Source of the DNA: Fimbriosthenelais zetlandica
Lineage: Eukaryota
Direction: 5' to 3'
Assembly: GCA_977030845.1 (NCBI GenBank)
Contig: OZ365110.1
Span: 17,732,001 to 17,796,000 of the forward strand
DNA: 64,000 nucleotides
Part shown: positions 1 to 64,000 of the stretch, piece by piece
Layout of the letters: each line of letters opens with the position of its first letter
Numbering within the stretch: position 1 is the first letter of the stretch
Made by a program: the position numbers and the translations under genes
The notes under the pieces: model-generated
What the model saw: the letters and a program-made list of their open reading frames with translations, nothing else
Databases searched by the model: none
What the model was told of the DNA's origin: nothing

Positions 1-14200: not shown

Positions 14201-17200
14201 CAGCAAAGAGAGAGACACACTGGCAGGCAGTATAAGTGTCAAGGTACCAACTGAATACAGTTTGACATTTGGCCACACTGGCAATTTAATCCGTAATGGA
14301 GATTCATCCAGTGATTTCCGCTTACTCCTGAATGGGCATATCACAACAGGAAACAGTCGCATCCATTACCGCGAAAATGCATTAACTATGACAACAAACC
14401 TTCAGTTACCAATTGAATCTTATAAGAAGTTTGGCTTAAGCATCAAGCACCGTGGCGTAGCATCTAATTTCAAGACAGAAGCAACATTAAATCTGCCATT
14501 TGCGAAAGTGAAAAAACTAGGATTTGAAGTGGAGCACTCTAGTTCCCTTCCTGAATTCAGCAGCCAGGCCAGAGTTATTTACAACAAAGCTGAATATGGA
14601 TTTAGTGTCAGTCATGAAGGTAACATCAATGATTTCACTTCCAAGGCAGGTATTGAGCACAAAGGTAAAAAAGTTCAGGCCGAAATCAAATGGACCCAAA
14701 CTGGCAGTGGTGGGAACATGAACCACAATGGCCATATCCGCCTTATGTCACCATACAAGCATCTACGGACTGTTGAGACCAAGTTCACCCACTCCATTCA
14801 GGGAACTTCATACAGGGGCCAGATTGAGTCTCTCTACAATGATGCCACCTACTTTGACACTGAATATACTTTTAGCAATGAGCAAAAGAAGGAACTTACA
14901 TTGACCATGAGAGAACCCAACCCTGCCTCTTTCAGTGGAAACTTTGAACTCACTCCCACGAGCCTCGAAACTGATGCTACTGTTAACTGGGACACAACTG
15001 ACCCGAACAGCAATGTCCAAATGGTTATGATGGCCAAGTCTGAACCTAAATATGAATTTGAAATCAAGGTCATCCGGCCCGAAAAGACAACCATGTTTAA
15101 AACAGATCTCGATTACGAAAACAAAAACTTTGACCATGGTGTGGCAGTACAGTGGGGTAATGGACCTGCAAAGAAGGCTGATTACCGAATGACTGGGGAG
15201 AAGTCTCGTGGTATATATAATGGTCAGTTTGAGCTGAGGTCACCCTACCAGAATCTGGAGGCCTCAGTGGAGCACACTGTTAAAGCTCAATCGGTGCAGA
15301 CTGTATTTGAGATTGGAAACATTGAAAAGCTCACTGTCATTCAGAAGATGTCCATGAAACAACCCAACTTCAGAAACTTTGATGCCATGCTCACTGTCAA
15401 GCACCCACGTCTGCAAAAGGTAAAAGATTTCAATCCTACTGGGTGATATACCTGTAACTCAAACTCAGTCCTACCCAGTAAAGCAATCAAAAAACTATAG
15501 AACTATTGTTTTTACCAATGACACCAATAACACTTGTCAACGGATAAAAGTAAAAGGTTTGTTTTCTTTCTAGGACATCAAGTTTGAAATGGAAGGTATC
15601 GTCAAGCCCCGACCTTATGCTGAAGGTCGTGTTAACATTGAATTTGGAAACGATAAAGTGACATTTACTGGCAAGGTTGGTGACATTTCCACCTCTGCCA
15701 AGACCTCCTACATCGCAGCCATGAGGCTCATCCACCCTGGAACTTTCACTGACTTCCAAGTAGGTCACATAAGAATATTTCCTTTCTTAATAGTCTTAAT
15801 AATCCAACGATAGATTGACTATATTTAACTCCGGTAGAATATGGTTAGGAGATAAAAAATGTGTCTTTTCCATTAGTTTGATTCAGAGTTTGGAGCAGAG
15901 AGAAATGAAGTCTTTGCTAACATGGAGGTGAAGCACAAGTCAGCTGTGGACAAGACAATCAAAACTGCTTCCCTCAGGTCCTCCATCAATACACTCCGTC
16001 GCAAGCTCAATCTTGATGTAAGTATTCAAGGAACCGCAATGCATGTTTTCCGTCTGTTATATATCACAAGTAAGATACAGTGGCTTACCATCCAAAGGAT
16101 TTTTGTTCATTGAAGTTGTCTTCAAAAAGTGCTGCCAAGCCTGGTATTTGTAAGAGACCTTCCTTCTTTGATTATGCAGGTAGTGTCACCTTTGCACGAT
16201 GACGTGCGTCTGACCGGTGCTATTGAAGGTGATTCTGGTGAATACAAAATGACCTTGGCAGGTGATGTTGGTGGAGAGCGTATCAGTGCAAATCTTGACC
16301 TGAGCAAGAAGGCCCCTCTTGCTGATCTCAGGATCAAATACCAGCGAGGTCAGTAGTCTTAACTCATCATGACCTTGGAGATCATTGTTGATTATAACTT
16401 GCTTCATTAATGATTATATTATATAAAATATGTATTTTTTCCAGACCGCCTAATGCGTATGTATGCCAAGTATATCTCAGTAAGCACAGTGCAGTTTGAG
16501 GCCTACAGACAGATAGGTAACAATAAAATCATTGATAGCCAGCTTGCCCTTCGCCTCAACAACAGCCGTCTTATCCATGGACGGGCTTACTTCAGACCAG
16601 AGTCTGCCTCAGAGATTCAGGTTAGTGTGGTTTACATTATTAAAGGTGACTCAGTCACTGTCAGTGACACGCATTGAGTGACACGCATTTAATCTCTGAG
16701 TGATTTGGGGGCATACAAATTTTCATTGCGTATGACTTTTAAAATTGTTTCTAACATAAACATCACTGTTCAGTAGGTGAGTTTATCCTCACACACCTTC
16801 TGTTTAATCTGTAGGAACTTTTGAACCAGAACCATGGAGTAGAAGCTTTCTTCCAACGTGTAAAGAATGCTATAGATGAAGACATTGAGCACAGAGAGCG
16901 TTACCTTAGGTCTCGCATTCAGCCTATCATCAGCTTCCTTCGTGATCTACTCCATCACCTCGATGACATTGAGCGTCGGGTTGAGCGGGCTTACAATGCG
17001 GCATACCGGAATGATCATTATTACATGAAAAGTAGCCATGAGATGGCCAAGAAACACTATAACCAAATCAGGTCTGTAATTTATACACTTGTACCATTAT
17101 TATCAAGCCTAATGATTAAGTTTGATGATTACATGATATCTGTCAGAATTTTATTTGGCAAAATCTGGTGAAGCAATGCTTACTGATTTTTCGATTTTCT

Positions 17201-20200
17201 GGCTGGCGGCCACTTAATCCTATTAGGATTTTTAACAGTGTATCTACATTACTTTGAATCAGACAATTTGATGTCTGACAGTTAAAAAACGTATAATACT
17301 CTGATGTTGAAATATTTATGGAAGAAATGGTACATCTGTCTTGCAGTGCATATACCCAGGAGCAGTATATGAAGTACAAGCCGGCGATGGACCGTCACTA
17401 TGAGAATATGGCTCAGAGTTGGGAAGACACCAAGCAGGCTGTCGCTATCAGACATGCTCATGTTACCAATACCGTTAATCAAATGCATGGTGAATTTATG
17501 GAGGATGTAAGGAGGACCTATAACGTGAGCTCTAATTTTTGTAATTTTCATTTAACTCTTGTGTCTTTTTACCACATTAGTCACAAGAAAAATTATTTAC
17601 CTTCTCACGCATTACAGTTAAGGGCATGCATCACTATGTTACATTTGCCCATACTGTTTGTTTTCAGGTTCTGAGTGAAAGAATTGAGGCCTTCATCACA
17701 GCACCCTGGTTCAGTATCATTGAGGAAAAACTCACAACACTGTATGAGAATGCCTACAACAGACTAAGAGGTAGAAAAATATAGAAAACATCCTAACATA
17801 TGTCTAGAACATCCCATCATTTGTTTACCATTCTGTCTCGTTTAATCCCGAATCAGTGCCGAATTGGAATACTGAACATCATTAGAATCTAAAATGTATA
17901 TATCTTTCAATAGAATCAGGTGAAAACTTCCGCAACCACCCCTATGTTCGTCCAGTAATTGAATGGTTCGACTCAGTCAAGGACAGCGAATACTTCCAAC
18001 CGCTCCGTGATTTCCATCGTGATGCCACTGAACACATGGCTAACCTTCGCAGGCGCTACAATAATGCCTATAGTACTGCCTACAGGAAGCTGTCAGAAAC
18101 TATGGACACCGAGGAGATGAGGAAGGTCCAGGAATGGGCACAGGATTTAGTTAGACATGTAAGTTTGCACCCATAAATTATTTAGCATCAATGTACTTGT
18201 ATATATTGTAACTGTGCATGATGATGACCTTGGGTTAATTGCGTTAAAAGAATACATGTATGTATTTATTTTTATAATTTTAATATTCCCTAGGGCAAAT
18301 ATGCTTATCAGTATTATGGACTCGCTGATATTGAGGAGACAATCCGTAATCTAAGGGCCTCCAACATAGATGAGCTGAAAACCAAGGCACTCCGTTATCT
18401 AAGGGATTACCTCCAACTCAACCGCACTAGGATCACTGTTTGGGACACCAACAGGGGTGACTATCAGGTAACTAAAAACCTGCACTCAGATTTAGTTGAA
18501 CACAGACCGCATATATATGTTAATAACATCAGTTTAAATAAACTATATAGCTGAGACAAGAATACCAAAAATCTTCCCCATTTGTGTTGTAGTTTGAGGC
18601 CTATATGCCCATCAAGCTCCAAAACCTGCGGGACTTCCCTGTGGAGGAGGTACGTCGTCTGGTGACCAAGACCAAGCGCAACCTGGCCTTCCTCATGCCT
18701 GATGAGGAATGGATACCATGGGATACAATCTACAAATACAAGATCTCCACTGATCCTCAAAGCTGGATCCCACCGTTTGATGGTAGGGATAATTAACTAC
18801 ATCAGCCATTCATTTGTAGTTTGTTTACATCTCATACTATGAATTTATGATGTTTCATATCCAACCCTCATTAAAATAAACTATTAAACTTTGATTCATA
18901 CATCATACATGCTATGTATTGAATATCAAATTTTGATTGTGGTGCCTAAATTTTTGCAGCCCACGCCACACTTGCTGGCAGCCAACACTTTATGACCTTT
19001 GACAAGAAGTTCTACGAATACTCTGGGGAGTGTAGCTATCTCTTGGCTCATGACTTCATCAACAGTAACTTCTCAGTGGTTGTTAACTATGATAGTGTTG
19101 ATGGAAAAATGTCCAAAAAATCCATCACTGTCCTCAGTAATGGCAAACAAGTGGAAATATTCTCCAGCTACAAGGTGACCTACATTTTGATTTTATCCTT
19201 TTATAAAATGCTTTAGTCTATTGGACGACTTAATGTTGTAGAAAGAAAGAAAGGTTTCACAATGCTGAAAATATGAATGTTTAACTGTGTCAATTGCTTG
19301 TTTAGGTGACTATAGATGGAGCTCGTAGTGAGCTTCCCATAGAATTTGATGACACCTCTGTGGTTCGTCTGGGCAACCGTATCCGACTTGACAACACCAA
19401 TGGTATCACTGTCACCTGTGATCTTCCTTATGACAGGTGTACTGTCAATGTGACAGGCTGGTAAGTGCAAAATGCTTTTGAATGTGCAGCTTAAGGTTTT
19501 CCTTATAATGCCTTTCATCAGAATAGATACTAATACCAGCTCTTACAAAAATTGCAATTAGTACCCGGAGATTAATACATGAAATTGTTGAAACAGGTAC
19601 TTTGCCAAGACTGCAGGCCTATTTGGAACATACAACAATGAACCTTTTGATGACTTCACAACACCACTGCATCGTCTGGCAACCAGCCCAGAAATTCTGG
19701 CTGACAGCTGGACTGTGGGAAGGAAGTGTCGTGTGCGTAACAATGCCGAGCAACGAGTCCTAGCCGACGCTAGGAGCTACAAGACATGTGCCAAATACTT
19801 CATGGTAATTATAGACAGCCATCACTTTCAAATGGTGCTTGTAACGGAATGTATTTGTTTCCTGTGCAGTTGATTAATATTTTACTTGGCTATGCGTTAA
19901 ACAACTGATTCTATCCATTTTAGGAAAGGCAATCACCATTCCGCCCCTGCTTCAGACAAGTTGACCACGAACCCTTCATGCAGATGTGCGTCAATGATCT
20001 TGCTAAGCGTGACAATCAACTTATCGGTGAATCCGACATCTGTGACGTTGCTGCTTTCTATGTAGATGAGTGTGCGCGTCATGGAGTTCCACTGCGACAA
20101 CCCAGAGCATGTGGTAAGGATTTAGTGATAGTACCATGTACCTAATCAGCTATACTTGCTTCTCTGTATGAAACCCAATTACATAAATTACATAAATTCT

Positions 20201-22351
20201 TTTCTGCTCCAGTCTCATGCAAGCTTGGTGATGCTAGAAAGTTCAAGGAGGGCAACGATCTGCGTTTAGACGGATCTGATGTCCCTCAATCAGCTGACAT
20301 TGTATTCGTCATTTCCCACAAGCAATGCAATGGTGACATCATTCCCAAGTTGAAGAAAGTGTTAGACAGCCTAGAGGACTCACTGAAAGAGAGGGGTCTG
20401 AGGAGGAACAGGTATGGTGTTGTAGGATTCGGTGGTGATGGCATTCTAGCCACACCTCATTCTCACACAATTGAGGGTCAGCTGTTCAACAGGCACCTTA
20501 AGGTTGGGCAGGTAATATATGCTAATACTTACATCTCCACAATCCATTTCCTATGAATAAATTGCCTTTGCATTCCTTGAATTTGATTATAATTTTTAAA
20601 TTTCATTTCACTCTAGATGATCACTTCCTTGCCGGTATCTAGTGATGATCAGTCAGTGGAACATGCTATAGATGCCCTCCACATGGCTGCCAGGTATCCA
20701 TTCCGTGCTGGTGTCTCTAAGACGCTCATCCTCGTCAACTGTGACACATGTTCAGAGAACCTGGTCAGCTACCCAGACATGGTGGAACTCCTACTGAAGA
20801 GAGACATAAGGCTCCAACTCATCTCTCCTCATGACTTCCGCATGAAGTCCAACTCCCCTAAGGCTAACAACATCCTTGGTGAGTAGATTATCCTTGTCAT
20901 ATTTAAGAAATTCCTTGAGGGATTTGTGGATCTTTCAATAGGTTGATGGAAACATGCAGTTTCACTTGGTAGATGGAAGAAACAATGATTAACGGAAATG
21001 TATCTGTTCTGCCGTGACATCCTCTTAACATTTTCAATCAACAAACTTTCCTCTATCATTACAGCTATGACTCGTTACACCGTGTATACTAACAAACATG
21101 TCGGTAACCTTGATGGTGACGTCACACTTAGGCGTCAGGTGTTGATGCCTAAGGATCTTTGTGCTGCTCTGAGTCATGACACAGAGGGGGCCATCTTCAA
21201 TGCTAACAAGTTCACAAATGCAAGGTGGAAGGTGGGTATCATACTATTTTCCCTTGTAGAAAATAGTAGTATAAAATTGTATTGTATAACTTTTAATGTT
21301 CCCCTCAAACCCTGACTATGGCATGATCTGCATTCCTTTGGGTTTTTTTTCAGGATATACGCACCATTTTGGCTTCAGTCGTAGCTGTTCAAGCCGCACC
21401 TTCTGAGTGCCAGACCTGTGAGTGTGTGCCAGATGAGAGTGGATTAGGCCAGCCAGTCTGTTACAGCTGTACCGCCCGCAAACCACTCTATGGCGTGAGT
21501 TACTTATTTAATATAACTATGCAATTTACAAGCAGTATTTTCGTCTAATCCCATATTGAAAACATAAACATGGGTATCACACTCCAATTGATGTAGAATA
21601 TTTATGTGTGTATCACCATCCTGTTGAATTTTATTAGGGTAGGGAATTTATATGAGCATCCCCCGCCAATTGAATTCTATTGGGATAGGACATTAATTTT
21701 ATGTAGTTATCACCATCTAATTGAATTGTACTGAGGTAGGACATTTATGTGGGTATCTCCCTCCCATTGGATTGTATTGAGGTAGGACATTATATAGTGA
21801 TAGTGGCTATCACCCTCCAATTCAATTATTTTTAGTAGGACATTTATGTGGGCATCACCCTCCAATAGGATTTATTGGTATAGGCCTAGGTATTCAGGGG
21901 CAGATCCAGAATTTTTTAACTGGGCCTGCGCCCCCACCCACTTTAAACCTCAAAGCCCAACTCCCACTGGATCCACCACTGTATAGTACATTATATTATG
22001 TTAAACATTCATAAGTTCTGAAAGCTTCCTGAAAATATGATGAATAAATGACCTCAGAAATTAAAATATAATTATGTTATTGCAGCTTTTGCCCAAATTT
22101 GAAGATTATGGAGTTGGAAACTTCATGGATGTTCCATCAAAACCAATAAAAAAGGTATGCATTTAATATAGTCGATTAATCCTCATAGGACTATTAGAAG
22201 TAATGAAAGTAATTAAAAGTTTGATTCATTTGTGAGCAAGGATTCTAATTGACCATGTTAGTAGCCTACAATAAAAATCCTATCACTGTTACAGGTGAAA
22301 AAATTGAAGAGCCTGAGCAAGAAGGGAAGACGCCGTGGTCGGAACCAGTAG
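2298..22351 (+). CDS. Apolipophorin / vitellogenin-like large lipid transfer protein (LLT domain, DUF1943/DUF1081-like region, long beta-repeat region, VWD, VWA-like domain); ~4,010 aa traced, 5' signal-peptide exon not located
   Basis: 39 phase-consistent GT-AG exons: 2298-2351, 4263-4423, 4613-4861, 5336-5485, 5625-5808, 5987-6405, 6521-6703, 6897-7046, 7165-7398, 7517-7846, 7946-8289, 8408-8590, 8691-8958, 9096-9255, 9390-9644, 9757-9991, 10211-10415, 10535-11205, 11405-15419, 15574-15759, 15877-16017, 16180-16348, 16445-16620, 16815-17071, 17347-17524, 17668-17770, 17914-18158, 18294-18467, 18593-18782, 18960-19174, 19306-19460, 19597-19804, 19924-20113, 20213-20511, 20617-20878, 21065-21231, 21354-21494, 22086-22154, 22295-22351 (TAG). 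LLTP hallmarks: KFGYEEGKTYRYNYE, NIKRAILSGFQ, DVSGECYVEY, ELRINAYLMLMACP, NQVGSFVWTHL, FSRNIEWS, SFVPRSANLNLT, FNTPGSRVDREF. VWD: HFMTFDKKFYEYSGECSYLLA, GLFGTYNNEPFDDF. Confidence 0.93.
3885..3982. repeat. Short interstitial telomere-like (TTAGGG/CCCTAA) tract followed by a G17 run
   Basis: gggttagggttagggttaaccctagg...ctagggttaaggttatgttaaccctaa, then G17 at 3966-3982, inside LLTP intron 2352-4262. Preceded by cagggcgaatccaggattttt (3848), which resembles the terminus of the 21895 element. Confidence 0.75.
21569..21880. repeat. Degenerate ~47-bp minisatellite (about 6-7 copies) in an LLTP intron
   Basis: Recurring unit like ggacatttatgtgggtatcaccctccaattgaattgtattgaggta. Confidence 0.75.
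21895..21981. mobile_element. Very short MITE-like element with imperfect 15-bp terminal inverted repeats
   Basis: Left end CAGGGGCAGATCCAG; the right end CTGGATCCACCACTG is its imperfect reverse complement (12/15). Flanks are AT-rich. Confidence 0.6.
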
Positions 22352-23969
22352 ACTTAATCTTCATGGAATTCTTTCATTATTTTTATAATTCTTAGTTATG
22401 ATTACAAGTTGGATGTTTTAATGTTCGTTTTGATTATTTGCTGTTTTAATTGCTAACTTAGCTAGAAATGAACGAACAAAAGAATACATATCTGTAGTAT
22501 AAGATGATATTTTATCAACTTGTACCCATTATATAATAATTTTATCGTCAAATGGTAGTCATAAGATAGTTATTTTCATTTTCATGAACTAACTTAAAAC
22601 ATTTCTCATGCTCTTACCTTTTGTCAGATTATATGATTCTAATGTGTCAGATTATATGATGCTAATGTGCATTTTATATCAATGTGGTTTATATTGGCTA
22701 TCCAACGTAAGATTATACTGTAATTTCTATTTCTAGTCGCTCACTGCATGCCAAAATCAGAATTTAAAAAAGAAGAAAGAAGTACAGTAATTAATGCTAA
22801 CTGCTATTGTCGTTAGGCACATGATAACAATTCTGCCAATTGCAAAATGCATGTAACTCATATAGATTGCTCTATTTTTATATGTATGAATTGTTTTAAT
22901 ACAGAATGACTATAATTGTATGGGACATTCTTATGGGGAGATTGAAATGGGGAGATCTTTAAAGTAGTTGCAGTAGCCTACGTATTTTCTCGAATTGCGA
23001 TGTCAAGGACCAATTTGAGTAGGAAATCTTAGATATTTGCTTTTGACTTCAATAAAGCGCAGATGTAGATATTTGTTGGATGCTTTGTATCTAATACGTT
23101 CAGATATGAGTGTGAGGATGAAATAAATGAATTGTGATGAATAATTACATCGTTTTGGTAATCATGAGAGCATATATAATTCCACAGTAATTTTTGTGAA
23201 AGGAAGATCCTTCGAACGGGAGAGAATCAAAGACCATAATAGATCTTAATCTTATTTCTGAATTATCCCCTCAAAAGTTCTGCCACACACATGCACGTGT
23301 TACGAAACGACCTATCGAGGGTAGGCTAAATAAGCCTACATGTATGTTTCGGAAGATTAGCTACCAATTATAGATACAGCATTGTGAATGTCATTCTATT
23401 GAAACATTGCAAACACTTTTTTTTCTCCAGCCCTAACGAGTAGGCCCCCCACTTTTAATATAGATTTGAACACCAGTGATTTACTACTCACCTCTACCAG
23501 TGTCGCCTGCTTTTACTCCTTCTGTGTAGCGTACATCTCCACAATACCATGTATAATTCGCCGGAGAAGCAAGGGAATACCAGGCCTTTCCCAGGAACTT
23601 CCAAGTTGTCTCTTTGTATAATACTGGGGATATCCTCGTACTTCCCATGTATCATTCCGAATCGGCGACCTTAAAGGGTTTTAAACAAAATTAATGCCGA
23701 ATTCCTACGCCCCTGCTACTCATAGATTGATTTCTTGAGTCACAGTGACACTGTGACTGTGTAGGCCTATAGGCCCAAGATTAGGCTCCGTTCCAAAATT
23801 AGCCGAAATTAAGGGCAATACACGTCCATATAGGTATTTAACAAATTAATCTTATAAAGTGCGATAGATTTATAAAGTAGTCATGACATGACATTTAATA
23901 TTTACCTCTGCAGCAACTAAATCATGATGATATGCTTTCGACTTCGTGACAGCCACCTTGAATAGTGTA

Positions 23970-24580
23970 AGCAGGTTTCCAGGTCTCGCAACTCCAAATA
24001 GTTTTCTCTACAGTAGAATAACGCCTAAGACGATTAGACACAAACTTTAAACTCTACCATATTTGTATATACATCTTTATTTAAATTAGTCCATACCCAG
24101 AATACTAAATGGGAAGTCAAAATATTGCAGCGCGTGGTAAATTTTATCGCAGGACGATTTCATATCGCAATCCCTAATCATTCAGGTCGTGCAACTCAAA
24201 TTTTTTTTTATTGGTCTCGAAAATCGCGTTTAAAGACCAGGGATTGATTCCAAGCCTTTCTTAGTATGCGTTTACTTCATAGATTATAGATATCATATGT
24301 GGCTTACTGAATACAGCAAAAAAAGTTAGGAAAGTGGCGGAGATTTTATCGTATATTAATTTCATGTGGTCATCCCTGGAAATTCAGGTCTTGCAATTCC
24401 AAATAATTTATCTACAGTAGAATAAAGCCTAAAAGGTTAGACACCAATTTAAAAGCTAGAAAGAAAGGTTTGTCATTCTTATTTACATAAATCCATCCTC
24501 AGAATACTAAATTAGAGGCTGGACATTTTATCGTAGGGTGATTTCATGCCGGAATTCCGGATAATTCAGGTTGCGCATTG
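23970..24580. repeat. Degenerate ~200-bp tandem repeat (about 4 copies)
   Basis: Anchor caggtcNNgcaaYtcYaaat recurs at ~23980, 24183, 24385 and 24567. Copies 1 and 3 share longer identity (ctacagtagaataa.gcctaa..g.ttagacac, cagaatactaaat). Confidence 0.6.
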
Positions 24581-25426
24581 GCGCCAAATCTTTGCTGTTG
24601 CTAGAAATTTCCACGGATTCGTATTTTTATTCAGACAAATTCCGGTTAATTTACATATTCGATAATAATAATACGCATATATACAGAGAGTTTTAAAATT
24701 ACAGGATGGGACAGCTTTTATTTGAAAAAAATATTGTACATGGATTAACATTTTCGGACTCTTTATTACCAATACCGACGTTGTTTCAGGTGGGTTCATC
24801 TCGTAGGCCTACAATCATTCCGCACCTAATCATAATAATATACATACAATCGATAGTCCATCCTTCTTATCACAATAAAAGACATAAACGATGCATCATA
24901 GCACTAGGATATTACTATATTAAACCCAATTCATAGGAAAGATATTCCTCACCATACAGCTTCCCAGTAAGGTCATACTTAATGTTTCAATGTTAACAGC
25001 AACAACAGCAACGCCTGTTAATTCATCTACCAAATACACCATAGTCACACATAGAATACTATATCATCATAGTATTCTTCATATTTAAATTTATCCAACC
25101 ATGGAGGAGCTTTAACTTTATCTTAGCTTTAACTTAAAATTTTAGCTGATCGGTTTCATTCCATAAAGCCCCGGGTAGGGAATTCTAAATTCCTCGCCCC
25201 AGAGACCCTGGACTTTTAAAGTTTGACTTTTAAAAATTGATACAAGTCAAACATTGACGCCCATTGGCTCGTGAAGTGAGAGTTTACTTTTGAGTTTCAG
25301 TGTTTAACTTTAAGCTATTGTTCATTGTTCGGAATTTTTATGCAAATGCGTGATCATTTTTATAATTTGTAAGAAATAACATCTAAACCCATTGATCACC
25401 ATTTGACCGATATGACTTCTTTCCTT

Positions 25427-27729
25427 TTATGCTATGTAATAATAATGCTTTTGACAACTGCAATAATCGGGCACCTTTATATTCATAACAATTTGTTTCC
25501 TATAACTATTATACTTATGGTGCTTGCAATTGAATGTGACTGCTTTACAATGTGTGTTCTGGGCCTTGCAAATATAGTAGTAGCCATACTTTTTATCATT
25601 TCCTGGCTCAATTTTTGGTGGAGTGAAACATTTACCTTGGCAATCATCGACTTTACCAGCACAGCACATTCCACTGTATTGGGTGTAGACTATTCGAGAT
25701 GTCATCATGCATTGGCCAGTATGATATTCATTGCTGTATCCTCTGCTGAAAATCGCATTCATGATGCCAGAACTAGTTGGTCCTAACTTACTTTTACCTC
25801 CATAAGAATTGTCATGTCTCCTGCCAGGGGCCTCGTTATACACACTGAAGAAACTCATGCCATTTGTGTTGTAGCCATCCATATCTTGGATACTACCATG
25901 TCCTGTCCTGTCTCTTGTGTTGTAGCCTCCCATGTCATGCATATTGTAACCATTTTTGCTATTGGTTCCATAGCCTCCCGTATCATGTGTATTGTAACCA
26001 TTGGTTCCATAGCCTTCCATGGCATGTGCATTGTAACCATTTTTACTATTTGTTCCATAGCCTCCCATGTCATGTGTATTGTAACCATTGGTTCCATAGC
26101 CTCCCATATCGTGTGTATTGTAACCATTGGTTCCATAGCCTCCCATATCATGTGTATTGTAACCATTGGTTCCATAGCCTCCCATATCATGTGTATTGTA
26201 ACCATTGGTTCCATAGCCTCCCATATCATGTGTATTGTAACCATTGGTTCCATAGCCTCCCATATCATGTGTATTGTAACCATTGGTTCCATAGCCTCCC
26301 ATATCATGTGTATTGTAACCATTGGTTCCATAGCCTCCCATGTCATGTGTATTGTAACCATTGTTTCCATGGCCTAGCATGTCATGTGTACTGTAACCAT
26401 TTTTACTATTTGTTCCATAACCTCCCATGTCATGTGGAATGTAACCATTTGTTCCATAGCCTCCCATATCATGTGTACTGTAACCATTTTTACTATTTGT
26501 TCCATAACCTCCCATATCATGTGGAATGTAACCATTTGTTCCATAGCCTCCCATATCATGTGTACTGTAACCATTTTTACTATTTGTTCCATAACCTCCC
26601 ATATCATGTGGAATGTAACCATTTGTTCCATAGCCTCCCATATCATGTGTACTGTAACCATTTTTACTATTTGTTCCATAACCTCCCATATCATGTGGAA
26701 TGTAACCTTTTGTTCCATAGCCTTCCATGTCATGTGTACTGTAACCATTTTTACTATTTGTGCCATAGCCTCCCATATGTGGAATGTAACCATTTGTTCC
26801 ATAGCCTTCAATGTCATGTGTACTGTAACCAAATTTAGGCCTACTGTTTGTTCCATCGCCTCCCACGTTGTGTGTATTGTAACCATTTTTACCGTTGGTT
26901 CCTCCGTTGAGGCCTGCCCTCTTGTGTGTGCTGAACCCATCTTTGCCATGCATGCGGTCTATACGTTCTATTTTGTTACCTTTAGCTGGTTGCTTTGGAG
27001 TATAACTGTAACTTGGTGTTGTATAATCCTTTAATATAGGTCCCTGTGTGGTCTGAGTAATAATTTTGTGTTGATCTCTCAGTTTCTTAGTGTTAAACGG
27101 CTTTGATAGTGATACCTGGGCGGTCCTGTCCTGGGCATCTCCATAGAGTGAATTGTCATCATTGTAGGACTCATCATAACCTAAATGCAAGACACACAAA
27201 AACGCCTTTAAATCGAAATTTGAATAATCTTCTAATATGTCTTTTTTAATTCAAGAAGATGGCATTAAAATAGAACTGGACTTAAAGTTACTTTTCCCTT
27301 CATCAGTACAATTTGTAGGTTCGAGAATCTTTGCGTAATTCAAAGTTATCGTGTGTTATATTTAGAAATTCATTTTCCAAAATCTTACCACGTGAGAGCT
27401 CATAATAGTCAAAGCCACAAGGAGCCTCGTTGGGAATATCTGGAAAAATAAAGTGAAAAGCATAATCAGTTCCAAGCTTCCATATATAGACAGCTGTACC
27501 TATATATGATCCTTCCTTTGTCAATAAATTAAATATTAGGCATGGTATTTGTATTAGCACCGTAGGGAAAGACACACAGAAATTTGTTTAAAAACTTTAA
27601 ATGAATACTGGAAGAATAAGTGATTGAAGGATGTCACTTACCGTAACACTGAATTACACCCAAGTATTCGGTGAGAGCAGTGCTAAGTTGGGTCGCGAGC
27701 AGAAAAAATGAGAGAAATGAAATCTTCAT
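25427..27729 (-). CDS. Secreted Gly/Tyr/His/Asn-rich tandem-repeat protein with C-terminal cystine knot (paralog A, ~630 aa)
   Basis: Exons 27729-27642 (signal peptide MKISFLSFFLLATQLSTALTEY...), 27439-27389 and 27180-25427 (TAA); both introns phase 1 with GT-AG. Repeat NGYNTHDMGGYGT. C-terminal C-x14-CC-x6-CQGKC-x19-C-x6-C-x6-C-x21-CSC. Confidence 0.88.
25915..26890 (-). repeat. Coding tandem array: 39-bp units and 87-bp (48+39) higher-order units
   Basis: About 5 copies of the 29-aa dimer NSKNGYSTHDMGGYGT-NGYIPHDMGGYGT, then 8 identical 13-aa units NGYNTHDMGGYGT, then degenerate copies. Confidence 0.95.
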
Positions 27730-28558
27730 TATCGAATTGGGCTGATCTCTGTATAAGGTGAGAAATCCACATGGAGACTTTCTACGAGTAGATGGAGACT
27801 CAAAAGGAGTTTTTCATTTTATATGTCACAGAGAACAATGGAAATTAATTTTAAGGCAATGTTCCAAATATTTTCTCCATTTCATTATCTATAAATGCCC
27901 CTGTTACTTTATTTAAAAATACAACAATTACACTTGGCTCCATAATCAACAAAGAAATATAATGTACGTATGTATAATCATTTTAGTAATCACACCAGAT
28001 TTTATTGCATGCCATGTGCTTTTTCCGGTTTTAAATCAGCAACTGAATTATAGGCAGTTTTTATGTGCATCGAATGTTAAATTAATGGCAACTAATCCAA
28101 ACTAACGTTGTAATATGCACTGGTGGAATTCCACATCTCTTTTAAATTCCCTTTCATTGTTTGCTTTTTAGGGAATTCTCATGAAAATTATGGTTAATTG
28201 GATGATTATCCAATTTTCTACAGCCGCAAACATTAATGCTTGGCAGATGGAAAGAAAACTATTTGACATTTTTGTTAATTGGCAACATACAGACCTCATC
28301 AGTGAAAAAGCATAGGCATTTCTTCCCATGTTAATGCTCCGTTAATATTATTGCTCATATTAATTTTAAAAAAGTATAATATTATTATGTAAAAATTGTA
28401 TCAAGTAATTGTAATGTTTGGTATCACATGAATATGACTTTTTTCAAGGAATAGACAATGGTATATAAGGTGGGTGATTGACTTGTGGAGATTAGTTGGA
28501 TCAGAGCTCTAGTATAATCATAACATTTCCGCAGTGAAAGATTATTGGAAGTTTCACG
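27730..28558. promoter_or_regulatory. Bidirectional intergenic promoter region shared by the two cystine-knot paralogs
   Basis: 829 bp between the two divergent ATGs. TATAAAA on the minus strand at 27817-27823 and TATATAA on the plus strand at 28462-28468, each about 90 bp upstream of its ATG. Confidence 0.6.
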
Positions 28559-29766
28559 ATGTTGATCTTTGTGGTGATCACTTCGTTAACGGTTGCTGGC
28601 ATTCATGCAGAATACCCAGTTGATCGTACGCAAGACTGCGATGGTAAGATAAATACAGAATTACCTGTAATTTTTATAATTGAAATCTAGAAGTGTTGAT
28701 TTGTTAAATGCACATACTATGTTAACGCTGTAGTCGATTGCACCTTTGAGTTTCTCTGTATCCTTATTATCTCTTAGTTGAAGAGGTTATTTTGAGTGTC
28801 AAATATATTTAATTGAGAAATAATTTTAATGCAATCAACTATCACCCACAACATTAACCCGTCTGTTACAAGGTGACTCATACATATTATTTACTTTCAT
28901 CCTTCAGAAATTCCTTCGGACCCACCCTGTCGCCAGAGTCTGTTTCATACATGTAGGTCCTTTTTAAATTTATTGGATGACAAATATATTTATAAAAACG
29001 GTATCAAAACGTGTAATTATTTTTTAAACTTTGAATTTCTCTTTCATTGCATATATATTAAAAATTCATATGAACAGAACAAGATCCCCAATTCAATATT
29101 AAATATTATGCAATATTTATAATATTAGAATCTTGTCATTTCTATTTGAAATCCAGATGGACATCCATATTATGAATATAACTCTGGTTACAACTATTAC
29201 TCGTACAACTATCCCTTTGATCATGACCGCAATGGAGATGACAAAATAGACTACCGTGACCATCAGTATACAAGAGGTTATGTAAGCTATGGTAAGCGAG
29301 TAGACCATCCTTATTTCCAAGACCATAGATATGCATTTGGCTATGGACGCAACAACGGCTATTGTAGCCTGGGCAAACGGGTTGTGTACAGGCAACATAG
29401 AGGTATGTGCTGCACTGCATTGGTAGATGACTGCCAAGGTTACTGCTATGGAAAGGGCGAGTACCTCCAGAAGGATGGCGATGGTAAAACGTGTCAGGCT
29501 GCCTATAGAAACTGCCAGCATGTGAAGTTCTACTGCACCAGTTCCTATCGCCGCTCAGGGGATCGAGTTTATTCCATGTACCTCAATATACCAACTGAGT
29601 GTCAGTGTAGTTCGGGGACTGGTAAGCATTTTTGTGTGATTTCAATAGAAAAATAACATAATGTTAGAGATTAGATGTGTTTAGGCACACTGGTTAAATT
29701 TTGGTGAGAACCAATTTTATAAGGTTGAAATTGGGATTTCACATTTTGTTTTTTGCAGATGAATGA
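28559..29766 (+). CDS. Secreted Tyr/Gly/Asp-rich protein with C-terminal cystine knot (paralog B, ~200 aa)
   Basis: Exons 28559-28643 (signal peptide MLIFVVITSLTVAGIHA-EY...), 28908-28952, 29157-29621 and a probable last exon 29759-29766 (D-E-stop); unspliced read-through would end at 29656. Same intron phases as paralog A. C-x14-CC-x6-CQGYC-x15-C-x6-C-x6-C-x21-CQC. AATAAA near 29883. Confidence 0.85.
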
Positions 29767-30866
29767 AAGTGGCGTATATTCTGGTATCATCGACACATTT
29801 CTACAGCCGCCGCATATTGTATCAGACAGTGCACATTTGACTGACATTATCATATAATGCAATGCTCTTCATTAATGTGCATAATAAATATGTCTGGCTC
29901 ACGTTATATCATACTCTGCAAAAGACCAAATGCATCGCACTTCCACAACAGAAGCATGAACAAATTTAATTGAACTTTCCTTCAAAGATGGATGATTTAA
30001 GACGGGTAATTCGTTTTAAAACTGCAACAAAATGAGGGACAATCATATCGTTCTATTTCTCCTCTGTTTTCCTTTTCTTCAAATGGATTGTTTGGGACGG
30101 AAAACAAAAAATAAATATATCATAAATATTGAATAAAATTTAATGAATTAGGACTACACAATGTACACATTTAATTCAACGCCTATATCGTAACATTTCT
30201 CTTTGTTCTTTGCTGGGAAAAAGGACAATATACTGTACAACATTGGCATGCTATTATGAATGTATATGAGAACTACGGCTATATTCATATGACAAATAAA
30301 GGCACCTCTCACATTTAATTCAATTTCGATATGTCATTTGTCATCTATGCTTGTGTATCTCAAATGCCAAACCTCAGTATGTGAAAAAGGGCCTTGGTAC
30401 ACCAAGACCTTATTTTACATGCGGAAAATACTTTGACAAGGGAATGGCACATCAAAATAGTGATGATTGTAAGGAATTTCACTGTTTCCTATATTATTAT
30501 ATATATTAAAAAACACTTTTTCCATAATTTCAAGCTGGTAAGTAAGGCGTGCGATCAACCTGGCATAGTTTTCAGTCTTGTGACCTGTACATGTATGCTA
30601 GCCTGCAGTACAGGTGGGTGGGAGGTCAGGACCATCTTCCCCCTCTGACACTAGAACTCACCATCACTCCAGGTACCTCCTATACCCACATAATTGAACA
30701 TGTTAAATTGTATGATCACATAAAGGAATGACATTAAAGCAAGTATCTTACTAAAGTTTATCAGTAGCCAACACCCTTTTCTAGTAGAAATCACTAGCAT
30801 CATGTGTTCCTTTAATACCATAGTGTCCACATACTGTTTATCAGTTTACTTCTATATCCAGTCCTT

Positions 30867-30896
30867 CCACTAGAGGGCAGGGACTGCTTTATAAAA
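30867..30896 (+). promoter_or_regulatory. CTCF-like motif plus TATA box upstream of the GABA-B-like gene
   Basis: CCACTAGAGGGCAG (30867-30880) matches the CTCF core CCASYAGRKGGCRS. TATAAAA at 30890-30896 lies ~60 bp before ATG 30954. Confidence 0.5.
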
Positions 30897-30953
30897 GCTG
30901 CTGGTCCTGTAGCCCTGTCTCCTATACTACTCCATGCACATGTCAAGCGAAAC

Positions 30954-33900
30954 ATGCATCTCCTACACATCTTTACCTGCATCTGGATTTGTAGCCTAGT
31001 GAAAGGTTATTCAATTAATTGTATATAACCCTTCAAATATCATCAAGATGCTTCTCAGATATTTCTAATATATCAGGAAATCCATACAATAAGTAACTTA
31101 TCACCTATTTTCAGTTACTGCAAAGATGTTAGCGTCATTAGTAAAACATGTTTTTTTCTCTCCCAGGCACAGAGATTTATATCTTGGGACTGTACCGTAT
31201 GGACGGTGTCTTTCCTGGACAGAGCACGATAACAGCCATTGAAATGGCCCTCGAGGACATTAATACGAGAAAGGATATCCTCCAAGGATACAAACTCAGG
31301 GTGATATGGGAAAATTCATGGGTTAGTATGAGTTATTCCACGCAGACATTTCCCACAAGCCTCTAAACTTTCACGACATTATGAAGCGAACCTTTGTCAT
31401 TAAGTCCATATTGATCACTATAATTTGTCTCATTGTATCAGACACAATTTGTTTCCAGTGTGATGCTGGTCGAGCCCTGAATAACATGTACAAGCAGCTC
31501 TACCAACCTCCGACAAAGATCATGATCCTAGGAGCCACATGTTCTCCTGTCACAGAGGCAATAGCCATGACGTCTCAGTACTGGAATATCGTTTCAGCAA
31601 GTGGCGTCATCATGCACGATATACCTTTTTCAATTTTTCATATTTATATTATACATCATTGCACGATTCTAGTGATAGATAGTTTGATGTATATATTTGT
31701 AGATTTCCTTTGTATCTGCGTCCCCTTCTCTATCTGATACGTCCAAGTTCCGACTGTTTTTCCGACTGAGCTCACCAAGGCTTGATGTCAACCCAGCACA
31801 TTTACAGATGATGAAAGATTTCAACTGGAACATCGTTGCCACACTGGATCAACCTTTTGATCTCTTCTCAAAGGTTTGCCTATAAATCATGCTTCTATGA
31901 TACAGTTACTGTTGATAAGATACATTTTTCATAATGTTATAAAATATATCAGTGTTCTACAGAACTAATTGAAATAATTCGATTGCTTCACATGAGGCTT
32001 GAAGACATTCTGGAAGATGTAGTTGGAAAACGAACTGCATGCCTTTTAGTGAATTTCTATTCCCATTTCCGCAGACAACTGATGATTTTGCAGCAAGACT
32101 GAAGATGAATGGAAAACAGCTCATAACCTCAGAAATCTTTGTTGATGATCCAGCACCCCAGATTGCAAATCTGAAGGTAAGAGTGCAGAAGAAGATGCAG
32201 CGCCATTTACAACTGTTGAAAAGGACTATGATACCCATACGCACAATCTGCAAAGGATAAATCCTAATCTGCAAAGGATAAATCCTAATCTGCAAAGGAT
32301 AAATCCTATAGTATACTGCCCAGAGTACAATCTCAACAGGTTTATCATCAATATTGATCTGTAGCCTAACAATGTATCTAACCATTGATTCTTATGTTTC
32401 TGAAGTACTCCTCTATGAGAGAGTTTGGTCCGATGAAACAGTTGAATTTTCTCTATTTCAGAGACATGATGCGAGAATAATCTTCGTTGGCTGTTATGAC
32501 ACTGTGTTTTACAAGTTATTTTGTGAGGTAAAAGTGATTGGCAAGAGACCTTTCCCTTTTCATATAACCTCATAACCTCATAACCCCTGTTGTACAATAA
32601 AATCGTCGATGGCGAGGGATCGGCGAGGGTACCCTTGCGGAGAGATTGCATTGACCAAGCAATGTTTTTGAGAAAACAGTGCTTGAGCACTGCAATAACA
32701 AACAGTTGTCCAAGCACTTTTTAAAAAAAAGAAGCAGCACTTCAACAATGCAATCGATCGACGAGGGCACCCTCGTCGATCCCTCGCCATCGACTATTTT
32801 ATTGTACAACGCCTGGATTGATAGTCATGTATTCATGGTCAATGCATTTGAATCGTTAGTCTGAATAGAGTATGCGATTTTTAAAGCAATATCATAAAAT
32901 GAAATGCATTCTGATTAAACAGATTTTCAAACATGGGTTATATGGACCCAAGTATGTATGGGTAGTAAACGGGTTTTCAAAAGAGAAATGGTGGCTGAAC
33001 AAAGCCGATGAGGACGTGGATTGTACAGTTGAGCAGGTGACAAAGGCAGCAGAAGGGACATTCAGTACCATACAGTCCTACATCAATCACAAAGAAGAGA
33101 GAGGTATATCCCATTCAAAATTCCCCTTCTAAATGTGGAAAAGATAATAGAATTTGTGGGCTTAAAAGTAACTTCGAATTGATTCCAGGCCTGGCAGGAT
33201 TTACTCCAAGTGAATGGATGTCTGCTTATTTCAAACGGTTGGGTGAAATACCAAAGCGGAGCCAAGAATATTCTCCCATTACATATGATACAGCCTGGGC
33301 AGCTGCCTTGGCACTGAACAACACAGTACAGCAATTGAAAGATCAAGGTAAATGTATTACGGACATCATTGTATTACTTATTTGAAATAACATGCAGTGC
33401 ACGAGAGACAATATAATACTATGCACATCTATAAAACGAATGAATGAATGAAAGAACGTTAAATCCACTCTGTTCATTTTCTGTTCTCCAGGATCCGACA
33501 GAAACCTGGAAGATTTTATGTATGACAAAAATATTTCCAGAGCCATTTTTGAAAACTTGCATAAGGTGGAATTTCAAGGTCTCAAGGGCTACGTGAAATT
33601 CAATGAAAAGGGTGATAACGAAGCAACAGTTGCAATTCGAAGAGTACAAGGTAACGTTGAATAATTGGCAAGCATATTTTGAGACATATTCCTCCCATTG
33701 TCTTTATTTGTCTGAGCAGACACTATACCCCCAAAGCCTTTGATTATGGTCTTAGATTGCGAGGAAAGATACATACATCTTAAGTTGCACTAATGGCAGT
33801 GAGAAGATCCAATGTACCTGATATAATACCTTTCGTAATTATACTTGAAGGGCACACCTGCGCTAGAGGCAGTACCTATATTACAGCACGCAAAGAAGGC

Positions 33901-36596
33901 ATATATTATAATTATTTGTAGAAAAAAGTCCATCTGATTAAGGGCAAATCCTTAACAGTTCAAAACAACAGATGATCAACTCACTTTTTTTAACTGAAAG
34001 CCCTTTATTGGATCTGTCGTTATCTTTGATATACTCGGGAAATGCTTTTAATTAAGTACTGCACTTAATTTGGATGTAATTGTGAAGTATAGTGAAGTAT
34101 AGTGATTGAATTTCATCCAAGGTGGAGAATGGGAACTTGTTGGATACTATGATCAATTCGGTGAGAAAATTGAACGGTCTGTGGAATCTCCGATTGTCTG
34201 GCATGGTGAGATGGAAATAAATAAACATCTATCTTATCTTTAAAAATCTTTCTAAACATTCCCTACTACAGAATATTTTTTCCTTCTTTGAGTAGGCTAT
34301 ATTTGACACATGCCGGTTTATTAGTGATTACATTGTACTTCAGGGTAAAGACTTTACATTTCATTCTAGGGGGAAATCCACCAAAGGATTCCACAGAGAA
34401 GTTGGAAAAATGGGTATTTGTTGATGCCAGAAGTTACATAACAGTGTGCACCTTCGCCACCTTAGGAATGGCTTTGTCAGTCTGCTTTGGAGTTTTAAAT
34501 TGCATCTTCCGCAAGAGAAGGTTGGAGATTGTTTCTTGATTATCGCTAGACTATATGTTGTATCCAGACAATGTGCAATTCTGTATTACATAAGTCCATG
34601 CGTCGTTTAAGGAATTTCTAACTTACATTACAGATCCATTAAAATGTCTTCACCTAAAATGAACAATATAATTATTGCTGGATGTATAGTCACATACATC
34701 ACCGTCTTTCTCCAAGAACAGTCAAAGGAAGAAGTTTTGATTTTCTGTCAGGTTTGTGTCCCATCAATCTATTCTCCTTCGAAATGGCAAGAGTTTACTT
34801 TGAAATATGATCTCCAAATACCTTAGATATCAATACTGATTATTTATTCAAATTTGTAGATCCGGGCCTTCACCATCATGATAGGATTTTCCATGGCCTT
34901 TGGGGCATTATTTGCAAAGACATGGAGGGTCTATGCAATATTTATGACCAGAGCAAAGAAGTTGGTAAGAAAACGCCTGGTTTCTATTTACCATGAATAC
35001 CTGTTGTATGCCTATTGATTCTAAAAAGGGGGGAGTATCATAATTTTCCTGTTGAAACATGCAGGTTATTTCCGACTGGAAGCTGGTGCTCATGGTAATT
35101 GCCATTGTTGGGATTGACATCATAATCCTAGTGATTCGCGAGGTTTTCAATCCATTCCGAGTTGAAAAGACAATCCTTGGCACTGAAGTATGTCATCTTT
35201 CTCAAGAAAAATTATCCATTTTTACTTTCATGGACTTTGGCCCTATTCATATTCACACAGGCTCTGCATTGTAAAGAGTTATTAAAGGGTAAATATATAA
35301 AAGGGGGATCATATATATAAAGAGGATCATTACTACGCCTCAACATAGTATGATACTGAAATATTATTTGGACTTAATTCCCCATTAGGAAATGGAAGAT
35401 GGCAATGTAGTGATTACAAATCAGGCCTGGGTTTGCACATCCTCACACGATGTATACTTCAAAGGGGTCATATACACTATAAAAGGACTTCTTCTCATCT
35501 TTGGTGCATTCTTAGCTTGGCAAACGAGAACGGTATGTATTTTTAACCATTAAATCCATTAATATTTTAGTTCTTTAATATCATCATTGCCTATAAAACC
35601 TTCTCATTCTATTGCAGGTGAAGATCCCCGCTTTGAACGATTCACAGTTCATCGGTGTTTGCATCTACAATGTGGCAGTGTTAAGTCTGTTGGGTGTCGT
35701 ACTGACCTTTGCTCTCCATGACCAAGTTGTCCTGTCTTACATCCTTACCTGTAGCCTGATAATATTCATGACAACGAGTACTCAGATGATCATATTCATA
35801 CCAAAGGTACAGGTATAGTAAGGGGTGGGGCATTAATGTCGAAACTACAGTGCAAATGTCGTTTAGGCCAACCTATAGAATTATTATATTGCTCTTTAAA
35901 ACTTGGGCATTCCTCCTGATTTTCAGATCGTCAAATTTCGACATGATAATAAAGTAGATGAGGGGGAATCTTCAACGACGAGAACAAGCCATGTCGGATC
36001 AGTAAATTCATCCCAACAGAATGAGTCTACGTTAAAGGGAGAACTTCAAAAACAAACAATGTTACTGAAAGCGGCAGAAGGAAGGATAGCAGACTTGACT
36101 AATGAGGTAAGTCCATTAAATTTAACAAAAAAATGTGATTTTTAGTTCAGTATTCTAATCTTCTGGCTATCAAATAATTTTAGCCTCACCTGTCAGTACT
36201 CCCCCTTAATTCTGACTGCCATATTATACCAGAGTTGACACCAGTTTGAAAACAGAAACTGCTCTCCCTGAGCGAATTCTAGGCCAATTAATATTGCTTC
36301 GCCCACAATTTAATGACTTGCTCATATCTGCACGACTCAGAGGTGACTCGATCTATTTTAAATTGCTCATGATAATTGTTATTTCTCCCACTATTGTTTT
36401 CATCCCATTTCTTGCCTTCTCGCTATTAGGTCATGATCTGCTCATATCTGCTCAGACGTGTTTTATGTACTGATCGTTTACAACCACTCGTTCTTGCTTC
36501 GGGTCATTGTCGTTTCCTTCCAATTCAGTTTCTCTTTATACTACCAATGCTAATAACTCATTACAGGTTACAGATCTCAAAGCAAGGATGTCATAA
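30954..36596 (+). CDS. GABA-B receptor-like class C GPCR (Venus-flytrap + 7TM + C-terminal coiled coil), ~768 aa
   Basis: 18 phase-consistent exons: 30954-31005 (signal peptide MHLLHIFTCIWICSLVKG), 31167-31321, 31459-31596, 31703-31873, 32075-32176, 32462-32527, 32923-33103, 33189-33347, 33492-33650, 34122-34205, 34370-34520, 34634-34751, 34860-34964, 35065-35187, 35389-35532, 35618-35806, 35927-36106, 36567-36596. Motifs: AIEMALEDIN, GATCSPVTE, SASPSLSD, LYGPKYVW, YDTAWAAALALN, IKMSSPKMNNII, GALFAKTWRVYAIF, GAFLAWQTR, IPALNDSQFIG, IFIPK. No Cys-rich domain, as in the GABA-B type. Confidence 0.92.
32245..32307. repeat. 21-bp unit x3 perfect tandem repeat (intronic)
   Basis: AATCTGCAAAGGATAAATCCT three times. 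Confidence 0.95.
32589..32810. mobile_element. MITE with ~47-bp terminal inverted repeats (intronic in the GPCR gene)
   Basis: Left gttgtacaataaaatcgtcgatggcgagggatcggcgagggtaccct versus reverse complement of the right end gttgtacaataaaatagtcgatggcgagggatcgacgagggtgccct (3 mismatches). No coding capacity. Confidence 0.85.
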
Positions 36597-38490
36597 AAAA
36601 TCATAAAGACTCCAGACAATTTGGCAGGGCAACAGTGGCGCCATCAACTGGAGCCACTTTGTTTATCGTAACACTAGGCAATCTCACCTTGGGCCCATCC
36701 TTCCATGCAGGGAGTATTTTGACCAAATTCACAACTGCTCTCCAACCGTAAAACGCAAAACTTAAAGGCAAATAATTTCAGACCCTGAATTGTAGAAGCT
36801 TTTAATATTATAGTGATGCAAAATTCCCTATGTATTTCGAGAATCTTCTTGATCATTTAATTGTATAACCAAGTAGTGCGGGATGTAATTCATCACTTAT
36901 GATGAGTGGAACTATACTGCAACTATTTCATGTATAAATAGTACTATACTTCACCTGTCTCATGGATATTAATACGTCCTTCCTTCAACCAGTGATATAT
37001 TGTGACATCCTTGGTCTCTTGTCCATGAATCAACACAATCATCATGCCTTCAGCGCCAATGCATCATCTTAATTACTTTATACAGCGAGAAGATGAATAC
37101 GGAAAACGGACATTTCTGCTGTTATATATTGGGGTTAGCTACATGAAAAATTGTTGTCGTTTGGATTCATTTACTATCTCGTGTTCATAATAAAAGTTAT
37201 ATCACCTGATGGGACATACATCAAATTGTGAATGCACAGGCTAAAGATGTTTTTCAAGAAAATACTTGTCCTTTCTGCAAGGGGAAATGTAAAATATCCT
37301 GTTTATTAAAGATGCAGGAAAGGCATCCAACAATAAAAAAGGGTCCCCGATTACTGGAGACAAATGTCTGGAACGTTAGTCCTTACACCTTTGAATAATT
37401 CATTTCGTTTTATCGCCCTTATGTCCTCTAATGGCATCACGACGTTATCTATTATGAGTTTCCATGGCAACGTTGTTAATTATTCACTCATTTACACCAT
37501 GCCAGTTTATTTCTTACTGGATATTACAGTTAGTACTCCGCTTCCAGAATCAAATGGGCAGGAAGAAGCTCGAAAAGAAAAGATCATGATAAAAATGATC
37601 CCTCGGTTTTATGAAGGATCACTTAGTAATTTTTTTAGGTTGTATTTATTTATACTTGTGAAATTCAGCCCGAGAAGTTTTGATCTATTGTTGCATTTCA
37701 TACTGTTTCATATGTCATTTTTTCATTTATATTTGAATTATTGTTGCAATAGTGATTAAAATGGTGATTATTTTGCATTTGTTGAATTCTTCAGAACAAG
37801 ATGTATAGAAATGAACCATGTGTCTTTATTCATAAGGAGCATAGAATATGTTGTAAAATTATAATGTTACTAAGTATATTATTTCGACATATGTGGTCAA
37901 CAATTGAATGCGATCGAAAATGAGGGAATATATAATATTTTGTTATAGATTTTCTACAGACGAAAGTGAGCAGCATTGACAATGCGGAAGTTGGTTTCTA
38001 AATGATAGTATAATAAAAACCACAAAAAAACAGGGACCAAATCTACATTTAATGCGGCAATAACACTGAACAGTTCCATTAAATTAATCTCACATAATTT
38101 TCAAATTATCCATGGGTACTGATATTTCGTTATAACTAACATATACACATTTATATAGTTCAAAATGACATTATAGTTAGTAAAAAGTAGGACACTCTTG
38201 GAATATTTATACATCAAAGAATGGCTCCAGAAATATAGTAGACATTTTCATGAAAATATTATTTCCAATGCAGATAAGATAAATATCGTGTAAACGTCAA
38301 AAATGTATGTTGTCTGAGAAAATAATCTTACAGTTCATAAAGGCCCACTTCAGTGAGTAGTAACACAGCTGGCCATTTTGGTTGTCAGGTGTTGTTTCGT
38401 CTTTTCTCCCTTGCCAGGCCTGCACTCTTTAACAAATTTACAGTCTCTGGCAAGTAGGCTCAAGCTAGTTAAATCTACAAATAAATATGA

Positions 38491-39534
38491 TTATACTTCA
38501 TAGACATTTCCTGCCATTTCTTTGCTCCAAACATGTTCTTCTTCTACCTCATGAACAGTCCCCAGTTGTATACTCGGTGAGAGAGATACCTGGGGCGAAA
38601 GTGACATGTGCTGTGTTAGAGCTACTTTACACTTCTCATCACTGTCTATATACAAGACAGTATCATTAGCTACACATGCGAGTCCCGTTGTATTTCCACT
38701 GTTATTTGCTTCTCCACTAGGCGCCTGCATTTCACAAACTAGAAGTGGCTTTAAACTGACAGTTCTTCGAATTCCACCGCTTTCACTTGCCACAGGGGGA
38801 GGGAAGGAAGTCGTCACAATCTGTTCATGAGATTCCACTTCAGCATTGACGTCACTACTGTCAGGGAAAACGTCATCAATTTCAGCACTTCCTGCTGTCG
38901 TCACAGATTCGCGTCGACTACAAGCTAATCCAAGCCGAGGGCTGACAGGTGCAGTTTTTCCCGGAGGCGGTCTTCCTAATAGTGGGACCCTTGGCGACGA
39001 GTTTTCTGTTGGGTTTGATGTCAGTGACCCTGATGAAGCAGTGTTGAATAAATCACTTCCGGGTGGTGGTTCAGCTGGAGTTGTATCCCAAGTAAAAGCT
39101 GATTCTGTCAAGGTCATTGCTGGGGCTGACATTGGTATCGCCTCGGGGATATGGAAACCTCTTGAATTGGCTGCTAAGGCCCTTGAGGCCCTTCTTGAAC
39201 CGCCAGCTGCTGACATGGCCAGCCGAGTCTGATATTTTTGCTGTCTCCTCTCCATTCTCCTCACTTTGTCCATGTCCTTCATATATTTACCTACTCCATT
39301 GTCATTTTTATTGCGTTTGATCAGTGAACCAATCATAAGAATGATAGAAAATCCATAGATGAAAACCACAACCACAACATAGTACAACGCTCCCTGGTCA
39401 TCGTACGGTTTCTCTGCCTGCAAAACGCTGCCATTCGATTGGGCAACCAGGGTTGCCAGAAATGTGTCATTGTCCAATTGCTCAATTTGAAATTTTACCA
39501 ATGTCCGAGAACGACCATCCACATTCTTCCCCAT
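38491..39534 (-). CDS. Single-pass membrane protein (347 aa), KCNE/MinK-like juxtamembrane signature, long disordered cytoplasmic tail
   Basis: Uninterrupted 347-codon ORF preceded by a splice acceptor (tttgcag, exon start 39571), so a 5'UTR exon lies upstream. No signal peptide. N-G-S sequon precedes one TM helix ALYYVVVVVFIYGFSIILMIGSLI, followed by basic KRNK and a charged helix. Ser/Pro-rich tail ends NVYEV. Confidence 0.8.
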   Translation of the reverse strand: MGKNVDGRSRTLVKFQIEQLDNDTFLATLVAQSNGSVLQAEKPYDDQGALYYVVVVVFIYGFSIILMIGSLIKRNKNDNGVGKYMKDMDKVRRMERRQQKYQTRLAMSAAGGSRRASRALAANSRGFHIPEAIPMSAPAMTLTESAFTWDTTPAEPPPGSDLFNTASSGSLTSNPTENSSPRVPLLGRPPPGKTAPVSPRLGLACSRRESVTTAGSAEIDDVFPDSSDVNAEVESHEQIVTTSFPPPVASESGGIRRTVSLKPLLVCEMQAPSGEANNSGNTTGLACVANDTVLYIDSDEKCKVALTQHMSLSPQVSLSPSIQLGTVHEVEEEHVWSKEMAGNVYEV

Positions 39535-40022
39535 TCTGAAGGTCGGTTGAAGTCACAGTTGAATATGATTACTGCAAATACAAAAGAAAAGACAGATGTT
39601 GGCGCTGAAACTAAAGTTGTCACATGAAAATCTTATCATCAGATTCTGCTCAATGTCAAATCAACCAAAACAGGTATAATTATGTGAATTGTAGGCTGCA
39701 TAGGGCCTATTGCATAATCCTATTTCCTCAAACATTTTAACTATATTAGAAGTAGCTGGATCATCCCCATTTATATAATTAATATAGCAATGTTCTAAAA
39801 GGCGATGTATGCAATCAGCCATCTGGGGAAAGGGCTGGATTATTCAATTACTCAATTGCATTCTTTTGTACAAATGGCTGATTATTTAAAATGAACATTC
39901 AAATTAATATTCAACTTTATCAAAGCCATATGAACAGATATTCTGCATGTATTTTCCTCATGGAATAACGAGTACATCCTAGGCAGTTCTTTTTTGATAT
40001 ACACAGCCGGAATGCCCATTAA

Positions 40023-40908
40023 CCCTTTAATGCCGGGGAATGCATATTTGCATCACCGCAAACGTACGGGGAATGCAAATTTGCATTAAAGCCGTATTGT
40101 AGCCATTTTTTCCAAGATAGAGAAAGGAATTCGCTACATTTTGGTGAAAAAATCTTTTTGAAATTCCCAGTAGAAGTGAAGATTCGGCCTTTGAAAGTGG
40201 GCAAGTCGGAAATTTTCAAGAACCTGTGATTTTGCTGAGCATGGCAATTTCACGAGAAAAAATAGTCTAAATCCAATTACCCCCTTATTTGAGAAATATG
40301 TATAAAGCAGTAATTCTTTGATTATTTTCTTAGTTTTCATCCGATTTTCACAAAGTAAATTTTATTTATGAGCTAGGATCACGCTCTATAAATTTCTATT
40401 CCTTGATTGTAGACTACACATAGACCTGTTACCATGGAAACAGTAAAATTGAGGGATATTTTATTTTTTCCAGAAAACTGGTTGCCATGGAAACCGAAAA
40501 TGCATAATTAAAAGTTGGATTTTTTGCCAAAATCATAGTTTCATTGTATTAAGGACAAAAAGTTATGAAAAGTGTATTTTTAACATTTTTTTAAATTTCT
40601 AAATTATTTTTAGCATTTTTTTGCCAAAATATTGAAGTAATAAGGTCCAAAATTTCATCAGATTTTTGGAAATTCTTCCATATTCTAACCGTCATAACAT
40701 TTTCTATATGTTAGACACTACTATAATGCTTACATGGTTGGATGCAGTGGAAAAAGTAGAAAACGGAGATACCCAAATTTTGAATAAAATATAAACTGTA
40801 CTCTTCATCTGAGGTGTCAAATAATGATCAAAATGGCCATTTTAAGGGCTAGCTCAGGGCCCTCGTACTACTGGCACTGTCGCTTCCATAGGGCTCGGCA
40901 TTAAAGGG
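40023..40908. mobile_element. Non-autonomous piggyBac-like DNA transposon (886 bp)
   Basis: TTAA target sites at 40019-40022 and 40909-40912. Perfect 13-bp TIR CCCTTTAATGCCG / CGGCATTAAAGGG. No transposase ORF. Confidence 0.85.
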
Positions 40909-43900
40909 TTAACTTGACCAGTGGCTTTCTATGTGGTCTAACTGCTGAAGCTGCTTGATTGATTGGAGTTGAGTGGAGATTTGACATTGGTAGATCCATC
41001 CTGTTTTAGCAATTTGTGTTTTTACTCGGTGTTGACTAATGACGTCTGTTGCATCACCTCTTCATGCAGGTATAGACAGGATGTTTTCAATCTAGAATTC
41101 CCCATTTTTTCCCATAGGTGAAAATTATAAACCCTGATGTGAGAATTAGTAGTGAAGTTGAACAAAAGATGCTCATTAGTCTAGCGTTCCAATTTTTGTC
41201 AATTCTTTCCACGAGCCCTAGCTGTCAGTGAAGTTAATAAGCTTGTTAACTTGTCTCATTACTTGTTCTCTAATTGGCTTGCTCTCCCACCGCCAATTAA
41301 TCTAGGTGAGCCTGACTATTGGAGACAAAATAACTGCATGGATTTAAAGGAAATTTCATTTGTTGTTATAACCTACGCAAATTCTGTTGAAATTTGTTTT
41401 GCCTTTTGTGAAGCCTTTCACTAAATGGCAAACCAGGAAACATGTTTATAACTGATCATACCCTATCAGTTGACAACGACACACCTGTTTTAAATTTTAT
41501 ATTTAAAGGATTGGAGATTAATGACTTAAAAGGGGTAGGCCACTATATGCTGTGCTCTGGTTTCTTTCGATATTTTGAAGTTGTGTATCATTATATGCGT
41601 AGACAAGGGCTGCCCTGCATGAGGCACGATCGGTATACACGTACACATAATCATTAGTCCTATATGCGCATCAATATAGTTGAGGTTATCGTTCTGCAAT
41701 GACATGTTCCGGATTATGATAGTGATATGGAATGCTCAGTTCCTTGTAATAATACAATGGTAAATACCATATTGTCTAAGCCATCTGATTCCCTGCCATT
41801 ATCATCAACTATTGTAAGGCTTGTTGTCTGAGTGGTGATTGTTACTGTGTTATACTACATGAATAAAATATATAGTTCCATCGGACCATATTACTTCAGA
41901 TAAACAAATATGGAAACATGTCTTGCTTTTAATTATAGGCTAAAATATGTGTAGGCATATTTAAACAAAGAAGATAGAAATGTCTTCATTTCGTTTTTAG
42001 AAATTTACCTCTGCTAGAAAGCGTGGATTTCCAGAAACATTTAGAAGAAACTTAGATTTCCAGATTCGTTATGACACTCGACCATGTTACAGGAGACATG
42101 CAGTCAAATGGCACTGTCACCTAACTCTCCAAAGCTACTGAAATTGACATCTGTAAAGGCATTGCACACGGCAAATGCTGCAGGTGCTCCAAACATTTAT
42201 GAGCGCTAAGAAAGATACTATATTATTTTATTATTAGTGGAAGTCACAAGAGAGGTGCATTGAATAATTATAGTAAAGCTGAACCGGCATAACCAAAGGG
42301 GATTTACTTCCGGTTCGTTACATTTCCGGTTTCTGAAGAACTCTTTCCTTCCAGCCATTCTGGTTCCTTACAGACAAAATTTCCTCGAAAATGATCAATT
42401 AATTGCAATTTAAACAAATTTGAACGCTAATGCACTTCATTTCGTGAATTATTAATTTGTGGTCGAGTTTTCTGACAGGTTTCATTTTACCCTGATTCTG
42501 GCCCTTTTCTCAGTTTTCACTAATGTAATAGAACCACAAAAGATCCAGCAATGCGATCCCAAAGAAGATTTCCTTAAAAATCATGGACCATGGGGATCAA
42601 GAGAGAAAAAGGATTTCCCAATATTTACCATTCACCGGGAGGAATTTCTCCAGTTATTTGATTATGAACAGTTAGACCTATACATGTGGATTTTGTGGTT
42701 GGATGACTTCCAACAGTGGCACATGCCTGCATGAGGCTCTTTAAGAGAGAATTTAGCCGAGGGCTAATTTGAAAGCACTAACATTATGTAAAGCTTTCTT
42801 TGTAGCCTGGCATGAAAGCTGCCAGGCCCACGGGCATGGGGAAATAACCAATATGGGCCCATGGTCACCAAATTAAATTTGGTGCCCCTGGGCCTAGTAT
42901 ATGCAATATTGTAAGAGAGATATCACAAATATAATACGGGTATAAACCAGGTTCTTTTTGGCCGCCATTTTTGAGACAAACACACCATGAAGTGACATTT
43001 TCTATGCCTCTGATCAACTGACAAATCAGAGGTTCCGAATCCTTGCTCACTTTCTTTGCTCTGCGCCATGGTGGCCATTATTGAAAATATTGGTTAGTTC
43101 TGATTGGCTAATCCAGCATCATGACCAGAACATGGCGGCCTCTACAAAGCCCTCATTTTGGTGCGAATCATGCCTTTTGGAAATTGATTTCTCTCTACTG
43201 AGACATGATAGAGCTAGAATGAAATCAATAATCTAAGAATAGAACCATGCACCTATGAAAATAACTTGCTGGAGCTAATGCTAGAGCGTGGCATTTTATT
43301 TTAAGTCACCGACATAAGAACACTATGGAATTTTTTTTTACTATAAAAGATACTTCAGCTCATATACTTAGATGCCATACTTAGATATGCATGTCTCGAA
43401 AAATGTAAGAAACCATGTACATATACAAGGAGGGTTTCTGAATAAGGAAACGAAACAGGAGGAGTTCATTTGAGGTCGGAGGGCATGATTGGAAAGATTA
43501 TTAACTATCGTCCTCAATCCAGGAAATCCTTAGCGTAATTTCCTCGGTGGAAATGAATGAATGGTAAGCCTGCTTAATAATGGAGCGACGACCTGCCCCT
43601 TGTACATCAGGCTGCCGACCGGTAATTGGACGAAGAATTAAATAACAAGCAGAGGGCGGAATCAAATGCTTTAATCCAGAAGCTTTGGATATATTCTATC
43701 CACAGTGACTGTTGAAGCATTAATAATTAGAGACATGGATGGGAGAATCGACATGCAGAGGAATATTGTAATATTTTATTAATTTTGTTAGCACTTTTTG
43801 AAACGTAATATTTTGTAATAACAAATTAATTAGTTAATAACAATTATATGTCGGACTTCTCATAGTCGTATGGATTCATCGTTTCGGCTATTTGATTCCG

Positions 43901-46603
43901 CTTGACATTAAGGGAAAGTTGAAAGCGGGGACATAACCAATACCTGGGGTTAATGGTCTGAGACCCAAGCAACAAGATGCCCATTAATAACTGTTGGCTG
44001 ATTGACTTTGGTAGAAGCCACTGATTGGAATGTTATTGGAATCAGGGGAACACAAATGTCCTGGCAGATTGTTGACAGCTTGATTATCCTAAGCAATTAA
44101 GTGGGATAGGAATGGTCCACTGCTTATCAGTACCCGATTTGCCTGTACTATAGGCCTATGGTGCAAGAAGGTGGAGAAGCTTTGGTTTCAACTACCATTC
44201 CATACCATTTCTTAAAGCCTTTGGTGCAATTTGCGAAAAGCAGAGCTATGTTTAAAACAATTCCCATTAAGGATTGTAGATTAAAGCAGTTTGCAATTCA
44301 TTGCACAACCATTTTACATCATAAATAATATCTTAAATATCATAATAGTAAGTCTTAAAGAAATATAGTATATTTGAAAGAATTTGAACAGTTATCCACT
44401 CTTTAAGGATATATCAAGGCAGCAACGTCCACGACTGAGGCTTCTATTGCAGTCAACAGGTGTGGTCCACATATTCGTCTAGAACATATTGCCTGCTATA
44501 AGGTCAGGCTCAGTCACAGTGCTGCCTTTCAATTTTCTCATGTTACATTTCACGTGAGTATGTAATATTCGATTAACGGTATTGTTGCCATAGATATCAT
44601 AGTTCATTTAAAAGGTCTCGCCAATTTATAATTCGTGGACCAGACCATCAGAAACGGCAATATTAAATATTGGTTTGATATAAAAATAGATAACAATCGG
44701 TATGTACATGTATATTGGAAAATCTACGCTTGCAATTGCAACCAATGAATATAGTATAGCAATATGTCTATGATATGCAAAAACAATATCGGACTTGAAT
44801 TGTGCTAAAACAGTTCAACAACATGTGCTAAAACAGTTCAACAACATGCAAGGGGAAATGTAGAGACAATTCTTTTCAAGATAATTATATAAATCTATAC
44901 GAGAATTTCATTCTGTAATCTTTCAGAGTTTGTCCTCTGAACTACTTTTCAATTGTAGAATAATGTCACTCATTGATATTAGGTAGCCTGCGGAACAGCA
45001 CATTATCCAGAAGAATTAATCATTTCACTCTAACAAAGACAAAACACCTTCATGCCCTAGAGCAGATCCACCTTAATGAGTTGAATTAACCTTTAAAATG
45101 TCTCTGGCTCAAAGATATGAATCTGACTCCAGATCAAGAAAAGGTTGGCAAAAGGCATTCTCCCCTGATGGGCAAGAAAACATTATTTAAAAATGTCCCT
45201 GTAAAATGGCACGTAGGTAGATACAACCAAGATGACTCAATAATTATGCATTCTTTAGATACATTCAGCTATGGTGTAATTATAGTATATATCCCCATCA
45301 TAAATATATAGCCACGGAAGTAACAAGGCCAAAATGCACCAGAAATACATTTCTGCATCGTAAAATATTCATGTACTAGATTATAGAAGCTCCAACGATG
45401 GTTATGAAATATCACGAAATTAATAGCATGTAATTGGATGTTGGACCCAAAAGCTGGACACATACCTGGTATAGAATTCCAGACACATGTAGCTATGCAA
45501 TACGCCTTTAGCAGCCCACTCAGGAAAGGTCCTATAGTCCTCTGAAGCAACCAGGTAGGCTATGTATCATCGCCATTTTTCCTCTCTCAATATAAGTGCC
45601 CACAATTGCACCTCAACCATCCTGGAAATGACTTCATTGGGAAGCCTGCAAATGCTGTGAACATTCTTTCCTTACAAGAGCTGAAGGCTGCTACTACTGC
45701 ATCCCCACAAGAGGAGTCGGAGTATCTCTATGATTGCACATCATTGCTTTCAGCATGTATGCCCATGCAGTGTCTATCTGCTCAACATAAAATCCCTGTC
45801 CCTGGTAATGATGTAGGGTGGTTGGGGATATTTTCTAAGCCTGGATACCTGAGAGGCAAGCATGCTTGCTTGCTGGCGTGTTCCTCTCATAAGCAGTGCC
45901 GGAGCAATAGGGGTTCAGCTTATAACCAGTGTTGCTGGCAGCATGCATGCTGGCCAAAAAGAGAGGCCGGTTGCTGTCCTTTCCTTCCATGAGCTGCTCT
46001 CGCACAGATGGAAGTGCTGCTGTAAATGAGGAGTATAGTAAGTAGTGTCAGCCCACGTTCTAGCAGCGATTAAAACACCTGCTCTTCTGGGACAACCTGT
46101 ATGGGTCGAGTTAAGAGCTCTCCTCGGACTATCATCAATTTACATCTATAGTGATTATCCGCCAGAGTTCTTTAAATGACCATTGCTGCTCTAACAGGGC
46201 CAGAAAAACGTTATTTGCAATTTGTCTTTAAGTGAAGCTAACAACAGCTAGCAATATGGCTGGAGGACACAGCAACTTCGTCCAATTAGGTACCTCATAA
46301 AGAGGAAACACTGACACTTATTGAGCAATATTTTCTCATGCGTTCACATCGAATCATGCAGGGGACAGCATGGGTAATACTGTTGTGCCTTATATTAACT
46401 TAAGGAAAGAAGCCTAAAGCATACATTAATATTTAATTGTTATGTCTATAGATGTATATTGTTATGTCTTATTATTACATGGAATGCATTATTGCATGCA
46501 TGGACATGTGTCGGCACGATTTCCATATAGTTTATTTCCGTCCATACATATTTAACTAGAGCTATTATAGAAGGCATCTGAACCTCATGACCTCATAACA
46601 TAA

Positions 46604-46912
46604 GAGTCCGCCCCGTGTGTGGAAGGTCGCCGGTTCGAACCGCGGCCGGGTCATACCAAAGACTGAATGAAAAAATGGGACTAGTGGCTCCCTCGCTTGG
46701 CACTCAGCAAAAAGAGGAGTGTGCTAGGACTGGTCAACCCGGTGTCAGTATAATGTGACTGGGTGAGATATCATGTCATGTGCCTGCGACATGATACCTC
46801 AGTGAGGCAGCACTATAAAAGAGCATTGGGCTCACTGTCACAAGTAGGCACCGTCATGATATAACTGAAAAATTGTTGAAAGTGACGTTAAACCCCATTC
46901 AATCAATCAAAC
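46604..46912 (+). mobile_element. 5'-truncated tRNA-derived SINE with target-site duplication
   Basis: Pol III box B GGTTCGAACC at 46632-46641. Central ccgggtcataccaaagact...ctccctcgcttggcactcagc domain (recalled as Meta/MESC-like, unverified). LINE-like tail aaattgttgaaagtgacgttaaacccc + (TCAA)n. TSD AACATAA at 46597-46603 and 46913-46919. Confidence 0.85.
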
Positions 46913-48189
46913 AACATAATATAAGATCCCATTGTATGCACCTTGGTCCAATCTAATTATATCGCTCAAGCCAGAAGCTACCACCATCTCTAAATGATTT
47001 GTCCCTAAACCATGGCTAAAATATCTATGTTACATGTGGACTCATCGTAATTCATCGTGCTAATTGATGGTCCATGAAAGATGAAAGAGTTAAGACGATG
47101 ACAAGCCTAATTGAACATCAAAGCACAGTCTAATATCCCAAAACAGTACTCAGCACTATGACATTGTGTCGTCTGCATAGAGGTGTTATATTTATGACAG
47201 TAGCATAAATGGAGATATAATAGATGCTCATAAGTTTAGAGTTCTATGGAACTGAAGCACGGTTGTTAAACTGGAATGATTTTAAAGCGGTTTGAAAGGC
47301 CATTGAAATGCATTTATGACTTAAATAGCTAAATGTCCAAGGTTGACATTTGAACCTCCTCAGCTACATGATATTAAAGGTCCTTGCAAGTACTTTTTGG
47401 CTTTTTAAAATGTGATTGTAGTTGATGGTTTCTGATAAAGGTCTCTATATTGGACCAAAAATGATGCTCTAATAGGCCTACAGTTAATGTTATCACTAAA
47501 TCCTGTTTTCTCTGCAAGGAGCAAGGTTTGTCAATATCCTACTAGCAGGCAGCACTAGTCGAACCCGCATTATGCAGGTCTGATTCATGTATTGCTTCGA
47601 GTAATTCCTTCTAATAATGGAAACCTAGCAAGTCGTGAGTCGTGACGGAGCGATGGTTATTCCAGTGTTGTGAAACAGTTGAGGTATCCTCCTGATATCT
47701 TCCTTCATTTAATGTCCTAGCATATTTTCGGACTAGGCTTAGGCCATAATACATTGTACTTTGTTTAGGATCCAGTGACCACACCGTTCTATACTCTTGG
47801 AGTCAATACAGTGGAGTTTGGCTGGTTTGTTGTACTTCTGTCACCTCGATTATGTGGATATTTTGATGCATTGATATACAGCATACTATTGTATTCGAGA
47901 CCAAATTGTATCAAACAATTATGGAGAGTATGTGTGGCTTGGGGCACAAACAGGATAATTTGACTATGGGATTCTATGGGCCAATTATCATGGGCCTGTG
48001 TCATATATAAGATAGTACTAGCCACTTTCCTCGCTAAATATACAACAACTCTGGCACTTAGCCAACACCTTGACCTAAAAATTGATTTCCATGTGGGGAT
48101 TAAGGTTAATTGGGTGTATTTCAATTTCCTTTCTTATTGAGTATTATAATATTAACACTAAAATTTTCTTTTCAGATACAAATTTGAAA

Positions 48190-51100
48190 ATGAAATTTAA
48201 GACAATTTTGGAAGGACGACAGGCTGTAATTTTCAATCACCTCGGTGAAGGAAGATTAGTTGAAGGACCAGCTAGGGTAGGAAAATAGTTTTCGTTGCAT
48301 ACCTATATTATGTAATTTCCCGTAATCAACTCTATAACAGGGCCCAGGGCATGTGATTACTATTGACCATTGTTTCCAATATATTGCCTGCAGGTTTTTC
48401 TCTTTCGGGAAAGATTACAGGAATTACAACACTACACTGCCACAGCTCATCAGTACCTGCGAATTAAAGATACCCAGGGATATGTCACTCACAGACAAGG
48501 GTAAATATATCAGTCAGTCCCAATCTATTTTGTGATTAAAATGAACTTAAACCCAGTAACTCATTAACCTCATCCAATGCCAATTCTATCTTTCATGAAT
48601 TTGTATTTTTCAGGCCGTGTGAAATGTTTTTCAACCCATTGGAGCATTGGAGTGTCGCTGTCTTGGCAGCCAATGTTATAGATGCCAACCATGTAATAGT
48701 GGTGTACAAAAAGTTGAAGGATAATAGTGTTCAGAGGAGGATAGTTTCAGGGCCAACAATATTCATGCCTCAGGCAGAGGAATGGTATAAGATAGTTTTC
48801 TGTAGTATTACAAAAAAAAATATATCCTACAAAGTATGCCAAGTATAACATTCTCCACGATAATTTCTATTTTTCCTACAGGTTACATGAATTTAAGTGG
48901 CATGGACAAGATCCAAACGAAATTGGACGCATGATTCCAAACAAGGACCAATTTACCAAAATGCTAATAATTCCCAGTCGTTTTTACTATAACGTAGGTA
49001 TACTTTTTAGGCACATAATATTATGATTTAGCTGTCAATAATTTTGAGTTGATTTTCTATAATTTCCCATAATTATCCACTTACACATAACGTGTATTCA
49101 TTTCATGAAATCTTTGTTTTATTTTTTTACAGGTGAGAGATGTGAGGACCACAGATGATACAATGCTGTCTGTGAAGCTCTTGATATTTCATGAATTTGT
49201 GGACGTCTTGAAAATGGTTAATATGGTTAACTTGAAATAATTATTTACCATGTCTTCGAATGCCGTTGTATTTACCAATTATCATGTACATGTACCGCAT
49301 TGAACTGTTCTCTAATATGTCTCTTGTTCCTGTTACAGTTAGAAAATACCCATGACCCCATCGCAGACATGATTAAGTAAGTAATGAAATGAGTAATGAA
49401 CATGAATTTTAATTATTTTAACCCTTAAGTAGCACTTACGATTGGCAAGAGAAAGGCCTGAATACATTAGATAGATACATTATTATGATCGGTATGTTTC
49501 GCTTCCCGATTTCCAGTGCCCTATGTGCAGACGTGATTGCTTTTGCTGGTAAACAAAAGTAAGTGTCCCTTTTGCCTTATTAGTAAATATTCCCAGCGGT
49601 CAAATGTCATTAGTTATAGTGCCGATTCTCACAATTTGCATTTGTAGGCTGAGTGAGTTTCTACAGAACACACCAACACTGAACAACTTAAAGATGTACA
49701 CTCACCTCGTACAACGAGCAGAAAATGTTGGTATTCACATCTCTAAAGTGGTCTATCGAGGTTACCATGCAGATGAAAAGCTACAGGTAAAGCATACTTC
49801 GGTTTCTTTATCGTAAAGCAGGCCTGTAAGGCTTGTAAGCCATGCCTGTAAAGCAGGCCTGTAAGGCTTGTAAGCCATGCCTGTAAAGCAGGCCTGTAAG
49901 CCATGCCTGTAAAGCAGGCCTGTAAGCCATGCCTCTAAAGCAGGCCTGACAGCCATGCCTCTAAAGCAGGCCTGACAGCCATGCCTCTAAAGCAGGCCTG
50001 ACAGCCATGCCTCTAAAGCAGGCCTGTCAGCCATACTTGCCTGTCATAATGTCTGCCTGTCAGCCATGCCTGTAAAGCAGGCCTGTAAGCCATGCCTGTA
50101 AAGCAGGCCTGTAAGCCATGCCTCTAAAGCAGGCCTGTCAGCCATGCCTCTAAAGCAGGCCTGTCAGCCATGCTTGCCTGTCATAATGTCTGCCTGTCAG
50201 CCATGCCTGTAAAGCAGGCCTGTAAGCCATAATGACTGATATATTTACCCTTGTTTGTGAGTGACATATGCCTGGGTGTCTTTAATTACTATGGTACTGA
50301 TGAGCTATGGCAGTGTAGTATTATCAGCCTTGCCTATACGCCAGTCCTTTATCATAGCATGTGCTCATTTTCCCTTTTTTGTTCTGTATCAAATTGCTTG
50401 TAACAGTCATCATGTGAAGTAAAACATGTTATTGCAGAAAATGCAGGACCATACTATTGAATCTCGTACACGCATGCGCCTAGAAGGCGAACTTCAAGAA
50501 CAGGAGCAAAGGCTGAAGGACTTTAAGCTCAAAATGGAACAAGACCGACTCAAGCTTGGTATATATATAGCCTATATCCGATATACACATATCAGAACTG
50601 AAGATCTATTTTCCCACAAAGTTTTGCAAATTAATTGATCAACGTCCATATGATTATGACTCAGCTGGGGCCTGTTTCCCGAAGAGAATGTGCGAATCAA
50701 TCATTGACCCAAATTGTCATATTTACCGTTAAAGTTAAGAAATATATCGGATTGTTGTAAATATAAATTTACAGAACAAGAGATGGAACAGTGTAAGTTG
50801 GAGCATTTGCAAAAAACGGAAGCAATGAACAAGGCTCACGATTTGCAGACAAAGCGTCTCCTTCATGAAGCCAATGTTGAGCAAACAAGTATGGAAGGGA
50901 AGCTTAACCTGGGTAAGCTTTGAGTTCATAATAGTTTTGGGATAATATTATACGCCTATATCTATAATAATCCTGACATAATAGTGTACCCCAGTGTACA
51001 GTAAAACATACAATGTTGCTTTTGCAAACTTTTTTAATATTATTTTCAGACATGGATAGGTTGTCTAAAGAAGAGAAGCTAAAACACTACAACGACCTCA

Positions 51101-51201
51101 AAGACCTGAACGTCAATTTGACACAACACTTGATTCAGGAGCAAAATCCTCCCGTTCACCAAGAATTCAGGGTTGTTCAAGGCAGCGACACTTACTATTG
51201 A
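48190..51201 (+). CDS. Major-vault-protein-related short protein (3 MVP-type repeats + SPFH/shoulder domain + coiled coil), 396 aa
   Basis: 11 phase-consistent GT-AG exons: 48190-48276, 48394-48500, 48614-48784, 48882-48993, 49133-49216, 49339-49376, 49517-49558, 49648-49786, 50438-50558, 50775-50912, 51050-51201 (TGA); AATAAA at 51261. Repeats RLVEGPARVFL / THRQGPCEMFF / RRIVSGPTIFMPQAEE. Shoulder-like VRDVRTTDDTMLSVKLLIFHEF...DPIADMINALCADVIAFAG...GIHISKVVYRG. E/Q/K-rich helix. The gene model is solid; the family call is by recalled alignment. Confidence 0.85.
49813..50230. repeat. ~26-bp minisatellite (AAAGCAGGCCTGTMAGCCATGCCTST) with a duplicated higher-order block, in intron 8 of the MVP-like gene
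   Basis: About 14-15 copies. The interruption gcctgtcataatgtctgcctgtcagccatg occurs twice (~50039 and ~50175). Confidence 0.92.
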
Positions 51202-51677
51202 TATGTAAAAAATGTCTCATTTGTGGCTCTTATTATATTATGAATGTGACACTTATTTTTAATAAAGACACTCACCTACACCATATAAGATATCCTGTTT
51301 ATTTTTAGTTCAAGTGCCAATTTCAAAAGATATGAATCCTGGGGACAACACCTGGTGACCCTTTACTTTAATACATTTTTTTTCTTCGGAAAAATAATGC
51401 ATGGATGCATGAACAAATGTTGAATATTTTTCTGTAAAATTATTCCAATTAATCTATCTGCTTACAATTAAATGCCTTTTTGTAAGTTGTTTTAGACTAA
51501 GTAAATTAGACCAGGATTGAAAATATCCATCGAAGCGAAGGAAATTATACCCTAACTGGATTGTGAATTCATTTATACCTGTAAGATAATGTTAAGTAGG
51601 GACACGATACACTTGACCCTCCCTGAACACATGTGATGTAATCTGAAAATACTCATGTGGGTGTTGTCCCAGCTTAG

Positions 51678-51802
51678 CCAATCACAGCGTAATACCATTT
51701 CTATCTAAAAAATCTATCTGATCCTGAACTGCACCGTACTAATGCTTTAGCGTATCTCCTATATAAATGCGCATTTCTTTGTGAAAGTATGTGCAGGTAT
51801 GT
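51678..51802 (+). promoter_or_regulatory. Probable OAT core promoter and non-coding first exon
   Basis: CCAAT at 51678-51682 (agccaatcac), TATATAAA at 51760-51767, splice donor cag|gtatgt at 51797, acceptor just upstream of ATG 52222. Confidence 0.45.
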
Positions 51803-52221
51803 ATGTATACATAGTGTTTCACAAAACGCATACATCAGTGAGAATCAATCTGCTGATAATTTCTAATAAATCGAAAGCCTAACTTAGGCTTATAATTTAC
51901 ATTAGGGTAGGAAATGTTAATTAATCAGAAATTGGTACAAGAAATATTGCTGCCAAGGATTGTGGGCGTCATTAAAATATCACACCATGCCATGGTGTTC
52001 AGGGATTGGTCCGTTTACTTGTAACTGATAAAAGGTGTCTGCATTACTATTATTACCACACTATACATTTGACCCCTGTTAGATGAGATAACAATTCTGT
52101 AAGGAGCTACAGACCCTATCATTGGTGAGTATCATTTTCATGGAAGTTGCATGCATGCTTTGAATTGCAAATTACCTAAAGAAGCCAACTTTGAATTTGA
52201 ATTGATTGTAGATCATCCAGG

Positions 52222-55200
52222 ATGTTGTCACGCAGCTTAAGCTTATCCCGGATTGCATCCCATCGTGGGGCAATGCAGGCATTCAGCACAAAAGCAGCCA
52301 AAGCCTTGATTGGTAACGACTCTGAGAAAATATTTCAAAGGGAAAGCAAATATGGCGCGCATAACTACCACCCTCTACCTGTGGCACTCTGCAGAGGAAA
52401 AGGTTAACACATTTCCTATATACCGTCTTCCAATAAATATTATGGTAAATTTGGTATGACAATTAAGTCTTTGATGTGGTTAATTAGTCAATCATTATGG
52501 TGAATCTATAATGGGCAGTGCATGGTTGTGGAAGTATTTTGGTGTACATGTCCTGAAATTGGGCGAGATTCATATGATGCGGCAATGGAAATAAAATGAT
52601 GATAAATATGGATTAATGTCACTTAATATCATTTCAGGTGTCTTTGTGTGGGATGTGGAAGGAAACAAGTACTTTGATTTCCTCAGTGCCTATTCAGCTG
52701 TGAACCAGGGTCATTGTCATCCCCGCATCGTGCAGGCATTGCAAGAACAGGCAGAAACCATTACCTTAACCTCCCGGGCCTTCTACAACACAGTACTTGG
52801 AGAGTTCGAGGAATACATCACAGAGCTTTTTGGATATGATAAAATTCTCCCCATGAACACAGGTACTACCTTGCCTTAATATCATTGGAAGGGCATGAAG
52901 GTTATAAATCTTCACGTTTTTTTTAAGAAAAAATGAAATATGTAAGGTATTCTGAAGGGTCCTGGATTATCTTATCAGTCTTTAATCATTGTGCGATACT
53001 CTCGCACAAAGATATTTCAGAGTGAGATAAGAATACTTCCGTGAATAGACCCGGATATTAAATGATATTATATATATCATGTAGGACTTCATCGGGGGCC
53101 TGACTCATAAAAAACACATACTTTTATATTACAAAGGCTCCTGATCATTCATTCGATATTATGGATAACCACATCGATACAAAAATACAATACAACATTT
53201 ACTTGGTTTCTGTGCATGATGGTCATGACCAAATCATCACTGTTACTGATGACTGACCATCCTTACAGGTCCATTGATTTGAAAGTCATGAGAACTTAAC
53301 TGCCCTCTTCTAACTGCCCTCATCATATGACTTTGAAACAAAATGCATTGAGCTTGAATAAGCATGTGCTAACAGAATATGATTTCATACGTTTTTTAGG
53401 TGTTGAGGGTGGCGAGACAGCTACAAAAATGGCTAGAAAATGGGGATACAATGTGAAGAACATCCCTGAAAATCAGGCTCGGCATGTCTTTGCTTCTGGA
53501 AACTTCTGGGGAAGAACAATCGCAGCCATTTCAAGTTCGTCAGATCCAGACACCTACTCTGGATTTGGACCCTTCATGCCTGGCTACATATCCGTACCTT
53601 ATAATGATCTGGAGGCATTAGATGTAAGTGGTCTTAATGGATCTTTTTAATGAATTCCCAACCAAAGAATTAGCGGTATATGGTAGTTCCGATGGGGTGT
53701 ATAGCTAGCTATATGTTGTCTGTTTCTTTTAGGAAGTTACCAAAGATCCCCGCGTGTGTTCCTTCATGGTGGAGCCCATACAAGGCGAGGCTGGTGTAGT
53801 TGTACCTCATGATGGTTATCTGAGGGGTGTCCGTGAAATATGTACAAAAAATAATGTCCTCTTCATCGCTGATGAGGTACAGACAGGACTAGCAAGGACT
53901 GGCAGGTGAGACATCCTCTTCTACAGCCATTAACATTTTTATCCCCATGAAACTCATTTCAGGAAAGTTAAGTTTAGTTATTATGGAGATTTCTCGTATA
54001 TTTGTTTTGAGACTGTCTTTAGAAGATCAACCTCTCTCGTCTTTTGGTTCCAGTCTCTCTAGGTCTTTTAGCCAGTACTTTTCCATTATATTTTCCATTG
54101 CATTTTGTCAGTAATTCTTATCATGATTTATGCTATCTAAAAGGTATTGAGGTCAAGAATGCATGAGCATAGGTATTTGTAGGAACCTTATCGAAAATGA
54201 TTTTTCGAGATACATGTAATATATAATTAAATAACCCTCCGTGGTTTACTTTGTTTATTACTTACTTTCAAAATATCATTTAATAGGAGGCTGTGCGTGG
54301 ATCATGAAGAAGTTAGGCCCGATATTGTTATACTAGGGAAAGCTTTGTCTGGAGGGGTCTATCCGGTAAGGAAATTTGACCAACTATACTTAATCAAAGA
54401 TATAATGATGGAATATGATATTAATGTGATTTATAAACATCAAATTAAGACAATAATAAGCCAGGTTTTCTACCACTGGAGTAACTGCAGTGTATTGGAA
54501 ATCCCATGGATTGCCCATGCAGTCATATCAATAATCTATATATTTAATATCTATATAATAATTTAATATAACATTAAATTGTCCAGTAGAGATTTATATA
54601 ATATTATATACATCTAACAATGATGATTTTGAGGTGGGAAGAAGTAATGCAAACCAACATTTATATATTGTTCAACTAGGTGAGTGGGGTACTGTGTAAT
54701 GATGACATTATGCTGCTGATAAGACCAGGTGAACATGGTTCTACTTATGGTGGCAACCCACTGGGAGCTAGAGTAGCAATAGAAGCGCTTAAGGTAGGTT
54801 CTCAAATATTCATATATTTTTTAGAATTCAATGATTGAATGGTACAATATTGCCTGCAGCTATCTGAAAAGACATCGTCCATGCCTTAAAGTACTCATTT
54901 TCAAGGAGCTTGAGGGCTACAGACACATTTACACGTTTCTCATTTCTTATTTAAACAGGTCATAGAAGAGGAGAATTTGGCACAAAATGCCGAGAGACTA
55001 GGTCATCTGCTACGTTCAGAACTTGGTCAGCTGCCAAAGGAAGTGGTCTCAGTCGTAAGAGGAAAAGGATTATTGAACGCTATTGTTATCAGTCCTGGTA
55101 AGATATTATATATTGACTGAAACCACTTGTCTTTATCACATCAATGTATAATAATGGTGAAACTCATGCTGATAACCCTTTCAACTTGCAGAGTTTGATG

Positions 55201-55355
55201 CATGGGAGGTCTGCCTTCGTTTGCGCGATAATGGATTGCTTGCAAAACCCACCCATGAGGACAAGATACGATTTGCTCCACCACTCGTCATTACTGAGGA
55301 GCAGATCGAAGAGTGTTGCCATATAATAAAAAGTACAGTCATGTCCTTTGCCTAA
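52222..55355 (+). CDS. OAT: Ornithine aminotransferase, mitochondrial precursor (432 aa)
   Basis: 8 exons: 52222-52402, 52638-52862, 53400-53623, 53733-53905, 54287-54365, 54680-54793, 54959-55097, 55192-55355 (TAA). Arg/Ser-rich presequence. Motifs [77 protein letters not shown] (PLP lysine), [16 protein letters not shown]. Confidence 0.98.
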
Positions 55356-55571
55356 AATATCATTTTATAGTATTATAATCTCCCTTTCGAATATTACTAT
55401 ATATATGAACAACAGAATGATATTTGGTTTTGTGAAGTAATTACCATTTCAAAGCAAAAGATGTATTCATGTACAATGTATTTGGCAATAGAATCTCGTA
55501 GATTGATTATCTCTCAGTTTTAACATAGGAAATCGCGTTGATATATTTGAAAAGTTCGATATTCATTTAGT

Positions 55572-58500
55572 TTACAATTTTGTAATAATTATGCCATCGT
55601 CTGGAGGATTCTTTTCATACTGCGCTTTTATTACTTCTGCTTTCTCCTCTTCCTGCAATACAGAAAGTCCGAATAATTTATTTTAATGATAATCTCTGAA
55701 GTCATCATTCCTTTATTATGTATTATAATATTATATTTGCTTGAAGAATTGTGCTCACCTTTTTCGGTTCTTCAACGAATCTCCGGATTAATGGATGATA
55801 GAGATTGCCCGCTGCTTTGAATTGCTGTTTACGACATAAACCTATAAACCAAACCAATATGAATTCATCGTTATTTCATTCATTCTGTTGTATAAATGTT
55901 GCACTGCATGGAATTAACCATGTTATTAACTCAATAAGAAGGAAGTATTTTATTGGTAGTACTCACAGCTCGCAAGACCCGCTATGATTCCAATGGCGAG
56001 GGCAACAAGCAGGCTGAACATGGACAGCCAAAGATATGAGATCGAATACAAATCATAAAGTGGTGAGGACGTGCTGAAATTAAACCAAATGAAACGGAGC
56101 TTACCCAGACATTAGTATGTAAAATGTAATAAATTCACATAAAATGTTATAAATTCGCATGAATCGTCATGAAACATGAGATGAATGAATAATCCACATG
56201 TCCAGATTTGACTATTTCAGAAGATTACTATACGTGTAGGTGATAGAAATTCACGTGCCTCCTTTTGACCTGGGCAATTACTACCAAGTCGATCAGTAAA
56301 TATTAATTAATCTATTCACAATATTGCTATAATGAAAAAGACCACTGCTTATGACAGCTGCAATCACTTACTCAACGGTTCCGGGAGGAGCTACAGTTGT
56401 GTTTACCGGACAGGAAGCAATAGTTGAACTCAAGATATCTGACTGCTTTTCAATTGTGTATGCTCCAAAACCAACCCACATCCCAAACATCGTTCCCCCA
56501 ATTGCACCAAGACATGCTCCCTAAAATAAAAATAAATTGATGTGGAGTTGAGTAAACTAAGAGAGGGTTTTGCGTCTAATTTTTATAGTGAAGCTGCATG
56601 ACTTACGATCCAGTCGATGAAGGGAAAGAACAGTCCCATGATAAACATGGCAGTTGACGGTCCTCCTGTTGCTGAGACAAATGTGATGATGAACTGCACA
56701 ATTGTGCCACCAGCCTTATTGACTCCAAAGGAGACGGCCATTGTCAGCAGTCCATAAAAGCAAACTGAAATAGTAAAAAACTATTCATAGGTTGAATTGA
56801 GGACAAAAGAGACTAATGCCAATATTTCATAATGCCAAAAATTACACATGTATATGCTTCATGACTACATAAAATGAGTTCATCACAAAAGCTCTATAAA
56901 CCCACCTAGAAGTCTATTTATATTAATGCTCCGGGATTCTCTGATATTTGGCCATATAGGGGATATAATATCGTCCCATGTATTAGCTGCAGCAGAATTT
57001 ATGAAGGAAGATGCTGTGCTAAAATAGTATACATGAAGAAGTGGTAAGTATGAAAAAAAAAGCAGAATTTTACATCAACTAATTCAGTAAAGTGTTCCAT
57101 CAAGTACTTCAAGTGACACTCATCCATGTATTTGCACATTGTATTTGAGATCATAATATTATTTTTCATGGCAATAAAGGATAGTTTATGATTACCTGAG
57201 TGATGCGGCAGTGAGACCAGCCAGGAACAGACCAGGAAAACCAGGATAATTTAATTGATCCACCACAAAAAATGGAATCAGCTAGAAAGAAAATATATGA
57301 CGAAGAAAGAACTGAGAGGATATGTCATATATGATTATATATTAGCAATATATAAAAGTATATTTTAGCCCCGGGCAAGTCTACTGTGCACTGGACCGTG
57401 GTCCCTGGTTACGTGTTGACCAGGTGACCACGGGGCACACAACAAACATTGACATTACTACTTACATGTTTTTCCAAGCTGGTCAACCCAGTCGGCATAC
57501 CATTTCACTAGCCATTACTGAGCAAAAAGGGATATTATACTGAATTTTTGACTTTTTGTTTATCTGAAATAAAGATGTCATTTCAGCTCAGTTTCTACCG
57601 AGCCAAAAACAACCTGACTTTGTTTTTACTAGTCTCGATGATCGCAGCCACTCCGGTAATATACATGTAGATCTATTTCCATTTACTTAAATGTATATCT
57701 TATGGCTATGAATTGAGACTTTCATTCGCTAATGTGTAGGCCTACAGCGCATCGTTTTCATTTTATATCAGCTGTTATGAGCCCTATACATATTAAATGC
57801 AATCCTTGATATTATTTGTCCATAAGATTTACAATGGGTCTTGATATCAGGAATGCGGGTATTCATCTTCTGAACTGTATCACCCGTATATGGGTGGTAC
57901 AACCTTTCGACATACTTTCATACACTGATAATGACAGCATCAAGCATATGGGCTGCGCAAAGTTTTTATATTTATTCTTTGGTTATAAATGATTAAAACA
58001 ATTATTTTCCCATAAATCTTTTGATATTTTTCAAGGGATAGCATAAATATAGACATAACCTCAAAGTCGTACTGGTGTTTGTCTACCCGAGAATGAGTTG
58101 GGGAGGGGGGGGGGGGGGGGGGGGTAACGCTCGGGCTAAAGCCCTCGGGTCTCCGTTCCATTCACTCTCATGCAGGGCCAATACGACATTTCGGTCATTT
58201 GTATCTAAGTACCATTGCATGCATATAATTATATGCATTTGCCTAGATAAAGAGTACATGGTCAGAATATAATATAAGCACACCTGATTCACATTTCGAA
58301 TCTTGCCTGATTTGAGTGGGTCGCATTCTTGAGACGCATAAAATGCAAAAACTGCTAAACCAGAAAGGCTAGCAATTGATAAGAGTAGGACAATGAGGGG
58401 TATCAACCCAGCCATAGATCTGAAGCAAGGAAAGATACATATATGTATTATTGTAAATAGTGGCAACAAACGCAACAAGGCGAGAGAATATATGCACAAA

Positions 58501-61074
58501 TGAAATAAGGAAAAAATGCAATTTCATACAGTCTCAAGTTTGAAGAAATCTAGTTCATTTCTCATGATGTATCTTACAGGAGTGCTTGAGTGAGTGTAGG
58601 CAGTGCACAAAACCTTTGCACAGTCACTTGTGAAGCTCCATAACGATTCATATTATGAAACCCAACGCCTATAGTCAGTGCCCAGAAGGTGTACCGAATT
58701 TTTGGATCGGAATCAAAACTGAAAAAATAAGTATGCATGATTTCACTATAATTATTTTATTTGTATGGCTGGTTCATAATTAAATTTGAAGAGAAAATGT
58801 TCTTGCCAATATTTTTAAATCATTACGAATACTTATTTAGTAGAAACTTACTCGAAGAAATCTAGTCTATTCCACTTGCCACAGATCTCCCATACCTCAT
58901 CAATGCCATGAACTAGTTCAATAGACTGTAGAAGAATTATGAATAGTTCTTATGAGAATATAATTTCATATATATGTAATATGTTCACATCATTCTTTGT
59001 GTGACACGATATTTATCATTTATTCCATTTTTAATAATTACAAATAATTTATGTTTTATTAGATATAATTATATTTACCTTTAGTTAATCTTACTGCACT
59101 TACTTTTATGCATATTGCCAAGAGCGAAGCCAACATAATAAGAGCCTGTAAAACATCAGTCCATACGACCCCTCTGATTCCTCCCTATTGAGAAATTTAT
59201 TGCAAAAATGAATTGCAAATTATTATTCATATATATTATGTGGTTTACACTGTGGTTTCCATTGCAAATATTAAAATATTCTGTAGTGAAAAAAACAAAT
59301 AAAAATATAGCAATGTAAAAGTATACTCCACAGTGTTGTGAATGCATAACCCTAATTATTACGTCTTCTATATAATTATAGGCGAGAACCAGGGCAGAAC
59401 TTACAGTTATAGACATCATTTGTTACCCAACTGGTTAAGTTTGGGAAATCGCTCTAGTAGATTGTGACATTTGACTAACATATCTCTCAAGCAGTTTTAT
59501 GAGTTAAAACAATAACCTAATCTAACTTTATAGATAGGGCCTACAGTTAAGTGACAAATTGAGAAATGTCAGTTTAATTTACCTGGTAGGCCTAAGCCGA
59601 GTGACATGTATTTACCATGATAATATACATGTACTAAGACGATTTGTCTGTCAAAGATTAAATCTTCAACTAAATCATTTAAAATTACTTGCCTGCCTTA
59701 AATTATATTATAAGAAATTTACTTACAATGGATGTGTAAACAATGGTTATCAAAGTACCCACGACGATGGATACCGGTAGTGGGATGGGTGTTACTATAA
59801 TAGGGTACGAAAAAAAGACAATTAGAAGAATATAAATTGTGAAGAAACAATTAAACATCTTATATTTCAATTTATCTAATGAATGAGTTATTTTTTCAGT
59901 TAATTATATATATTCTAAAAGGAATTATCCTGTGTCTCGGAGTAATTAGATAATTTGATTAACAAATACAATTTCATTATTATACATACATGCAGCAAGC
60001 GTAATAGACATTCCAAAGAAGGAAATCGCTGCTTGTAGAATCTAATAAATATTTAAAAAAACGCATAATGACATTTGAATTGTAACACAATGTATGCTTT
60101 ATATTTGAAGATTTCTATGAGGAAGTTGGGGATATTTAATGGGGGAGATATATAATGTTGTAAGGGGCCCTGTACACTGACCCATAGTTCAGCAAGAGAA
60201 ACAAATCCTTGGGCACAAAATCGGATAAATTTAACTACTTAAATAAAGCATCAGATTCAGAACAGTGTTTTCCATACAGTGTATATTACAGTCTTCACCT
60301 AATTGGGGTGGTTATATAGGTCTTCCTCGGTTTAGACCATACTTATCCATGCATTTTTTTTAAAAAAGATATTAGTTTATAAAATAGTCTGTAATAATTC
60401 AAATGTTATACTTACTGCCACACTGACTTGAAGAAGTGTCCCAATGGCAACGACTAATCTCGAGTTAAATCTGTCCCATAGGTACTATAATATTAAATAT
60501 CATATGGATGGGTTGATTTACCTTAAGATCAGTGCATACATATAACAGTGGTAACATATAATTCACATTTTTTCAAGTTTTGAAAAGAGTCCAATGAATG
60601 TTTCCATTATCCTTGCCCCGCATATCTTCCTGGGTGTGGGGATATACATGTGGACTTTTATTTGCAGGAAGGGGTGACATTGAAATTATAGGCTACCTCC
60701 AACCAGGACTTAAATTTTATACCGTTGATACTCACATGGTTGAGGCTTGTAAGCTTGAGAGGGTAGAAGACTGGTATAAATATGATGGCTGCTAAAATGC
60801 CTCCTAAAACCACCCCAATGGTATAGAGCCAATAGGCTCCACCCCTCGTATAAACCTCAGCTGGGAAGCCCACGATGATGACCGAGGAATAGAGAGAGGC
60901 TGCCATGGAGAGCATGACAGGAAGAACGTGCAGCTTCCTGCTACCAACAAAGTATTCCTCCAGTGTCTCCCGTTTTCGACTAAAATAACCACCGAGCACA
61001 CCGAGGACAAATGTAATTCCAATTGTCAGGGCGAGGATGAGATAATCCGCCCAGTGTATTGTTGATGAAGCCAT
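55572..61074 (-). CDS. Sodium:solute symporter, SLC5A6/SLC5A8/SLC5A12/NIS subfamily-like (578 aa)
   Basis: 15 phase-consistent exons (minus strand): 61074-60736, 60484-60416, 60041-59990, 59794-59727, 59184-59104, 58925-58852, 58718-58578, 58419-58284, 57281-57196, 57018-56906, 56764-56607, 56520-56372, 56073-55967, 55841-55759, 55652-55572 (TAA). Motifs EEYFVGSRKL, GFPAEVYTRG, YLWDRF, GGIRGVVWTDVLQ, RYTFW, QVTVQRF, CDPLKSG, PGFPGLFLAG, STASSFINS, LYSISYLW. Confidence 0.95.
58105..58124. repeat. G20 homopolymer (intronic)
   Basis: Read directly; G-quadruplex-capable. Confidence 0.9.
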
Positions 61075-61276
61075 ATTGTGTTCCTAAAGGATGTAAGGAC
61101 AAAAGCAATCAGATCAGGACTGCAATAACAGGGTTTTCTTAGGTGCTACTTTATAAACTTAACCCATAACCCGTTTAAGATTGCCCCATTGGGACTTGTA
61201 AAAATCAGCATCTCATCCATGACAGAAACACAACTTAAGGTCGGGAAGGGGTATACTCGCAATTAAAGTGGGTATA

Positions 61277-61965
61277 CAGTAGTCCCCCTCTTATGCGGCC
61301 CCTCTCGCGGGCGGCCACCCGCGTTATGCGGCCAGATTTCTGTAACATTAACCGCCTTACCATAGTTAAGCACCCCTCACCAGAGGCCACCCTCATTATG
61401 CGGCCAGCGGCCAGGGTTCTTGGCCGTCAATCCCCTCACGAGCGGCCAGCTCAGGCCATTAAAAACCCATGTGGATGATAATTAACAATGTGGTATTCAT
61501 GTTTGAAGGGAAGTCGCACTTGTCTGTTTTCAGTAAAAGAAAGATTATGTGATTAGGAATCCCTGGGTTTACATAATTATGTGTGAAAATTCCTCTGATA
61601 TGATAAGCGACTGGTTTGGCCTTAACGATCCCCTTTCATCTTATATCATCGGAGGTATTTAAAAGCCCCCAATAAATGTTTAAAACTAAAACTTTGTTAA
61701 GACAAAACACATCACTGATAACAGACAATGGACCAACTAACTTCAGTTACACATTGTGTACAGCTTCCTTTGATGTTGAAGTAGTTAGATGGCGGTGATG
61801 GTCGGGTGGGTAGGCATTGTATTTGTTGTTTTTGTGTTTAACTCTGGGTTTGGTCTGGACATTGAAATTAGCTTCCCGGGCCTACCCCTCTCACGAGAGG
61901 CCACCCGCATTATGCGGCCACTTTTCTGGTGCAGAAGGGGTGGCCGCATAAGAGGGGTTCTACTG
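61277..61965. mobile_element. Tc1/mariner-pogo-type MITE (689 bp), TA target sites
   Basis: TA|CAGTAGTCCCCCTCTTATGCGGCC ... GGCCGCATAAGAGGGGTTCTACTG|TA, with repeated subterminal gaggccaccc..ttatgcggcc motifs. Located ~200 bp upstream of the SLC5 start codon. Confidence 0.85.
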
Positions 61966-62434
61966 TATAGGCCTACATAATATTATGCTCGGTATATAAT
62001 TCCATAGTAGAGGTGAAAGAATCCAGTCCAATGCGATGTCAGAATATCATGAGTAAGCCATCCAGTCTTCCTTATATCCGAGTCTATAATATTTCATCAA
62101 GCCTCGAATTTTGCACCGTGAATTATTGTACCGGTATTGTATAATTTCTCTTGTATGAATCCTATATATATAGTAAAATATAAGATCAATTTTATAATAA
62201 AATATATTTCAGCTATAACTAAAGTAAAATGAAGAACTTACAGTTGTCTGTCACGGTTGAAGGCAGGAAGACACAATGTTTCATGCCAACCTTCACCTAT
62301 ATATAATATACTGGTATATCTCTCATCTCATGCTCCAAAAGGATCACAATTTCCCGCGGGGAATGCAAGACAGCATAATGAATGTGACCTTATTTTGCAG
62401 AATACTCCATGCAATTACACTAGAGTCGGAATGA

Positions 62435-62811
62435 GCCGGTGTATAGGCGTCCTAAAACACTCCCCCTAATAAACACTCTAGAGTGTTTTGAGGCTAGCCT
62501 CAGACATAATGTTTATGAGACTGTATAGAAGTGTAAATTTATGATGAAAAGAACATGAATGTATGTATTATTAGGGATTAATTAATGGGATGGGATGAAG
62601 GGATGAGTTGGATGGTTTTAGGCCTACACGTGTCTCGATCTCACAGAAGACAGCTAGCCTCAAAACACCGTGTGAGGGGGAGCTTATTCAGGCTAGGGGG
62701 AATATTTTGAGGCTAGCCTGAAAACCCGCTATCTAGAGTGTTTTCGGGCCAGCCTCAAAACACTGTGGAGTGTTCTGAGGCTGGAGAGTGTTTTAGAACT
62801 CCTACACCGGC
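62435..62811. mobile_element. MITE with imperfect ~28-bp TIRs and internal GAGGCTAGCCTC palindromes
   Basis: Left gccggtgtataggcgtcctaaaacactcc versus right-end reverse complement gccggtgtaggagttctaaaacactctcc. Several gaggctagcct/agtgttttgagg subterminal repeats. Confidence 0.75.
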
Positions 62812-63639
62812 ACCACGTCGAAATGAAAATTCTTTTATTCCTGGATATTCGACAGCATTTGGGCTGATTCCGAGTTGATTCCAATTATTCTGGCCCATTT
62901 TTGTATAGCTGGCCTGTATGTTTGTCTTATGTTCAAACTATCGATCTACATTCTTATATAGTATAGTACTACTAATAGTAGAGAAATATCGACCGGCATT
63001 CGAAGTATTCTAAGTGTTTTAGATGCAATGTGACTGCATTCTAAATAATATTATGATTATATAATTATATAGGCCTAGGAAGCATGCCTCATAGGCCTAC
63101 ACGTATATGGATATTGGTCAAGAGGAGCTGGTGCTAAAATTGACACGCCCCCTAGTGTAGTGTGAGTGTGGTAACTCACCTTTCCATGGTCACCATTCAT
63201 TGCACTATCTCCTTTACGTGGAATTAATTCAACTTGGGACAAACACCTCCTATATATATCCACTTACATACCTTTATGTACCAACATTTATTGTATTGTA
63301 CTTCATATATTTCATAGTATACGAGCTGATACTTTTTAATTTCTTGGCCCGAGTACATCATTTGAAGCATCATCGAAGCAGAATTTGGACGACAGGAGAG
63401 TATGGCATTTGAAGTGCATTATAAATATTGTGACTAGTTAACAGAATTACCCACTGCCTGTAATAGCTTAATTAACCAGCCTAATAATGATTAATCCTCT
63501 CAACCCTCCACTCATTGCGATACGATCGATCCTATTCTTGAGGCGTTTGGATGAGGAGGAGAATGTTAGAGTTGCCCAAAGCAGGATCTAGCGGAATTCT
63601 CACCGTCGTCTCCAGGCGACGTATAATAATTGTGATTAA

Positions 63640-63818
63640 AGCTGGAAGTCCACTGCTGCGATTTTCTTGCGACACAATTGCGACTAAGGTGATGCTTGCG
63701 ATGTAAAAAAAAATGTACCAGTGAAGGACGGCCTTAATGCCCTGGAAATTTTAACCACATTGTGTCACCTTTGTCGCAGTAGTGTCGCAAGCAAAATCGC
63801 AGCAGTGGAGTCCAGGCC
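63640..63818. mobile_element. PIF/Harbinger (Tourist-like) MITE, TAA target sites
   Basis: TAA at 63637-63639 and 63819-63821. About 50-bp imperfect TIR ccactgctgcgattttcttgcgacacaattgcgactaaggtga versus reverse complement ccactgctgcgattttgcttgcgacactactgcgacaaaggtga. Confidence 0.8.
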
Positions 63819-64000
63819 TAAGTAATAGAATGCATGAATGGGATCTTCTTTGTTACAGAACTGCTAACCAACTACATAAATTAAGAATTAAATTTACATT
63901 ATGATTTTGAAATCTAATAATATATATCTAAGTTGGTTGAAGAAATGGGTCCTCTAAATTATTACTCTTGAAAACGATGTAGTGTTAGCTACAAGACGGG

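What the first reader, a model, noticed from the sequence alone, without database searches (positions are those of the whole stretch)
25427..29766. Head-to-head pair of paralogous secreted cystine-knot proteins fused to Gly/Tyr/His-rich domains: candidate undescribed heterodimeric biomaterial or hormone-like system
Seen: two divergently transcribed genes 829 bp apart, each with its own TATA box and signal peptide, identical intron positions and phases, a shared N-terminal C..IP..PC motif and the same 10-Cys C-terminal domain (CxGxC and CxC present). The middle is a ~300-aa GYH-rich repeat array in A and ~65 aa of Y/G/D/H-rich sequence in B. Known: CxGxC...CxC with C4-x13-C spacing defines the glycoprotein-hormone/bursicon/DAN/CTCK knots. 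These dimerise, and heterodimer subunit genes such as GPA2/GPB5 are often adjacent. A's CMMTSRIVYTQYSGMC...KVPDYCSC recalls bursicon CQVTPVIHVLQYPGC...KAPLECMC. Gly/His/Tyr-rich secreted proteins build invertebrate hard or adhesive materials (Nereis jaw Nvjp-1, squid-beak HBPs, DOPA cements). Inference: co-expressed A/B subunits dimerise through the knot and cross-link or coacervate through Tyr/His repeats (cuticle, jaw, cement, egg coat). I recall no described family with this fusion, but could not search.
Basis: partly seen in the sequence, partly recalled or inferred. Interest (0 to 1): 0.85.

Follow-up and report, generated by a model that had tools for sequence, protein, structure and literature searches.

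The report
Orphan secreted cystine-knot-like gene pair
Two back-to-back genes of an invertebrate (probably a worm) encode related secreted proteins that join a tyrosine/glycine-rich, repeat-prone middle to a small ten-cysteine end piece that looks like a hormone-type cystine knot; nothing like them was found in any database, but there is no expression data and their job is still a guess.

Summary
Gene A (minus strand, 3 exons, 630 aa) and gene B (plus strand, 3 or 4 exons, 200 aa) start 829 bp apart. Each has a TATA box about 90 nt upstream of its ATG, a signal peptide and GT-AG introns in phase 1. They share an N-terminal C-x8-C motif and a C-terminal 10-Cys domain (33% identity, E = 5e-15). 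Cys spacing is identical apart from one loop. A carries 22 near-identical 13/16-aa Gly/Tyr/Asn/Thr/His/Asp/Met units.

A cystine-knot fold is likely but not proven. CxGxC and CxC are present with knot-compatible spacing. B's low-confidence AF2 model (pLDDT 58) hits almost only sclerostin, vWF-CTCK, gremlin, VEGF and Norrin, weakly (Z ≤ 3.8). Language-model features of both point to DAN/CTCK/GPH. A's model failed, and no Pfam or PDB sequence match exists.

No homologue turned up among 1.84 billion representative proteins, in three word-indexed searches, in a metagenome scan or in the paper library. No sequencing run was listed, so expression, co-expression, heterodimer formation and the material role are all untested.

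My best reading is a lineage-restricted structural or matrix protein pair whose knot domain dimerises. The main rival is a processed cystine-knot ligand. I class it as a new variant of a known kind, of moderate interest.

The parts
27642..27729 (-). Gene A exon 1: ATG, signal peptide (about 20 aa), EY, first N-terminal Cys; donor GTAAGT, phase 1
27389..27439 (-). Gene A exon 2: DIPNEAPC motif (second N-terminal Cys) plus a Tyr-rich stretch; phase 1 at both ends
25427..27180 (-). Gene A exon 3 (stop included): linker, repeat array, 36-aa spacer containing PGRR, and the C-terminal 10-Cys domain
25931..26863 (-). Repeat array of gene A: 22 units of 13 aa (GGYGTNGY[NI][TP]HDM) or 16 aa (GGYGTNSKNGYSTHDM), with 39-nt and 87-nt periods
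25430..25711 (-). Gene A C-terminal 10-Cys domain (94 aa), putative cystine knot: C-x14-CC-x6-CQGKC-x19-C-x6-C-x6-C-x21-CSC
27817..27823 (-). TATAAAA box of gene A, 88 nt upstream of its ATG
27730..28558 (.). 829-bp divergent intergenic region holding both putative promoters; the two halves show no detectable sequence similarity
28462..28469 (+). TATATAAG box of gene B, 90 nt upstream of its ATG
28559..28643 (+). Gene B exon 1: ATG, signal peptide (about 17 aa), EY, first N-terminal Cys; phase 1 donor
28908..28952 (+). Gene B exon 2: EIPSDPPC motif (second N-terminal Cys)
29157..29621 (+). Gene B exon 3: 68-aa Tyr/Gly/Asp/His/Arg-rich middle with a YGKR site, then the 10-Cys domain
29363..29620 (+). 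Gene B C-terminal 10-Cys domain (86 aa in this exon): C-x14-CC-x6-CQGYC-x15-C-x6-C-x6-C-x21-CQC
29759..29766 (+). Putative 4th exon of B (completes the codon split by the intron, Asp, then Glu and the stop) after a 137-nt GT-AG intron. Unverified: without splicing, the ORF ends at 29659 after 12 more codons
29883..29888 (+). AATAAA signal 116 nt after B's spliced stop. A has only variant hexamers (TATAAA at +62, CATAAA at +84)

Best explanation
This is a lineage-restricted pair of divergently arranged paralogous genes for secreted three-part proteins. The parts are (i) a short N-terminal motif with two Cys (C-x8-C), (ii) an intrinsically disordered Tyr/Gly/Asn/Asp/His-rich middle, and (iii) a C-terminal domain of about 90 aa with 10 Cys.

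In A the middle has been expanded recently into 22 near-identical 13/16-aa units. In B it is 68 aa long.

The C-terminal domain most likely folds as an eight-membered-ring cystine knot of the DAN/CTCK/glycoprotein-hormone type. Knot Cys I-VI would be Cys 1, 4, 5, 6, 9 and 10 of the domain. Two extra pairs (Cys 2, 3 and 7, 8) would staple finger 1 to finger 2.

Inferred mechanism: as in other proteins that carry a knot at the extreme C-terminus (mucins, vWF, Slit, CCN, arthropod clotting proteins), the knot acts as a stable dimerising cap. The Tyr/His/Asp/Met-rich chains supply the multivalent contacts (aromatic stacking, metal co-ordination, possibly Tyr oxidation). Together these would build an extracellular matrix, coat or adhesive.

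Shown: gene structures, paralogy, secretory features, the repeat array, the Cys pattern, and the absence of detectable relatives.
Likely: the cystine-knot fold (about 0.7).
Inferred only: dimerisation, A/B pairing, and the structural role.
For: Gene models with canonical splice sites, shared phase-1 introns and signal peptides.

Paralogy of both the N-terminal motif (0 of 2000 shuffles reach its score) and the C-terminal domain (E = 5e-15). All 10 Cys, the Gly of CxGxC and the GMCC / VDDCQG blocks are invariant.

Spacings fit a knot: I-II 23 aa, III-IV 15-19 aa, IV-V 35 aa.

B's model has a hairpin, a short heel and a long hairpin. In an unbiased search of 48,161 PDB representatives, only 29 reach Z >= 2. 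The top 7 (sclerostin, vWF CTCK, SOST, gremlin-1, PDGF-B, VEGF, Norrin) and 19 of the 28 listed are cystine-knot proteins. Foldseek on PDB, AFDB Swiss-Prot, AFDB clusters and the ESM Atlas gives the same picture.

Language-model features point the same way. A's domain scores 0.85-0.86 with DAN, GPH-beta, CTCK and partner-of-bursicon clusters. B scores 0.62-0.65 with the same set.

The Tyr/Gly/Asp/His-rich composition is kept in both paralogues even though their middles cannot be aligned, which suggests the composition itself matters. The near-perfect repeat units are typical of fast-evolving structural, adhesive or matrix genes. There are no dibasic sites between the units, so the array is not a multi-peptide precursor.
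Against: - No expression evidence of any kind: no run was listed.
- The fold evidence is weak and not independent of the Cys pattern: pLDDT 57.6, Z at most 3.8, TM below 0.5, Atlas scores under 0.9. A's own model failed.
- No Pfam family at E up to 10 and no PDB sequence match.
- Each mature protein has an even number of Cys (12), so nothing requires an intermolecular disulfide.
- A is near neutral (net charge -3) with only 5% His. This is unlike the basic GY-rich worm cements (PMC12621633) and the His-rich jaw proteins (PMC13120676).
- Both proteins have a Gly-dibasic site (PGRR in A, YGKR in B) 22-36 aa before the knot, which fits a processed ligand as well.
Confidence: 0.45

Rival explanations
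1. A and B are precursors of cystine-knot signalling ligands (hormone, cytokine or BMP/Wnt-antagonist-like). The Tyr-rich N-terminal part would be a pro-region or matrix-tethering region, removed at the Gly-dibasic site upstream of the knot. The released knot domains of about 115-130 aa would act as homo- or heterodimers on a receptor.
For: - The knot-type domain sits at the C-terminus, as it does in TGF-beta, NGF, Spaetzle and PTTH precursors.
- Dibasic sites lie at comparable places: PGRR 36 aa before Cys 1 in A, and YGKR 22 aa before Cys 1 in B.
- The nearest feature and fold neighbours are DAN, sclerostin, GPA2 and partner of bursicon.
- Gremlin and SOSD also have extended N-terminal regions before the knot (PMC4079206).
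- The paired genes recall heterodimer subunit pairs.
Against: - A 311-aa array of near-identical repeats is an odd pro-region.
- The sites are not furin RxxR sites, and their distance to the knot is not conserved.
- Signalling knots are usually conserved across phyla, yet this domain has no detectable relative among 1.84 billion representatives.
- No Pfam match.
- Bursicon and GPH subunits have short N-termini (PMC4079206).
Confidence: 0.25
2. The C-terminal domain is not a cystine knot but a different, new disulfide-rich fold that carries CxGxC and CxC by chance. The proteins would then be lineage-specific secreted proteins of some other kind, such as immune, antimicrobial, venom or mucus components.
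For: - Every fold score is below the usual significance levels.
- A's model gives unrelated hits.
- Sequence profiles find nothing.
- The extra Cys layout (CC before CxGxC, then C-x6-C-x6-C) matches no described family, and the CTCK pattern as I recall it is not met.
Against: - Five different structure libraries return almost only cystine-knot proteins for B's model, including a search that does not rely on Foldseek.
- The spacings of all six putative knot Cys are in the canonical ranges.
- The Gly of CxGxC is invariant between paralogues that share only 33% identity.
Confidence: 0.2
3. One or both genes are not expressed: recent pseudogenes, or ORFs kept open by repeat structure alone.
For: There is no transcript evidence, no AATAAA after A's stop within 426 nt, and the repeat region is open in several frames.
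Against: - A 630-aa spliced ORF in DNA of about 37% GC, and two paralogues that both keep the signal peptide, splice sites, all 12 Cys and a TATA box despite roughly 67% divergence. These indicate long-term purifying selection on both.
- The coding frame of the repeats is the one that continues into the conserved domain.
Confidence: 0.07

Closest known systems
DAN / sclerostin / gremlin / NBL1 BMP-Wnt antagonists and Norrin (eight-membered-ring cystine-knot proteins)
   Same: Secreted. They have CxGxC and a terminal CxC, a first Cys about 14 residues before the next one, and at least one extra disulfide that can tie finger 1 to finger 2. Gremlin and SOSD also have an extended N-terminal region (PMC4079206). 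They are the top structural and feature neighbours.
   Different: No profile match. Here a CC doublet precedes CxGxC, and C-x6-C-x6-C follows knot Cys IV. There are 10 Cys in the domain, a long low-complexity repeat region precedes it, and no relatives exist outside this genome as far as could be searched.
C-terminal cystine-knot (CTCK) domains of mucins, von Willebrand factor, Slit, CCN proteins and the shrimp clottable protein
   Same: A knot domain at the extreme C-terminus of an extended extracellular protein, where it dimerises the chains. vWF CTCK is the second-best structural hit (Z 3.6), and Slit, CCN and the clottable protein appear. This is the closest analogy for how A may work.
   Different: The CTCK pattern (CC-x13-C ... 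CxC-x2-4-C, recalled from memory) is not met. There is no Pfam Cys_knot hit and no vWD, TIL, LRR or other accompanying domain. The chain is Tyr/Gly-rich rather than Ser/Thr/Pro-rich and has no N-glycosylation sequon.
Bursicon / partner of bursicon and GPA2/GPB5 heterodimeric hormones
   Same: Two paralogous cystine-knot subunits that could pair. Partner of bursicon and GPA2 clusters appear among the nearest feature and shape neighbours.
   Different: These hormones have short N-termini and are conserved across Bilateria (PMC4079206). Here 95-516 residues precede the knot and the domain is an orphan.
Gly/Tyr-rich cement proteins of sabellariid tube worms (Pc-1/Pc-2, Sa-1/Sa-2)
   Same: Secreted annelid proteins built of short Gly/Tyr-rich tandem repeats (PMC12621633). 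GGYG-type units are present.
   Different: Those proteins are basic, and the paper makes no mention of cysteine or of a knot. A is near neutral (net -3) and rich in Asn, Thr, Asp and Met. No sequence homology was found.
His-rich annelid jaw proteins (Nvjp-1, Nai11527)
   Same: Secreted, Gly-rich, disordered, containing His; proposed metal cross-linking.
   Different: The jaw protein Nai11527 has 29% Gly and 16% His (PMC13120676). A has 18% Gly and 5.4% His overall (26% and 7% within the repeats), plus 11% Tyr and a Cys-rich domain. No homology was found.

Membership tests
Cystine-knot growth-factor superfamily (fold level) | Six knot cysteines, with C-x-G-x-C (II, III) and C-x-C (V, VI) forming the ring, and a conserved Gly | tested here: met
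   Each protein has one CxGxC and one terminal CxC. The Gly and all Cys are invariant between A and B. The defining features follow PMC4079206.
Cystine-knot growth-factor superfamily (fold level) | Spacing that allows finger 1 (I to II), heel (III to IV) and finger 2 (IV to V) | tested here: met
   I-II is 23 residues, III-IV is 19 (A) or 15 (B), and IV-V is 35. My generic pattern C-x18-30-CxGxC-x12-30-C-x25-45-CxC matches once in each protein.
Cystine-knot growth-factor superfamily (fold level) | Three-dimensional fold: two long beta-hairpin fingers around a knotted core | tested here: inconclusive
   B's model has the right topology and retrieves almost only cystine-knot proteins. However, pLDDT is 57.6, Z is at most 3.8 and TM is below 0.5. 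A's model (pLDDT 48.5) gives unrelated hits.
Cystine-knot growth-factor superfamily (fold level) | Disulfide connectivity I-IV threading the II-V / III-VI ring | not testable with these tools
Curated families Cys_knot, DAN, Hormone_6, Sclerostin, Noggin, Spaetzle, NGF, PDGF, TGF_beta, IL17 (Pfam) | Match to the family profile at or near the gathering score | tested here: not met
   hmmscan of both C-domains and of A's exon 3 gave zero families at E up to 10. The PDB profile search also gave zero.
CTCK domain | CC-x13-C-x2-[GN]-x12-C-x-C-x2-4-C signature (PROSITE pattern as I recall it) | tested here: not met
   The regex finds no match in A or B. The only CC lies before CxGxC and is followed by x6-C.
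Bursicon / GPA2-GPB5 type heterodimeric hormones | Short N-terminus between the signal peptide and the knot; conservation across bilaterians | tested here: not met
   516 (A) and 95 (B) residues precede the knot. No relative was found among 1.84 billion representatives. The feature is taken from PMC4079206.
Bursicon / GPA2-GPB5 type heterodimeric hormones | The two subunits form a heterodimer that activates an LGR receptor | not testable with these tools
   No multimer prediction, expression data or binding data are available.
His-rich annelid jaw proteins (Nvjp-1 type) | Very high Gly and His content (29% and 16% in Nai11527) and homology to Nvjp-1 | tested here: not met
   A has 18.3% Gly and 5.4% His; B has 9% Gly and 4.5% His. 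No homologue at E <= 0.01 among 8000 word-sharing candidates. Reference: PMC13120676.
Sabellariid GY-rich cement proteins | Basic proteins made of Gly/Tyr-rich repeats, expressed in cement glands, with Tyr converted to DOPA | tested here: inconclusive
   Gly/Tyr-rich repeats are present, but the net charge is -3 and no homology was found. Gland expression and DOPA are not testable here. Reference: PMC12621633.

The most novel reading that the evidence does not exclude
A and B are the two subunits of a new class of structural building block in which a hormone-type cystine knot has been co-opted as the (hetero)dimerising cap of Tyr/His/Asp/Met-rich chains. Those chains would harden by metal co-ordination or Tyr/DOPA cross-linking. 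The long-armed A and the short-armed B, made from one divergent promoter region, would set the chain length or the valency of a worm's cuticular, jaw, chaetal, tube or egg-coat material.
Probability: 0.15. Interest if true: 0.7.

Novelty: new variant of a known kind. Interest (0 to 1): 0.45.

Why it matters
If the fold and the structural role are confirmed, this would be a cystine-knot domain with a previously unlisted cysteine layout. It would be attached to a cross-linkable Tyr/Gly-rich repeat polymer and restricted to one lineage. That would show that the knot module, best known from hormones and morphogen antagonists, was recruited independently as a dimerising end-cap for a biomaterial. 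It would also give materials scientists a compact, genetically encoded 'sticky arm plus stable dimer node' design.

If the rival reading holds instead, these would be orphan cystine-knot ligands with unusual pro-regions. Either way, the pair gives an example of how quickly secreted Cys-rich and low-complexity genes drift beyond sequence recognition.

Tried and rejected
**Homologue searches, all blank**
- Word-indexed search with B's C-domain, B's exon 3 and A's exon 3.
- HMMER profile of the two C-domains against 1.84 billion representatives.
- PDB sequence search.
- Pfam at E up to 10.
- Metagenome contig scan: 83 pattern matches, none confirmed.
- Exact look-up of A's long ORF and of a neighbouring ORF.
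- Earlier-findings look-ups by sequence and by words.
- Text search of the paper library for four peptide motifs.

**Expression.** Two searches for sequencing runs listed nothing, so read laying could not be used.

**Structure.** A's C-domain model was too poor (pLDDT 48.5). Its Foldseek hits (phage coat proteins, DcpS) are meaningless.

**Promoters.** The two upstream halves of the intergenic region show no similarity beyond shuffles and no meaningful inverted repeat. The duplication is therefore old, and there is no evidence for a shared palindromic control element.

**Readings considered and rejected**
- The repeat array as a multi-copy peptide or antimicrobial precursor: there are no dibasic sites between the units.
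- A further paralogue in the window: tblastn finds only A and B.
- A Nereis-type His-rich jaw protein: the composition does not fit.
- Coding in another frame or strand of the repeat: only the minus-strand frame joins the signal-peptide exons to the conserved domain.

**Organism.** I could not identify it myself. The Atlas search with a neighbouring gene was uninformative. 'Probably annelid' rests on other agents' notes only.


Full report
**What is there**

Reading window 25000-30200 and assembling exons gives two divergent genes.

- Gene A is on the minus strand: exons 27729-27642, 27439-27389 and 27180-25427, 630 aa.
- Gene B is on the plus strand: exons 28559-28643, 28908-28952 and 29157-29621, 200 aa once a putative 8-nt fourth exon (29759-29766) is included.
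- All introns are GT-AG and 137-264 nt long. The first two introns of each gene are in phase 1.
- The ATGs are 829 bp apart. A has TATAAAA 88 nt upstream of its ATG, and B has TATATAAG 90 nt upstream.
- B has AATAAA 116 nt after its spliced stop. A has only variant hexamers.
- Both proteins begin with a hydrophobic signal-like segment followed by EY.
- tblastn of both proteins on the whole window finds no third copy.

**Paralogy**

The C-terminal domains align at 33% identity with E = 5e-15. All ten Cys, the Gly of CxGxC and the GMCC and VDDCQG blocks are invariant.

The Cys spacings are [14,0,6,3,19,6,6,21,1] in A and [14,0,6,3,15,6,6,21,1] in B.

The N-terminal motif (C, one residue, D/E, IP, three residues, PC) is also significantly similar: score 55 against 25.7 +/- 5.1 for shuffles, with 0 of 2000 reaching it. 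Intron 1 splits the same codon in both genes. Intron 2 has the same phase, but its position is equivalent only to within about two codons.

The two upstream regions share no detectable similarity. This is therefore an old whole-gene inverted duplication in which both copies have stayed intact.

**The middle regions**

A has 22 tandem units at 25931-26863. The units are 13 aa (GGYGTNGY[N/I][T/P]HDM) or 16 aa (with an SKN insert). They are organised as an 87-nt higher-order repeat followed by a run of 39-nt units. Mean nucleotide identity is 0.92, and five units in a row are identical.

The repeat region is 26% Gly, 13% Tyr, 13% Asn, 11% Thr, and 7% each of His, Asp and Met. B's 68-aa middle cannot be aligned to A's but has a similar composition: 23.5% Tyr, 12% Gly, 12% Asp, 7% His.

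Neither protein has an N-glycosylation sequon. A's net charge is -3. No dibasic sites lie between the repeat units. Each protein does have a Gly-dibasic site before the knot domain: PGRR 36 aa before it in A, and YGKR 22 aa before it in B.

**Is the C-terminal domain a cystine knot?**

The signature is present: one CxGxC, one terminal CxC, and I-II, III-IV and IV-V distances of 23, 15-19 and 35 residues. These agree with the superfamily definition of six invariant knot Cys plus a conserved Gly, with the other Cys variable (PMC4079206).

Sequence profiles see nothing. Pfam returns no family at E up to 10, and the PDB sequence search returns no hit.

AF2 on B's domain, with only the two-sequence alignment, gives a low-confidence model: pLDDT 57.6, pTM 0.45. 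It has a hairpin, a short heel and a long hairpin. That model retrieves almost exclusively cystine-knot proteins in every library:

| Library | Main hits |
|---|---|
| PDB (Foldseek) | IL-17A, sclerostin, PlGF/VEGF, noggin |
| AFDB Swiss-Prot | SOSTDC1, Slit, CCN, sclerostin, noggin, clottable protein, bursicon |
| ESM Atlas | VEGF-C/D, partner of bursicon, GPA2, Spaetzle-type |
| AFDB clusters | same families |
| 48,161 PDB representatives (no Foldseek) | see below |

In the search that does not depend on Foldseek, only 29 chains reach Z >= 2. The top seven (sclerostin, vWF CTCK, SOST, gremlin-1, PDGF-B, VEGF, Norrin) and 19 of the 28 listed belong to the superfamily.

Every individual score is nevertheless weak: E 0.02-0.5, TM below 0.5, Z at most 3.8.

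Language-model features agree. A's domain scores 0.85-0.86 with DAN, GPH-beta, CTCK and partner-of-bursicon clusters, sharing 158-166 features, just under the tool's own confidence marks. B scores 0.62-0.65 with the same set.

A's own AF2 model (pLDDT 48.5) was useless.

I put the cystine-knot fold at about 0.7. These lines of evidence all partly lean on the same Cys motifs.

**Not a member of any described family**

The CC doublet lies before the CxGxC instead of after the heel, and Cys IV is followed by C-x6-C-x6-C. The CTCK signature as I recall it is not met. Bursicon and GPH subunits have short N-termini and are conserved across bilaterians (PMC4079206), whereas 95-516 residues precede the knot here.

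**Relatives**

None was found:

- a HMMER profile search of 1.84 billion representatives
- three word-indexed searches of 5.8 billion clusters
- a metagenome scan
- exact look-ups
- motif searches in the paper library

This genome's own proteins do not seem to be in those collections. Close relatives of the species may therefore be missing too, and 'orphan' means orphan as far as these collections reach.

**Function**

No sequencing run was listed. Expression, co-expression and the splice junctions are therefore untested.

By analogy with proteins that carry a knot at the extreme C-terminus (mucins, vWF, Slit, CCN, clotting proteins), and with Gly/Tyr-rich annelid secretions (PMC12621633), the most economical reading is a secreted matrix, coat or adhesive component. 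The knot would dimerise the chains, and the Tyr/His/Asp/Met-rich arms would make multivalent, possibly metal- or oxidation-dependent contacts.

The composition does not match His-rich jaw proteins (29% Gly and 16% His; PMC13120676) or basic cement proteins.

The main rival is a processed cystine-knot ligand with a Tyr-rich pro-region, supported by the Gly-dibasic sites. A heterodimer of A and B is possible but has no direct support. Each mature chain has an even number of Cys (12).

**Context**

Other agents' notes on this genome call it probably annelid, though some say mollusc. I did not test this. The neighbouring genes give no functional hint: a vitellogenin/large-lipid-transfer-type gene lies upstream and a sodium:solute symporter lies far downstream.

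**Verdict**

This is a real-looking, intact and apparently lineage-restricted gene pair with a probable, atypical cystine-knot domain fused to Tyr/Gly-rich low-complexity sequence. I class it as a new variant of a known kind, of moderate interest, with function unproven.

Noticed in passing
window 7520-17700 (+ strand): A large multi-exon gene of the vitellogenin / large lipid transfer protein type. One exon matches Pfam Vit_open_b-sht (E = 1.3e-19). It also has a single 1343-aa exon (11415-15446) with no Pfam family. That exon's language-model features resemble clusters carrying PF21013 (score 0.90).
   Followed up: partly
window 25600-25720 and 29230-29300: Both proteins have a Gly-dibasic site shortly before the knot domain (PGRR in A, YGKR in B). 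B has a second GKR inside finger 1 that A lacks. These are possible convertase or amidation sites, or they may be chance.
   Followed up: partly
window 26880-27040 (minus strand; A residues about 95-115): The linker of A contains TPSYSYTPKQPAK, which recalls the Pro/Tyr/Lys decapeptides of mussel foot protein 1. This is a resemblance from memory and was not tested.
   Followed up: no
window 60658-61074 (- strand): An ORF that looks like the first coding exon of a sodium:solute symporter (Pfam SSF, E = 3.8e-07).
   Followed up: no
window 25800-27050, both strands: The repeat array keeps ORFs of 170-320 aa open in several other frames on both strands (for example 25864-26838 on the plus strand, Cys/His-rich). 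These are by-products of the stop-free repeat unit and should not be called as genes.
   Followed up: yes
window 29622-29766: B's stop depends on an unverified 137-nt intron. If the intron is retained, the protein ends 12 residues later and gains a 13th, unpaired Cys, which could matter for covalent dimerisation.
   Followed up: partly

What the first reader, a model, noticed from the sequence alone, without database searches (positions are those of the whole stretch)
48190..51201. 'Mini-vault' candidate: 396-aa protein with the MVP repeat-shoulder-cap architecture but only three repeats
Seen: three beta-rich repeats each centred on GP (RLVEGPARV, HRQGPCEM, RRIVSGPTIFMPQAEE), then IPSRFYYNVRDVRTTDDTMLSVKLLIFHEF...THDPIADMINALCADVIAFAGKQKLSEFLQN...GIHISKVVYRG, then ~110 aa of coiled coil. 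No TM segment or signal peptide. Known: human MVP has 9 repeats, an SPFH-like shoulder and a long cap helix. Its last repeat and shoulder read RARVVFGPELVSLGPEE...[29 protein letters not shown]...[31 protein letters not shown]...GLVVSSVDVQ, which is colinear with this sequence; canonical MVP is ~850-900 aa. Inference: a structural intermediate between flotillin/stomatin cages and vaults that could assemble a shorter barrel or a membrane-associated cage, i.e. an uncharacterised particle. Whether the family is already described could not be checked.
Basis: partly seen in the sequence, partly recalled or inferred. Interest (0 to 1): 0.8.

Follow-up and report, generated by a model that had tools for sequence, protein, structure and literature searches.

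The report
Three-repeat vault-like SPFH cage protein
A real, conserved animal gene encodes a 396-residue protein built like the top part of a vault-shell subunit (three vault repeats, shoulder, long cap helix), and its bacterial cousins sit in operons that recycle NAD and remove ADP-ribose, which gives a new, testable lead on what vaults are for.

Summary
An 11-exon GT-AG gene at 48190-51201 (+) encodes a 396-aa protein with no membrane segment. It aligns end to end with about 400-aa orthologues.

The fold was modelled on an orthologue 56% identical to the window protein, because the spliced protein could not be submitted. It has 15 beta strands (three five-stranded repeats), an SPFH domain and a helix of about 109 residues. 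In the PDB it matches major vault protein (MVP) best, over repeats R7-R9, shoulder and cap helix. The N-terminal repeats alone match only MVP.

By sequence it is not an MVP. Pfam gives Band_7, not MVP_shoulder. The genome also has two canonical MVP genes and a second paralogue of this gene.

The family is old and uncharacterised. It has two animal paralogue clades from sponges upward, plus protists and many bacteria. Relatives carry extra repeat units and reach 809 aa.

In 43 of 46 bacterial loci without an N-terminal extension, the gene lies in a tight operon of NAD-salvage and ADP-ribose-processing genes. MVP binds NAD+/ADP-ribose at the R9/shoulder junction, and that junction is this family's most conserved block.

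My best reading is a soluble ring- or cup-forming protein that binds ADP-ribose/NAD. Neither assembly nor ligand binding is shown.

The parts
48190..48276 (+). Exon 1 (aa 1-29): start codon and most of vault-type repeat 1 (contains G26-P27)
   Evidence: family profile hit 1-30
48394..48500 (+). Exon 2 (aa 30-65): end of repeat 1 and first half of repeat 2
48614..48784 (+). Exon 3 (aa 65-122): repeat 2 (G65-P66) and repeat 3 (G111-P112). This is the 56-aa piece used to find the family
48882..48993 (+). Exon 4 (aa 122-159): invariant junction block W-x-H-x-F-x-W-H-G...D-P...R...P and the start of the SPFH domain. By colinearity it is the counterpart of MVP's nucleotide 'keyhole loop'
   Evidence: PMC12280208
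49133..49216 (+). Exon 5 (aa 160-187): SPFH beta strands with invariant V-R-T-x-D-D and K174
49339..49376 (+). Exon 6 (aa 188-200): SPFH helix 1 (T-H-D-P-I-A-D)
49517..49558 (+). Exon 7 (aa 200-214): SPFH helix
49648..49786 (+). Exon 8 (aa 214-260): end of the SPFH domain (G-x-x-x-x-K-V-V-Y-R-G-Y) and start of the long helix
50438..50558 (+). Exon 9 (aa 261-301): cap-helix-like long helix
50775..50912 (+). Exon 10 (aa 301-347): long helix, continued
51050..51201 (+). Exon 11 (aa 347-396 plus stop): end of the helix, a conserved short C-terminal helix and a low-confidence tail
51261..51266 (+). AATAAA polyadenylation signal, 60 nt after the stop
   Evidence: read in the sequence

Best explanation
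This is an intact, conserved protein-coding gene for a soluble member of the SPFH superfamily. Its architecture is that of the C-terminal part of a major vault protein: three five-stranded vault-type beta repeats (equivalent to MVP R7-R9), an SPFH 'shoulder' domain, a cap-helix-like helix of about 110 residues and a short conserved C-terminal element. This part is shown.

It belongs to an ancient, uncharacterised family. The family has two animal paralogue clades, protist members and many bacterial members, mostly Planctomycetota and Verrucomicrobiota. Relatives with 1-4 extra copies of a two-repeat unit reach 809 aa. This part is also shown.

The following is inferred. Like MVP and every structurally solved SPFH protein, it assembles side by side through the SPFH domain and the long helix into a closed ring or cup with a short three-repeat wall, possibly as a hetero-oligomer of the two paralogues. 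It binds ADP-ribose or NAD+ in a pocket at the last-repeat/SPFH junction between neighbouring subunits, as MVP does. It thereby buffers or compartmentalises ADP-ribose/NAD turnover.
For: Gene and conservation.

Fold: the orthologue model has pLDDT 86.6. The N-terminal model has pLDDT 93.1.

Whole model against the PDB: the top 12 Foldseek hits are all MVP (E 7e-16 to 9e-11), against 8e-8 or weaker for stomatin, erlin, flotillin and HflK/C. VIA-align gives Z 16.4 for model 1-387 against MVP 321-780. Other SPFH proteins reach Z 12.5 or less, and the full-length SPFH chains align only from about residue 84.

Repeats alone: the 16 best PDB hits are all MVP, including the R1-R7 crystal structures. 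TM-scores normalised to the query are 0.49-0.65, and probability then drops below 0.2. Among 48,161 representative chains only MVP reaches Z 5 or more (Z 8.3 with 135/138 residues aligned; Z 6.8).

Profile-profile: the repeat profile against bacterial MVP gives 94.5% probability, E 7e-8.

Repeat-number series. One 809-aa member hits Vault_3 at 2e-11. Atlas clusters carry Band_7, MVP_shoulder and Vault_3 together.

NAD/ADP-ribose link: 43 of 46 bacterial loci without an N-terminal extension, from 7 phyla, carry NrtR, PncA-like, PncB, NadE, Nudix, ADP-ribosylglycohydrolase, PARG or Tpt1 genes on the same strand. 31 loci have three or more of these. The median gap to the flanking gene is 12.5 bp.

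MVP binds NAD+/ADP/ADP-ribose between adjacent subunits, using the loop at the end of R9 plus the first shoulder residues (PMC12280208; bioRxiv 10.64898/2026.05.01.722283). The family's most conserved block is at that same junction. A restricted profile alignment places W-H-G-x-D-P-x-N-K opposite the bacterial-MVP loop S-T-G-T-P-K.
Against: No sequence-level membership in MVP. Neither Pfam MVP_shoulder nor the Vault repeat model hits the window gene. The family profile does not hit the genome's own MVP genes or any PDB sequence.

The full-length profile-profile match to bacterial MVP is only 78.7% and is in a doubtful register. The junction alignment is weak (E 1.5e-3, probability 16%).

Assembly is untested. 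The dimer prediction gave no answer.

Ligand binding rests on bacterial gene context plus analogy. Eukaryotic genes have no operon context. In the window protein the loop lysine, conserved in 35/44 members, is isoleucine.

A second bacterial subgroup has an N-terminal extension, identified as an MshEN domain in 3 of the 4 members scanned. It shows no NAD gene context, with one exception in 24 loci.

The structure was modelled on an orthologue 56% identical to the window protein, not on the window protein itself.
Confidence: 0.6

Rival explanations
1. It is an ordinary membrane-associated SPFH/band-7 scaffold, stomatin- or flotillin-like. It forms a cage on a membrane and organises membrane proteins. 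The N-terminal beta region is just an elaborated SPFH1 subdomain, and the vault resemblance has no functional meaning.
For: Pfam Band_7 is the only family over its cut-off (26 of 44 members). The SPFH core superposes on stomatin at 1.8 A over 109 residues. Single repeat units resemble the N-terminal beta units of flotillin, stomatin, prohibitin and erlin at Z 3-4. Vaults themselves have recently been seen on membranes (PMC13100048).
Against: There is no TM segment, hairpin or N-terminal lipidation motif. The three-repeat region as a whole matches only MVP. The bacterial context is cytosolic NAD/ADP-ribose enzymes, not NfeD, FtsH or membrane partners.
Confidence: 0.2
2. It is a vault-like oligomeric shell or scaffold whose role is unrelated to nucleotides, for example enclosing or tethering protein or RNA cargo. 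The bacterial operon reflects co-regulation only, for example a stress regulon under NrtR.
For: The fold evidence is the same as for the main explanation. The bacterial subgroup with an N-terminal extension (MshEN in 3 of 4 members scanned) lacks NAD context. Some members carry a Biotin_lipoyl domain. The pocket alignment is weak.
Against: The tight gene order (median gap 12.5 bp) persists in 7 phyla. The most conserved residues lie at the junction that forms MVP's nucleotide pocket.
Confidence: 0.15
3. It is a non-assembling monomeric or dimeric protein. It only shares domains with MVP and acts as a soluble adaptor or regulator.
For: No assembly evidence was obtained (one search gave no answer, so it counts neither way).
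Against: Every SPFH-domain-plus-long-helix protein among the structural matches is solved as a large ring or cage: MVP, stomatin, flotillin, HflK/C, prohibitin, erlin and QmcA. A solvent-exposed single helix of about 109 residues is unlikely to be stable alone (inference).
Confidence: 0.05

Closest known systems
Major vault protein (MVP; Pfam Vault/Vault_2-4 repeats plus MVP_shoulder; about 850-900 aa; 78-mer vault shell)
   Same: The domain order is the same as MVP residues about 321-780: vault-type five-stranded repeats, an SPFH-type shoulder and a very long cap helix. There is no membrane anchor. The repeat motif is recognisable at profile level. The conserved block lies where MVP binds NAD+/ADP-ribose.
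   Different: It has three repeats instead of nine and 396 aa instead of about 860. No Pfam MVP_shoulder or Vault hit. The shoulder is a canonical Band_7-type SPFH domain. The C-terminal element is short rather than the MVP cap-ring. It coexists with two canonical MVP genes in the same genome, so it is a separate family, not a truncated MVP.
Membrane SPFH/band-7 cage proteins (stomatin, flotillin 1/2, prohibitin 1/2, erlin 1/2, HflK/C, QmcA)
   Same: SPFH domain (Pfam Band_7 in 26/44 members; Z 11-12.5) followed by a long helix. Animals have paired paralogues, as with flotillin, prohibitin and erlin.
   Different: There is no TM segment, hairpin or lipid anchor. There are two extra vault-type repeats N-terminal to the part that aligns with these proteins: the full-length chains align only from about residue 84. 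The bacterial neighbours are NAD/ADP-ribose enzymes, not NfeD or FtsH.
Previously reported short MVP homologues: Naegleria gruberi 530-559-aa MVP-like proteins (PMC3595041) and the five-repeat Asgard archaeal MVP (PMC12962969)
   Same: They are MVP-like proteins with fewer repeats, a shoulder and a cap helix, proposed to form smaller cups.
   Different: Those were identified as MVP homologues: the Naegleria proteins by a Pfam MVP-shoulder annotation, the Asgard protein by a reciprocal best structural hit to Xenopus MVP and phylogeny. This family has only three repeats, is Band_7-type, occurs alongside canonical MVP in animals, and has the bacterial NAD/ADP-ribose operon context. I did not compare sequences with them directly.
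Bacterial full-length MVP homologues (Myxococcota and others, about 950 aa; bioRxiv 10.1101/872010)
   Same: They are bacterial proteins with vault repeats, shoulder and coiled coil. One Myxococcota genome carries both kinds.
   Different: Those hit Vault_3 and MVP_shoulder and are more than twice as long. The profile-profile link to this family is partial.

Membership tests
Major vault protein (MVP) | N-terminal tandem repeats with the vault-repeat fold (five-stranded antiparallel beta units) | tested here: met
   The N-terminal model (pLDDT 93.1, 15 strands) matches only MVP in the PDB, by Foldseek and by VIA-align wide search (Z 8.3 and 6.8; next best 4.2). Tested on orthologue P0112, not on the window protein itself.
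Major vault protein (MVP) | Sequence match to Pfam vault repeat models (PF01505, PF17794-6) above cut-off | tested here: not met
   PF01505 hits only the two canonical MVP loci of the genome. 3 of 44 family members give faint Vault_3 hits (best E 0.016). hhalign of the repeat profile against bacterial MVP gives 94.5% probability.
Major vault protein (MVP) | MVP_shoulder domain (PF11978) | tested here: not met
   No hit at the window gene at E up to 10. 0 of 44 members hit it.
Major vault protein (MVP) | Nine repeats, about 850-900 aa | tested here: not met
   396 aa, three repeats.
Major vault protein (MVP) | Long cap helix directly after the shoulder | tested here: met
   Single helix 257-365 in the model, aligned to the MVP cap helix up to residue 780.
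Major vault protein (MVP) | Self-assembly into a closed barrel or cup | tested here: inconclusive
   The two-copy prediction returned 'no answer'. Rings of many copies cannot be tested with these tools.
Major vault protein (MVP) | NAD+/ADP-ribose pocket at the R9/shoulder junction between subunits (PMC12280208) | tested here: inconclusive
   The family's conserved block is at the equivalent junction. A weak restricted alignment puts its loop opposite the MVP loop. No residue-level superposition or binding test was possible.
SPFH / Band 7 superfamily (PF01145) | Pfam Band_7 above the gathering score | tested here: met
   26 of 44 family members match at E up to 0.1, best E 3.3e-9. P0026 scores 30.7 bits against a cut-off of 23.6. 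The window protein could only be scanned exon by exon, and the exons are too short to hit.
SPFH / Band 7 superfamily (PF01145) | SPFH alpha/beta fold | tested here: met
   Mouse stomatin SPFH domain: Z 12.5, rmsd 1.8 A over 109 of 109 residues.
SPFH / Band 7 superfamily (PF01145) | Membrane attachment (N-terminal TM, hairpin or lipidation), typical of stomatin, prohibitin, HflK/C, erlin and flotillin | tested here: not met
   Maximum hydropathy 1.57, within a beta strand. The N-terminus is MKFKT, with no Gly2 and no N-terminal Cys.

The most novel reading that the evidence does not exclude
This family is a 'mini-vault': a soluble cage of three-repeat subunits, conserved from Planctomycetota and Verrucomicrobiota to animals, that binds ADP-ribose/NAD+ at the repeat/shoulder junction. 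The eukaryotic vault would then be an elongated derivative of such a cage. The recently found NAD+/ADP-ribose pocket, the TEP1 NADase and PARP4 would reflect an ancestral role of vault-type shells in NAD/ADP-ribose homeostasis.
Probability: 0.3. Interest if true: 0.9.

Novelty: new variant of a known kind. Interest (0 to 1): 0.78.

Why it matters
The function of vaults has been open since 1986. In 2025-2026 MVP was found to hold NAD+/ADP-ribose in a pocket at the R9/shoulder junction, and TEP1 was shown to be an NADase.

This family keeps just that part of the MVP architecture. It is small (about 400 aa) and exists in cultivable bacteria, for example Adhaeretor mobilis and Poriferisphaera sp. 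WC338. There it sits in an operon with NrtR, PncA, PncB, NadE, Nudix, ARH, PARG and Tpt1.

That makes it a tractable system for asking whether vault-type shells evolved around ADP-ribose/NAD handling. It could also serve as a minimal scaffold for cage engineering.

It also shows a protein family in many marine invertebrates, with two old paralogues, that databases label only 'Band 7 domain-containing' or 'uncharacterized'. Some members are mislabelled 'T2SS protein E N-terminal domain' or 'POU domain protein'.

Tried and rejected
1. Single exons against Pfam and PDB sequences gave nothing meaningful, because the pieces are too short.
2. tblastn of the spliced protein against the genome's MVP-shoulder loci found no significant similarity.
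3. The family profile against PDB sequences found nothing. Neither MVP nor any SPFH protein was hit.
4. Full-length hhalign of the family against bacterial MVP gave 78.7%, in the helical part, in a register that conflicts with colinearity. I do not rely on it.
5. Complex prediction with two copies plus ADP-ribose returned 'no answer'. It is not evidence either way.
6. No public sequencing run, RNA or DNA, was listed for the stretch, so splicing could not be checked with reads.
7. NCBIfam and PADLOC have no family for the bacterial or animal proteins.
8. The contigs of the multi-repeat relatives P0017 and P0028 carry only genes without annotation, which is uninformative.
9. TEP1_N (PF05386) gave no hit in the genome. 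This is a weak 29-position model.
10. Rfam found nothing in the window, so no vault RNA.
11. The literature held here contains no paper describing this family or the operon. de Souza & Aravind 2012 on NAD-utilising gene neighbourhoods is not held.
12. The 396-aa spliced protein has no reference and was not pasted into any tool. Searches and folds used exon references or orthologues.
13. Recent horizontal transfer or contamination as the origin of the animal gene is rejected. The gene has 10 introns, and the tree separates bacteria (one clan, SH-aLRT 99) from two animal clades that follow animal phylogeny.
Full report
**1. The gene**

The region is eukaryotic, with about 38% GC and short exons. 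Joining 11 exons at canonical GT-AG sites gives a 1191-nt CDS and a 396-aa protein. AATAAA lies at 51261-51266.

The spliced protein aligns 1-396 to 1-396 with many proteins of about 400 aa, at 46-56% identity. It aligns at 75% with P0152. P0152 is encoded without interruption on a 1.5-kb Logan contig, which is transcript-like.

The window protein keeps 26/26 invariant and 39/41 near-invariant residues of a 44-sequence family alignment. There is no TM segment or signal peptide.

**2. A constraint on the methods**

The spliced protein has no reference, so it could not be submitted to the search and fold tools. I used the in-frame exon 3 (56 aa) for the exhaustive phmmer search. After that I worked with orthologues that have ids: alignment A1, first row P0112, which is 56% identical to the window protein. 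The structural statements therefore apply to the family and, by conservation, to the window protein.

**3. Fold**

The AlphaFold2 model of P0112 has pLDDT 86.6. Strands span residues 2-131, an alpha/beta domain spans 139-255, there is one helix at 257-365, then a short helix and a disordered tail.

- Foldseek against the PDB: the 12 best hits are all MVP (E 7e-16 to 9e-11, whole-length alignments). Next come stomatin, erlin, flotillin, HflK/C and prohibitin, from 8e-8.
- VIA-align: MVP scores Z 16.4, with model 1-387 aligned to MVP 321-780. By the published domain limits these are R7-R9, shoulder and cap helix. Other SPFH proteins reach Z 12.5 or less, and the full-length chains align only from about residue 84. 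The SPFH core superposes on mouse stomatin at 1.8 A over 109 residues.
- The N-terminal 138 residues folded alone (pLDDT 93.1, 15 strands, which is three five-stranded units) match only MVP. The 16 best Foldseek hits include the R1-R7 crystal structures, which have no shoulder. TM-scores normalised to the query are 0.49-0.65, and probability then falls below 0.2.
- In the Foldseek-independent search of 48,161 representative chains, only MVP reaches Z 5 or more: Z 8.3 with 135/138 residues aligned, and Z 6.8. Everything else is at 4.2 or below and mostly covers a single unit.

**4. Sequence-level relation to MVP**

The window gene is not hit by Pfam MVP_shoulder or by the Vault repeat model. 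Both models find two canonical MVP genes elsewhere in the genome, at C11 about 42.05 Mb and C10 about 56.07 Mb.

In the family, 26/44 members match Band_7, 3/44 faintly match Vault_3 and none match MVP_shoulder. The family profile finds no PDB sequence. In the genome it finds only the window gene and one paralogue.

The repeat profile aligns to the repeat motif of bacterial MVP homologues at 94.5% probability, E 7e-8. One 809-aa relative hits Vault_3 at 2e-11. Atlas clusters near the family carry Band_7, MVP_shoulder and Vault_3 together.

So this is a separate family that bridges classical SPFH proteins and MVP. It is not an MVP in the Pfam sense.

**5. Family and distribution**

Homologues of about 400 aa occur in molluscs, nemerteans, an annelid, crinoids, hemichordates, sponges and protists. 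They are named only 'uncharacterized' or 'Band 7 domain-containing'.

A tree of 71 sequences puts all 36 sampled bacterial proteins in one clan (SH-aLRT 99). Animals fall in two paralogue clades, each running from sponges to bilaterians. The window gene groups with P0152 and then with the annelid Owenia. The second paralogue is at C21:27796408-27800801. This argues for vertical inheritance in animals.

A family HMM shows that longer relatives contain 1-4 extra copies of a two-repeat unit of about 85 aa (profile positions about 37-123), placed before the same SPFH domain and helix. Their lengths are 491, 610-629, 665-691 and 809 aa, and one is from the protist Pygsuia. The wall length of this architecture is therefore evolutionarily variable.

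**6. Bacterial context, the main new lead**

A scan of one genome per prokaryotic species found 161 loci, of which 80 were kept. They show 37-47% identity over the full length and are mostly Planctomycetota and Verrucomicrobiota.

The neighbours were clustered and identified with Pfam. A recurrent same-strand order is PncB - NadE - NrtR - ADP-ribosylglycohydrolase - PncA-like isochorismatase - (PARG - ARH) - this gene - Nudix - (Tpt1/KptA).

Of 46 loci whose protein has no N-terminal extension, 43 have at least one of these genes within 8 kb and 31 have three or more. They come from 7 phyla. The median gap to the flanking NAD/ADP-ribose gene is 12.5 bp.

A second subgroup of 24 loci, including Gemmataceae and Myxococcota members, has an N-terminal extension. 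It is an MshEN domain in 3 of the 4 members scanned. This subgroup lacks the NAD context, with one exception. The MshEN domain probably explains the 'T2SS protein E N-terminal domain' names given to some mollusc paralogues.

**7. Link to what is known about vaults**

MVP binds NAD+, ADP and ADP-ribose in a basic pocket between adjacent subunits. The pocket is formed by the 'keyhole loop' at the end of R9 (R504, K506, R507, P508, H509, R511), by R437, and by L517, D521, F522, W545, P565 and K573 (PMC12280208). TEP1 is an NADase, and native brain vaults contain ADP-ribose (bioRxiv 10.64898/2026.05.01.722283).

The mini family retains exactly the R7-R9 plus shoulder region. Its most conserved block, E-W-x-H-x-F-x-W-H-G ... 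D-P ... K-x-R ... P ... F-Y-Y-N-V ... V-R-T-x-D-D, lies at the last-repeat/SPFH junction.

It places W-H-G-x-D-P-x-N-K opposite the bacterial-MVP loop S-T-G-T-P-K, but weakly (E 1.5e-3). Equating that loop with the human keyhole loop rests on my recollection of the human sequence, so it is an inference. The window protein has Ile at the loop Lys position.

**8. Mechanism proposed**

Shown: the fold, the family, the repeat-number series and the operon.

Inferred: lateral assembly into a ring or cup, as in MVP and all solved SPFH cages, and ADP-ribose/NAD+ binding at the inter-subunit junction. The role would be to buffer or compartmentalise ADP-ribose/NAD turnover.

Assembly could not be tested (one search gave no answer). 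No reads were available to check expression.

**9. Novelty**

MVP-like proteins with fewer repeats have been reported: Naegleria (PMC3595041) and a five-repeat Asgard MVP (PMC12962969). Bacterial full-length MVPs are also known (10.1101/872010).

I found no description of this three-repeat Band_7-type family, of its coexistence with canonical MVP in animals, or of its NAD/ADP-ribose operon. Curated bacterial libraries have no model for it. I class it as a new variant of a known kind.

Noticed in passing
L042:1969-9761, L078:83-11209, L067:2139-11028 (bacterial loci): Conserved operon PncB-NadE-NrtR-ARH-PncA-(PARG-ARH)-vault-like gene-Nudix-(Tpt1/KptA) in Planctomycetota, Verrucomicrobiota and five other phyla. 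Tpt1/KptA and PARG have no established role in these bacteria.
   Followed up: partly
L071:7356-9185, L084:7044-9230, L088:7362-9221: A bacterial subgroup, including Gemmataceae such as Limnoglobus, fuses an N-terminal MshEN domain (known as a c-di-GMP-binding module) to the three-repeat vault-like module. It has no NAD gene neighbours.
   Followed up: partly
P0008, P0010, P0019, P0025, P0028, P0017 (proteins): Relatives with 1-4 extra copies of a two-repeat unit (491 to 809 aa) show a graded series of wall lengths. P0019 is from the breviate Pygsuia. The contigs of P0017 and P0028 carry only unannotated ORFs and could be viral or protist.
   Followed up: partly
G000:C21:27796408-27800801 (+) (L017/L018): Second paralogue of the window gene. 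It is of the 'paralogue 2' type (59-72% identical per exon to Lineus paralogue 2), and its exon boundaries appear similar.
   Followed up: partly
G000:C11:42047800-42051700 (-) and G000:C10:56066700-56072000 (-): The genome has two canonical MVP genes with Vault repeats and MVP_shoulder. A 1260-aa open frame with a DUF4062 (TEP1-type NADase) domain lies at C37:18487978, and a second DUF4062 hit lies at C10:2621879.
   Followed up: partly
model mcdcdd5f462c9 residues 1-39 and 40-84: Single vault-type repeat units superpose at Z 3-4, rmsd 1.4-2.9 A, on the N-terminal beta units of flotillin, stomatin, prohibitin, erlin and HflK. This hints that vault repeats arose by duplication of that SPFH subdomain.
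   Followed up: no
ESM Atlas clusters: Several clusters of 333-871-aa proteins with MVP_shoulder and Vault_3 are labelled mostly Uroviricota. This suggests tailed-phage contigs encode MVP-like proteins.
   Followed up: no
window 49800-50240 (intron 8): Tandem array of a unit of about 22-45 bp (gcctgtaaagcaggcctgtaagccat and variants) fills most of intron 8. It creates the short minus-strand ORFs listed there.
   Followed up: no
P0082:115-182, P0061:56-109: Some family members carry an N-terminal Biotin_lipoyl domain in front of the vault-like module.
   Followed up: no
window 52222-52407 (+): The first exon of the next gene downstream resembles, from memory, the N-terminus of mitochondrial ornithine aminotransferase. 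Pfam gave no hit on this 61-aa piece.
   Followed up: partly
G001:C216 (L100:1903-4803): One Myxococcota MAG encodes both a 966-aa MVP homologue (Vault_3 plus MVP_shoulder) and a member of the short family with an N-terminal extension (L093).
   Followed up: partly
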